Below are positions 1 to 64,000 of a stretch of 64,000 bases of DNA, one piece after another. The stretch covers positions 81,158,001 through 81,222,000 of the forward strand of contig NC_135655.1 of assembly GCF_964188315.1 (NCBI RefSeq), read 5' to 3'. Below the pieces are notes generated by a model. The model saw only the letters and a list, made by a program, of their open reading frames with translations. It was not told the DNA's origin and made no database searches. How positions within the stretch are numbered: the first letter of the stretch is position 1; every line of letters starts with the position of its first letter. The position numbers were made by a program, and so were the translations under genes. The DNA comes from Podarcis muralis (taxonomy: Eukaryota).

Positions 1-1420
1 TGTATAAAGAAGAGAGCCATTGTGTGAGAATGGCACTCCTTTCACAGAGCCAAGAAAGAATGGTGGAATCCAGAAGCTCAACATTCCATCGCTAGCTGAC
101 AAATACTTAGTATAACTTTTGAGTAAAGATGCCATTTTAGCTGTCTGTGAGGCTAACTATTTCACTGCTGATCATTTTAGCAGCAATATTGCCATCTTCC
201 CCGTAGCGTTTTGTAAGAGTATTAATAGGAAACATGTATACTGCATTTTTTTTAGAGATTTCAGAATGTTTTCTGCCCAAAATCTCAGTAATCTTTATGG
301 CAATCTTGTCAGGCATGCCAGAGTTCTCATAATGAACATGAGGGCTGGAGGCTTCCTGGGGCTACCTAATGTTTGCTATTAAGGTGAGACTTTAACAATA
401 GTCTCCCCAGCTCATGTTTATAGCCACTATCAAACACCACCTTTTGAAAATTCATATGAAGACATATTCATCAGGTGAAGTTCCCCCTCATTGTTGTATC
501 TGCATATCATGAAAAGCTCCACCTGCTGGATTTATCCTAAAGGTGTTAAAATGGTCAATAGACTTGCCAGGGGGAAGTGGATAATTCCAACCTCCATCCC
601 ACCTCATGTGTGCTTATTCTTATACTGAAAGGTGTTCCCCACCCCTTTCCAGGTACCAACTGAGCCAGTTCTTTGCAGCTACTGAGATCTACAATATATT
701 CTAACTTGGACAATGCCTAATTGAATGCCACACGTACAGTTTAAAAAATCTGCAGTCATCCCAATATTTAAGATGTGGAGAAACAGCAAACCTGACATTA
801 GAAAGCAACAAGAAAGTTTTGGGTGAGCGTGCATAACCAACTCAAAATGAATGTTTTAACAGACTTAAATGTGATAAAATTTGCTGTTTGATGTACCAGT
901 TATAGGCATGAAGCTAGGAAGAACAGTATCCATCAGAGCCTAGGAAGTTCTGGTTGCTAATGTGATGCCAGTGGACCCAAAGATGCCATTGAGGACTTTC
1001 CATGGGGCCCATGAAGCCGCTGAGCACTGCCCTTCTGCCCTCACTTCGCCTTATGTCATGAGGTGGCAAGAGAGAGGGAGAAAGGGAGGGGGGAGAGAGA
1101 GCCCCATGGCACAAAAACATAGATCCAAGGGGTGGATCATAGTTTTTACAAGGGACCCCCTCAAAATTGCCATCAAGTCATAGGTCACTCCTGCATATAT
1201 ATGTGTTCTATGACTTGTTGTTGATTTTGTCAAACGTCCTGGACGACCTGTGCCTCGCATAAAAGCTTTTCATTGCTGGCAAGCACCAAACCTGATTTTT
1301 ACGGTGAGCTTTTGTTTGATGGTGGTTTGGGGGCTGGGGCTCTGTATAAAATCATACAAATTCAAGACAACCCATTGTAATTCAATCGGAGCTGACTTTT
1401 CTTCAGCTTTGGAAAAGCAG

Positions 1421-1684
1421 TGTTATGTACTGAAGTTCTCTCCCTGGGCCAGCAGGGGGATACTGTAGATAGTTTTCACCCAGGTCCACATATGCAAATA
1501 AGGGATTGAAAGTGATGTTCAGTGATTGGATAGTTACAGAAAGTGGTTACTGTTATGTTCTAGTGGAGCTCTATATAAGCAGGCTGGCTGAACCCTTCAG
1601 TTCAGTTCAGTTCTGGCCTGTAAATAAACAAGAGCTGTTTGAAGAATCGCTGTGTTGTCTGATATGTTCACCCACAACTTAACA
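1421..1684 (+). mobile_element. Solo LTR of an LTR retrotransposon (same family as 25439-25695)
   Basis: TG...CA termini (tgttatgtac...cttaaca), TATATAA and AATAAA in order, and a second diverged copy at 25439-25695 that has a 5-bp TSD. Flanks here (agcag/caaag) do not match. Confidence 0.8.
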
Positions 1685-1973
1685 CAAAGTGTGTGTGCAT
1701 ATGTGCTCTTTCTCTTTCTCTTTGGGTGGTGGGGTGGGGAGAGAAAGGAAAACTGACCTGGGGGAGGAGAGGAGAGAAACAACCTGAAGAGGATGTTGCC
1801 CACAGCACCCTCTCAAAATTCCAAGTGTGTCCATAGACGCAAAAAGGCTGGTGACTCCATATGGGATCTTTCAGGTGGCTTCACAGCTTCCTTCTGGTAT
1901 TGATGCATTTTGTAAGGCTGCATACACACTATACTTAGGTAGGCTTTACTTTAACCATTTTACTTCGGCAATG

Positions 1974-2131
1974 TACACAACATACATTTAAAGCACACCC
2001 ACTCGCCCAGAGAATCCTGGGAGCTGTAGTTTGTTATGGGTGCTGGGGGTGTAGCATGGCGAGGGATAAATTGCAGTTCCCATTATTCTTTTGTGTGTGT
2101 GGGGGGGGTACTGCTTTAAATGTATGGTGTG
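1974..2131. repeat. Palindromic MITE-like repeat
   Basis: Outer arms catacatttaaagca / tgctttaaatgtatg; inner arms agaatcctgggagctgtagtt / aattgcagttcccattattct. Confidence 0.55.
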
Positions 2132-3307
2132 CTAGAGGAAGGGGCAGAGTTGCCATCTGACTCCAAAGCCAGCCCAATACATTTTACTGCCTGATGTAGA
2201 GCAGCAAAAAGAAAGGGGGGGGCATACAGTAGCACATGAACAACACAGTAAATCAGACAACAATTTCCTTCCATTTAATGTCACTTTCAATATTAGCTAC
2301 CTAATGCCACTTTTCCGTGAGGATGCCCTTAGGACAGGAAAGAAAGAAAAGCCCACTGCTGTGTCCAGGGCTGAGAGTTGAAGCTGAGGTTTATAGTAGG
2401 GAACAGAATGGGAGGCAGATACCATGTCCATTGTCTTCCTCTGGGCTCAGATTTTATCCATCTTACCCATGAGGGATGTATGTGTCAAAAGTAGATCATG
2501 TCAAGTTTTGAAAGAATTTTCAACTTAAAAAAATAGAAATCTCAGTTTATATCACTGCATAACGGTAGGAATTAACCCTAATTATCTTGTAAATCAATAA
2601 GATTAAGACCACTCCTTTCAGCAGACACTAACATTCTGTATGCCAGTTAAAGGAAGTATATGCAATGGACCTTCTGAAAACATTAGGCAACAATATCTGT
2701 TTTACTCTTAGATAACTGGTTTTCAAGCATGTGCTCAGTTTCTTCTCCAATTTAGTGTTTCAGTTCCATTATGTGATGGCAAAGAAAGAGGAGAAGCAGT
2801 CCATTTTCTGCTACAAATAGAAAAGTCTTTTCATATTTACCATGTTGATGACGGCAATATGAAGAACAGAGTCCAGAAATCAAAGGTCAGCCTCTGTAGA
2901 CAGAACTATCCAGGCTCTTGCTAGTTTGGGGTGGGATTCCATCACATACTGGCAAACTCAGGTCATGCAATTGTAATGGATTGCGAGGTTGTGCACAACA
3001 AACCTGCTTCCCCAAAAGATCAGCCTTTTTTGTGTGATAAGGGAAGTGAAATGTTGGGAGAACACTTGCGTGGATGCAACTTCATCTAACTTCCCCACAA
3101 ACAAATCAGCACAAATGCTCATTTAACAGCCAAGGTTGTCTAATGTCCCTGAAAACAAACTAGGATGAATGTTCAATAAACAAAACATTTAGGGATTCAT
3201 GTGCATATGCGAATAAGTCCTCAGCCACATAAAAACAGATGTGTGTTTGGCTGCTTGTATTGTGAATTCCTACCACAGTGCGAAACACATTAGAATATCC
3301 CAGGCTC

Positions 3308-4249
3308 TCACTGGGACAGCACTTCCTTCCTTAGTGTTCTACTGAGTGCGTTCTTTAACTCTTTGTTCCTCATGCTATAGATCAAGGGGTTCAGCACAGG
3401 AGTGACAAAGGTGTAGACCACAGACACCACTCGACCTTCCTCCGGCGAGTAGCTGGAGCTGGGACGCAGGTATATCAAACTGCCACAGCCATACTGCAGA
3501 AGAACAACCATTAAATGGGAGGAGCAGGTGGAGAAAGCCCGCTGCCTACCTGAGGCAGAGCGGATGCGCAAGATGGCTGCCACAATGAAGGCATAGGAGA
3601 CACAAACTAGGAGGAAAGGGGCAGTCAGTATTACGGCACTGATAATAAAGAGGGCAGTCTGATGGATATGGGTGTCGCTGCATGCGAGCTTCAGGACAGC
3701 AGGGAAGTCGCAGAAGAAATGGTCAATCTCCTTATTGCCACAGAACGGAAGGCGCAATATCAGGATGGAGAGCTGAATGCCAAACACGCCGCTCATGCCT
3801 AGCGTCCCAGCTACAAGACTCACACACACCCTCCAGCTCATTATGGTAGTGTAGCGCAGTGGGTGGCAGATTGCCACATAGCGATCATATGCCATAACAG
3901 ATAGCAGGACGCAGTCGCCACCTCCCAAGAAGATAAAGAAGAACATCTGTGTGCCACATCCTGCCAAAGAGATGGAGACCTTTTGCGCAGAGAGGAGGTT
4001 GGCTAGGGTGAGTGGGGCAATGACGCAGGAGTAAGCAATCTCCAGGGCTGCCAGGTTAGCCAAGAAGAAATACATGGGAGTGTGGAGGGAGCGCTCTGTA
4101 CGGACAATGAACACAACCACAGAGTTTCCCAAAAGGCTGAGTAGGTACAAGATCAGAAAAGTCCAGAAAAGCAACAGCTGCGTCTCTGGGACTGTTGAGA
4201 AGGGGTGGAAGTAGAAATGGGTCAGGCTAGTGTGGTTTTCACTCTCCAT
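3308..4249 (-). CDS. OR10V1: Olfactory receptor OR-A, OR10V1-like, intact, 313 aa
   Basis: Motifs LHTPMYFFLANL, MAYDRYVAICHPLRY, FSTCSSHL and PVLNPLIYSMRNKELK. GCGTQMFFFxFLGxxDCVLL and SSYSPExGRVVSV match recalled OR10V1. Splice acceptor (ctctctttttatctcatgccag) 19 nt upstream of the ATG. Symbol denotes a co-ortholog by similarity. Confidence 0.95.
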   Translation of the reverse strand: MESENHTSLTHFYFHPFSTVPETQLLLFWTFLILYLLSLLGNSVVVFIVRTERSLHTPMYFFLANLAALEIAYSCVIAPLTLANLLSAQKVSISLAGCGTQMFFFIFLGGGDCVLLSVMAYDRYVAICHPLRYTTIMSWRVCVSLVAGTLGMSGVFGIQLSILILRLPFCGNKEIDHFFCDFPAVLKLACSDTHIHQTALFIISAVILTAPFLLVCVSYAFIVAAILRIRSASGRQRAFSTCSSHLMVVLLQYGCGSLIYLRPSSSYSPEEGRVVSVVYTFVTPVLNPLIYSMRNKELKNALSRTLRKEVLSQ

Positions 4250-4439
4250 AGGAATTGGTACATATGACCTGGCATGAGATAAAAAGAGAGACCGATGACG
4301 GAGAAAGTGATATCACCACCAAGATGTCAACAGGCCACTTCCATTTCTAAACATGTACAATAAACCAAGCAGCCACTGGAGGGCAGACTCCCCCTTTTTG
4401 CAAATAAAGATCTCCGTCTCGCAAGACAACAGCTGTCTT

Positions 4440-4890
4440 AGAATCATGGAGTCATAGAATTGGAAGGGACGTTAAGAGTCATCTAGTCCCACTTCCTGCC
4501 ATGCAGGGATCTCAGCTAAAGCATCCAGGACAAATGGCCATCCAATCTCTGCTTAAAGACCACCTTCTGACAGAATCCATTCTACTGTTGAACAGCTCTT
4601 ACCATCAGAAAGTTCTTCCTGATGTTTCACCAGAATCTCTTTTCTTGTAACTTGAAACCATTGGTTTGGGTCCTAGTCTCCAGAGCAGGAGAAAACAAGC
4701 TTGCTCCATCTTCCACGCGGCAGCCCTTTAGATATTTGAAGATAGCTATTATATCTCCTCTCAGTCTCTTCTTTTCCAGGCTAAGCATTCCCAATTCCCT
4801 CAACCATTCCTCATAAGATTTGGTTTCCAGACCTCTGATCATCTTGGTTGCCCTCCTCTGCACACATTCCAGCTTGTCAATATCCTCTTT
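4440..4890 (-). mobile_element. CR1 LINE 3' fragment (older subfamily)
   Basis: RT C-terminal peptide [18 protein letters not shown]...LRGDIIAIFKYLKG and a degenerate (ATTCTATG)n-type tail. Confidence 0.9.
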
Positions 4891-6239
4891 TCTGGCTTGC
4901 GTGAAATTGTACAGCACGGGCATAATCTAGAAGGCATTTCAGTTCATGCTTCTGCAAATAATGAGTAAGTTTAAACTTCAGGACTGTAAAGCATTTCACA
5001 TTCTGCAAGCACATCTTTTGGCAATCCTTTCACAGACCACTGTAGCTTCACTTTTCTTGCTCCTTCTGCTATCAGTTAACGGTTCCCCGAACTATCTTCA
5101 CTAAATCTTTTACGAAACCCATCTCTCCCTATGCTGTTGCCTTGATAATTTTATTTGCAGACTTTCTGTAGAAGGAAGTTCCATTGAAATCAATGGAATT
5201 TCCAGAGAAATGTGTTTAGAATCAGATGCTTAGATTGCAAGCTGTGTCACTTGTGTATTTTGTATTTGCTTCCAGTACAAAATTAGATAAACAATAAATA
5301 GCCATTACACTAGCACTGTACATTGCTCTTGCTTTACTGAGCTAGGGATTGCAAAACAATTGCATGTCAGAGTTCCTGTGGTTTTACTCCATTAAAATTA
5401 AATAGACACTCCATCCAAAAGTACTCAAATCCTACTTTGTTTTTATTGAATGGAAGCGGTTGTGACAAGTGAGACCCATAACAAAATGTTGCAGTGTAGA
5501 GTGGTCCTGCTCAGGTTTCCAGCCAGCCAGCAATGCTGTCTTCTAGGATAATGTGTTCCAGTCCCACCCTGGTTTTCTGTTTGCCATCCACAACAATCAG
5601 CATTCTGTGTCTACCAGTATTCACTGGACTGTTGGGGAAGGCTCTCCCCTTAGTTCCCCTCTGCAAAATCTTGTGGTCCCCCTTCCCTTTCTTTCTCTGT
5701 TTTTGTTTTTGTCTGGATTACTTTATTTTATCTTATTGTATTACGAAACAGCCAGATTTAATAAAATCTTATTTTTAAAATAAAAGTCTTGCTGTCCCCA
5801 CAAGTTTACTGATACCTCCATCTTCTTGTGTGGAGATGGTGTCATTTTGGAAATGCATGCACCGTTTCTCATGCCTGAGCATCAGGAAAAGAAGGATTGA
5901 CTAACTTTTGCTGAACATTCCCACTAGTGTTATAAAATTTTCTTATGTTTTTAGATGTTCTTTATGTGCTTTGATGTTTTTAATTGTTTCTATTTTTAAT
6001 TCTACTGTCTTACTACTTTTGTGTTTGCTGTTATTTTTTAAGCTATTGTTAGTATGACAATGTAGAATTTGCCACACCACCCTCTTCTACACACTATTTT
6101 GGAGTACAGGTGGCGAGTATCCAGGCATTTTTCATTTTAATGGCCAAGAAAACTACATTTCGACTGGAAGGTGGAAGCCTCCCTCTTTGCAAAATAAGAT
6201 TTGGATGTCACCTTAAAAGACAGCAGTTGTCTTTTTAGC

Positions 6240-6365
6240 GCTGGCATAGCCAACGTGGTGCCCTTCAGATGCTGTGGCCCTTCATCACTGGCCATGCTGG
6301 CTGGGACAGATGGGAGCTGGAGTCTCACAACATCTAGAGGGCATTGTGTTGTCTATTCCTGTTCT
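6240..6365. repeat. Short hairpin-type squamate interspersed repeat (related copies ~9290-9445 and ~60010-60145)
   Basis: Shared motifs (ggccatgctggc, gatgggag, caacatctRgagggc) in three dispersed places. Confidence 0.5.
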
Positions 6366-7424
6366 AGTGCCTGTGAAATTGTATGCTATGGCACAGCCAT
6401 AGTCTAGAAACACTTTCCACATCACCTGCAAATAGGAATGTCAAATGTAAATAACTGAGCATTATTTATTATTCCAGTGTTGGCTTCATTAGGAGGTAAT
6501 GAAAGTGATACAAAGAGATGGCAAAAGCAACTTCCATTTAGGCTTAACCTCTGGATACACAAAGGGGAACCGCAACATTTCTGTAGAAGGAAATGTTCCA
6601 GAATATTTCCCATTCAGAACCTCACACCACTGCTAGGAAAGCATTTGCCTGGAACAATGCTCAACGTTCTGGTCATTATTCTTGCTCACAACTAATTCAA
6701 TGTCCACACCCGACATGTTGTCTAAACTCTTTTGACAATTGCAAGCAGTACCATTCTGGCCCTGATTTACTTCAACTGTATGCCCAACTGTTTTTATTGT
6801 GAGAAGGGTAGAACAGTTTTTACTGGCTGACTGGCTGGGATAATTTACTAACCTGTTGTCCAAGCTGATATTGGATGCCGCTGCCCTTTCCACAAGAGAA
6901 CTCTAGCTCTGAGGGCTTTATAAACCTTGCAAGATCCTTAGAGGAGCAAGGTAATCCCAATCCCTCAGTGATGCATCAAAGTCCCCACAAAAGTAAATTA
7001 CATACAAGCAGCCAACAAGAGTAGAGGTCCCTGCTCTCTGAGGACAAAGGGCAGCAGAGAGGGAGGGAGACAAGGAGTCAACTCACTGCTCCATTAGAGG
7101 GGAGGACATTCAATACCAATTGCTCTCTCAGCATGCAAAAATACTTCATCGTGGCCATCTCCACCAACCAAGGAGCCTTTTTGCCACGTTTGCCTCAGTG
7201 TAGCTCAGGTTTTTCACCACTTGTGTTCTAGCCATTTTCTCTCCTGTCCCAAGGCAGGTGTAAACCAGAAGATCAGTGACAAGGAGGGGGAGAGTGTTAG
7301 GGCCATGAGAGCATGGATTTTGATAGCCTGTGTTGGGGATCTAGCCTAGCGAACTATACAGTGCTGTGTGTGCTCAGGCCTTAGTCTGCATCTATGCTGG
7401 AATTGTTTTTAGATGTTTTAATTA

Positions 7425-7593
7425 CCATATTTTTTGCACCATAACACTCACTTTTTTCCTCCTAGAAAGTAAGGGGAAATGTCTGTGCGTGTTATGGAGG
7501 GAATGCCTACGGGTGGCATGCCTACGGATTTTCCTCCTCTAAAAACTGTGTGCGTGTTATGGTCGGGTGCGTGTTATAGAGCGAAAAATACGG
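7425..7593. mobile_element. Tc1/mariner (pogo-type) MITE, internally deleted, inverted relative to 8802-9162
   Basis: TIRs ccatattttttgc / gcgaaaaatacgg; both halves match the reverse complement of 8802-9162. Confidence 0.8.
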
Positions 7594-7789
7594 GTATTTT
7601 GGGATTTATGCATTTGCCACCCTGGGCTCCTTAGAGAGGAAGTGTGAGGTGTAAATATAAATAATAATAATTTCACCTCACACCAGAATCGCAAGTTAGT
7701 AAGAATATAAATGGTGTCTCATATTCTTAGTGCATGCAGGTACCAATTGGTACCTGTAGTGATTTTGATATATAATGGCTTTAGAAGCA

Positions 7790-8096
7790 CCGTGCTTTTC
7801 TGTGTAAAAGATGAGGGTCTTTTACTATAAAATAATGTCAAAGGGGGGGCACATCTTATACACGGATAGTGGGTTGGGGGGACAACGTGTGATTGGTTGC
7901 ACCAATCGATGTGTGATTTGGGTTAGTGATTTTCTGATTTCCCCCCGAAGCAAGCTCAACCAGCCTGGGCAATGCTCCCCCCCCCCCACAAAAGCTCAAC
8001 AACTCTGGGTCATCCCCCCCCCCCATTTTCTTAAATTTGAGTCCCCAAAAACTCAAGTCTTATACATGAGGGCATGTTATACACGGGAAAGTATGG
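7790..8096. mobile_element. Tc1/mariner MITE (family also at ~11820-11925 partial and 49459-49805)
   Basis: Termini ccgtgcttttc / gggaaagtatgg; internal ccattttc-t-aattt-gagtccccaaaa block shared with the other copies. Confidence 0.65.
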
Positions 8097-8801
8097 TTGT
8101 TTTTTAATATATGCAACAGTTTTAACAGTTTTTATATGTGTGTGTTAATTTTTTTTTTAATATGCGTAAGGATGCCTCGTGGGAATTGATTCTTGTATAA
8201 ATAAATACAGTCATAAGCAAGATAGCAATTGGATGACTTCACTAGCAGCATTGAGAATGGTGGTATGAATTTGAATTGATGAGGAGGGAGGGAGTGAAGA
8301 TGTCAGTGAGGAACTGACGCAGAACACACACACACAAGCTACACATTTTTGCAGGTCTACATTTTTGCCTTTGAAAAAGTAAATTAGATTTATAGGCCAG
8401 TTATAAAGACGTTTTGTCCATTGGTTCCCCTTCCCTCCCCCCAAAACCCACTCTTCATTTTCCTTGTCCAATGGTTCTAGTGTATATCCAGGGGCACTGA
8501 TGTTATACACATGGAACATTCTCTGACATGAACATGATTTATTTATTTTAAAAGTGTATACCCCATCATTCATTGCAGGACCTAGACCAGGTTACAGCAA
8601 GCATATACATAAAAAAACAATGAAAATATCACATCACATCGGTAGTTAGTAGGTATGGCACTATAAAGGCCAATAGGTAATCGACCCTGACGTTTTGCTC
8701 AAAACTGGAACTACCAGCAGGGCCTCTGCAGCAGATCTCAAGCAGAATGTTGTCTGCCCATTGGAAACACACAGCACTTTCAGCCACAGCTTAGATATAT
8801 A

Positions 8802-9162
8802 CCGTATTTTTCGCTCTATAACACGCACCAGACCATAACACGCACGTAGTTTTTAGAGGAGGAAAACAAGAAAAAAAATATTCTAAACGAAATAGTGGAT
8901 AAATGATTTTTGTGGTTCATGCTGTGGCTACAGACATGTGATCTGACAGTTTGGAGTAGCCCAATGCAAAAATCCTGAGGATTCATGTGGCTCCATGCTT
9001 TGTAACCACAGAGGAGGGAAGGAAGGGGAACCATGGATCCTCTGCTCATGACTGCAGCAGATCCCCCCCGCCACCCGCAGGCATTTCCTCCATAACACGC
9101 ACAGACATTTCCCCTTACTTTCTAGGAGGAAAAAAGTGAGTCTTATGGTGCAAAAAATACGG
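8802..9162. mobile_element. Tc1/mariner (pogo-type) MITE, 361 bp
   Basis: TIRs ccgtatttttcgc / gcaaaaaatacgg flanked by TA on both sides. Confidence 0.88.
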
Positions 9163-10457
9163 TACATGAGAGTTTGCTTTCATGTTTTGTTTTAATCTGC
9201 ATATATAGGACCTTGTTTACGCCTTACTAGGTATGACCCCCAGCCTCACTCACCCAAGGAATGTTAGTATATCAGTGCTAGTCCTATGGCAGGGCTGGGA
9301 AGCCTGAGGACATCTGGTCATTGCTGGATGACCCCTCCCATCCTTCGACACTTACTGTTGGCAATGCTTGATGGGTTTGTTGGTTGTTGGAGTCCAAGAC
9401 CATTGGAGGGCTACAGCTTAGCCACCTCTGTTCTATGGGATCATGTTCTATGAAGCTAAAGCCTGCTAGTGTCATATTGGGTGGGCAGATACGGGGAAAA
9501 TCACTTCAACAGGAGGGCAGTGGAGGTACATCTAAATGGAACAACAATGATGTTTCTGGTTCATTCACATGTCATCACCACCACTGCTGCCTTATCCATG
9601 AATACGTCTAATTGCATTAAAATTGGTGCTCATATCACATCTTGTGTAGGAAAAATTGTGTGCAGTGTGAAGTACTCCGTGTCACCCTACTTTCCCCCAA
9701 AATACCAGGGAATTTTGTGTTACTATAACCTTGTGTGTTGTATACTAGAACAGTAATCAATAATTTTTGTGGTCTTCTTATTTTTATAATCTGGAATGTC
9801 ACACAGAAAGTGTCATTCCTTGTCCCATTCTGCTCAGAGGTCAAAACAACAGCAACAACATCATAGACTCTCTCTGGGTGCATGCCTGTTTGTGCATTTA
9901 TTAACAAAAAACAGAATCATCAGTCCAATTCATCAGTGGAAGTTGTCTCCTGATGAATACGAGGTCCAAAATCCCCAAGCAGGTCCCACCAGGCATTTCT
10001 GGCTAGTCTGGTTTGAGGTTAATGTCTGCCTCATTTGCTACCCTCCTTTGATGACATCATTCCAGCCTCTTCTTGGGGTATTTTCCTTCTGTTACCTCAC
10101 AATATCTTCAGGCCCCTGAATGAAATATATTAGTTCTCTCTGTGGCTGGAAACTTGTCCAGGTTCTCCTGCCCATCAAAACAGAACTCGGTGTCACGAGC
10201 GTAGCTGTTGTTCTGCTTGCTTTCAATCAGGCATTTGATTCATTTCCTTTAAGAATTCTATACCGAATTCAGGTCAATTGGCCACACAATGCAACTTCTG
10301 CTACAGGCAAAGAACATTCCTTTTGAGGCACAGTTGCAGCTTAGACATAGAGCTACCTATGCATCCTTCCATCACTGACCTGTGGTTTCAGTTCCACCAT
10401 ACCATACAACAGATGGCAGTAGACGGTGTACCATTCCCTGGCTGCGATTCAACGCTG

Positions 10458-11405
10458 TCATTTCTTCTGGGGCAACACAGCCCTTTTTAAGGTTCTGATA
10501 AGGGCATCCTTTAACTCTTTGTTCCTCATGCTATAGATCAAGGGGTTCAGCACAGGAGTGACAAAGGTGTAGACCACAGACACCGCCCGGCCTTCTTCTG
10601 GTGAGTAGCTGGAGCTTGGGCGAAGGTATATCAAACTGCCACAGCCATACTGCAGAAGGACGACCATTAAGTGGGAGGAACAGGTGGAGAAAGCCCTTTG
10701 CCTGCCTGCGGCAGAGCTGATCCGCAAGACGGCAGCCACAATGAAGGCATAGGAGATACAGATTAGGAGGAAAGGGATAGTGATGACAGTAATGCTGACA
10801 ATAAAAAAGGCAGTTTGGTGGAAATGGGTATCGCCACATGCCAGTTTCATGACAACAGGGACATCGCAGAAAAAATTGTTGATTTCCTTATTGGCACAGA
10901 AAGGCAAAGTCAATATCAAGATAGAAAGCTGAATGCCAAAGAAGCAAGTCATGGCCAAGGTCCAAACAACAATTTTGACACACACTCTCCAGTTCATGAT
11001 GACAGTGTAGCTGAGTGGGTGACAGATTGCCACATAGCGGTCATAAGCCATGATTGCTATCAGTACACAGTCAGAGCTTCCCAGGAAGGTAAAGAAGAAC
11101 ATTTGGGTCCCACAGCCAGCCAAGGTGATGGAGACCTTTCTTGCAGAAGCTACGTGGGCCAGAGTGAGGGGTGCAATGGTACAAGAATAAGCAATTTCCA
11201 GACATGCCAGGTTAGCCAAGAAATAATACATTGGGGTGTGAAGAGAATGTGTGGTGTAGATGATGAGAACAATGGTAGCATTCCCAAACAGGCTGAGCAA
11301 GTAGAGAATCAGAAAAGTCCAGAAAATCAGCTGCCTCATGCCTGGGTGCGTTGTGAATGGCTGGAAGTGGAACTGTATTATTCCAGTTTGGTTTTCAGTC
11401 TCCAT
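10458..11405 (-). CDS. OR10V1: Olfactory receptor OR-B, OR10V1-like, intact, 315 aa (ATG at 11405; the track's GTG start at 11417 is unlikely)
   Basis: All canonical OR motifs and no stops; METENQTG start includes the N-glycosylation sequon. Confidence 0.95.
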   Translation of the reverse strand: METENQTGIIQFHFQPFTTHPGMRQLIFWTFLILYLLSLFGNATIVLIIYTTHSLHTPMYYFLANLACLEIAYSCTIAPLTLAHVASARKVSITLAGCGTQMFFFTFLGSSDCVLIAIMAYDRYVAICHPLSYTVIMNWRVCVKIVVWTLAMTCFFGIQLSILILTLPFCANKEINNFFCDVPVVMKLACGDTHFHQTAFFIVSITVITIPFLLICISYAFIVAAVLRISSAAGRQRAFSTCSSHLMVVLLQYGCGSLIYLRPSSSYSPEEGRAVSVVYTFVTPVLNPLIYSMRNKELKDALIRTLKRAVLPQKK

Positions 11406-11734
11406 ATAAACCTGCACATCAGCTTGCTATGGGTTAAGAGGAGAGAGGACAACATTACTGAGAAGCCTGCATTGGGCAACCAGGAAATTAAGTAACACAA
11501 ATAAATTGTAATGCAACAAACAGGGAAGATGTTGCAAACTTGGCTGATAGTGAATGTGCAATTGATCAACATATTCTTTAATACTGAAGTTCAGACTTCT
11601 GTAGGCAGCTATTAACAAGAATGAGACCAGGTTCTTAGAGTAGGTTGTTCACTGAGGTGTCTACATCCATTAAAACCGAGCAACTATTACACTGCCTCTA
11701 AATGGCTAGGTTGATACTGAAATGTTTTACAATT

Positions 11735-11810
11735 TTTTATGTGCTGTAAGCCGCCTAGAGTGATTGTGAAAACCCAGACAGATGGGCAGGGTATAAATAA
11801 TAAAATAATA
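11735..11810 (+). mobile_element. L2-type LINE 3' tail (paralogous copy ~20930-21015 on minus)
   Basis: gtaagccgcc-agag...cagatgggcagggtataaataataaa, same tail as the longer copy at 25081-25359. Confidence 0.7.
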
Positions 11811-12453
11811 AAGGTCAACCAAAGAAAAAAGCTCAACAACTCTGTGCGATCTCCCCCCCATTTTCCTAATTTGGAGTCCCCAAAAATAGGGGCGTCTTAT
11901 ACACAGGGACGTGTTATACATGGAAAAGTACAGCATATCATGGTTTATCTCAGCGGTTAGGGTGTTCTTTATGCGATTCCTGCATTCTGGATCTAGGGTG
12001 AGGTTTTGGTTTTTGATTTCTGGCACGTGATAGTCTGTCTCCATTCCCCCCCCCCCCAAAGAAGCTTGAAGCTTATTTTTTACCCCCTCTCCCTAACTCT
12101 CACTGTATGGTGTTTGTGTGCATTTGACATATCAGTACATATTTTATTTGTTTTGTTTGTACTTTCTTGGACGGATAGTCATTTATTAGTGCATTAAAAA
12201 AAAACCTGCCTACTTTCCTACCCTGGTGCAGTCAAGAAAACTTGCTAAATGAAGTATCTTTTTCTCATCTCTCTTCTTCAGTTGGCTTAACATACGAGCA
12301 GCAACCTGGATATGAATATTTCTTTCCTTTTGTTGCTGTTAAATTCAAAATTATTCCTTCCTTCCCTTATTTCCTTTGTAAAACACTCTCATTGGGGTCA
12401 ACACATGCAGCCATTTTAGAAGATCTGTGCTTCCATGTCTGTTTCTTTCTTAC

Positions 12454-12700
12454 CTTTATTGACGACAGCAGCTGCTATCTGTTCTTCACACCTCCCGGCA
12501 TTTGAGACTTTTTAACCTATCTTCTATAGCCCCTTGGGAGTGAACTGCTGATGCAGCCTCTCACCACAGCTCCTATCAGCAAGAGGTTTAGTGAACATTC
12601 AACCTGATTTACTTGCCCCAAAATTGAGAGGGTAGACATTATTGACTGTTTATTGAGAATTCATTCAGATTGGTTTGCAGAGAGGTTATATGACCTTGCA
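12454..12700 (-). promoter_or_regulatory. Putative promoter and non-coding first exon of OR-B
   Basis: Donor AAG|GTAAGA at 12454; O/E(Ebf)-like TCCCAAGGGG at 12530-12539. Left boundary is the donor; upstream boundary approximate. Confidence 0.55.
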
Positions 12701-14132
12701 TCAGGTGTCATCCCATACTTTCCTTTGCATTGTCCTGACACTTTCCCTATTGCCACAAAAAAGGGGGGGTTGGGGAGGGGGAGGTGAACCAGCTTTATTG
12801 CACAGACTTTGACTGAGCTGCCTAAATTTGCCAATATATGACTGAATCCCACTGAAAATAGCAACAGTCTGAAAGCACTGTGGATGATGCAGAATATTTT
12901 TCTAAGCTCATGGTTGCATTGAGAGCAGTGCTTGGAATGAACTAGTTGAGCTCTATGAAGTTTCCTGAACTAGTTCAAAAATCTCTGAACTACAGCTGAA
13001 AGTATATCCCATAATTGGCAGGTGAACTAAGGTGGATTAAGTTCATTTGGGGGTTCAACTTCAAATGATTTCTAGTTCATCTTCTTGTCTATTCCCTCCT
13101 CTTCTCCAGGAATAGGCCCAGACTCCTAGCTTTCATTAAAAAAGTCCATCAGACATCTACAAAGAAAGTTAGAAAGCAAACTGTGGAAGCAATGTCTGAA
13201 GTCTTATTAGGTGGATACAGAGGTGCTGCTGTTGCTAAGGATGCTTGGTCACTTAACCACATCTGCAGCTAAGCAACCAGAATAAAGGATTGCATGGCAT
13301 TTCCTGTATCTTCTCTGCTGAAGAGAGTCACTCTTTTCCAACAGGAGCAGCTTGCAGCACAAATAAAGCAAAGGAACAAAGCAAATGATGTTCTGTTGGC
13401 GCAATTTAAGCAGAGTAAGCCATTTCTAGTATGGAAATACAATTATGTGGCAAGGTTCATCTGTTGACATTCTCTCTATTAGGCATCTTGTGTGTGGTCC
13501 CTGATTACCCTGTAGTTCAGCCCAGGAGCGTCTAACTTTCTGAATGCTGAAGGTTTTTGTTCTTTTGCAGAAGATGAACACTTTATGAACTAAAAAGTTT
13601 GTTTGAATGAATGTGGGCAGAACTAGTTTGTCTTATGAAAGAATGAACTTGAAATGAAATGAATTTTCCCACCTCCTCAAAGTGGCAGCTCCTCTTTAGT
13701 GGCTACCAATATTTTGTGATGGGCCAGGTGTTGGATTGGGGGCTCAGAGGGAGAATACCTGAACATGGTAATATCCTGTCGCACCATGCAGTGACAGCTC
13801 TGTGTTGCAAAGAGGAAAAAATGTAAGAAGATGAGATGACAAATGCAAAGGAAAATAATAAATGTAAGGAGGAGGAGCATCTGAAAAGAAGCAAATAAAA
13901 TGAAAGCAGGGTTGTGGATTGAAGGTGAGTGCAAATGAAAGGAATAAATTTTAAAATAAATGCAAGGGTTTTTTGGGAGCATCTCCTTCTGTATCATCTC
14001 CATACTCTTTGGGAGCCTGGGGCTTAATGCTGACCTTAATGCTGCCTCTAATACTACTGTGTATATCAAAGGGGAAGTTCAAAGTAGGTTGGGAGGTAAT
14101 TTTGAAAGCTGCTTCAATTCTTGACCTGCTTT

Positions 14133-14742
14133 TCATAGAATCATAGAATCATAGAGTTGGAATAGACCACAAGGGCCATCGAGTCCAACCCCCTGCCAAG
14201 CAGGAAACACCATCAGAGCACTCCTGACATATGGTTGTCAAGCCTCTGCTTAAAGACCTCCAAAGAAGGAGACTCCACCACGCTCCTTGGCAGCAAATTC
14301 CACTGTCAAACAGCTCTTACTGTCAGGAAGTTCTTCCTAATGTTTAGGTGGAATCTTCTTTCTTGAAGTTTGGATCCATTGCTCCGTGTCCGCTTCTCTG
14401 GAGCAGCAGAAAACAACCTTTCTCCCTCCTCTACATGACATCTTTTTATATATTTGAACATGGCTATCATATCACCCCTTAACCTCCTCTTCTCCAGGCT
14501 AAACATGCCCAGCTCCCTTAGCCGTTCCTCATAAGGCATCGTTTCCAGGCCTTTGACCTCCTCTGGACACGTTCCAGTTTGCCAGTGTCCTTCTTGAACT
14601 GTGGTGCCCAGAACTGGACACAGTACTCCAGGTGAGGTCTGACCAGAGCAGAATACAGTGGCACTATTACTTCCCTTGATCTAGATGCTATACTCCTATT
14701 GATGCAGCCCAGAATTGCATTGGCTTTTTTAGCTGCCGCGTC
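14133..14742 (-). mobile_element. Young CR1 LINE, 5'-truncated (duplicate of 17462-18082)
   Basis: RT peptide [17 protein letters not shown]...[10 protein letters not shown] and (ATTCTATG)n tail; has a 13-bp deletion absent from the right-arm copy. Confidence 0.95.
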
Positions 14743-15213
14743 CAAAGTCTTATTAGGTGGATATAGAGGTGCTGCTGTTGCTAAGGATGCTTGGTCACTT
14801 CACCACGTTTGCTAAGCAACCATAATAAAGGATTGCATGGCATTTCCTGTATCTTCTCTGCTGAAGAGAGTCACTCTCTTCCAACAGGAGCAGCTTGCAG
14901 CAGAAAGCACAAATAAAGAAAGGAACAAAGCAAATGATGTTTTGTTGGCACAAAGCAGAGTAAGCCATTTCTAGTATGGAAATACAATTATGTGGAAAGG
15001 TTCATCTTTTAACATCCTCTCTATTAGGCATCTTGTGTGTGGTCCCTGATTACCCTGTAGTTCAGCCCAGGAGCTTCTAACATTCTGAATGCTGAAGGTT
15101 TTTGTTCTTTTGCAGAAGATGAACACTTTATGAACTAAAAAATTTGTTTGAATGAATGTGGGCAGAACTAGTTTGTCTTATAAAAGGACGAACTTGAACT
15201 GAAATGAACTTTC
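14740..15213. repeat. ~470-bp direct repeat of 13194-13668
   Basis: Alignment from gtc(c/t)(a/g)aagtcttattaggtgg to gaa(c/t)tttc, roughly 95% identical. Confidence 0.95.
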
Positions 15214-17013
15214 TAAGCACTGGTTGAAAGTTTACTGAGGGTTTGGATTTGCTGCACATATAGGCCACCTGTGAATCCAGCAATTGTATTTGTTGTATTT
15301 TTTCATAGTTTAGTTATTGGTTGCTGTTGGGGCTCTTTCCTGAAGATGAAACAGCTCTTAATTATCCAGTAATAACTTCTACATCTCCTCTTCCCGTATA
15401 TCACCTTCATTCTGGATTGGCCAAGAGGAATCCATCCTTTTAAATCAATTTTTGCCCTCTTTGTCACCATCTTTGAAGAAGTTTCCAGATTTTAATACAG
15501 TTAAAATATGGAAAAAGGAAAGGTATTGTTCCATGTTAATGAACGAAAAGAATCTTTTTATAAGATGTATGACACTGCAAAGTGGTCTTCAAATAGTATT
15601 AGGGATCCATAGAGGCTGAGAGAAATAAATAAGAAGAAAGGGGCAGGATATGTGTTGAGAAACTTTGGAGCACTAGGTTCATATGTAGGCCAGAAATAAG
15701 AACCTTTATGAGAAAAATCTTGTTATTCTCAATTCAGTGCAGATCAGTACTGAGAGCAGTAGTGGCAAGAGGTGACCTTGGAGTGTGCAAGGTAGAGTTT
15801 CGCTGATGAGTAGATTGTCCACCTGGCGTGTCTATAGGTGGAAAAAGAAAAGCAGCAGCAAGAGCCAGCAAGGGAAAGGAATCATTGATGAGTTCAGTGC
15901 TGCAATGGGGAAAGATAAAACCAATTGAAAATTAAGATTTTGGGTGGTGGAATTTCTGCATAGCCTGAGCAAATTTGGTGGCAGTTTTGGAAGTGGAGTT
16001 AAGTTCAAGGACAATAGCAGCAGTGGGGGAGCAATCAGCTGGCCGTAAGGGCAAGAGTTACATGTCCCACAGGCTACAAGTTGGTCACTTATGAGCTAGA
16101 TGGACTAACGGCATGACTTGATATGTGCTATATATGTATTTATATGTATTTTCCTTATGAGGAATTGAAGTTAACGATGACTTTCCGATACTACTCAATC
16201 TGAGCTTTCAACCTAGGTGTTCCATATGCAAGCCAACCATTTTCTCCACTGAACTACACTTAGATATGGAGTTGAGTCTGAAAGTGGCAGTGTAAATATT
16301 TACTTACACCAGAATTGTCCTTGGAGAATTGAAACTTTATAAACTTACAGCCAGTTCTCTGAGGGTGAACATGCCTTGAGAATTGAAGCATATATGCGCA
16401 AGACTCTTAGCTCTGATCAACAATTGCCTCCTCTTAAGGGACAACTTTATCTTTGGGGAACCAAGAATCTTTCTCTGATGCATGAACTTGTAATGTCCTA
16501 AAGCATCTTTCATGGCCGTCAGAGAATTGTGTTAGTTTGTGCATGTCTCATAAGAGATCTCTTTGTTTTAACAAGCCTCTAAGGCATTCTGTCTTGAAAT
16601 TATTTGTCTGAACAGAGGGCGGGGGGTGCGGAGAGAGAACGTTTGCCTCCTTAACAACTTTTATCACCATTTCATCCATTAAATCCCAATAGGATGTTAC
16701 TTATTTATATTTAAGAAAGTTCTACAGAACTTCCCAAAATAAGAGAAAGAATCTCAAGGTCCTAAGAGAGGGACAATTTAAATTGAAGGTTATTTCTCAT
16801 CCTTAAAGAAAACAGTAGCTGTTGCAGCGTTTGTTAGCATCACTTTCCCTAGAGATGTAATATATTAGAATTTGAAAGAACTAATTACTGTCTTATAATC
16901 GAGGAAGAGGGGCAGTCTATACTAAACATTCTGATGGATAAATATCAGTCACCCCCCTCAAAAAGCACTCCCCCAAACAAAGGTTGGTGTCCAATGCACA
17001 GGGCCAGCAACCC

Positions 17014-17235
17014 ATTTTCCAATAATAATCCAGCAGAAACCTGGTCTTTTGTGAAGGTTGGCAATTACTATTATTGCATAGAAGAATATTTTATAACACC
17101 TTAAAAGTAAATGCTTTTACTTGCACCATTTCTCCTTCCAGTGTTTCAACCACCATCTGAAGCACATGCACCACAGTATGAAAGCAGCTTGAGACTTGCT
17201 GCTCTCTGATCTTCTTTACGCTTAATGATCACTAT
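17014..17235. repeat. ~220-bp direct paralog of 24852-25080 plus 25360-25372
   Basis: attttccaataataatccagcagaaac...gctgctctctgatct present in both, roughly 85-90% identical. Confidence 0.9.
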
Positions 17236-17461
17236 ATATGCGATTCAGGTAGGCCATAGCTTAGGGGCAGAGGCAGAGCACATACTTAGCATGCAGACAC
17301 GTTTGGTCCCTCTCTGGCTTCTGCAGTTGGGAAGGATCCCTGTTTCAAATGTTGGAGGGCCATTGCCAGCCTTATTCAGGTTGTGGGCAGCATTTGGTGC
17401 TGGGGAAACTGTTGCAGGTGCAGTCAGAAGAACAAAAAGTGGTCAGGTTCAGATAAACGTG

Positions 17462-18082
17462 GCGTGGCAGCTAAAAAAGCCAATGCAATTCTGGGCCTCA
17501 TCAATAGGAGTATAGCATCTAGATCAAGGGAAGTAATAGTGCCACTGTATTCTGCTCTGGTCAGACCTCACCTGGAGTACTGTGTCCAGTTCTGGGCACC
17601 ACAGTTCAAGAAGGACACTGACAAACTGGAACGTGTCCAGAGGAGGGCAACCAAAATGGTCAAAGGCCTGGAAATGATGCCTTATGAGGAACAGCTAAGG
17701 GAGCTGGGCATGTTGAGTCTGGAGATGAGGAGGTTAAGGGGTGATATGATAGCCATGTTCAAATATATAAAAGGATGTCATATAGAGGAGGGAGAAAGGT
17801 TGTTTTCTGCTGCTCCAGAGAAGCGGACACGGAGCAATGGATCCAAACTACAAGAAAGAAGATTCCACCTAAACATTAGGAAGAACTTCCTGACAGTAAA
17901 GCTGTTCGACAGTGGAATTTGCTGCCAAGGAGTGTGGTGGAGTCTCCTTCTTTGGAGGTCTTTAAGCAGAGGCTTGACAACCATATGTCAGGAGTGCTCT
18001 GATGGTGTTTCCTGCTTGGCAGGGGGTTGGACTCGATGGCCCTTGTGGTCTATTCCAACTCTATGATTCTATGATTCTATGA
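17462..18082 (+). mobile_element. Young CR1 LINE, 5'-truncated
   Basis: RT peptide in ORF 17383-18066; tail ctatgattctatgattctatga. Confidence 0.95.
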
Positions 18083-19439
18083 AAAGCAGGTCAAGAATTG
18101 AAGCAGCTTTCAAAATTACCTCCCAACCTACTTTGAACTTCCCCTTTGATATACACAGTAGTATTAGAGGCAGCATTAAGGTCAGCATTAAGCCCCAGGC
18201 TCCCAAAGAGCATGGAGATGATACAGAAGGAGATGCTCCCAAAAAACCCTTGCATTTATTTTAAAATTTATTCCTTTCATTTGCACTCACCTTCAATCCA
18301 CAACCCTGCTTTCATTTGATTTGCTTCTTTTCAGATGCTCCTCCTCCTTACATTTATTATTTTCCTTTGCATTTGTCACCTTCTCTCATCTTCTTACATT
18401 TTTTCCTGTTTGCAACACAGAGCTGTCACTGCATGGTGCGACAGGATATTACCATGTTCAGGTATTCTCCCTCTGAGCCCCCAATCCAACACCTGGCCCA
18501 TCACAAAATATTGGTAGCCACTGAAGAGGAGCTGCCACTTTGAGGAGGTGGGAAAATTCATTTCATTTCAAGTTCATCCTTTCATAAGACAAACTAGTTC
18601 TGCTCACATTCATTCAAACAAACTTTTTAGTTCATAAAGTGTTCATCTTCTGCAAAAGAACAAAAACCTTCAGCATTCAGAAAGTTAGACGCTCCTGGGC
18701 TGACCTACAGGGTAATCAGGGACCACACAAAAGATGCCTAATAGAGAGAATGTCAACAGATGAACCTTGCCACATAATTGTATTTCCATACTAGAAATGG
18801 CTTACTCTGCTTAAATTGCGCCAACAGAACATCATTTGCTTTGTTCCTTTGCTTTATTTGTGCTTTCAGCTGCAAGCTGCTCCTGTTGGAAAAGAGTGAC
18901 TCTCTTCAGCAGAGAAGATACAGGAAATGCCATGCAATCCTTTATTCTGGTTGCTTAGCAGATGTGGTTAAGTGACTAAGCATCCTTAGCAACAGCAGCA
19001 GCTCTGTATCCACCTAATAAGACTTCGGACATTGCTTCCACAGTTTGTAGATGTCTGATGGACTTTTTTAATGAAAGGTAGGATTCTGGGCCTCTTGCTG
19101 TTCACCTGCCAATTATGGGATCTACTTTCAGGTGTAGATCAGAGATTTTTGAACTAGTTCAAGAAACTTCATAGAGCTCAACTAGTTCATTCCAAGCACT
19201 GCTCTCAATGCAACCATGAACTTAGAAAAATATTCTGCATCATCCACAGTGCTTTCAGACTGTTGCTATTTTCAGTGGGATTCAGTCATATATTGGCAAA
19301 TTTAGGCAGCTCAGCCAAAGTCTGTGCAATAAAGCTGGTTCATCTCCTCCTCCCAATCTTTTTTTGTGGGTGGGAATAGGGAAAGTGTCAGGAAAATGCA
19401 AAGGAAAGTATGGGATGACACCTGATGCAAGGTCATATA

Positions 19440-19672
19440 ACCTCTCTGCAAACCAATCAGAATTAATTCTCAATAAACACTCAATAATGTCTAACCTCCC
19501 AATTTTGGGGCAAGTAAATCAGGCTGAATGTTCACTAAACCTCTTGCTGATAGGAGCTGTGGTGAGAGGCTGCATCAGCAGTTCACTCCCAAGGGGCTAT
19601 AGAAGATAGGTTAAAAAGTCTCAAATGCCGGGAGGTGTGAAGAACAGATAGCAGCTGCTGCTGTCAATACAG
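19440..19672 (+). promoter_or_regulatory. Putative promoter and non-coding first exon of OR-C
   Basis: AACCAATCAG (19451-60), homeodomain-type AATTAATT (19461-68), O/E-like TCCCAAGGGG (19587-96), donor CAG|GTAAGA at 19672, and acceptor with pyrimidine tract ending at 21310. Confidence 0.6.
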
Positions 19673-21331
19673 GTAAGAAAGGCACAGACATGGAAGCACA
19701 GATCTTCTAAAATGGCTGCATGTGTTGACCCCAATGAGAGTGTTTTACAAAGGAAATAAGGGAAAGAATGAATAATTTTGAATTTAACAGCAACAAAAGG
19801 AAAGAAATATTCATATCCAGGTTGCTGCTCGTATGTTAATCCAACTGAAGAAGAGAGATGAGAAAAAGATACTTCATTTAGCAAGTTTTCTTGACTGTAC
19901 CAGGGTAGGAAAGTGGGTAGATATTTTTTTTAATGCACTAATAAATGACTATCCCTCCAAGAAAGTACAAAAAACAAAAACAAAATATGTACTGATATGT
20001 CAAATGCACACAAACACTATACAGTGAGAGTTAGGGAGAGAGGGTAAAAATAAGCTTCAGGTTCTTTAGAAAACATTTCTGCGTGTCATTTCCATGAATA
20101 TAAGCAATTTTATGTATGCTTCTACGAATGTACACATTATTGTACACTTTTTGGGGTTGGAGAACTGCATCACAAAATTGGGAGAAGTGCAAATTTCAAA
20201 TGATAGATGTGTTTCAGTTTGTGTATCATTTTGGGAAGGGTGGATTAAATACGTTTGTGTTAAATTGTGAACTGAACCAATTGTTGTTGTTATTTATTGA
20301 ATGTATATACCGCCCTATACCCAGGGGTCTCAGGGCGGTTCACAGAAAAGATCACAACATATATAATCAGAATAACCTAGATTGTTTCCCTCCCAGATTG
20401 ACTTCCATGCCCTTCTAGATACAAAACACATCTCTTTTCAGCCCCCAAACCAGTCCCAAATTTTGGAACACTTTGCAATAAACAGTTTTAAAATGTCACC
20501 ACATAATAGAATAATATATTGTTTGTTGTATTTCTTTCCTATGTAATTCATTAGAAAGAAATCTCCTTTTGAGTCTATTAAGAGCTGCTGCACGAATTGC
20601 AAACTGCAGCATTGGATTGCTACCAATGGCTTCCCTAAATCTACTTCATAGGTTATTACTTGGCAAATGTGTGCTATGAATACTTCCTACTACTTTCTTG
20701 TCAATCCCTTAGCACAAAAGGTTCAGCAGAGGAGGGAGGATTTGTTGAGTAAGAGCTCCAAACCGACTTTTATTGCACAACCTGAATTTGTTGATACATG
20801 GCTGAAACCTGCTTGCCAAAAAGTGATAGTGCTCATAGTGTAGGACTACAGCTCCAGTGCATTAACATTGTCTGGTGTCTGTAGAAGATGGAGTCAGAGA
20901 TGGATAATAGTATAGAAAAGTAATGTTCATAATAATAATAATTTTATTATTTATATCCTGCCCATCTGGCTGGGTTTCCCCAGCCACTCTGGGTGGCTTA
21001 CAGGACATAAAAAATGGTGAAACATTTCAATATCAACCTAGCCATTTATAAGCAGTGTAATAGTCACTCAGTTTTAATGGATGTAGACATTTCAATGAAC
21101 AACCTACTCTAAGACTCTGATCTCATTCTTGTTAATAGCTGCCTGAACATCAGTATTAAAGGATATGTTGATCAATTGCACATTCACTATCAGCCAAGTT
21201 TGCAACATCTTCCCTGCTTGTTGCAATTCAATTTATTTGTGTTACCTAATTTCCTGGTTGCCCAATGCAGGCTTCTCAGTAATGTTGTCCTCTCTCCTCT
21301 TAACCCATAGCAAGCTGATGTGCAGGTTTAT

Positions 21332-22279
21332 ATGGAGACTGAAAACCAAACTGGAATTATACAGTTCCACTTCCAGCCATTCACAACGCACCCAGGCATG
21401 AGGCAGCTGATTTTCTGGACTTTTCTGATTCTCTACTTGCTCAGCCTGTTTGGGAATGCTACCATTGTTCTCATCATCTACACCACACATTCTCTTCACA
21501 CCCCAATGTATTATTTCTTGGCTAACCTGGCATGTCTGGAAATTGCTTATTCTTGTACCATTGCACCCCTCACTCTGGCCCACGTAGCTTCTGCAAGAAA
21601 GGTCTCCATCACCTTGGCTGGCTGTGGGACCCAAATGTTCTTCTTTACCTTCCTGGGAAGCTCTGACTGTGTGCTGATAGCAATCATGGCATATGACCGC
21701 TATGTGGCAATCTGTCACCCACTCAGCTACGCTGTCATCATGAACTGGAGAGTGTGTGTGAAAATTGTTGTTGGGACCTTGGTCATGAGTTGCTTTTTTG
21801 GCATTCAGCTTTCTATCCTGATATTGACTTTGCCTTTCTGTGCCAATAAGGAAATCAACAATTTTTTCTGTGATTTCCCTGTTGTCATGAAACTGGCATG
21901 TGGTGATACCCATTTCCACCAAACTGCCCTTTTTATTACCAGTGTTATCATCATCACCATCCCTTCCCTCCTAATCTGTATCTCCTATACCTTCATTGTG
22001 GCTGCCGTCTTGAGGATCAGCTCTGCCGCAGGCAGGCAAAGGGCTTTCTCCACCTGTTCCTCCCACTTAATGGTCGTCCTTCTGCAGTTTGGCTGTGGCA
22101 GTTTGATATACCTTCGCCCAAGCTCCAGCTACTCACCGGAGGAAGGTCGAGTGGTGTCTGTGGTCTACACCTTTGTCACTCCTGTGCTGAACCCCTTAAT
22201 CTATAGCATGAGGAACAAAGAGTTAAAGGATGCCCTTATCAGAGCCTTAAAAAGAGCTGTGCTGCCCCAGAAGAAATGA
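21332..22279 (+). CDS. OR10V1: Olfactory receptor OR-C, OR10V1-like, intact, 315 aa
   Basis: Canonical OR motifs; inverted duplicate of OR-B with 15 aa differences. Confidence 0.95.
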   Translation: METENQTGIIQFHFQPFTTHPGMRQLIFWTFLILYLLSLFGNATIVLIIYTTHSLHTPMYYFLANLACLEIAYSCTIAPLTLAHVASARKVSITLAGCGTQMFFFTFLGSSDCVLIAIMAYDRYVAICHPLSYAVIMNWRVCVKIVVGTLVMSCFFGIQLSILILTLPFCANKEINNFFCDFPVVMKLACGDTHFHQTALFITSVIIITIPSLLICISYTFIVAAVLRISSAAGRQRAFSTCSSHLMVVLLQFGCGSLIYLRPSSSYSPEEGRVVSVVYTFVTPVLNPLIYSMRNKELKDALIRALKRAVLPQKK

Positions 22280-22829
22280 CAGCATTGAATTGCAACCAGG
22301 GAATGGTACACCGTCTACTGCCATCTGTTGTAATGATATTGTGGAACTGAAACCACAGGTCAGTAATGGAAGGATGCATAGGTAGCTCTATGTCTAAGCT
22401 GCAACTGTGCCTCAAAAGGAAGGTTCTTTGCCTGTAGCAGAAGTTGCATTGTGTGGCCAATTGACCTGAATTTGGTATAGGTATTCTTGAAGGAAATGAA
22501 TCAAATGCCTGATTGAAAGCAAGCAGAACAACAGCTACACTAGTGACACCGAGTTCTGTTTTGATGGGCAGGAGAACCTGGACAAGTTTCCAGCCACAGA
22601 GAGAACTAATACACTTCATTCAGGAGCCTGAAGATATTGCGAGGTAACAGAAGAAAAAATACCCCAAGAAGAGGCTGGAATGATGTCATCAAAGGAGGGT
22701 ACCAAATGAGGCAGACATTAACCTCAAACCAGACTAGCCAGAAATGCCTGGTGGGACCTGCTTGGGGATTTTGGACCTATTATTCATCTGGAGACAACTT
22801 CCACTGATGAATTGGACTGATGATTATGA

Positions 22830-23296
22830 TTATGGAGGACTGCCTGCTGGAAGCCTGAGGGCCCTGCTCTGCTTCTCTCCCCCTGGCTTGGGGCGGGGCC
22901 TGACAGGCTTTACAAGGACTCTGGCTGCTGCTCAGCAGAGAGGGCGCCTCTTTAAATGGTTTTTATTTTTTATCTGTGGCGGTTTAAATGATTGTTTATT
23001 GATTTTTTTGTGCAACACCGTCAAGGCAGCCAGACTGAATAGTTGCTGGGGTTGGGGAAGCTGGAGGCAGCCCGGAAGCTGCATCTGAGAGCCCCTGCAT
23101 CACCTGAAGGCAGCCAGGCACTTCTCAGCTGAGCTGCCGGATCTGCTCCTACTTGCGTGCAAGCAGGAGTGGAGGAGGGGATCTCTCATGGTGAAGCCTC
23201 TACTCCACTTCTGAGAGATCCCCACGAGCCCTCCTCTCTCTCCCCCCCCACCACTGAAGCCACGGCCCTGCTGGGGTGACAGCTTCGCCACCACTG
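22830..23296. mobile_element. GC-rich truncated DNA-transposon-like fragment abutting the duplication breakpoint
   Basis: Ends in hAT-like terminus cttcgccaccactg; no left terminus found; composition jumps at 22826. Confidence 0.35.
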
Positions 23297-23721
23297 CTCT
23301 AGACTAAGATTTTGTATGTGTGTTTATATTAAATAAATAAACTGAAATATTGGGAAGCAACATAATTCTGTGAGAGGGTCAGCAACACATTAGTGACCTA
23401 GTCATCCACACACTTGGTTTGCTGTGTGGTTTTACTGTGGTGTTTTAATTATTTGATTTGTTTATTGAGAAGTTTTCATTCTTTTCCACAAGTCAGAAGT
23501 ACGTACATTAGCACAAATGAGCAAAATTCAGCGGGCATGATTCTAAACCTACATTATAACCAAGCCTCTCCCAAAAGTACTATCACTCTCTAAACCTTTG
23601 TTTCCATAGCCATATTCACAACAATGCTCTTTCTAGAAAAGTAATTTATTAAAATTATTCAAATCATTCGGTTGTAAAATAATCTCTTTATATTGTTCCA
23701 CCTGTGAATTTTATCAAACTT

Positions 23722-24274
23722 TTTTTTTAAAGAGATGTTTATTAAGCATTTAAAAATTACAAAAAACATAAAAAGAAAACACACTAAAAAATTAACGAAC
23801 ATACATTACATAAAGAAAAAACATAAACAACAAAACAGCAAAAAAGAAAAAAAACATTAAAACACATCCAATATTTCATAACTTTACCTTTCATTTACTT
23901 ATTTCCTCGACCTCCTCACACCTCCCTTTTTGTATTCTAGTTCAAATTACTATTTCAGCAAATTCTTTCCATCTTTCTCAATTTCTTTAAATTTCTCTAA
24001 ATTTCTTTAATTTTTACACTTTGGCCCATTAACAATCCATTTTTACTTTATTCTTTATAACATTTCTGCTAAAACCATGTAACTTCATTCCAGGATCCTT
24101 CTAACATTCATTAATTTTACTATATTTTTGTAAATATACTTTGAATTTTTTCCAATCTTCTTCCACCGACTCTTCTCCCTGGTCTCGGATTCTGCCAGTC
24201 ATTTCCGCCAGTTCCATGTAGTCCATCAGCTTCATCTGCCATTCCTCCCTGGTGGGTAGATCTTGTGTCTTCCA
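23722..24274 (-). mobile_element. 5'-truncated L1-clade LINE (ORF2 C-terminus plus 3' UTR), related to 37458-41230
   Basis: 17-bp TSD tgaattttatcaaactt (23705-23721, 24275-24291); AATAAA plus A-tail on minus; encodes WKTQDLPTREEWQMKLMDYMELAEMTGRIRDQGEESVEEDWKKF. Confidence 0.95.
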
Positions 24275-25080
24275 TGAATTTTATCAAACTTATTTTTGCT
24301 GTGACTGAGGACTCCTCCTAATATCCTCCTGATATAAAGCTCTTTTTCAACCAATGACTGTCTATTCCCTAATAAGAGGGACTGCTAAAGACTCTCAGTT
24401 TGTAGTGCATCATTGTTTTAGTAACAATTACCGTTCTTATTTCTGGACTATATTGCCACATATTTACCTAGGGCTCCAAAGTTTCTCAACACATACCCTG
24501 CCCCTTTCTGATTATTTATTTCACTTGGCCTCTATAGATCCTTAATACTATATGAAGACCATGTATCATATAATATACAGGGGAAGTTAAACATGATACT
24601 GTCTTCTCTTTTCCCCCCTGGATCACATATTCCTCTGAGGGCACCTTTATATAGGGCACCTGGTTTTCTGCTTCCTGCACCTTCTTGTTTGGATTGCCCT
24701 GCCTGAGATGTATGAGTTCTATATGTGATGTGGTCTCTTTCATGCAAAATTTTATGACTCCTGAAAATGCACAGAAAATATGGGATCTATCAGGTTCAGA
24801 ATACACAACAAAACCAGGGAAGGGTTATTGCTATGGTTTCATTATTCTAAAATTTTCCAATAATAATCCAGCAGAAACTTGGTCTCTTGTGAAGGTTGCA
24901 ATTTAATATTATTGCATAGAAGTATATTTTATAAAGCCTTAAAATTAAGTGTTTTTACTTGCAACATTTCTACTTCCAGTGTTTCAGCCACCATCTGAAG
25001 CACATGCACCACAGTATGAAAGCAGCTTGAGACTTGCTGCTCTCTGATCTTTAAAGTTTTGGCCTTCTTTACTCTTAATG

Positions 25081-25359
25081 GCGGTTCCCTCATTACGAGA
25101 AGCAAAGCTACAGGGAACCAGGCAGAGGGCCTTCTCGGTAGTGGCGCCCGCCCTGTGGAACGCCCTTCCAGCAGATGTCAAAGCGATAAACAACTACCTG
25201 ACATTCAGAAGACATCTTAAGGCAGCCCTGTTCAGGGAAGTTTTTAACGTGTGATATTTTACTGTATTTGTGGTTTTTATGGAAGCCGCCCAGAGTGGCT
25301 GGGGAGGCCCAGCCAGATGGGCGGGGTATAAATAATAAATTATTATTATTAAATTATTA
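25081..25359 (+). mobile_element. L2-type LINE 3' fragment
   Basis: RAFSVVAPALWNALP peptide, gggcggggtataaataataaa tail with (TTA)n, and ttaatg duplicated on both sides. Confidence 0.85.
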
Positions 25360-25438
25360 TTAATGATAGCTATGGGGAATGAGAAACAGGAGCACAAATT
25401 TCTTCTTTCCTAAAGTGTAGGAGCCTGGCTTTTGTATG

Positions 25439-25695
25439 TGTTATGTCCTGAAGTTCTCACCCTGGGCCAGCAGGGGGATACTATAGATAGTTATGCAAAT
25501 AAGGGATCGAAAGTGACTTTCAGTGATTGGATAGTTTTAGAAAATTTTTACAGTTACATTGTACTGGAGCTCTATATAAGCAGGCTGACTGAACCCTTCA
25601 GTTCTGTTCTGTTCTGTTCTGTTCTGGCCTGTGAATAAACAAGAGCTGTTTGAAGAATCGCTGTGTCGTCTGATATGTTCACCCACAACTTAACA
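25439..25695 (+). mobile_element. Solo LTR with 5-bp TSD
   Basis: TG...CA termini, TATATAA, AATAAA, and perfect TSD gtatg (25434-38, 25696-700). Confidence 0.92.
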
Positions 25696-27435
25696 GTATG
25701 AGAATGTGAGTGGTGGTGATGGACCACAAATAGTGGCAAAGTTCACAACCAGGGAATGAAGGGCTAAGAGAGCAGCTCTTTGGCACATCCATCTTGTTTC
25801 CTGGTTCTGAAGCTCTTCCTTTAGAAAGCATGCCAAGACCCTTAAGGGAGGGCGAGTGAGGAGAGAAATTTTCTTTCCTGAAGTGCAGGCATTAGCATTT
25901 ATGTGAGAGTGTGAACTCTCTTGTGGCTGTTCTTACACAGGAATGGAAGTGTGAAGTACTTGGGAGATAAAAAAGTAAGACTCTAACTATTGGTATAATC
26001 ACATGACTTCTCTGAGTGGTGAGAAGTTCTGGGAGGTGCTGTGTTCACCTGGGTTTAGATGCCTTTGGTAATAATTCACAGGAGAATTATGGCACTTTGT
26101 GACATTTCAGTTTATTTATTTAATATATGCATATACAAAATTTAGACTAGAGGCAGATTATTGTTTATTCACACACACACACACAAATACAGAAATAAGA
26201 AAATACAGAATAAGTAAATAAAATAAAATAAGTAAATACCAAAAATAATTACATATATGATAAATTTTACAATAAAACAAAAAGGTTGTAAGGATTCATA
26301 TTATGCTGGAATTTATTGTTCCAGAATGAAAAAGAGACTACCCGTCTACAAATCTATGTGATAGTTTGTTATTTGTTACTCTGAAAAATATTAATTTACC
26401 GGTAATCATTGTTTATATCCCAGATTTTCTCAAACCAGTGAGAAACTAAATGAGCTGTGGTCTGCCCCCCTTCTAGCAATACATATTTTTGCGGCCGAAT
26501 AGTTTGGTGCCACTTCTAAATATTGCTCCAGAGCTATGTTTCCCCCCCCCAAACATCCTAGTAAGAGGCATTTGAGATCATGTGATATTGAATTTCCAAT
26601 CAATTATTAAACTCCATAATTGCCTGCCCCCTTACACTGAATTATTGGACAGTCTGCTTGGAGGCAGTTACATCTCTAGAATTTTTTGGTGCTTTTGAAT
26701 AAATCTGATTCAATGTGTGTGGATCTTCGCAGAGACAGTATTAGTATAGTTATGTAAGAAAATTTATAAATGTCTCTCTCACCATTTTGCATAAGGTGTG
26801 GGGTTCATTAAATGATATGGGCATCTTGGCAGACACAGCCTCAGCTTCCACAGCCGCCGCCTGTCATGAACCACCACGGACAGGATTGGCAGAAACTGCA
26901 GCAGATACATTCTATGCTTAAGATAATATTCTATTCTCTTGTTAATTGTACTGGTTTAAGCGGTTTATATTTGACTTCCTTTAGTAACATTTTATTTTGA
27001 AATGCTTAGGGCATTTTTTGTTAACTGTGCTGCATTAGACATTCTTTCTGACCTCCTTCGTAATGTTTTATTTTGAAATCTTTAAAATAATGTCTTAGTT
27101 TCCTGTTAACTATGTTGCTTTGAATGTATATTTTATACATGGCTTTCATTGGTGATCTTTCATATTGGATTCTTCTGTCTGATATTTTAATGTGTTGTAA
27201 ACCGCTTTGAGATTATTTGCTTGAAAATATAAAGCAATATAGAAAGGAAAGGAATTATGATGATGACGAGAGTAGAATTGCATTGATTCCTCTCTCTTGT
27301 TACAATCTCACGTGACACCCTCTACCTATAGGTATTACCATGGGGCGAGATGCTGCATGGGGGTCGTACATTCGCTACTTCTCCTGCTATCAGCCTGTTG
27401 CTATCATCCCTATGGTCTAACTTTAATGAAGACTG

Positions 27436-28383
27436 CTAGCTGTCAAACTTTTTTGGGGGAAACACTCTTCTTCGAAAGGCTCTCCTCAGTGCCTCTTTCA
27501 GTTCCTTGTTTCTCATGCTATAGATCAGGGGGTTCAGTAGGGGAGTGACAAAGGTGTAGAACACAGACACCACTCGACCCTCCTGTGGTGAGTAGCTAGA
27601 GTTGGGCCGTAAGTATATGAAACTGCAACAGCCATACTGTAAGAGGACAACCATCAAGTGGGAGGAGCATGTGGAGAAAGCTTTTTGCTGGCCTTCAGCA
27701 GAACGGATTTGCAAAATGGCTACCGCAATGAAGCCATATGAGATACAGATTAGAAGGAAGGGTATTGTGATGACTACAACACTAACTATGAAAATAGCAG
27801 CTTGATGGATTTGGATGTCACTACAACCCAACTGCAGAATGACTGGGACATCACAAAAGAAGTGATTGATTTCATTTTGGCCACAGAATGGCAAGCGGAA
27901 AATAAGGATGGTCAGTTTTAGAGACAACAGAAAGCCCAGCAGCCAGGATACCACGACAAGGGAAGTACATACTGTTTTGTTCATGATGAGCATGTAGCGC
28001 AGTGGATGACAAATTGCCACGTATCTATCGTATGCCATGATGGCCAGTAGGACACAGTCAGCTCCTCCCAGGAAGACAAAGAAGAACATTTGGGTTCCAC
28101 AGCCACTTAAGGAAATGGTGGCACTTTTCCTGGACAGAAGGTTGGCCAAAGCCAATGGAGCAATGGCAGAGGTGTAGCAGATCTCCAGAGCTGCCAGGTT
28201 GCCCAAGAAAAAATACATGGGGTTATGGAGAGAGTGGTCGACATGGACAATAAGCACGACAGCAGCGTTCCCACAGAGGCTGAGGACGTAGAGGAGCAGA
28301 AAGAGAAGGAAAATGAGCAGCTGTGTCTCAAGCAAGGTTGAGAAGGGACGGAAATAGAATTCAGTATGGTTTTCATATCCCAT
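27436..28383 (-). CDS. OR10V1: Olfactory receptor OR-D, OR10V1-like, intact, 315 aa
   Basis: GCGTQMFFFVFLGGADCVLL, MAYDRYVAICHPLRY and KAFSTCSSHL; acceptor ttttcccttcag 18 nt upstream of the ATG. Confidence 0.95.
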   Translation of the reverse strand: MGYENHTEFYFRPFSTLLETQLLIFLLFLLLYVLSLCGNAAVVLIVHVDHSLHNPMYFFLGNLAALEICYTSAIAPLALANLLSRKSATISLSGCGTQMFFFVFLGGADCVLLAIMAYDRYVAICHPLRYMLIMNKTVCTSLVVVSWLLGFLLSLKLTILIFRLPFCGQNEINHFFCDVPVILQLGCSDIQIHQAAIFIVSVVVITIPFLLICISYGFIAVAILQIRSAEGQQKAFSTCSSHLMVVLLQYGCCSFIYLRPNSSYSPQEGRVVSVFYTFVTPLLNPLIYSMRNKELKEALRRAFRRRVFPPKKFDS

Positions 28384-29715
28384 GAAGATGGTAAAGAGGA
28401 CCTGAAGGGAAAATAAAGATCTGAGTCAACGAGTTACCTTAGCCCAGCAGTGAGGATACACTCGTACTGAAACCTTACTTTCTAAAATAAAGTGTCTGCA
28501 CCAACTCTTTTCTTTTCTTTGTAAAAGGTTATATAGAACATTCAGATGGGGAGCATTCCTTCAGCAATCCATTTTATTTTTCCTCAGAGGACTGGACTTC
28601 CTGTACTGGTACAATTCATATATTAAACTTGCCCCTCTTTTTGGAGACATTATTCAAATATAAGTATGCTTGGTTAATGTTTTGCACATTATGGTCCAAA
28701 AGAGTTATTTGCTCTTGTCAATTAAATGGCAAAACAGTATTTTACTTAAGTTTGCATATCATGGCTGATTTCGAAATACAAATTCAACTTGAACCGAAAC
28801 AGAAGATATATGCAATAATGATTGGAAGACAGTGACATGAGCTACTTAGACTTCTGTGGTTCTTGGCATTAGTGAATCAATTTTTTGCCATTATAAGTTA
28901 GAAGGGGAACAGCAATTGACTTTACATGCTATCTGGAGTGTTGTGCTTCATCTGTGTGTGCTTCTTGCTATGCTTCATCCACAGCACTGGAGGCAACATG
29001 CCATGTGACAAACTGGACTCTTTTTAATTGTTTCCACTTGCAAAATTTTCACTTTGCATTGGAAGCTCTGCTCTATCAATAGATGTGGGTGTTAGTACTC
29101 CAAGCTAAATTTATGGAGTTGAATTTAACCCTGTATCTTTTTAACCTTCTCTGAGGAGTACAGTACAATTGTTTATTCCACTATAACTATACAGACAAAC
29201 ATACAAAGTTAACCATTCAGGTTCGTAGCATTCATGCTAAGATAAAATTTAGGCAAAATGCCCAATTAATGGATAAAGGCAGATAGGCATATTACATGTA
29301 GCCCAGTTGACCGAGTTCAATGGGAAATGCACACTGGGTTGGAACCTTGGCTCAAGTAATTTTGAAGCACATTAGATGTGACAGCAAAGCACCAATGTAC
29401 TCTAAGAAAATATCTCCAGACAATTCTGTTCATGGGATCTAGTGCTCATCTAAGCTGGAATGGGGAGTCTTCTGGCTCTGATAATGTGGCCGTTCCAGTG
29501 GAGTATGCAGCTGATTGTAGGGGAAGTAGATCACATTTTAAAAAATAAAATAAAGTAGCCAAACCTCTTCAGAAAAGCACTGGATGTGAAATCCACACAG
29601 ATTCATTTGTCAAGTTTAGGATATGTTAAGGATCTTATTCAATCAAAATATTGAAAGTCAATGAACAAGAACTGATGGCTGAAAGCACCTGCTCCATTTA
29701 ATGTGTTTATGATCG

Positions 29716-29786
29716 AGTGACGGACTGACTCACTGATTGTTTGTTTGTTTGTTTGATTGATTGATTGATTGAATGAATGAATGAAT
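29716..29786. repeat. Compound tetranucleotide microsatellite (GACT/GTTT/GATT/GAAT); shorter paralog ~35144-35172
   Basis: Seen directly; probably the tail of an old minus-strand LINE. Confidence 0.85.
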
Positions 29787-30621
29787 CTTTATGTGCAGCA
29801 GCCACCAGCCATAGCAATAAAACAAACAAAATGCGGTATACAGAGGATAAAGGCAAATAGTCAATTATATAAAATACATTTTGGGGGTTTGGATCAATAG
29901 TCAAATACCGGATCTTATTCTAATTGCCCCAGCTAAAAACCTTGCAACCTTTGCTGTCATCTGCTCATCTTGATCTGCCAAAAGAAACTACACTGTAACA
30001 GTAGTTGGACGACCCAGAATGGACAAAAATAGAGGGTGATAACCTCACTCCTCAAATCTTTATAAAATGTGCAAGCCAGAAGGACATGGACCACCGATTC
30101 AGTACTGCCATCTCAATGAGTTTATGGTTAAATCATGGTTCACAAGGAAAAGAATTTAGAAAACAAATTGCAGTTAGCTGAAGAATGAACAAGTATCTGC
30201 TTTTCCATTTATTAGGAACAATTCCAACAGTATTTTGGCTATGATCTGGAAAAACCTGAAACTTCTTCTGCCTTTTCTTTTTCACTGCACTGTCTTGTTT
30301 TGTACAAACCGTACAATTCAACCACATTCCCCATGTCCCAGAAAAAAGAATCCTTGGAACTGTACATTTTACCCATCACAGGGGTACAATTCCCAGCACC
30401 CTTAAACTGCAGTTCCTGGCATGGTGGGGACATGCTATACATGCCCTTTACATGTATGATGTCTATGCAACCTATGCATTTTGATTCTAGAGTCTGGAAT
30501 CTCATACACTAAGGATGAAAAAAAGGAGAATGCATGCTGAATAGAAAACATGCTGAATAGAGAATGAAAGGCTTATGAAGTAGGCAAGTGAACAGAATCC
30601 ACATCCACAGAAATGACCTAC

Positions 30622-30760
30622 TTGGATACTCCTGGTGCTGGACTGCCAAGGGAAATCTGAAGGCATTTGCTGTTGCTCTTCAACTAGAAAGGGAAATGCG
30701 AGTGGTGGTGATGGACCACGAATAGTGGCAAAGTTCACAACTGCTCCTTTCACAATGAAT
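30622..30760 (-). other. Putative non-coding first exon of OR-D
   Basis: Minus-strand donor ccaa|gtaggt at 30622; the paralogous site for OR-E is the consensus ccaa|gtaagt. Upstream boundary approximate. Confidence 0.45.
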
Positions 30761-32308
30761 AGTGGCAAAGTTCACAATCAGGGAAGGAAGGGCTAAGAGA
30801 GCAGCACTTTGGCTCATCCATTTGGTTTCCTGGTTCTGAAGCTCTTCCTTTAGAAAGCATGCCAAGACCCTTAAGGGAGCGAGAGTGAGGAGAGAAATTT
30901 TCTTTCCTGAAGTGAAGGCATTAGGATTTATGTGAGAGAGTGAACTCTCTTGTGGCTGTTCTTACACAGGAATGGAAGTGTGAAGTACTTGATGATAAAA
31001 AAGTAAGACTCTAACTATTGGTATACACACATGACTTCTCTTAGAAGTTCTGGGAGATGCAGTGTTCACCTGGGTTTAGATGCCTTTGGTAATAATTCAC
31101 AGGAGAATTATGGCGCTTCAAGACATTTCAGTTTATTTAATATATACATACATACAGAATCTTAGACTAGAGGCAGATTATAAGTAAATACAGAATAAGT
31201 AAATAAAATAAGTTAATACCAAAAATAATTACATATATGATACATTTTACAATAAAGCAAAAAGGTTGCAAGGATTAATATTATGCTGGAATTTATTGTT
31301 CCAGAATGAAAAAGAGACTACCCTTCTACAAATCTATGTGATAGTTTGTTATTTGTTACTCTGAAACATATCAATTTAATCATTGTTTACACCCCAGATT
31401 TTCTCAAACCAGTGAGAGACTAAATGAGCTGTGGTCTGCCCCCCGCCCAGCAATACATATTTTTGCGGCCAAATAGTTTGGTGCCACTTCTAAATATTGC
31501 TCCAGAGCTATGTTTTTCCCCCCAAACATCCTAGTAAGAGGCATTTGAGATCATGTGATATTGAATTTCCAATCAATTATTAAATTCCATAATTGCCTGC
31601 CCCCTTACACTGAATTATTGGACAGTCTGCTTGGAGGCAGTTACATCTCTAGAATTTTTTGTGCTTTTGAATAAATCTGATTCAATGTGTGTGGATCTCC
31701 ACAGAGACAGTATTAGTATAGTTATGTAAGAAAATGTACAAATACCTCTCTCACCATTTTGCATAAGGTGTGGGGTTCATTAAATGATATGGCCATCTTG
31801 GCAGACACAGCCTCAGCTTCCACAGCCGCCGCCTGTCATGAACCACCACGGACAGGATTGGCAGAAACTGCAGCAGAGACATTCTATGCTTAAGATAATA
31901 TTCTATTCTCTTGTTAATTGTACTAGTTTAAGCGGTTTATATTTGACTACCTTTACTAACATTTAATTTTGAAATGCTTAAGGTATTTTTTGTAAAATTT
32001 GCTGCATTAGACATTCATTCTGACCTCCTTCGTAATGTTTTATTTTGAAATCGTTAAGATAATGTCTTAGTTTCCTGTTATTATGTTGCTTTGAATGTAT
32101 ATTTTATATGTGGCTTTCATTGGTAATCTTTTATACTGGATTGTTCTGTCTGATATTTTAATGTGTTGTAAACCGCTTTGAGATTATTTGCTTGAAAATA
32201 TAAAGCAATATAGAAAGGAAAGGAATTATGATTATGATGACGACCGTAGAATTGCATTGAGTTCCTCTCCCTTGTTACAATCTTGCGTGACACCCCCTAC
32301 CTATAGGG

Positions 32309-32457
32309 CAGTGCTTTTTTTCTGGGAGGACACAGTGGTACGCATACCAGTAAACATTTTGTGAATCTAAGTTTGGCCTCGTTGAAGGGCAGTATTTCAA
32401 TATGAGTAGGAAAATGAGAGTAACCCTAAACATTTTTTTAAGAAAAATAAAGCACTG
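32309..32457. mobile_element. hAT-type MITE, 149 bp
   Basis: TIRs cagtgcttttttt / aaaataaagcactg; imperfect flank duplication ctataggg / (a)ccataggg; absent from unit 1. Confidence 0.75.
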
Positions 32458-32488
32458 ACCATAGGGCCAGACGCTGCATGGGGGTTGC

Positions 32489-32814
32489 CATTGCCGGATT
32501 TATGTATAAGCTAAACAAGGTATAGCTTAGGGCACCACTCTTTTGGGGGCCCCCAAAAAAATTAAAGGAAAAAAACAACTGGATGTACATTTCCAAAATA
32601 TAAGATATAAAAAAAAAGAAAAGAAAACCTACATACAGCAACAATGTTTTGTTTTGTTTTGTGTTGTGTTGCGTAGGTCCATAAATTACCATTTAGCATA
32701 TATTCAGCACAAAAAACAGCAACAATTTGTTGTTGACAAAGGACAGCTGGACATATAAAAGGCCCCATTACCTTCAGTAGCTATGGGGCCTCATCAAACC
32801 TAAATCTGGCCCTG
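32489..32814. mobile_element. hAT-type MITE, 326 bp
   Basis: TIRs cattgccggattta / taaatctggccctg; 8-bp TSD ggggttgc / ggggttgt; single empty site ggggtcgt at 27360-27367 in unit 1. Confidence 0.82.
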
Positions 32815-32883
32815 GGGGTTGTACCTACCTCTGCTGCCTAGCCTGTTGCTATCATCCCTATGGTCTAACTTTAATGAAGACTG

Positions 32884-33831
32884 CTAGCTGTCAAACTTTT
32901 TGGGGGGAAACACTCTTCTTCGAAAGGCTCTCCTCAGTGCCTCTTTCAGTTCCTTGTTTCTCATGCTATAGATCAGGGGGTTCAGTAGGGGAGTGACAAA
33001 GGTGTAGACCACAGAAACCACTCGCCCCTCCTGTGGTGAGTAGCTAGAGTTGGGCCGTAAGTATATGAAACTGCAACAGCCATACTGTAAGAGGACTACC
33101 ATCAAGTGGGAGGAGCATGTGGAGAAAGCTTTTTGCTGGCCTTCAGCAGAACGGATTTGCAAAATGGCCACTGCAATGAAGATATATGAGATACAGATTA
33201 GAAGGAAGGGTATGGTGAGGACTACAACACTAACTATGAAGAGAACAGCTTGGTGAATGTGGGTGTCACTACAAGCCAACTGCAGAATGACTGGGATATC
33301 ACAAAAGAAATGATTGATTGCATTTTGGCCACAGAATGGTAAGCGGAAAATAAGGATTGTCAGCTGTAGAGACAACAGAAAGCCCAGCAGCCAGGATGCC
33401 GCTACGAGGGAAGTACATACTGTTTTGTTCATGATGAGCATGTAGCGCAGTGGATGACAAATTGCCACGTATCTATCGTATGCCATGATGGCCAGTAAGA
33501 CACAGTCAGCTCCTCCCAGGAAGACAAAGAAGAACATTTGGGTTCCACAGCCACTTAAGGATATGGTGGCACTTTTCCTGGACAGAAGGTTGGCCAAAGC
33601 CAATGGAGCAATGGCAGAAGAGTAGCAGATCTCCAGAGCTGCCAGGTTGCCCAAGAAAAAATACATGGGGTTATGGAGAGAGTGGTCGACATGGACAATA
33701 AGTACGACAGCAGCGTTCCCACAGAGGCTGAGGACGTAGAGGAGCAGAAAGAGAAGGAAAATGGCCAGCTGTGTCTCAAGCAAGGTTGAGAAGGGACGGA
33801 AATAGAATTCAGTATGGTTTTCATATCCCAT
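32884..33831 (-). CDS. OR10V1: Olfactory receptor OR-E, OR10V1-like, intact, 315 aa
   Basis: Tandem duplicate of OR-D with 15 aa differences; all motifs intact. Confidence 0.95.
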   Translation of the reverse strand: MGYENHTEFYFRPFSTLLETQLAIFLLFLLLYVLSLCGNAAVVLIVHVDHSLHNPMYFFLGNLAALEICYSSAIAPLALANLLSRKSATISLSGCGTQMFFFVFLGGADCVLLAIMAYDRYVAICHPLRYMLIMNKTVCTSLVAASWLLGFLLSLQLTILIFRLPFCGQNAINHFFCDIPVILQLACSDTHIHQAVLFIVSVVVLTIPFLLICISYIFIAVAILQIRSAEGQQKAFSTCSSHLMVVLLQYGCCSFIYLRPNSSYSPQEGRVVSVVYTFVTPLLNPLIYSMRNKELKEALRRAFRRRVFPPKKFDS

Positions 33832-36021
33832 GAAGATGGTAAAGAGGACCTGAAGGGAAAATAAAGATCTGACTCAATGAGGATATGCTCATACTGCAAC
33901 CTTGCTTCCTAAAATAACTGTCTGCACCAACTCTATTCTGTTCTTAGTACAAGGTTATATAGAACATTCAGATGGGGAGCATTCCTTCAGCAATCTATTT
34001 TATTTTTCCTCAGAGGTCTGGACTTCCTGTATTGGTACAATTCATACATTATATTTGCTTCTCTTTTTGGAGGCATTATTCAATATAAGTTTGCTTGGTT
34101 AATGTTTTGCACATTATTGTCCAAAAGAGTCATTTGCTCTTGTCAATGAAATGTCAAAATAGTATTTTACTTAAGTGTGCATATCATGGCCGATTTCGGA
34201 ATACACATTCAACTTGAACCGAAACAGAAGATATGTGTAATAATGACTGGAAGACAGTGACATGAGCTACTTAGACTTCTATGGTTCTTGGCATCAGCCA
34301 ATCAATTTTTTGCCATTATAAGTTAGAAGGGGAACTGCAATTGACCTTACATGCTATCTGGAGTGTTGTGCTTCACCTGTGTGTGCTTCTTGCTGTGTTT
34401 CATCCACAGCACTGAAGGCAACATGCCATGTGACAAACTGGACTCTTTTTAATTGTTTGCACTTGTGAAATTTACACTTTCCATTGGAAGCTATGCTCCA
34501 TCAGTAGATGTGGGTGTTTGTACTCCAAGCTAAATTTATGGAGTTGAATTTAACCCTCTATCTTTTTAACCTTCTCTGATGAGTACAGTACAATTGTTTA
34601 TCCCACTATAACTATACAGACAAACATACAAAGTTAACCATTCAGGTTTGTAGCATTCATGCTACGATAAAATTTTTAGGCAAAATGCCCAATTAATGGA
34701 TGAAGGCAGATAGGCATTTTACATGTAGCCCAGTTGACTGAGTTCAATGGGAAATGCACACTGGGTTGGAACCTTGGCTCAAGTAATTTTGAAGCACATT
34801 AGATGCGACAGCAAAACACCAATGTACTCTAAGAAAATATCTCCAGACAATTCTGTTCATGGCATCTAGTGCTCATCTAAGCTGCAATGGGGAGTTTTCT
34901 GGCTCTGATAATGTGGCTGTTCCAATGGAGTATGCATCTGATTGTGGGGGAAGTAGATCATACTTTAGAAAATAAAATAAAGTAGCCAAACCTCTTCAGA
35001 AAAGCACTGGATGTGAAATCCACATGGATACATTTGTCAAGTTTAGGATATGTTAAGGATCTTATTCAATCAAAACATTGAAAGTCAATGAACAGGATCA
35101 GATGGGTGAAAGCACCTGCTCCATTTAATATGTTTATGATTTGCTGACTGATTGATTGATTGATTGATTGAATAAATCTTTATGTGCATCAGCCACCAGC
35201 CATAGCAATAAAACAAACAAAATGTGGTATACAGAGTATAAAGGTAAAAAATCAATTATATAAAATACATTTTGTGGGTTTGGATCAATAGTCAAATACT
35301 GGATCTTATTCTAATTGCCCCAGCTAAAAACCTTGCAACCTTTGCTGTCATTTCCTCATCTTGATCTGCCAAAAGAAACTACACTGTAACAGTAGTTGGA
35401 CAACCCAGAATGGACAAGAATAGAGGGGTGATAACCTCACTCCCCAAATCTTTATAAAGTGTGCAAGCCAGAAGGACATGGGCCACCGATTCAGTACTGC
35501 CATCTCAATGTGTTTATGGTTAAATCATGGTTAACAAGGAAAAGAAATTTAGAAAACAAATTGCAGTTAGCTGAAGAATGAACAAGTATCTGCATTTCCA
35601 TTTATTCAGAACAACGTCAACAGTATTTTGGCTATGATCAAGAAAAATCTGAAGCTTCTTCTCCCTTTTCCTTTTCACTGCACAGTCTGGTTTTATACAC
35701 ACCATACATTTCAACCACATTCCCCATGTCCCAGAAAAAAGGAATCCTTGGAACTGTACATTTTACCCATCCATCACACAGGTACATTTCCCAGCACCCT
35801 TAAACTGCAGTTCCTAGGATGGTGGGGAACATCCTATACATGCCCTTTACATGTATGATGTCTATACAACCTATGCATTTTGATTCTAGAGTCTGTAATC
35901 TCATACACTAAGGATGAAAGAAAAGGAGAATGCATGCTGAATAGAAAACATGTTGAATAGAGAATGAAAGGCTTATGAAGTAGGCAAGTGAACAGAATCC
36001 ACATCCACAGAAATGACTTAC

Positions 36022-36160
36022 TTGGATACTCCTGGTGCTGGACTGCCAAGGGAAATCTGAAGGCATTTGCTGTTGCTCTTCAACCAGAAAGGGAAATGCG
36101 AGTGGTGGTGATGGACCACGAATAGTGGCAAAGTTCACAACTGCTCCTTTCACAACGAAT
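36022..36160 (-). other. Putative non-coding first exon of OR-E
   Basis: Minus-strand consensus donor ccaa|GTAAGT at 36022. Upstream boundary approximate. Confidence 0.5.
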
Positions 36161-36908
36161 AGTGGCAAATTTCACAACCAGGGAATGAAGGGGAAAGAGA
36201 GCAGCTCTTTGGCACACCCATCCTTTTTCCTGGTTCTGAAGCTCTTCCTTTAGAAAGCATGCCAAGACTCTTAAGGAAGCGAGGGTGAGAAGGGAAACTT
36301 TCTTTCCTGAACTGCAGGCATTAGGCTTTATATGAGAGAGTGAACTCTCTTGTGGCTGTTCTTACACAGGAATGGAAGGAAGTGCGAAGTACTTGGAGAT
36401 AAAAAAATAAGACTCTAACTATTGGTATACTCACATGACTTGTGAGTGGCGAGAAGTTCTGGGAGATGCAGTGGTGACCTGGGTTTAGATACCTTTGGGG
36501 GAAAGCCATAGGAGGCTTATAGCATTTCATAATATTTACAAATATACAGGTTGAGCATAGGTATCTTGCCAGACCACTTAAATATTACAAGAGTTGACTG
36601 CTCCCACATGACATCTCTATAGAGGCAACCAGGGCTCCAATAATCCTCTTAATTGGAGCCCAAACTCAGCTGCAACTGTCTCCTTGCCCATATTTGTCTC
36701 AATCCCATTTGAAATCTGTGGTCTCTAATTTTTTTCATGAATACAAAACTTGATTCTGTCATCAGCTACGAGTGTGAGAAGAGTAAGGCATGTCCCACTT
36801 CAGATATATCCTACCCACAGAGCCAGTAATCAAAGGGGTCTGGCAACTTTGCCACATACTAATACAATTTTTTATTTTTTATTTTTTTGTTACTCTCTCC
36901 CCTATAAA

Positions 36909-37163
36909 GCCAGTGTGGTGTAGTGGTTAAGAGCGGTAGACTCATAATCTTGTGAACCGGGTTCGTGTCTCCGCTCCTCCACATGCAGCTGCTGGGTGAC
37001 CTTGGGCTAGTCACACTTCTCTGAAGTCTCTCAGCCCCACTCACCTCACAGAGTGTTTGTTGTGGGGGAGGAAGGGAAAAGGAGATTGTTAGCCACTTTG
37101 AGACTCCTTCGGGTAGTGATAAAGCGGGATATCAAATCCAAACTCCTCTCCTCCTCCTCCTCT
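36909..37163 (+). mobile_element. tRNA-derived CORE SINE (Squam3/Ther1-like)
   Basis: A box TGGTGTAGTGG, B box GGTTCG, MIR-core-like gggtgaccttgggctagtcac and (CCT)n tail; second copy at 44732-44984. Confidence 0.85.
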
Positions 37164-37457
37164 ATTGATCTCCTTGTGCCCAAATTTCCAGTCTTTTACA
37201 ACAATATGGACAAACATATGCCACATTTCCTGGACTAAAGAACAGCGTACGGCATAGTTTACAATAAACATGGAAAGAATCAGGATTTATTCTAGGTTTC
37301 ACAAGAAAGGAGATTCTGCCTAAAGATTAGGAATCGCTTTCTGACAATCTCTCCTTCACTGGAGGTTTAAAGCAGAGGTTGGACAGCTGTTTGTCAGGGA
37401 CATTTAAGTTGTGATTCCTGCATCACTGGGGGTTGGGCTAGATGGCCCTTGGGATTC

Positions 37458-40400
37458 AAGAAGTTACATGAGACTCTGATGGACTATATGGATTACAATA
37501 TGATTTTGATGGGAGATATGAATGGTGTGGTGTCTACAAATATGGACAAGGCACAGAGACAGGTAGTCACCAAGGATGGAAGACTACCAAAAACTTTCTT
37601 TGATATGAAAATATGGATTTAGTTGATATCTGGAGAATGAAGAACCCCCTGGGAAGAGAGGCAACCTTCTTCTCTGAGGCTAAAATGACATGGACAAGAA
37701 TTGACCAAATTTGGGTAACTAGAGGACTGGCTCCGAAGACTAGTAAAGTGGAAATCTGCCCCAAAACTTGCTCCGACCATAATGCCGTGAAGATGGAAAT
37801 GAAACTGACGCCAATTGGCTCCTTTAGATGGAGGATGAATGACACTTTGTTTAGGAATGAAGAATTCACTAAGAAGGCCCAAAAAACTTTGAGAGACTAC
37901 TTTGAGATAAATATGAACACTACTGTGGAAAAAAGAGTAATTTGGGATGCAAGCAAAGCGGTCATGAGAGGATTTCTGATACAACAGAATGCAATTAAGA
38001 AGAGAATTCAAAATGAGAAAAAAGATAAAATCCTGGGGAAAGTAAAGGAAGGAGAGAAGAAACTGAGGGTGAAACCAAAGTCGCAGGAGATTTTGAAAGA
38101 GATAAAGTTATATCAAGTACAATATATGAAAATGATGAATCAGGAAATAGAATGGAAGATTAAACAGATGAGACAAAAGACATTTGAATCGGCAAATAAG
38201 TGTGGAAAACTGTTGGCTTGGCAAATGAAAAAAAGACAAAAACTTAATACCATTACGAATCTGGAAGTGGAAGGAAAGAATATACAGAACCCAGTGGAAA
38301 TTAGAAAGTGCTTCCAGAGGTATTTCAAAAAACTATATACACAGGAGACGCAGAAAGAAATGGACATTGATAAATTTTTGAAAATTAATGGACTACAAAA
38401 AATTTCCCAGGAAAATAAGTTAATGCTGAATTATAAAATAACGGAGCAGGAAGTAGAAGGGGCCATTCAGAACATGGAATTGGGTAAATCCCCAGGACCG
38501 GACGGATTGACTTCAAGATACTACAGATCTCTGAAAGAATGGCTAATACAACCTTTAAAGGAAGTCTGTAATGAAATACTGGAAGGGAAAAGGGCACCAG
38601 AGTCGTGGAAGGAAGCATATATTACACTTATACCGAAAACAGAGACTGAAAAGACACAGCTCAAGAACTACCGCCCCATATCACTGCTTAATGTGGATTA
38701 TAAAATTTTTGCAGATATTTTGGCTAGAAGATTAAAAAAGGTGTTAGCAGAAGAAATTCATAAAGATCAAGCGGGTTTTCTCCCGGGCAGACACTTGTCT
38801 GACAATACGAGGAATATAATTAATATCTTAGAAAAACTACAAGTGAAGATTAATACTAAAGCAGTTTTGATATTTGTGGACGCGGAGAAAGCCTTTGACA
38901 ATATTTCTTGGAGTTTTATGAAGAAGAATTTACAGGGGATGGGGGTTGGTCAAGGTTTTGGAAATGGTATAGGTGCAATTTATTCAGAACAGAAGGCTAA
39001 ATTAATTGTGAATAACGTAGTGATGGAAGAATTTAAGATTGAGAAAGGAACACGACAAGGTTGCCCAATCTCTCCATTGCTTTTTATATTGGTCCTGGAG
39101 GTTTTCCTAAATATGATTAGAAGGGACCAATTGGTAAAAGATATACAAGTGGGAGCTAAACAGTACAAACTGAAAGCATTTGCTGATGATTTGGTATTGA
39201 CTTTACAGGAGCCAGAATCTAGTACTAAAAGAGTACTGGAATTGATTCAAGAATTTGGTCAGGTAGCAGGCTTTAAGTTGAACAAGACGAAAACTAAGGT
39301 TTTAGAGAAAAATCTAACCGAGATTGAGAGAGATAAGTTTCAGAAGGAGACAGGATTAACACTGGTTAAGAAAGTGAAATATTTAGGGGTTAACATGACT
39401 GCTAAGAGCGTGAATTTATTTAAGGATAACTATGAAAAATGTTGGACTGAAGTGAAAAAGTATTTAGAAATATGGTCAAATTTGAAGTTATCGCTGTTAG
39501 GCCGAATTGCTGTGATAAAAATGAATGTATTGCCAAGGATGCTGTTTCTGTTTCAAACATTGCAAATTTTGGACAAAATGGACTGTTTCAAGAAGTGGCA
39601 GAGAGATATCTCTAGATTTGTCTGGCAGGGCAAGAAGCCTCGTATAAAATTTAAGATATTAACTGATGCTAAAGAAAGAGGTGGATTTGCCCTGCCAGAC
39701 CTTAAACTTTATTATGAATCAGCCGCTTTTTGCTGGCTGAGAGAATGGATGCTTCTTGAAAACGCTGATGTGTTGGATTTGGAAGGTTTTAACAATGTAT
39801 TTGGTTGGCATGCATATCTGTGGTATGACAAGGTTAAAGCACACAAAGCGTTTAAAAACCATATTGTCAGGAAAGCACTGTTTAATGTCTGGATAAGATA
39901 TAAGGACTTGTTAGAAAATAAAATCCCGAGATGGCTGTCACCAATGGAAGCAAAGGCTCAGAAAAAACTCAATATGGAGGCCAAATGGCCGAAGTATTGG
40001 GAAATTCTGGAACAAGAGGGAGACAGATTAAAACTGCAGAATTTTGAAAAATTAAAAAACAGAGTGCGAGACTGGCCCCATTATTATCAAATAATGGAGG
40101 CATATAATTTGGATAAAAAACTAGGCTTCCATGGGGAAAAATCAAAATTGGAAACAGAATTGTTAGACCCCAAAGTTAAGAATCTGTCAAGAATGTATAA
40201 CTTGCTGCTGAAATGGAATACTCAGGATGAAACGGTGAAATCTGCTATGATTAAATGGGCACAAGATGTTGGACATAACATTATGATGGCTGACTGGGAA
40301 CAGTTATGGACCACAGGTATGAAGTTTACGGCATGTAATGCCTTAAGAGAGAATCTAATGAAAATTATTTATAGGTGGTACATAACACCAGTCAAGCTTG

Positions 40401-41230
40401 CAAAAATCTACCATCTGCCCGATAATAAATGCTGGAAATGTAATGAGACTGAAGGTACATTCTTTCACCTTTGGTGGACATGCCCAAGGATTAATAATTT
40501 CTGGGAGATGATTTATAATGAAATGAAAAAGGTATTTAAATACACCTTTCTGAAGAAACCAGAGGCCTTTCTCCTGGGCATGGTTGGCCAATTGGTGCCA
40601 AAGAAGGATAGAACTTTCTTTATGTATGCTACAACAGCAGCAAGAATACTCATCGCAAAGTACTGGAAGACACAAGATCTACCCACCCGGGAAGAATGGC
40701 AGATGAAGCTGATGGACTACATGGAATTGGCAGAAATGACTGGCAGAATCCGAGACAGGGAGAAGAGTCGGTGGAAGAAGATTGGAAAAAATTTAAAGTA
40801 TATTTACAGAAATATTGTAAAATTAATAAATGTTAGAAGGATGCTGGAATGAAGTTATATGGCTTTAGCAGAAATGTTATAAAGAATTAAGTAAAAATAG
40901 ATTGTTAATGGGTCAAAGTGGAAAATTTAAGGTTAGATTGTGTTAAGATAAATTATAGAACAAAAATCGAGAAAGATGGAAAGGATTTGCTGAAATAGCT
41001 AATTGAACTAGAATACAAAAAAGGGAGGTGTGAGGAGGTCGATGAAACAAGTAAATGAAAGGTAAAGATATGGAAATATTGGATGTGTTTTTAAATGTTT
41101 TTGCTTTTCTTGTCGTTTTGTTGTATTGTTTTTTGTTTTTATTTTTGATGTATTGTGAACTTTTTATTGTTTCTTTTTTCTTTCTTCTGTAACTATTAAA
41201 CCTTTAATAAATATCATTTTTTTAAAAAAA
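37458..41230 (+). mobile_element. L1-clade (L1/Tx1) LINE, 5'-truncated within the endonuclease domain
   Basis: 19-bp TSD tagatggcccttgggattc (37439-57, 41231-49); AATAAA and A7 tail; ORF2 has EN (GDMN, SDHNAV), RT (KSPGPDG, GTRQGCPISPLLF, FADD) and C-terminal CWKC...HLWWTC motifs. Confidence 0.97.
37613..40852 (+). pseudogene. L1 ORF2 (EN remnant, RT, Zn-knuckle): 1079-codon open stretch bounded by frameshifts at ~37605 and ~40756
   Basis: Upstream EN codons (KKLHETLMDY...GDMN) are in another frame; the sibling copy at 24178-24188 has the C missing at 40756. Confidence 0.9.
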
Positions 41231-41272
41231 TAGATGGCCCTTGGGATTCCTCCAAACTGTACGGTTCTATTA

Positions 41273-43149
41273 CACTGGGCAACAATTTTTTACTTTTTGA
41301 ATGTTGTCTAGATTTCTACAACTGATTTAGGGTATTTTTGCACTGCTGAATCAGGAAATGGCATCCATTTCTCTCCATCAGGTCAGGTTTTCTGTAAACT
41401 GAATGGTGGGCATTGATAAAGGTAAGTACACGTAAATTGCATGTTGCTTCACCATTTTTCAAACTTCAGGGCTTGAACTTCTGTTTCTTGGAACTCCTGG
41501 AATGCTCAGCGGCAGGGAGGTCTCTCTTCAGAGTCCAACAGTAGTCAGCCATCATGACTGTGTCCCAGCGACCCTGATACCTGGTCTCCATCTCTTTCAT
41601 GTTCTGATGGAATCTCTCCCCCTGCTCGTCACTCATTGAACCCAGGTTCTCAGGAAACCGGTCCATATGTGAAAATAGGTAGTGCATCTTGACGCTCATG
41701 TTGCAGCCCAGGTTTCTGAAAGCAGTCAGCATGTTGTTGACAAGTTCTGCGTAGTTTCTGGCCTTATTGTTGCCAAGAAAGTTCTTCACTACCAGAACAA
41801 ATGCCTTCCACGCTTCCAGTTCCACTTTGTTCATTGAGTTTCCGAACTCTGGATCTCTGATGAGCTAACGGATCTGAGGACCGTCAAAGATGCCATGGCA
41901 CAAGTAAGTGAAACAATCACCATCCTTGTCCAGAGCCTTGGTGAACTGCTTGATTAAGCCGAGCTTGATGTGCAGCAGTGGGAAGAGTATTCTGTCTCTG
42001 TCCACCAGAGGGTCGTTGATGACGTTCCTTTCTTTACAAGGCACCAGTTCCTCCTGCACAGGCCAGTCCTTCTTTGTGTAATGCTGAGCACGGTCCCTAC
42101 TATCCCACATGCACAGAAAACATGGGTACTTGGTGAAGCCAGACTGTTGTCCCAACAAAAAGTTCACAACCTTCAGGTCAACACAAATAAACCACTTATG
42201 CTGATCATAACCAATTTTCTCCAGCACATACTTCACCGCTTCATAGTTCTCCTTCAGTGTACTCGAGTGAGCCAGGGGTATAGAGGCAAACTGGTTGCCG
42301 TTGTGTAGCAGAACACATTTCAGTGATCGCTTGCTGCTGTCAATGAACAGTCTCCAATCTTTGGGTTCGTACTGTGGCACTCCAAGCTTGAGCAGAAGCT
42401 GCGCAATATCTGCACAGTACACCAAGTCCTTCTCTTCCGAGAAAAAACGGAGGTACTCTTGATGCCTGTTGCGCAAGAAGCTGATGCAAGCACTGTCAGA
42501 GAGGAGGTTTTTTTCCTTCAATCTGGATGCCAACAGTTTGGCAGAGTCCTTTGACAAGCTGAGGTCGCGAACTAGATCATTCAACTCCTTTTGGGAAAAT
42601 GGATGTGGAGCATCATCTTCAAGAACCACTTCTTCTTCATGTCCTTCAACACTGGAGGCATCTTCGTCACTAATGTCAGGAAGTTCTCCGAAGATAGGCA
42701 CTGGAATTTCATCACAATGAGCTTCAGGACGACATGCTGATTGAAGATCAGGATACTTTGTGGGGTGGCTGCCCCATTAACTTAGTTTTGATCCCCCAAC
42801 TTTATGCTTTGCTGGACCAATTTATGGAAGATTTCAAGGTTTTATGACTTCAAACTGATCCCTTTTCGACATAATCACCCAGAACTATCGGACCTGAATA
42901 CTTCTTGTCATTAAAATAATCATTTCCAATCAAAACAATTATTTGACAAGGCATTTTACCCCCACCAACTTCTTCTAAAATGCTCCACACAAGCGTACAT
43001 GTGAACAAAAACGTAAAAAAAGACATGTGGCCATAGCTCAAAAACTTGACATGATTGAGCAAAACCAATGTGATTTTTGGATTCAGCGCATCAGATTCAT
43101 CCTAAATCAGCTGAAAAAATGCAGACAACAAATTTGTTGTTGACCAGTG
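41273..43149 (-). mobile_element. Chapaev3-type (CMC superfamily) DNA transposon, 1877 bp
   Basis: Termini cactgggcaacaa / ttgttgaccagtg (12/13), 3-bp TSD TTA, subterminal ctgatttagg...gctgaatc inverted similarity, and transposase motifs DSSKRSLKCVLLHNGN, LHIKLGLIKQF, SDEQGERFHQ. Confidence 0.88.
41466..42775 (-). pseudogene. Chapaev3 transposase pseudogene
   Basis: ORFs 41865-42701 and 41466-41834 are one frame split by a single TAG (PQIR*LIRDPEF). The frame extends upstream through KYPDLQSACRP. An apparent in-frame deletion lies before GIFDGPQIR. Confidence 0.85.
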
Positions 43150-44529
43150 TTATTCTCCCCCCCCCCCCGCACATTGTGCAAGAAACCAGTACATTGTTCA
43201 CCCCTGAACCTAAAAGGAGGAAGAAGAAGGAAGAGACAGAAAGAAAAAATAACAAAGAAATATGGAAACACAGGAAATGAAAAAGACAGTGAGGGAGAAG
43301 GATGTGCCTTGGAAACAATGGGAGAGTAAGGGGAAGAAATCATTTCCTTTCCTTAACCTACATTTGGGTACCGAGGTTCCACCACAAAGCATTGACTATG
43401 AAGCTGAGCCCATTTTCCAAATTATTTTTGTGACTAGGATTTCCCCTCAGTTATAAAATGGCTATTATCCCTGTAAAATATATTGAATATTTTATTCGCT
43501 GTTATGGTCTACTCATGGTTACTGGAGATTTTCACAAAATTACTGCTCCAAAACTGTGTATTGGTTGCCTCTAACTCATGCATTCTAACTCTGTCTAGAA
43601 TAAGGTCCAGGACACACTTATTAAAACAATATATTGATTAATATCAACACATCTGCCTGTCCTTCCCTTTGTCTGGGGACCTTGTGCATCTGAGCCTAGC
43701 TAGGTCAGTCTGTTGGACATAGCAGAAGGAATCGTTGTCTCAGCCAAGGATTCTCTCTGAGATGCTGCCTTCTCTTGAACTGAACTTTCCAGAAGTCTGG
43801 TCCTGTAACTTGAGTCTTCTTCAAGGCGTAGTTCTCCAGGATAAAGTGAAGGACAAAACTAATACCAGAAAACAGGAATGAATCTCCAGGAATCCTGGGA
43901 ACACAGCAAAGGCCTGTCCTATGCCATGGCTATTGTTATAATTGAGAAAACGAGAAAGAACCAAGGCCTAAGTTCTAGTGAAGGGCTGAGCAGGAAATTG
44001 TCATTTGAGAACCGTAGCTGCTGGAGACAATTTTTAGACCATAGGCTGCTGGTCACTAACACCACTTTGCCCTTTTTTCCAGCAAATTGAAAGAGCTTTG
44101 AAGGAAGAGCTTTTGTTTGATGCACATATCCTCACACATCCTCGCTTCAGGCATTTTGTAAACTTGGGCCATTTGACCAAGCCACACCCTCTGACATCAG
44201 AGGTGAGGCAGGTGAAGATACAGCTGAACCAAAGGGGTTTGCAGGCTCCACCCATCAGCTGATTGGCAGCTCCTGCAAAGACCCAACTATCATCTGGTTA
44301 TCAGGATTTGCAAAGTGCCACGTGCAATGCTGTGCAAGCACCAATGATCAGCCCATTGTTAGGGCTTGCAGAGTATGCAAATCCTGGTGATCAGCTGATT
44401 GCTGGGACTTGCAGAGCATCAGCTGATCTGCAGTGCCTGCGAACTCCCTTTGGCTCAGCGGTCTCTTTACCTGCCCTGCACCTAGCGACTGTGATGATAT
44501 AATCCACCACCTTTCTTCTTTATCCTTCA

Positions 44530-44543
44530 CTGCCCTCTAGTGG
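44530..44543 (-). promoter_or_regulatory. CTCF core motif (CCACTAGAGGGCAG on minus)
   Basis: 14/14 match to CCASYAGRKGGCRS. Confidence 0.7.
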
Positions 44544-44731
44544 TGCGTTTATTTTATTTTTATCCTGCTACCATGTCAATATTGAACTGTTGGCAGAAAA
44601 AAACCCTTATGAATTTGAGAGAGAGAGAGAGAATTTTAACATAGATCATCTAGCCACATCCTATGCTTGTGGAGACTTATAGCCATATTTAAAACTGTTA
44701 CATTCCATAATAAAAATATCAAGAAAATAAA

Positions 44732-44984
44732 GCCAGTGTGGTGTAGTGGTTAAGAGCAGTAGTTTCGTAATCTGGGGAACCGGGTTCGCGTCTCCGCTCC
44801 TCCACATGCAGCTGCTGGGTGACCTTGGGCCAGTCACACTTCTTTGAAGTCTCTCAGCCCCACTCACCTCACAGAGTGTTTGTTGTGGGGGAGGAAGGGA
44901 AAGGAGAATGTTAGCCGCTTTGAGACTCCTTAAAGGGAGTGAAAGGCGGGATATCAAATCCAAACTCTTCTTCTTCTTCTTCTT
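44732..44984 (+). mobile_element. tRNA-derived CORE SINE (Squam3/Ther1-like)
   Basis: A/B boxes, core and (CTT)n tail; ~90% identical to 36909-37163. Confidence 0.88.
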
Positions 44985-45618
44985 GATGGGTCCTGGTGCT
45001 CAAGGTGACTTATATTACGTATATTTAAAATAGCCACATCCCATATTGAATGCACACACACAAAATAAAACTTAAAACGTTTGTGGCACTTTGGTGTGTG
45101 AGAGAGAAAGAAAGAAAGAAATTCCAGAGGGGCCATCTGGTTAGGCAGCAATAGATTGTAATGGGTTGCTCTGAAGTTATTTCAGCATGGGGGGGTGGGG
45201 GGTGTCACCCCAACACCACCTGCCCACCACTGTGTTCTGTCCTGTATTTTGCTAGAATAACTAGAGGGAGGCAGGATCCAGATCAGGACCCTAGTATGGG
45301 GGTTGGAGGCTTTAAATCTTTCACTCTCCTGCGGCTCCAATATGCATCTATGTGCAGCAGAGGCATACCTGCAACTTGCATTGCAGAAAAAGTTCCCATT
45401 AATTTCAGAGGCAATGAATTGGCCTTCTCTAGGATGCTGACATGGGGGTAGTGTGCTTTGTGCTCCCAAATCATGTGAGTCTGGATTTTGCCACTCGTGC
45501 TCTCTGGACAAGATAGATCACATACATCTCTTACAGGTTGTGCTAAATACAGCACAGAGATTCGTTTTAAAAGAGGTCTTCGTCAGCGTTGCAGATTTCT
45601 CTGAAGGGTATTTCTTGT

Positions 45619-45632
45619 CCAGCAGATGGCAG
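45619..45632 (+). promoter_or_regulatory. CTCF core motif (CCAGCAGATGGCAG)
   Basis: 14/14 match to CCASYAGRKGGCRS. Confidence 0.72.
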
Positions 45633-46256
45633 TCAGAGCACTTTGGCTCTGCTGTACTACATCATTAAATAAAAAGCCGGCATTTGTTTTTACACAAGGG
45701 AAGCTTAAAGCTGCTCTTGTTCCAGACACATTTGTAATTTGATTGTGAAACGTATTGGTCAGAAAGAATGCTTGGCTGTATTACAAATAACAAATAACAA
45801 CCCTCTGATTTCTCTTCCACATAGACAGTGATCGTATTTTTTTTAAAAAAAAGAATAGCTGGATGGAGGGTCAAAAGTGAGGTAACCCTCAGGTTTGAAA
45901 ATGCTTGAAAAACAGAACTCCTACATTGCAGTCACTTGGCATGTTCTGCATGCAGCAACACATTTTTGGTGCCAGATGACAGTTTCTAGCACTTGCAATT
46001 TGGATGCCAAGTATACAAGAAATGGCAGGGAGATTTTCTTTCCTGCAAGCCATTTATGTGATTAAAGTCTGCCCAACTCTTGCTCTAAGTATAAAGTAAA
46101 GACAGATTCATCCCTAAGGCAAACTGTATTTTCAGTGTAATGGGAATAAATATGACATCTTCAGGATTACCCAAACATGATACTTTGTCACTAAGGCTTA
46201 TTTCAAATATTTTGTTTACAAACTGATTTCCTTTTCTCTCTCAGCCCCAGACCATA

Positions 46257-46463
46257 CAGTAGTACCTCGGGTTAAGAACTTAATTCATTCTGGAGGTCCA
46301 TTCTTAACCTAAAACTGTTCTTAACCTGAGACACCACTTTAGCTAATGGGGCCTCCCGCTGCCGCCACACGTTCTCATCGTGAAGCAAAGTTCTTAACCT
46401 GAGGTACTACTTCCGGGTAGCGGAATCTGTAACCTGAAGCGTCTATAACCCAAGGTACCACTG
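46257..46463. mobile_element. Tigger-like MITE, 207 bp
   Basis: TIRs cagtagtacctcgggtta / taacccaaggtaccactg with TA flanks. Confidence 0.85.
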
Positions 46464-46810
46464 TACATGATGCATGCAACCCATGATCAGTATTCCTGAC
46501 TTTTTGAAACCACTTTTAAAATAAGTGCAATAATCTTCAAATTTGATTTGTGCAGTGGTGCTGAAGAAGGAATTGCTTAATCCTTTTCCTCAAGCTGTTT
46601 TCTGGTCTAATTTGCCCCTCACTTGAGGCTAGAGTTAGGTCTATGGAGGAAAAAAAAGTTAGCCCTGCTTCTCCCAGAGTTTTGATTAACTCTTGACAAA
46701 CTGCAGTGGCCAAAGTTTTTAGAGGGGTAATGCATGCTTCAATGTGCTTTAAAGGCACAGGGTGCATTCAGCGCAAATTTCACAGTGCTTTCTTACAATG
46801 TAATCCTAAG

Positions 46811-47036
46811 CATAGAATAGAATCACAGAATCATAGAATCATAGAATTGGAATAGACCACAAGGGCCATCGAGTCCAACCCCCTGCCAAGCAGGAAACAC
46901 CATCAGAGCACTCCTGACATATGGTTGTCAAGCCTCTGCTTAAAGACCTCCAAAGAAGGAGACTCCACCACACTCCTTGGCAGCAAATTCCACTGTTGAA
47001 CAGCTCTTACTGTCAGGAAGTTCTTCCTAATGTTTA
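46811..47036 (-). mobile_element. Young CR1 3' end, same subfamily as 14133-14742
   Basis: Near-identical to the last ~210 nt of those copies, with (ATTCTATG)n tail. Confidence 0.93.
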
Positions 47037-49221
47037 ATGCATCTTTGCTTACTCCCTAGTAAATATGTTTTGGGTAACAGTCCAACTCTGCAATCCAACC
47101 CCCCTTTGTCCTGGGCATGCAGGTGTGTGTGTACTGGGTAGAAGGGTCCCTCTGCCCAGTCCTGCTGGCTTCTACCTGCAATGTGACACCACTGCCATTC
47201 TGCCAACACAGAATTCAAGGTTATACCTACTGAGTTTGCAATGACAGTCCATAGAAAGTCCCAAAGGAGTGTTCCAGAAGAGCGGTGGGAAGGGGCTGAG
47301 CCAGCCCAAAATCTGATGGATCCCAAGGTGGCCCCACCACTGTCACATGGCAGCTTCAGGCTAGCAGCAGCCAAGAGGCTGCACACTTTCCAGCTCAGCT
47401 CAGATCAGGCACAGAGCTCTGATGCGGCTGCTGGAGACTGAGGAACAACTGAGACTGAGGAACATGAACCCCCAGAAGAATCTCCTGTGTCTGCAGGGTA
47501 CCTTCTTGGGCGCCTTCCCCTGAGGAACCAAATGCCTCCCCCAGAACCTCCTCACTAGTCCAGCAATACAGGGAGCACTATACAAGTTGGAAGTGAGAGA
47601 ACAATGGAGGAGTGCTCGTCTTCAGGCCAGAGGCATGGCCCTTTTAAGAATCTAGAGTTAATCACAAGTGGGTGGAGTCTGAGAGAAGTTACACTGAGTG
47701 CAGAGCTTAAATAGCCTCAGTCTGCTCCTAACCTTTACTGGAGCAAGTTGTTCACCTAGCTGCCTGTGGTCCTGTAAGCCTGGCTAGCTTTCTCTATGGG
47801 ATCTGGCATTAGCTTGCTTTTTGCCCTGGGTGGGGTGTGTTTCAGGGCTGCAGATGCAGCAGTGCTGGGGATTTGGGTTGATGCCCAATGGCATACTCCT
47901 CTCTGTGTCTCTTTAGAGGTAGGTACCGCTGAGTTCAGTGGAGCGGACTTCACTTCCAAGTAGTGCTGTAATTTGGGTTTCTTTTTAAATTATTTATGAA
48001 ATGCTGTGTATTTTGCTACTTTAAACCCTCCCCAAAGTGAGTACACCTTGGTAGCGCAGCTTATTGTCCCTATCTACTGCCTACCCAAATCTGGCTGTGC
48101 AGTGGGAAGGGGCAGGCAGTAGTGGTGAGCTGGCTTTGGGAAAGAGAGTGTGATTGGGGAGACCTCAGCTGTGCTTTTGCCATGCTGCTGCCCCACCCCA
48201 GTTAACTGCCATCACTCAGTAAAAGGAAGAAAGAAGGCTGTGGTCCACTTCTCAGTATACTGGACAAATGGTAGAAGAAGAGGACACTAGACTGAGCTGG
48301 AAATATTGGGCCATCCTATTTCTATATTTGCTTCTGAGTAGTAGCTGCTGGAGGACAATAGCAGTAGAGGATTCTCCTTCTTGGGGCTTCCTAGAGGCAT
48401 GTCCAGTTGGCCATTGTGGGAAAATGGGATGTTGGCTAGTTGGGCCTCTGGTGTTATCCAGCAGGGCTCTTGGTAAGGTTGATGGAATAAAGGATAGCAA
48501 GTTCAAGCTACTCATCACTGTCCTATTTCACTCCCTTGTCCCACCTCATTCAACTTGCTACCATGGCAATGGCTGTTGAAGGAGGACAAGGAGCTAAGAG
48601 TGGAGGGTTCTTCTGTTTCTTCCACACATCCTGTCTCATCAGAGGCCATGGCCAGAGCAACAGTCAGAGCCTATCCTGTTTCTTCAAGCCTGTCTATGTT
48701 CCCATATCACCCTGGACTCTCCTTGGCCTTGAAAAGGAATTATTCTTTCTCCATGCCCCAACCAGCAGCTGCATTTGTGTTTCCATTTAAGTCATAATAA
48801 TTATTACTAAATGTGCTTGTCTATATATATATATATCATTTAGCATATGCAACTCCACATCCTTTTTTCCTGATGCATTACCTCCTTTTTGGCAACATGT
48901 AACTGACAGCCCTATAATGCGCTGTGCTGCTTCTGCCCTTCTCCTCACTCCTGAACATGGGTCTTGGCAATGCTTCCAACATATACTGTCCCCCTTCCCT
49001 GCCATTCTGGACCTGTCTTTGGTAGATTAGTAGGCAGAAAGTAGTAAAAAGTACATAATTATTGTATGGATGAAGAACTTTATTTGTACAGTGCAAGGAT
49101 TCTTGGGGGTGTGTGTGCAATGATCAATTATGAGTTCCTCTGGGTTGCCTGTTTATTCTGAATGATGCTGTTCAATTTTGTTTGTTGACTTTAAGAATTA
49201 TTATGACTGTGTTTTTTATCA

Positions 49222-49414
49222 TTAGGAACATAGGAAGCTGCCTTACTGAGTCAGACTGCTGGTTCATCTAGCTCAGCATTGTATGCACTGACCGGCAGTA
49301 GCTCTCCAGAGTTTCCAGCCAAGGGCCATTCCTAGCCTTGCCTGGTGATGCTGAGGATTGAACCTGTGACCTTGTGCATGCAAAGCAGATGTCCTACCAA
49401 TGAGCCACAGCCAT
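49222..49414 (-). mobile_element. tRNA-derived SINE (Squam2-like)
   Basis: Minus strand reads ggctgtggctcattggtag...ttgcatgcacaaggtcacaggttcaatcctcagca (tRNA-like head) and ends ggcagcttcctatgttccta. Confidence 0.75.
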
Positions 49415-49458
49415 TGCTGTAAGTTGTCATGTGCTCCATTTTTGAAGGAGGGGACATA

Positions 49459-49805
49459 CCATATTTTTCTGTGTATAACATGCCCAACACGCCCCCGTGT
49501 ATAAGACGCCCCCAATTTTGGGGGACTCAAATTTAGAAAATGGGAGGCGATTGCCCAGGGTTGTTGAGCATTTGGGGGGATTGCCAAAAATTATTCACCC
49601 GCCCTATTGCCGCAGCAACAGCAAAACGACAAAAGCCCTTGCCGCAGCCACCAATAAACTGCCCAATCGCCGCTGACAATCTCCTGCTCGCGGCAGCAAC
49701 CAATCCCACGTCCCCACTATGCACTACCCAATTTTAAGAGGACCCCCAATTTTAAACATTCTTTTAGAATAAAAAAAACCTCATCTTATACATGGAAAAG
49801 TATGG
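49459..49805. mobile_element. Tc1/mariner MITE, 347 bp
   Basis: TIRs ccatatttttctgtgtataa / ttatacatggaaaagtatgg with TA flanks. Confidence 0.82.
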
Positions 49806-50134
49806 TAGATCTTTCAAACAAATATTGTAGCACAAAAATAGCAGCTTTATTCTCGTCATATGCTTTTTGCTTTATTCTCGTCAGCATTCCAGTTAATGAA
49901 GTGGATGTACACTCTATCCATTGTTAATGTGTACATGAGATTATTGAGTCAGATTGCCCATCCAAATTTAGCTAAGGGCTTTATGTTAATACACCAAAAG
50001 CTACACAAATCAAAATTTGGGAAGTCAGTGTGTGTCTGGGGTGGGGGTTCTTCTTGGTGAACTAATGTTTTCCCCTCTCCTACTGAGGCCAGACTTTGCA
50101 TAAACAGGCTCCTTTTTTAGTTATTGGCTATATA

Positions 50135-50305
50135 CAGGGGCGTAGCATGGGTTGTCAGCACCCGGGGCAAGGCAAGTAATTTGCGCCCCCTAACCCGTGG
50201 GTTAGCCAGGTAGGGGCAGAGAGCTGCGAGTGCGAGCGCGCCCCCCCCCCAGATGTTGCGCCCGGTGCGGCCGGCCCCCCCTGCACCCCCCACGCTACGC
50301 CACTG
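50135..50305. mobile_element. hAT MITE, 171 bp, CpG-rich
   Basis: TIRs caggggcgtagc / gctacgccactg; perfect 8-bp TSD gctatata. Confidence 0.92.
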
Positions 50306-51284
50306 GCTATATACTTGTAATGGATTTCACAGGGCTGAAGTCAAGTAAAATAGATATTGTTGACCTGTGGGTAATGTAGGGGGCAGTGGCAACTCCATGA
50401 GATATTTGGCACTGAGAAATAAAATTATGCAGCCTATAGAGATAATAGACATATATCATATTATAATATTATTTATATACATGATCTGTAGTTTGCATGA
50501 TTTGCTGCCTGATTTGACTTGTGAAAGGGGCATGGAATGTTTGAGGAATGGTCTTCCTCTTGTGGTGTATCAGTCTCTCTCATTAACTGTAGTTGAAATT
50601 TAAAAGCATTCCTGTTTACCCAGGCATTTGATGGCTGAAAGACACTGGCCAAGGCAACTTTGAGATTAGTGACTGTGATGGTATTATGTTGTTGCTTATA
50701 AATGTTCTAAATGGTTCTAGCTGTTTTTAGTTTGTTTTTAAATGTTTTAATTTTGAACTGTATTGCTTTAACTTTTTGATTTTTGCTCCTATGGATGTCT
50801 TTGAGAGAAAGGGTAGGATAGAAATGTAAGAAATAAGTAAATGCAAGTTGCAGAGCAATAGAAACTGAACTTCCAGTATTCTGAATTATTTTTTTTTTTA
50901 AGGTGCTCTTTACTGGGACAGCTTGTGTGGTGCTGTTATTTGTGTTTTATTGTGTTTACTTCCTGATTTGTGTTTTTTTAATCTGGAAGCTACTTTAAGT
51001 GCACATCATGGAGGAGTGAACTTTAAACACCAGCTTTCTCTGCTCTTGGGGCAGCTTAATGAATAAAGAATATATAAAATTAGCAGTTAAAATAAGCAAA
51101 CAAATGGCTATATCGTTAAATTTGATAAATAACTGCAAAGAGTTATTTATCTTGTGGTCGTAGCATCTCAGAGGTTCTATTTATTTATTTTGCAAAACCT
51201 CAAATGTGCACAAGGTATGCACAGGAATGATTCGCAACATTACCAATTGCTTTCGAATAAAAAAAGAAACAAGAAATAAAACTC

Positions 51285-51920
51285 AGTGCCCGCTTCCTCT
51301 GCAAGAATAGCCGCGCTCTGGCCCTTTAAGAGGGCAACGCCTCCTTACGCAGGGGAGGGAATAAAGCAGCGTCCTCCTCCTCATAGCGGGACCGGGAATA
51401 GAACGGGACTCCCTGCACGCATGCGCGCCTCAGTGATCTACGCAAGAGGAAACCTGTGTGGTGGACTTCATGGGACTACGTCAAGACGCAGGGCACGCAT
51501 CAGGGGGCGGGGTCCCGAAGCTGGAGAAGGATCCGCGCGGAGCCTCCCGGGCGCTGCGTGGGGCGTGGGGGGGCAGGGAGCCTCCGCGCCCCGCGAACCA
51601 TGTTCCGCTACCAGGTGAGGAAACGCTTTGTCGGGGTGTGGGCGCTGCCGGGCCTCCCTCCCTCGCTCGGGCGGAAGCGCCCAGGGCCACCCTTGCCGTG
51701 ACCTTTGACCCGTATTTGGAACTCTCGGCTCTCTTCTCTCCCCCCTCCCCCAAGCTGTCCGGCGCCGCGTGCTGGAAGAGAGGGGCCGCTCTAGGAGTCT
51801 GTGGACAATGACCCAGGAGGACCCCTGTCCGTGAACCCGGTGGAGTCTGATCTAGGCTGTGGGTGAGGGGGGGGGGGGAGCAGCCCCTTCCCGTTCCCTC
51901 AGCTCAAGGGGGCGGGTCTC
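51285..51920 (+). promoter_or_regulatory. CpG-island promoter of PATL1
   Basis: Abrupt GC and CpG enrichment; NRF1-like CACGCATGCGCG (51416-27, 11/12); GC box GGGGCGGGG (~51504-12); no TATA; surrounds the ATG exon. Confidence 0.88.
51600..51614 (+). CDS. PATL1: PATL1 coding exon 1 (MFRYQ)
   Basis: accATG followed by CAG|gtgagg. Confidence 0.9.
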
Positions 51921-54900
51921 CCAGTTGGGTGCCCTGTTAGGATGTGCGAAGGAGAGTGGCATCCTTTCCCCAACTCTGCTGCCTATGCCCTAAACAAGCG
52001 AATAACTAGCTGCTTTCATGTGGAGTGGCCTTTGGGGAAGGGTCTATTCTGAGGTGCTGATTTGTGTTTTCGGGTCCTGAGGGCCCTTTCCATGCCAGAA
52101 ACATGGGAGGGGGTCAGTCATCTGCAGCATAGATGGAGTTTGTGTATGGAGCACCCACAAATCCATTGCTATTCTGGGAATCCCTTAGGAAAGTCATGTG
52201 GGAAGAATGTACCAGGTGAATGTGGAATGACTTGCCCCAGTGAGACATTGGGGTTTGAACTATAGAAGGAAATTCGGGGATGCAACGGAGGTTCGCATCA
52301 CTGCGTGCAAAACTACATTGTATTAAGGAATAATATATATAACTGATTGGCTTTTGGACATGTGCTTTAGGGGATTTAACTAATTGGGCTTGCACATATT
52401 ATCTATTCAGTAAGATACTCTTGCAAAGTTACAGGAGTTCTCCTTTGTCTGCAAAAACTGACAAAGGAGGCTAAAACAGCAGAAACTGAGAATTCTTGCA
52501 TATTTTCTGTGCAGTGTTTACATTTGGATTCTGCTTGTAGATAGAACGTGTGATAGAGCTGTTGATAGGAACTGAAGAATACTGTGTTCTGAGGAACAGA
52601 TCACTGTGAGACTTTTAGGATAGAGTAGTGTGAAAAATGTCATGCAATTTAGTGTACAGGCATACTGGATTGCACTGAGGCAGTAGCCTGCAGCATTCAT
52701 TTGGAGGACTGTGTTCTGTGATTCAGGCATGTCTGTTCCACATCCTTTTTAAAGTATGCTAGGTTTTTTTCTATGGGGAACTTAATAGGCTGGAGCTCCT
52801 TCTCCATCTTTCTTCCAGTGTAGCTCCTCCCATGACAAAATCTGAAGTAGTTAAGCAAGGAGTGAGGAACCTTTTTCCAGCCTGAGGGCCTCATTCTCTT
52901 GTGACAAAACTTTTGGGGGCTGCATGCCAGTGATGGGCAGGGCAAGAACTGAATGCAGGCGGGACAACAGATGTGATTCTTTATCCTTTGTACAGTGGGA
53001 AAAGAGGGGAGAGTGCCCTTGTGCCGGAATCCTGCTTGCTGGTTTCCCACAAACATCTGGTTGGACACTGTGAGAACAGGTTGCTGAATTAGATGAGCCA
53101 TTGGCCTAATCCAGCAGGCTCTTCTTGTGTTACATTTAAGTGGCTTAAGCAGCAGTTTAACACCCCTGGGATAGTCGTTTAAGAGTGCAGAGTCAAGGTA
53201 CCTAACTTGGGATAGTTACCCCCTTAATCTTCTTTTAGTACTTTGTCTTGCGGCAAAGATGGTAAAAGCACAGCTCCTTTCTTTTCAGGGTTGTTCTGAA
53301 CTGCAGGTCCAAAGGAGGACTAAAAAATGCTTGAGTGATCAGTTCTATTGCTTTATTAAAGAAAGGTGTAGACTTAGAGCAAATCAGCCTGCCGGGTCTT
53401 CCAGCCTTTACAGACACAGGACAGACACTGCAGCAGAGAGATGGCTTGTCCACACCCAAGCAAACATTCCTATGTTCTTTATACACAAAGCAGCATACAT
53501 CACTCTGGCCAGGACTCCCCATCATTCCACCTGACTAGGTGATGGCATAGGTGGCAAATACCCAAATCTTACAGATAGTTCTCCTTTCTGGGCTTGGAGC
53601 CCAAGCCCCCCCCCCCCCCAAATAAGGATAACATAAAAGTAAGCCAATTAGCCTAAATCAAAGCAAGTGAATATAAACATATGAGCTCATCGCTAAAACA
53701 ACTACAGGTATCAATTAATTGTGGGGTTATCTTGACTACCAAGATGGTGTTTGCGGAGCTTCAGGAATAGTTCACTTTTGATTCAAAACAAGGGTCTAGC
53801 AATTCCAATTTACACAAGTGATTGAAAGCTTGAAATTAGGTGGCTGAGTTTAATTCTTTTAAGTTTGTCAACATGAAATGCAAGAGTATCATCTTGTGTA
53901 TGGTACAAGAAAGTGACTAGAAATAAAATGAAAAGAAGCTCCTAGCTTGCGTGGACACTGGGAGCATTGGATAGGCATTCTTTTTCACATTCTGAACACC
54001 ATGTAGGAATCAAGGGAACTGTTCTTGTTTTATTACTGTGCAGAAAAAGGCCTTTTCCACATGCTCTTGTGTGTGGAAGAACTGCTTAGTTGTTACTCGT
54101 TTGCATAAATCCACATTTGAGGTTTCACTACTGTTTGACAGATGTCTCATTTTTAAATCGGACTATGGGGAAAATTAGATTTCTTCCATATTCTCTTAAC
54201 TTATCACCACTAAATGGACACACCACTACTGTCCACCCTCCTCTGTTATGCTGTGAGTTTTTATGTGATTTAATGGCTGTTGGCTACACAAGGTATAACA
54301 GTCAAAAAGCTCTCCAGACTTTTCCTAGAGTCTTAAGCTGGAATCATCGGGAAGCTGCAAACAATTTTTTAAAAAATAAACCACACTTTCATTTCTCAGT
54401 CTCTTTTGCTGATGCAAGTGAAACTGATAGTTTCTTTTTTGGCCAGAAAAAGTAAATTGCACTTCCTATCTTGCTGTTTTCCCTCACTTCCAAGCAGACT
54501 CTGCTGTTTTGGCGACAGACCATTGCTCTTCCAACCCAGTAACCTTTGGAGACAGGATATAAACTGGTATAGAGCAACAAGGGGCTTGAACAAGGCTGAT
54601 AGAATTGTAGTTACTGTGCATTAAGCCCAAATGTATTAGTATGCTCTGGTAGGTAATGGGTTGCCATGCAAATCCGTTGACCAGTCAAATATTGGTCCCT
54701 ACGGTAAAGATATTTAAAACCAGGAATGCTGCTGTCTGGGTGGCATCTTACCTCTACAATGGCTTTTTTAAAGTTCACTTCGCTTTCTGTTTTAATTTCA
54801 TTCTTGCAAGATCATTTTTGAAAAACAAAAACAAAAAAACTGTGCTGGTTTCAAAGTTCTGGATAAAAGTCAGAGAAAATCTAATATTGGGCATATTTTA

Positions 54901-57900
54901 TATATTCCTGATAATGTATAATCATCTATGTGTTACAAAACTCTCTAATGTATTTCATGTGTTTACGAGGTTTTACTTGTACAGTTGTTGGCTTTATTTT
55001 GTTCTTTGACTGCGTATAAAGAATCTATATCTGATATTATGTGAATATTAACATTTTTACAAACTTGTTTAATGTTATTAAAATAGGGTGGTGGTTGTTT
55101 TTTTTTTAAAAACTATTTCATCCTTTCACCATGGCTCTGTTTGCACATAACATTAAGTCATACATAAAAGCAAAGCAATGGTTCACCATGAATGAACAGT
55201 GTGCTGCTTCATGCTGCTCAGTCACGATCACTTTGCTCTACCCACCTTGGAGCTGAGAAACTGATCAGGGAGGGGATGGCTTTGTGCTGCATGCAAGCCA
55301 GCAGTTGTGGTTTGTTCTTCCCAACAAACTATGAGCAGTAAGCCAAAAACAAAACTTGGCTTCGTCTCATGGATTGTTTGAAAAGAAACAAATCATGAGT
55401 CCTGCTTTGCACCTACTGCTAAGTCAGTTCCATGTTTTTGTCTCTTGGCAGCATAACTGAGCAGCATCCGCTAGCACACTTGCCCATTTGCAGTAAGCTG
55501 AGTTGAGTGTTTCAGACTATGTATGGCTTGCTGTGATGTGTGAACCAGGTCATAAACAGTCAACTATTTTGTTCTTGTAATTAAGCATCAAATCTGTTTA
55601 AAGTGTTCCATTTCCTTTTCTAATAAATTTAGTACTCTTAAGATATTTTACCATTACTTGACAATATTTAAATGAGTATTTGACTGGTGAGTTGACCAAA
55701 TATGTTTTGCCTCTTTCAAATGCTTAATACTGGAGGAATGCTTATTTGGATAGACATTTTCTTTTCTTATCCTGGATTTTCATACACATTGGCTTATTTG
55801 CCAGAGGATCTGTCTGTAAAAAGGTAAACCATGTGAAATGATTCTTCATTCAGAAAAAACTCTTGGCTGGTTTCTGTTCCTCTTCCTATTACTTTTGTTT
55901 TTTGCTCAGTGCAGATACTTTGTTTAGTTTCTTTCTGTATCCGACACAATTCGGGTCGCATTGTTTTACCTAACTAGAGAGCAAAGTCTGGTTTGTGCTT
56001 TGAAAGGTGCTCCGGTCCAAATTTAGCTTGAACTGACTCATGAGTAAAACCACTCCCTGGATGAAATTCTTTCTGGCATGCCAGAAAGGAAGTGAGAGCA
56101 TGAGAATACCAAAACTATGCAATCGTTTGCAAAAGGTGTGTTAAACACCCTTCTTGTTACAGGGAACATCAATGTGGAAAGCATGGTATAGCCAGTTTTC
56201 GGTCTTTGAGCCACTTAACTCTGCAGTTTTAAAGCAGAGTGAATGATTGTGGGATAGCAGAATGCCTTCTCACATTCATATAGTTCTCTGAAAATACAGG
56301 TAGTGAACTATGAGTGTGCTGCAGCCTACACTACTTATCTGCTTGTTCCAAACAGGAATAGAAAGACACTTGAGTTTTGCACACAGCTCAAGACCAGGTG
56401 TCCCCCACATGTCAACAGCGCCCTTTGCCTTTTTGAATCTCATGACACCTACAGAACTTTATATTCATAATAAGGAGTTGGTGTAGCAATATTACAAGAC
56501 GGGAAGGAGTGGGAGGAAATCACTGTGGAAGAGATAAGTTGCTGTGGGGGTAGCAAAATTAAAAGTGGTGAGTTTTGGTATGATCTGCCACAAGTTGATC
56601 TTTTTGAGAGGCTTTTTACCATAACAGTGCTGCATTTGAAGCTGCAAATGGATGAGTACTTAATTTTGCCTTGTAACATAGGAAGTGGCTTTCAGGAAGC
56701 TGCAGACTGTGATGGTTTGTGTGGGGATGTTGTCTTCTCTCATGGGGATTTTGTGCCTAGTTAATTCAGAATTGGTGCTTTGGTGGTGGGTGGAAGGGGT
56801 ATTGGTAGCATATGTCTTGGAAGGGTGAAGGAAGAACTGGTTGGAAGGATGAAGATGGGGACCCATCTACTGAAATTATGACTCATGCCTGGGGAGGAGG
56901 GGGAAGAGTTTGTGGGGAAATGCTTTGGAATACTACAAGAGGATGTTGAGATGCCTTTCTAGTTCCTGAAATCAATGCTGTGGGTTTCTTTTCTGTTAAG
57001 TCCCTTGAGGACTGCCCTCTGGATGAGGATGAAGAAGGCTTTCATAACTTGGCTGAGGAAGATGAAGATATCGACCAGTTTAATGATGACACATTTGGAG
57101 CTGGTGCAATTGGTGAGTTTGTCTAACAAGTGTACCCTGCCTTTTCATTCATATGCCGGAGGCTGTTTTATATATACTTCTTTTAATATAATATCCTTAC
57201 CGTGCTGAAACATCCTTATTTCTTCCAAAGTTGCACTGCTGATATTTGGGCTGCTTGTTAAATCCCTTTGATGTTCCAATCTTTTGCCCCAGGAGTTGTA
57301 GGCAGATGCTGCTGCAGCTGTAGAACAAGGAGGGAGTGATAGGGCAAGAATGGCAGGATCTTAAAGAAATATATCCCGTGAACCGCCCTGAGACCTGCAG
57401 GTGTAGGGCGGTATACAAATTTTAGTAAAAAAATATAACAGCAGCAGTAATAATAATAAATGTCCTTCCTGTCATTCCTTTGCAGATGATGACTGGCAAG
57501 AAGCTCATGAAAGGTTGGCAGAGCTGGAAGAGAAGCCTGCACCAGGAGGAGAGCAAGTGGATCCGGGAGTTGCCGATGAGATGGACCTGCTGGGGGACCA
57601 CGAAGAGAACCTGGCAGAGAGGCTCAGCAAGATGGTGATTGACAATGAGTTGGAAGATCCAGCCATCATGCAGGCTGTGCAAACTCGGCCTCCTGTCCAG
57701 GTGTGCAGCAAGTGATAGTGGGGTTACATAGTGGTGGGGAAAGAGCAATCTCATCTCTTTGGTAGGTTGCATAGGTTGGAGGGACCTCCATGTGACTTTT
57801 AATCCCTGTGTTCCCTTCTTTCCAGCAACAAGGTGGGCTCAACTCGAGCATCTGGGATGGGCCTTCAGTTCTCAGGCGCATCAGGGGACCGCTTCTGAAT

Positions 57901-60900
57901 CAGGTGCAGTGCTTTGTTTCATCTAAAGGGAATCTTGGTTTTTCCATAAAGGTGACTGTCTTCCTCCTGCCTCTCGCCCCCACCCCACCCCGGCTTCCAT
58001 TATCTAATGTTTTCTCTAGTGCACTGTACAGAAGATAATGACACTGTCTTTGCATGGGAGACTTGCAGACTTAAGTTCAATAGCCTACATTCTGCCTGCG
58101 TCTCTTCCCCAAATGTATAAATATTCAAAGTAAGTTGCTGGTGTGTTCTCCCCTTCTGCGCAGGAGGTCCCCTCTGTGTCAGTGCTGGAATATGCCCTTC
58201 CACAAAGACCTCCGCAGGCCCGAGAAGAGGAGCAGGACCTCTCGGAGCGGGCGCTGCCCAGGCGGTCATCTTCGCCAGTTATTGGCAGCCCTCCTGTCCG
58301 TGCTGTTCCTATTGGGACGCCACCTAAGCAGCCCACCATGCCCAACTTTAACCAGCAGGTATTGCTTCTTCCTTCTGGAATTGAGGGTGTGTGGATCTGG
58401 GATGGGGGCTTCAGCAAAGAACAGAATGAAAGCAAAAGGCACTCTGCTGCGTTGTGTAGCACAGAGGTTGCCACAGAGGTCTCAGTTTAGCATCTGCAAA
58501 GGCTAATGCTATTTTCCACCTGCGCCCTTGTCCCCTTGGAACGCTTGCTTACTTGCCCTTTTGCTGCTCTAGATGTCAAACTCTCCCATGATAGAAGCTT
58601 GTCTTCCGTCTGCCTGTCTCTGACAAAATGGGAAAACAGCATTAATTAAATATCTGAAACTTTTCATAAAAATGTAACACAGATGCCCTTTCAAGGATGT
58701 GACTTTCTCTCCAGTGGCGTTTTGAGTGTTCAGTGAAATGTGGGTCCAATCTGCTATTGAAAGAAGTGCTCTTGTTTGCTTTTGTTGTTCCCTTTCAAAT
58801 GCAATGAAGGTGATTGCTAGAAGCATGATATCTTAATGGTTAGGATGCAGTCTGGTACCTGGAGTTGAAAGGAGCATTTGGTGGTGATGTTTAATCTCAA
58901 CTCTACTGATTTGCTTATTTTGCTTTCATTTTTCTTCTCTTTCAATAGATCCTATGTCCAAAGCCTGTTCACATTAGAGTCCCCATTCAGCAGCGTTACC
59001 CAAGCCCCTTCAGTGAGAGAATGTCTCCAAACCAGCTCTGCAATATGACGGTAGTTCTGACTGAGCAAATCTCTGTGTTGGCTTGTGGTTTAACAACTGT
59101 TCTTGCCCTTAACTCTCCCCCAACATTCCTCGCTATTTAAAAATGTTCATGAAGGCCTTTACTCATCAATGTAACCTTCAGTCTCTCTTCTGTATTGCTT
59201 TGTTCTGAAATAAACCCCCTTCTGGCCTTGAACACATTCAGAATCCCTAGGGGGCAACACAGAGCCTGTCAGCTACAGGAGATTCCCAGTGCACTTTTGT
59301 GTGTTTGTAAGGTTTACTTGACCTTCAGTTTGGCTTTTGGTATAATTGTTCATTGTTAGACAAGAAAGCCTAAAACAAAAAAGCCTAAAAGGAGAAAGAG
59401 CTCAAATCTCCTGTCTTCTGTTTAATTTTCATGACACCCAATTTCATGTATTAAGATTCTTGGGTTTTGCCCTTGAAAGGACAGCACATACAACAGTTGA
59501 AATTTAGTGCTCCTGCTCCTTAGTGGTCTGGTGTACCCTTTTAATCATAAAGCAATTTAGCAGTATTGCAGCTTGTAATATCCTTCAGAAGAGATCCTCA
59601 GTATGGCTCTCCAGTGTTGAGATGTGATGATGATACTGTTTGCCTAATGCTAGAATGAATTATTTTGTCTTGTCCTGTATGATAGGAATGGCCAGTTATT
59701 TAAACGTCTCGTCTTGCTTGTTTCAGACGCTTCTAGCTTCTGCACTGCTCCTGCCTTCTGTTTTCTGTCATCTCAGTAATATCCAGAAGGAGGAACATAG
59801 GAATGTTCATGTTGTGTCAGACTGTTTCTACAGTCGGTGTGTTCTATTTTCCTTTTTCCAGAACTCCTCCCTCCTGGGCCACCCATTCCCTCCCAATGTT
59901 ACTCCTGTTCTCACCCACCTTCAAAGAGCACAGCTGCTAGGAGGAGCGCAGGTAAACATCTGACTACTGTCTTGCTCTCCTTTGCATTTTTGTGGTTGCA
60001 TCCTCTACAGCGGGGGTGGGGGACCTGTGAATCTCCAGAAGTTGCTGGACTCAAACTCTTAACAGCCCCTAGCCAGCATGACCAATGCTCAGGGATGATG
60101 GGAGATGGAGTTGAGCAACATCTGGAGGGCCACAGGGTCCTCACTCCTGGCCTATGGGCATTTGCTCTACTATGCAAGTTCTTCCTCCGTATACCTGCTT
60201 CTTGTGTTTGCTTCATTTGCCAGATCATATATTCGGAGGAGCCATCAGCAATGTAGCATTGGTATGCTTCTTTCTCTTGCATACCCTAGCAGATAAAGTT
60301 CTTGCAGTGATGATGCTGTTTTCTCCTGCTTCTCCCTACAGGCAGGGAGGCTGTCTCCCAGCCAGTTTGCACGTGTCTCTGGACTTGTCAGCAACCCTCT
60401 TGCGTCCATGAACCCCAAACTACTCCAGGGCCGAGTTGGGCAGATGATGCCTGCAGCTAGTGGATTTCGTGCCTACTTTGGGGCACCACCTGCCCCTTCA
60501 TCGCAACACCATTCCCCATGTCCTGGAGCCCACCTGCAGAATTTAAGGTATCCCATTTGCTTCACCTTTCTTCCAGTAAGACAGCTAAGCTGAATTGCGT
60601 GTGGGTTCTCCATTGCCCTTTCCTGAGAGAACTTTATTCCCTAGGCCTCAACCGCAGATGTTCCGGCCAGATACGACCCACCTTCACCCACAGCACCGGC
60701 GACTCTTGCACCAGAGGCAGCAGCAGAACAGGAAGTGAGTGTTGAGTGCATCTGTGTGCTTCTGCTGGTGGAGGGAGGGAAAGCTTAAATGCCTTCCCAG
60801 CACAAGAAGCAAAGTTCTGCCAAGGTTGTGTATACCTGGTGTCAAGGAAAAGCTATTTCTGTGTCTGATGTAGCCTGTATATAAATATATATCAAGTGCC

Positions 60901-63643
60901 TACAGTATGTCTGCCGCAAAAAATCTACATAAAATCATATTTTTTTGGAAGAATAATTTGGTGGGCATCCAACTCATTCCTGTTCATTGGAGCCCTCATT
61001 TTCCACTGATTCTACAGAAGTGGATTCCCTGCAGCAACAGAAGGTTGGGCTTGATGGCCGTCTGACACACCTTCCACTCTGATTCTGTGAAGGACTTGGA
61101 GATTATCCTGGACTTCCGAATGGAACTGGAGTGGCAAAAAGAAGTAGGAATAGGAAAAGGAATGATTAATTCAGGCAGTTCATAATCTTAACAAAATTAG
61201 TTGCCTCAAGTGGAAGATAGCTGCTAGTTTAGATGGAAGGGAATTTAGACAGTTCATGGGTCTGTATTGATAGCAATACAGCCAAAATGGCTGGAAATTG
61301 AACCTCCATATGTTGGGGGCAGTGTGTCTCCAGGGAGGAGGTGCAGAGACCAAAAAGGGATACCTATTGCCACTAAGCTGTTTTGGAACATCTGGTTTGC
61401 CACTGGAAGCAAACTCAACAGATGTTTAGCTTTACTTTGCAATACAATTCTTAGGATGATAGGCCTCAGTATCCTATGCAGCTAACTCCCTATCTATTGC
61501 TTTTCTATTTTTTTAAGCCTTCACCAAAATCTGCTTGCGTGTATTGGCTTTATCTCTGTAACTAGGATGAGAATTTTGTTTTTATTGCCAGTTTTTCTGA
61601 TGCGGTCTTTGGCACAGTGATCATACCCCAGAGTACTGTGTCTCTCTGTGGAGGTATTTCTCAACATCCTGTGGTTATGCTGGTCACCCCTTCAAGGAAT
61701 ATCCTGCAAGTAACTTCATGGCCTGTCACAACAGAGCAAACTGGTGACTGGGGTGAAATTTGCTTATTCAGAAGAAATTTAGCCTCTTTTACCTGCTCTT
61801 AAGTTTGGAAGCTTAGAGCCATGAACTTGCATGCTGGATTGACCCCAGGTTGTTTCTTGGGACATGTAAAAATACAGCTGAAGGAATTTGCTTGAGTGCA
61901 TCTGTTCTTCTCAGACTTGTCTTGTGCCAAGAGACTTCGTATAAATCCCAGACCGCTGTCCTGGAGCACTTGCATGCTGTGTCCTACTGTGTACAGTGGT
62001 ACCTTGGTTCTTGAACTTAATCCGTTCTGGGAGTCTGTTCGACTCCTGAAACTGTTCGAAAACCAAGGCGCGGCTTCTGATTGGCAGCAGGAGCTTCCTG
62101 CACTCAAGCGGAAGCCGTGTTGGACATTCGGCTTCCAAAAAACATTTGCAAACCGGAACACTTACTTCCAGGTTTGCAGTGTTTGGGAGCCAATGTGTTC
62201 AGCAACTGAACCATTCGGGAACCAAGGTTCCACTGTAATTGGTCTGTACTTTTCCTGAATTTTGTGGCACCCCTTTCAGTCAGCACCGGAGCTTAAATGG
62301 GTCAGCAGGGGACAGAGGGAGCCACCGGAATAGCCACCAGGAGCAGATCAGGAAGGACCCTTACGCCAATCTCATGCTGCAGCGGGAAAAGGACTGGGTG
62401 TCCAAGATCCAGATGATGCAACTGCAAAGCACTGATCCATACCTGGATGACTTCTACTATCAGGTTGGTGCTTCATGGAGGCCCATTGTAGCACTCTGCT
62501 TCTTGTCTTGCTGGGGACAAGTTTCCCGTCTTGGGTTAAAGGGTTCTGTGCCTCTAGGTTTCTAACCAGCTTTCTCTTCCTTTAGAACTATTTTCAGAAG
62601 CTGGAAAAATTATCTGCAGCTGAGGAAATGCATGGTGATGGTCCCAAAAAAGAGCGCACCAAACTAATCACCCCACAAGTTGCCAAGTTAGAGCATGCCT
62701 ACAAGCCAGGTAAGTACCCTTGTGCACCAAGGACTGATCTGAGTGCATGTAGCAGGAGGAGGAACTAGAATCCAGATGTGGAAGGGAGGACTGTGCTACT
62801 TCAGCCTTGCATGGGGTGGGGGTGGGGTAGGCAAAGAATGCCCTGCAAATAGAAAAATAGCACATGGGGAGATGTGTTCCTTGTGCTAAGCTTCTATTCA
62901 CGTGGTGTCTTTAATATGGAGGATCATTAGAAACATACTCCCCTCCCTCCCGCTACTTGTTGGGAGTGATTTAACCTGTTCTGCTCCCTCAGGATTCTAC
63001 CATCTCATTCTGCTGCATATGAAAACTTCACCCTATATACCATTCCAGGGCTTGGGGAGTAAAGGAAGGCAAGCTTAGACACAAGGAACAGATTTCCTTG
63101 TAGGTCTGCATGTATTTGAGCCCAAAATATAGCCTCATTTCCTAGATGGTTGATTAGGAAAGCACAGTTTGGTTGATGGAGTGAAAATGTAATTGGGAAG
63201 GGATGGGGACATTATAATTTTGTGTAGCAATAGCAAGATGTTAGGGCAGGTAGGTTCGCTCATGCAATTTCACCTGCATTGCCTTTTATTTATGTTTGCA
63301 GTGCAGTTCGAAGGCTCACTGGGGAAGCTCACAGTCTCCAGTGTGAATAACCCCCGCAAGATGATTGATGCTGTTGTGACGTTACGAGGGGAAGAAGATG
63401 TAAGTTTCTCTGGCTAGGATTACTTGGGCTCCCTCCATAGATAGCATAATGCTATGGGTTTGTCATCTTTCTTCTCAAATATGGGTTCTTGCCGTTGTCA
63501 AACCTTGTTCCTGCTCAGGTTGCAGAGGGGAACTTTCCTGTTCAGTGGGAACTTTTCTTAGCATGTCTTGCACTCTTCCTTAGGAGACAAAGGAGAAGCA
63601 GGTTCGAGATAAAAGGCGTCAGACTCTCTTCACTATTGAGAAG
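51600..63643 (+). CDS. PATL1: PATL1 (PAT1 homolog 1, mRNA decapping/P-body scaffold), coding exons 1-13; continues beyond the window
   Basis: Exons join in frame with GT-AG introns and translate to [16 protein letters not shown]...[16 protein letters not shown]...[37 protein letters not shown]...[23 protein letters not shown], matching recalled vertebrate PATL1. Confidence 0.97.
53292..53573 (-). mobile_element. Putative solo LTR in PATL1 intron 1
   Basis: On minus: TG...CA with TATAAA then AATAAA; no TSD found. Confidence 0.45.
57001..57112 (+). CDS. PATL1: PATL1 exon 2
   Basis: ttaag|TCC...ATTG|gtgagt; [13 protein letters not shown]...FGAGAI. Confidence 0.95.
57486..57700 (+). CDS. PATL1: PATL1 exon 3
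   Basis: tgcag|ATGATGAC...CAG|gtgtgc; [17 protein letters not shown]...TRPPVQ. Confidence 0.95.
57826..57903 (+). CDS. PATL1: PATL1 exon 4
   Basis: [26 protein letters not shown] with AG/GT boundaries. Confidence 0.93.
58164..58358 (+). CDS. PATL1: PATL1 exon 5
   Basis: [18 protein letters not shown]...[15 protein letters not shown]...NQQ with AG/GT boundaries. Confidence 0.95.
58949..59050 (+). CDS. PATL1: PATL1 exon 6
   Basis: [10 protein letters not shown]...[12 protein letters not shown] with AG/GT boundaries. Confidence 0.93.
59862..59951 (+). CDS. PATL1: PATL1 exon 7
   Basis: [11 protein letters not shown]...[11 protein letters not shown] with AG/GT boundaries. Confidence 0.95.
60342..60547 (+). 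CDS. PATL1: PATL1 exon 8
   Basis: [12 protein letters not shown]...[13 protein letters not shown]...HLQNLR; phase 0 to phase 2. Confidence 0.9.
60645..60734 (+). CDS. PATL1: PATL1 exon 9
   Basis: [29 protein letters not shown]; donor gtgagt. Confidence 0.95.
61994..62235. mobile_element. Tigger-like MITE, 242 bp, in PATL1 intron 9
   Basis: TIRs cagtggtaccttggttc / gaaccaaggttccactg (16/17) with TA flanks. Confidence 0.88.
62280..62463 (+). CDS. PATL1: PATL1 exon 10
   Basis: [16 protein letters not shown]...[37 protein letters not shown]. Confidence 0.96.
62586..62709 (+). CDS. PATL1: PATL1 exon 11
   Basis: [14 protein letters not shown]...[20 protein letters not shown]; donor gtaagt. Confidence 0.96.
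63302..63399 (+). CDS. PATL1: PATL1 exon 12
   Basis: [33 protein letters not shown]; donor gtaagt. Confidence 0.96.
63584..63643 (+). CDS. PATL1: PATL1 exon 13
   Basis: [20 protein letters not shown]; donor gtaagt. Confidence 0.95.
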
Positions 63644-63904
63644 GTAAGTCTGAGACTTTGGTGCATTCCCCCTGGAAAGCGGGAATCATCCAGTACAAGG
63701 TTAAAGGGGAGCTACTAACTCAGCCCTTAGTGGTTAAACTGGTGGCAGCGCAGTTTAACCATGATGGGTTATGCCATCTTGGATTTAGAATAGAGGGGCT
63801 ACTGTTGAAATCACTTGTACATCCTTTTGGTGGTTTAGCCGTGATTACTGCTTCTATTTGGGGTCTCAGTTTCCTACTTAGTCTAGTTTCCTTTTAAATG
63901 AAGT

Positions 63905-64000
63905 TAATGAAGGGAGAACTTTCTGACACTGAGCTGGAAAGGACTCCCTCAGAAGGTGGTGGACTCTCCTTCCTTGGAGGTTTTTAAGCAGAGGTTGGAT
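63905..64000 (+). mobile_element. CR1 3' fragment running off the window end
   Basis: cagaaggtggtggactctccttccttggaggtttttaagcagaggttggat. Confidence 0.8.

What the first reader, a model, noticed from the sequence alone, without database searches (positions are those of the whole stretch)
44530..45632. Divergent pair of perfect CTCF cores between the OR cluster and PATL1: candidate insulator
CCACTAGAGGGCAG (minus, pointing at the ORs) and CCAGCAGATGGCAG (plus, pointing at PATL1) lie 1.1 kb apart. They are the only perfect matches to CCASYAGRKGGCRS I found. Under uniform composition the pattern occurs once per ~4.2 million positions, about 0.03 expected in this window on both strands. Divergent CTCF pairs are the standard signature of loop-domain boundaries. 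The position is where a barrier would be needed between a heterochromatinised OR array and a CpG-island housekeeping promoter 6 kb away. If conserved with mammals, it would be an amniote-age boundary.
Basis: partly seen in the sequence, partly recalled or inferred. Interest (0 to 1): 0.72.

Follow-up and report, generated by a model that had tools for sequence, protein, structure and literature searches.

The report
Conserved CTCF motif pair upstream of PATL1
Two back-to-back CTCF-type motifs between a smell-receptor gene cluster and the housekeeping gene PATL1 in a lacertid lizard are real, single-copy and each conserved across distantly related squamates, so they are very likely genuine CTCF sites and a plausible domain boundary; CTCF binding and insulation are untested.

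Summary
The window has exactly two perfect matches to CCASYAGRKGGCRS: 44530-44543 on the minus strand, facing the OR genes, and 45619-45632 on the plus strand, facing PATL1. Shuffles predict 0.03.

Neither motif lies in a repeat. Read depth is about 1x at both, against about 30,000x for the SINE between them. That SINE is a young, polymorphic insertion.

Both motifs are old.
- **Site 1:** the identical 14-mer, in the same orientation upstream of PATL1, occurs in Varanus, Elgaria and Pantherophis. Anolis carries an in-consensus variant and Zootoca a weakened copy. Motif identity is 0.95, against 0.26-0.70 in the flanks.
- **Site 2:** exact in Zootoca, and present with two in-consensus changes and alignable flanks in the skink Tiliqua. 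It is absent in the four Toxicofera species.

Four of five substitutions stay inside the degenerate consensus (P about 0.002), which is the pattern expected under selection for CTCF binding.

The pair as such is seen only in lacertids. Crocodile and gecko show no strong site within 10 kb, so an amniote age is not supported. CTCF occupancy, cohesin and insulation were not testable here.

Verdict: a new member of a known kind, a conserved candidate CTCF boundary. The same scan noted CTCF-type motifs elsewhere in this genome, behind VH genes.

The parts
44530..44543 (-). Site 1: CTCF-consensus core CCACTAGAGGGCAG, pointing towards the OR cluster
   Evidence: Exact match. Single copy by read depth. 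Identical 14-mer in the same orientation upstream of PATL1 in Varanus, Elgaria and Pantherophis; 13/14 in Anolis and Zootoca. The sister species has an A->G change at the R position, still within the consensus.
44506..44555 (-). Conserved footprint around site 1: A-rich stretch, core, then TGAAGGA
   Evidence: This is the only 50 bp of the interval that aligns to Elgaria (82%). In alignment A1, mean pairwise identity is 0.95 in the core, 0.70 in the next 10 bp and 0.26 further out.
44515..44731 (.). Weakly conserved non-coding stretch to the right of site 1, ending at the SINE insertion point
   Evidence: blastn to Varanus L004:1071-1287 at 67%, E 6e-18. Its right end aligns to Sceloporus L002:30-108, which places the Sceloporus site 1 just outside the fetched flank.
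44732..44982 (+). Young SINE insertion between the two motifs; not part of the conserved element
   Evidence: About 30,000x read depth. Absent in another sample of the same species and in the sister species, and absent in Zootoca. A second copy lies at 36904-37183.
45619..45632 (+). Site 2: CTCF-consensus core CCAGCAGATGGCAG, pointing towards PATL1
   Evidence: Exact match. Single copy. Unchanged in the sister species while its flanks changed. Exact in Zootoca L005:3755. Tiliqua L007:1890 has CCAGTAGGTGGCAG with alignable flanks (z about 11).
45586..45662 (+). Flanks of site 2 shared with the skink (left TTGCAGATTTCT..CTGAAGGGTA, right TGGCTC..TGCTG)
   Evidence: Long-gap local alignment to Tiliqua scores 28.9 against a null of 14.1 +/- 1.4.
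51280..51900 (+). PATL1 CpG-island promoter and exon 1 (ATG at 51600, MFRYQ then a GT splice donor)
   Evidence: CpG observed/expected 0.72 and GC 0.56 in 51-52 kb. Sequence read. The promoter aligns to all nine PATL1 loci.
32884..33831 (-). Nearest intact olfactory receptor gene on the other side of the pair
   Evidence: Pfam 7tm_4, E 4.5e-53. Called as a gene in the source assembly.

Best explanation
Both 14-mers are genuine CTCF-binding sites kept by selection. Together, in lacertids, they form a divergent boundary element about 6-7 kb upstream of the PATL1 CpG-island promoter.

Inferred mechanism, from the established loop-extrusion model:
- CTCF bound at the minus-strand site 1 halts cohesin coming from the OR-cluster side.
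- CTCF bound at the plus-strand site 2 halts cohesin coming from the PATL1/OSBP side.
- The OR array and the broadly expressed PATL1-OSBP unit therefore sit in separate contact domains and do not share regulatory input.

Shown here: motif quality, single-copy status, orientation, position, deep conservation and motif-aware substitutions.

Inferred only: CTCF and cohesin occupancy, insulation, and the chromatin state of the ORs.
For: - **Rarity.** There are 2 exact consensus matches against 0.03 expected. In 387 kb of nine other PATL1 loci, all 6 exact matches fall at these two orthologous places and none elsewhere, against 0.09-0.18 expected.
- **Single copy.** Both sites have about 1x read depth.
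- **Site 1 conservation.** The 14-mer is identical and in the same orientation in Varanus (-8.9 kb), Elgaria (-8.1 kb) and Pantherophis (-4.0 kb). The chance of this is about 4e-5 per species. Anolis has an in-consensus C->G change. The flanks decay to 0.26 identity while the core stays at 0.95.
- **Site 2 conservation.** Exact in Zootoca. Present in the skink Tiliqua with two in-consensus changes and significant flank similarity.
- **Substitution pattern.** 4 of 5 substitutions seen in orthologues stay inside the degenerate consensus; P is about 0.002-0.003 under neutrality.
- **Precedents.** CTCF sites separate the beta-globin clusters from flanking OR genes (PMC12452803). Predicted CTCF sites flank venom-gene TADs in a snake (PMC6442385). 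Diverging CTCF sites are described as signatures of ancestral TAD borders (Gomez-Marin et al. 2015, as cited in PMC12326840).
Against: - No ChIP, ATAC or Hi-C evidence could be examined.
- Outside lacertids only one of the two sites is found: site 1 in Toxicofera and site 2 in the skink. Zootoca's site 1 is weakened at the first core C.
- Gecko and crocodile lack a strong site in the 10 kb available.
- OR adjacency in the other species could not be checked, because no OR lies within their 10-kb flanks.
Confidence: 0.6

Rival explanations
1. The motifs do bind CTCF, but their role is not to insulate ORs from PATL1. They could anchor promoter-proximal loops for PATL1/OSBP regulation. Alternatively, site 1 alone could close a loop over the OR cluster, for example with the weaker plus-strand site at 4373, and so organise OR regulation rather than protect PATL1.
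For: - Most lineages keep only one of the two sites, so a paired boundary is not required.
- The third-best CTCF-like site in the window (4373, plus strand) is convergent with site 1 across four ORs.
- From general knowledge, barrier activity at the chicken HS4 insulator is separable from CTCF binding.
Against: - The position is exactly between two very different kinds of gene.
- In lacertids the arrangement is the divergent one typical of borders.
- A single oriented site still blocks extrusion from one side, so one site can still act as a boundary.
Confidence: 0.22
2. The conserved blocks serve something other than CTCF: another DNA-binding factor with an overlapping motif, or the 3' end of a minus-strand non-coding transcript. 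An invariant AATAAA lies just upstream of site 1 on the minus strand.
For: In alignment A1 an A-rich block including AATAAA is conserved next to the core. Conservation extends about 7-10 bp past the 14-mer.
Against: - Conservation peaks on the 14-mer itself (0.95), not on the A-rich block (0.60).
- Substitutions follow the degeneracy of the CTCF consensus.
- Two independent elements 1 kb apart both match the same rare consensus.
- No Rfam family reaches its threshold.
- Extension beyond the 14-mer is expected from the 19-20-bp CTCF footprint.
Confidence: 0.1
3. The motifs are chance matches or repeat-borne motifs with no function.
For: One of 100 shuffles gave two matches. A young SINE and a low-copy palindromic element lie right beside site 1.
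Against: - Both sites are single copy by read depth.
- The SINE is a later insertion, absent in relatives.
- Identical 14-mers sit at the orthologous place in lineages whose flanks no longer align.
Confidence: 0.03

Closest known systems
CTCF sites flanking the beta-globin clusters (chicken 5'HS4 and 3'HS; mouse and human 5'HS5 and 3'HS1), which separate globin genes from neighbouring olfactory receptor genes
   Same: CTCF-type motifs sit at the junction between OR genes and a differently regulated gene. They are conserved between distant species and are interpreted as sub-TAD boundary or enhancer-blocking elements (PMC12452803).
   Different: Binding and insulation are untested here. The protected neighbour is a CpG-island housekeeping gene, not a tissue-specific cluster with an LCR. 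The two sites are 0.85-1.1 kb apart and divergent, rather than lying at the two ends of a domain.
Diverging CTCF sites at ancestral TAD borders (Gomez-Marin et al. 2015 PNAS, cited in PMC12326840)
   Same: Back-to-back, outward-pointing motifs that are evolutionarily conserved, at a junction of two gene neighbourhoods.
   Different: Conservation is shown only within squamates. In most lineages only one half of the pair is retained. No Hi-C border has been demonstrated.
Predicted CTCF sites flanking venom-gene TADs in the prairie rattlesnake (PMC6442385)
   Same: A squamate tandem gene-family cluster bounded by sites predicted with the vertebrate CTCF matrix.
   Different: That study had Hi-C contact domains to go with the motifs. 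This one has phylogenetic conservation instead.

Membership tests
CTCF-binding site | Match to the CTCF core consensus or matrix | tested here: met
   Both are exact matches to CCASYAGRKGGCRS.
CTCF-binding site | Evolutionary constraint that follows the motif: invariant positions fixed, changes confined to degenerate positions | tested here: met
   12 of 14 site 1 columns are invariant in six species. 4 of 5 substitutions stay in the consensus, P about 0.002.
CTCF-binding site | CTCF occupancy in vivo (ChIP-seq or CUT&RUN), usually with cohesin | not testable with these tools
   No ChIP or ATAC run was available. Reads were laid on WGS runs.
CTCF-binding site | Not simply carried by a young repeat family | tested here: met
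   Read depth is about 1x at both motif bins, against about 30,000x for the adjacent SINE.
Divergent-CTCF TAD border or insulator | Two outward-pointing sites close together | tested here: met
   Minus at 44530 and plus at 45619. The same layout occurs in Zootoca, with a weakened site 1.
Divergent-CTCF TAD border or insulator | The divergent pair itself is conserved across lineages | tested here: not met
   Varanus, Elgaria, Pantherophis and Anolis keep only site 1. Tiliqua keeps only site 2.
Divergent-CTCF TAD border or insulator | Insulation minimum in Hi-C, or enhancer-blocking activity | not testable with these tools
   Hi-C runs of this species exist (X20, X21) but could not be analysed here.
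   Crocodylus porosus has no strong site within 10 kb, though that flank holds 285 N. The gecko has none within 10 kb, but its site 1 position would fall outside the flank. Birds, turtles and mammals were not examined because the look-ups were exhausted.

The most novel reading that the evidence does not exclude
This is an ancient squamate domain border, dating at least to the common ancestor of skinks, lacertids and Toxicofera, at which lineages have kept alternative halves of an ancestral divergent CTCF pair. Toxicofera keep the OR-facing site, the skink keeps the PATL1-facing site, and lacertids keep both. That would be a natural experiment on how much of a divergent CTCF pair a boundary needs. 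It may extend, further than 10 kb upstream, to other amniotes that share the OR-PATL1-OSBP gene order.
Probability: 0.25. Interest if true: 0.55.

Novelty: new member of a known kind. Interest (0 to 1): 0.42.

Why it matters
- **Known kind, untested in lizards.** Conserved CTCF sites at borders of tandem gene-family clusters are well known, but almost nothing has been tested in lizards.
- **A precise candidate.** This locus offers two single-copy motifs with orthologues mapped in eight squamates.
- **A natural perturbation series.** The series comprises both sites, either site alone, a weakened site, and a polymorphic SINE that changes their spacing. It could be read out with Hi-C data that already exist for several of these species.
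- **What it would test.** Whether the rules of oriented CTCF boundaries, and the separation of OR arrays from housekeeping neighbours, hold in reptiles.

Tried and rejected
- **Gene identity by single exons.** Pfam and PDB searches with single PATL1 exons gave nothing. Identity came from the representative search and the named homologues instead.
- **Wasted look-ups.** Two look-ups went to non-longest isoforms, for Elgaria X3 and Gekko X2.
- **Assembly accession.** A paper search for the accession found nothing.
- **Sister-species conservation.** Rejected as evidence of constraint. At about 3% divergence a 14-mer survives by chance about 65% of the time.
- **Site 1 in Sceloporus.** Uninformative rather than absent, because the alignment puts it just beyond the 10-kb flank.
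- **Other readings checked.** There is no EBF/Olf-1 palindrome in the window, so an OR-enhancer reading is not supported. No tRNA or credible Rfam family is present. Bacterial promoter and terminator scans are irrelevant here.
- **Upstream CTCF module.** A TGCAG-type module near site 2 lies at the wrong spacing (by eye and from memory), so I did not use it.
- **Gomez-Marin 2015.** The paper is not held, so it is cited only through another paper's reference list.
- **Human sequence.** No human sequence was fetched or compared.

Full report
**Observation**

The window has exactly two perfect matches to the CTCF core consensus CCASYAGRKGGCRS. One is at 44530-44543 on the minus strand (CCACTAGAGGGCAG). 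The other is at 45619-45632 on the plus strand (CCAGCAGATGGCAG). Dinucleotide-preserving shuffles give a mean of 0.03 matches. Allowing one mismatch gives 4 matches against 0.78 expected. The order is minus then plus, which is the divergent, outward-pointing arrangement.

**Context**

- Five intact olfactory-receptor ORFs (Pfam 7tm_4) lie between 3.3 and 33.8 kb. A LINE ORF2 (RVT_1) lies at 37.6-40.9 kb.
- The only CpG island is at 51-52 kb. It holds an ATG at 51600 that encodes MFRYQ followed by a GT donor. Twelve further exons follow on the + strand.
- I searched exons one at a time by reference and built no joined model. Exon 10 (62281-62463) hits PAT1-family proteins that sources name 'protein PAT1 homolog 1'.
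- The source is assembly GCA_964188315.1, record OZ076954.1, near 81.18 Mb. The closest PATL1 is that of Zootoca vivipara, at the same position of a chromosome of the same size. The animal is therefore a lacertid. Earlier notes of this scan call it a wall lizard.
- OSBP follows PATL1 in all nine other loci fetched except Varanus and Crocodylus, where no downstream gene was called within the flank.

**Are the motifs in repeats?**

I laid raw reads at about 1.3x coverage, and contigs, at 80% likeness or more on 43900-46300.
- Both motif bins have depth about 0-3, which means single copy.
- The tRNA-derived SINE at 44732-44982 and another copy starting at 46255 reach about 30,000x.
- A 270-bp palindromic element at 44207-44475 reaches 8-10x and ends 55 bp from site 1.
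- The SINE is a later arrival. A contig from another sample of the same species joins 44731 to 44983, the sister species lacks it, and Zootoca lacks it.

The refutation 'lie within young repeats' therefore fails.

**Close relatives**

In the sister species (organism B, about 3% diverged) site 2 is unchanged while its flanks changed at 45604, 45605 and 45636. Site 1 carries T>C at 44536, which gives CCACTAGGGGGCAG, still within the consensus. At 3% divergence this is weak evidence on its own.

**Deep comparison**

I fetched PATL1 loci with 10 kb of upstream flank for Sceloporus, Anolis, Varanus, Zootoca, Elgaria, Tiliqua, Eublepharis, Pantherophis and Crocodylus.

Site 1:
- The identical 14-mer, on the same strand relative to PATL1, occurs in Varanus (-8.9 kb), Elgaria (-8.1 kb) and Pantherophis (-4.0 kb).
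- Anolis has CCAGTAGAGGGCAG (-6.1 kb), a change at the S position.
- Zootoca has GCACTAGAGGGCAG (-7.05 kb), a weakening change.
- The chance of the exact 14-mer on a given strand in 10 kb is about 4e-5 per species.
- In Elgaria only a 50-bp island around the motif aligns at all (82%). In Varanus about 220 bp aligns at 67%.
- In the six-species alignment the core has mean pairwise identity 0.95. The next 10 bp have 0.70, nearer flanks 0.45-0.60 and distant flanks 0.26.
- In Sceloporus the alignment places site 1 just outside the fetched flank.

Site 2:
- It is exact in Zootoca (-6.2 kb).
- In the skink Tiliqua, CCAGTAGGTGGCAG lies on the plus strand at -8.1 kb, with recognisable left and right flanks. 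The long-gap local score is 28.9 against a null of 14.1 +/- 1.4.
- It is not detectable in the four Toxicofera species, the gecko or the crocodile.
- The gecko does retain a conserved block just to the right of site 2 (45670-45790, z 9.2) but has no motif there.

**Motif-aware evolution**

Five substitutions are seen in orthologues. Four fall on degenerate positions and stay within the allowed pair of bases. Under neutrality P is about 0.002-0.003. Across 387 kb of the nine other loci, all six exact consensus matches sit at these two orthologous places and none elsewhere, against 0.09-0.18 expected. No Rfam family, tRNA or EBF site explains the conservation.

**Interpretation**

The sequence evidence makes it very likely that both are functional CTCF sites. 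Given the standard squamate phylogeny (general knowledge):
- site 2 dates at least to the common ancestor of skinks and Episquamata, and was lost in Toxicofera;
- site 1 dates at least to the ancestor of lacertids and Toxicofera.

The divergent pair as such is seen only in lacertids. Under loop extrusion, site 1 would stop cohesin arriving from the OR side and site 2 cohesin arriving from the PATL1/OSBP side.

This fits three precedents:
- CTCF sites separating beta-globin clusters from flanking ORs (PMC12452803);
- predicted CTCF sites bounding snake venom TADs (PMC6442385);
- diverging CTCF sites at ancestral TAD borders (Gomez-Marin 2015).

Several things remain inferred: occupancy, cohesin, insulation, and heterochromatin on lizard ORs. 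From general knowledge, the heterochromatin-barrier function at the chicken HS4 insulator is separable from CTCF. 'Enhancer-blocking or contact-domain border' is therefore safer wording than 'barrier'. The amniote-age idea has no support from the crocodile flank and was not tested in birds, turtles or mammals. No human sequence was used.

**Verdict**

This is a real, well-conserved candidate CTCF boundary. It is a new member of a known kind. The added interest is the lineage-specific retention of one or the other half of the pair.

Noticed in passing
window 44732-44982 (also 36904-37183 and from 46255): A tRNA-derived SINE with a (CTT)n tail, at about 30,000x read depth. The copy between the two CTCF motifs is absent in another sample of the same species, in the sister species and in Zootoca. 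It is therefore a young, polymorphic insertion that changes the motif spacing from about 0.85 to 1.1 kb.
   Followed up: partly
window 44207-44475: A roughly 270-bp imperfect palindrome built of units centred on ATCAGCTGAT. It has 8-10x read depth, is also present in Zootoca, and ends 55 bp from site 1. It is probably a low-copy MITE-like element.
   Followed up: partly
window 45670-45790; L008:508-592: A conserved non-coding block just to the right of site 2 aligns to the leopard gecko (z 9.2), although the gecko has no CTCF motif beside it. Its function is unknown.
   Followed up: partly
window 4373-4386 (+): CCACTGGAGGGCAG is one mismatch from the consensus and one base from site 1. It is the third-best CTCF-like site in the window and is convergent with site 1 across four OR genes, so it is a possible loop partner.
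   Followed up: no
window 41865-42701 (-): A 278-aa ORF with no Pfam hit that looks transposon-derived. It lies next to the LINE ORF2 at 37613-40852, and together they fill the gap between the last OR and the CTCF pair.
   Followed up: no
window 45115-45195: A short stretch with about 40x read depth (a G-run plus CCAGAGGGGCCATCTGG). It is a low-copy repeat or low-complexity sequence between the two sites.
   Followed up: no
L007:1777-1890 (Tiliqua): The left flank of the skink's site 2 appears locally duplicated: the GATTTCT..CTGAAGG module occurs two or three times. This inserts about 80 bp between the conserved flank and the motif.
   Followed up: no
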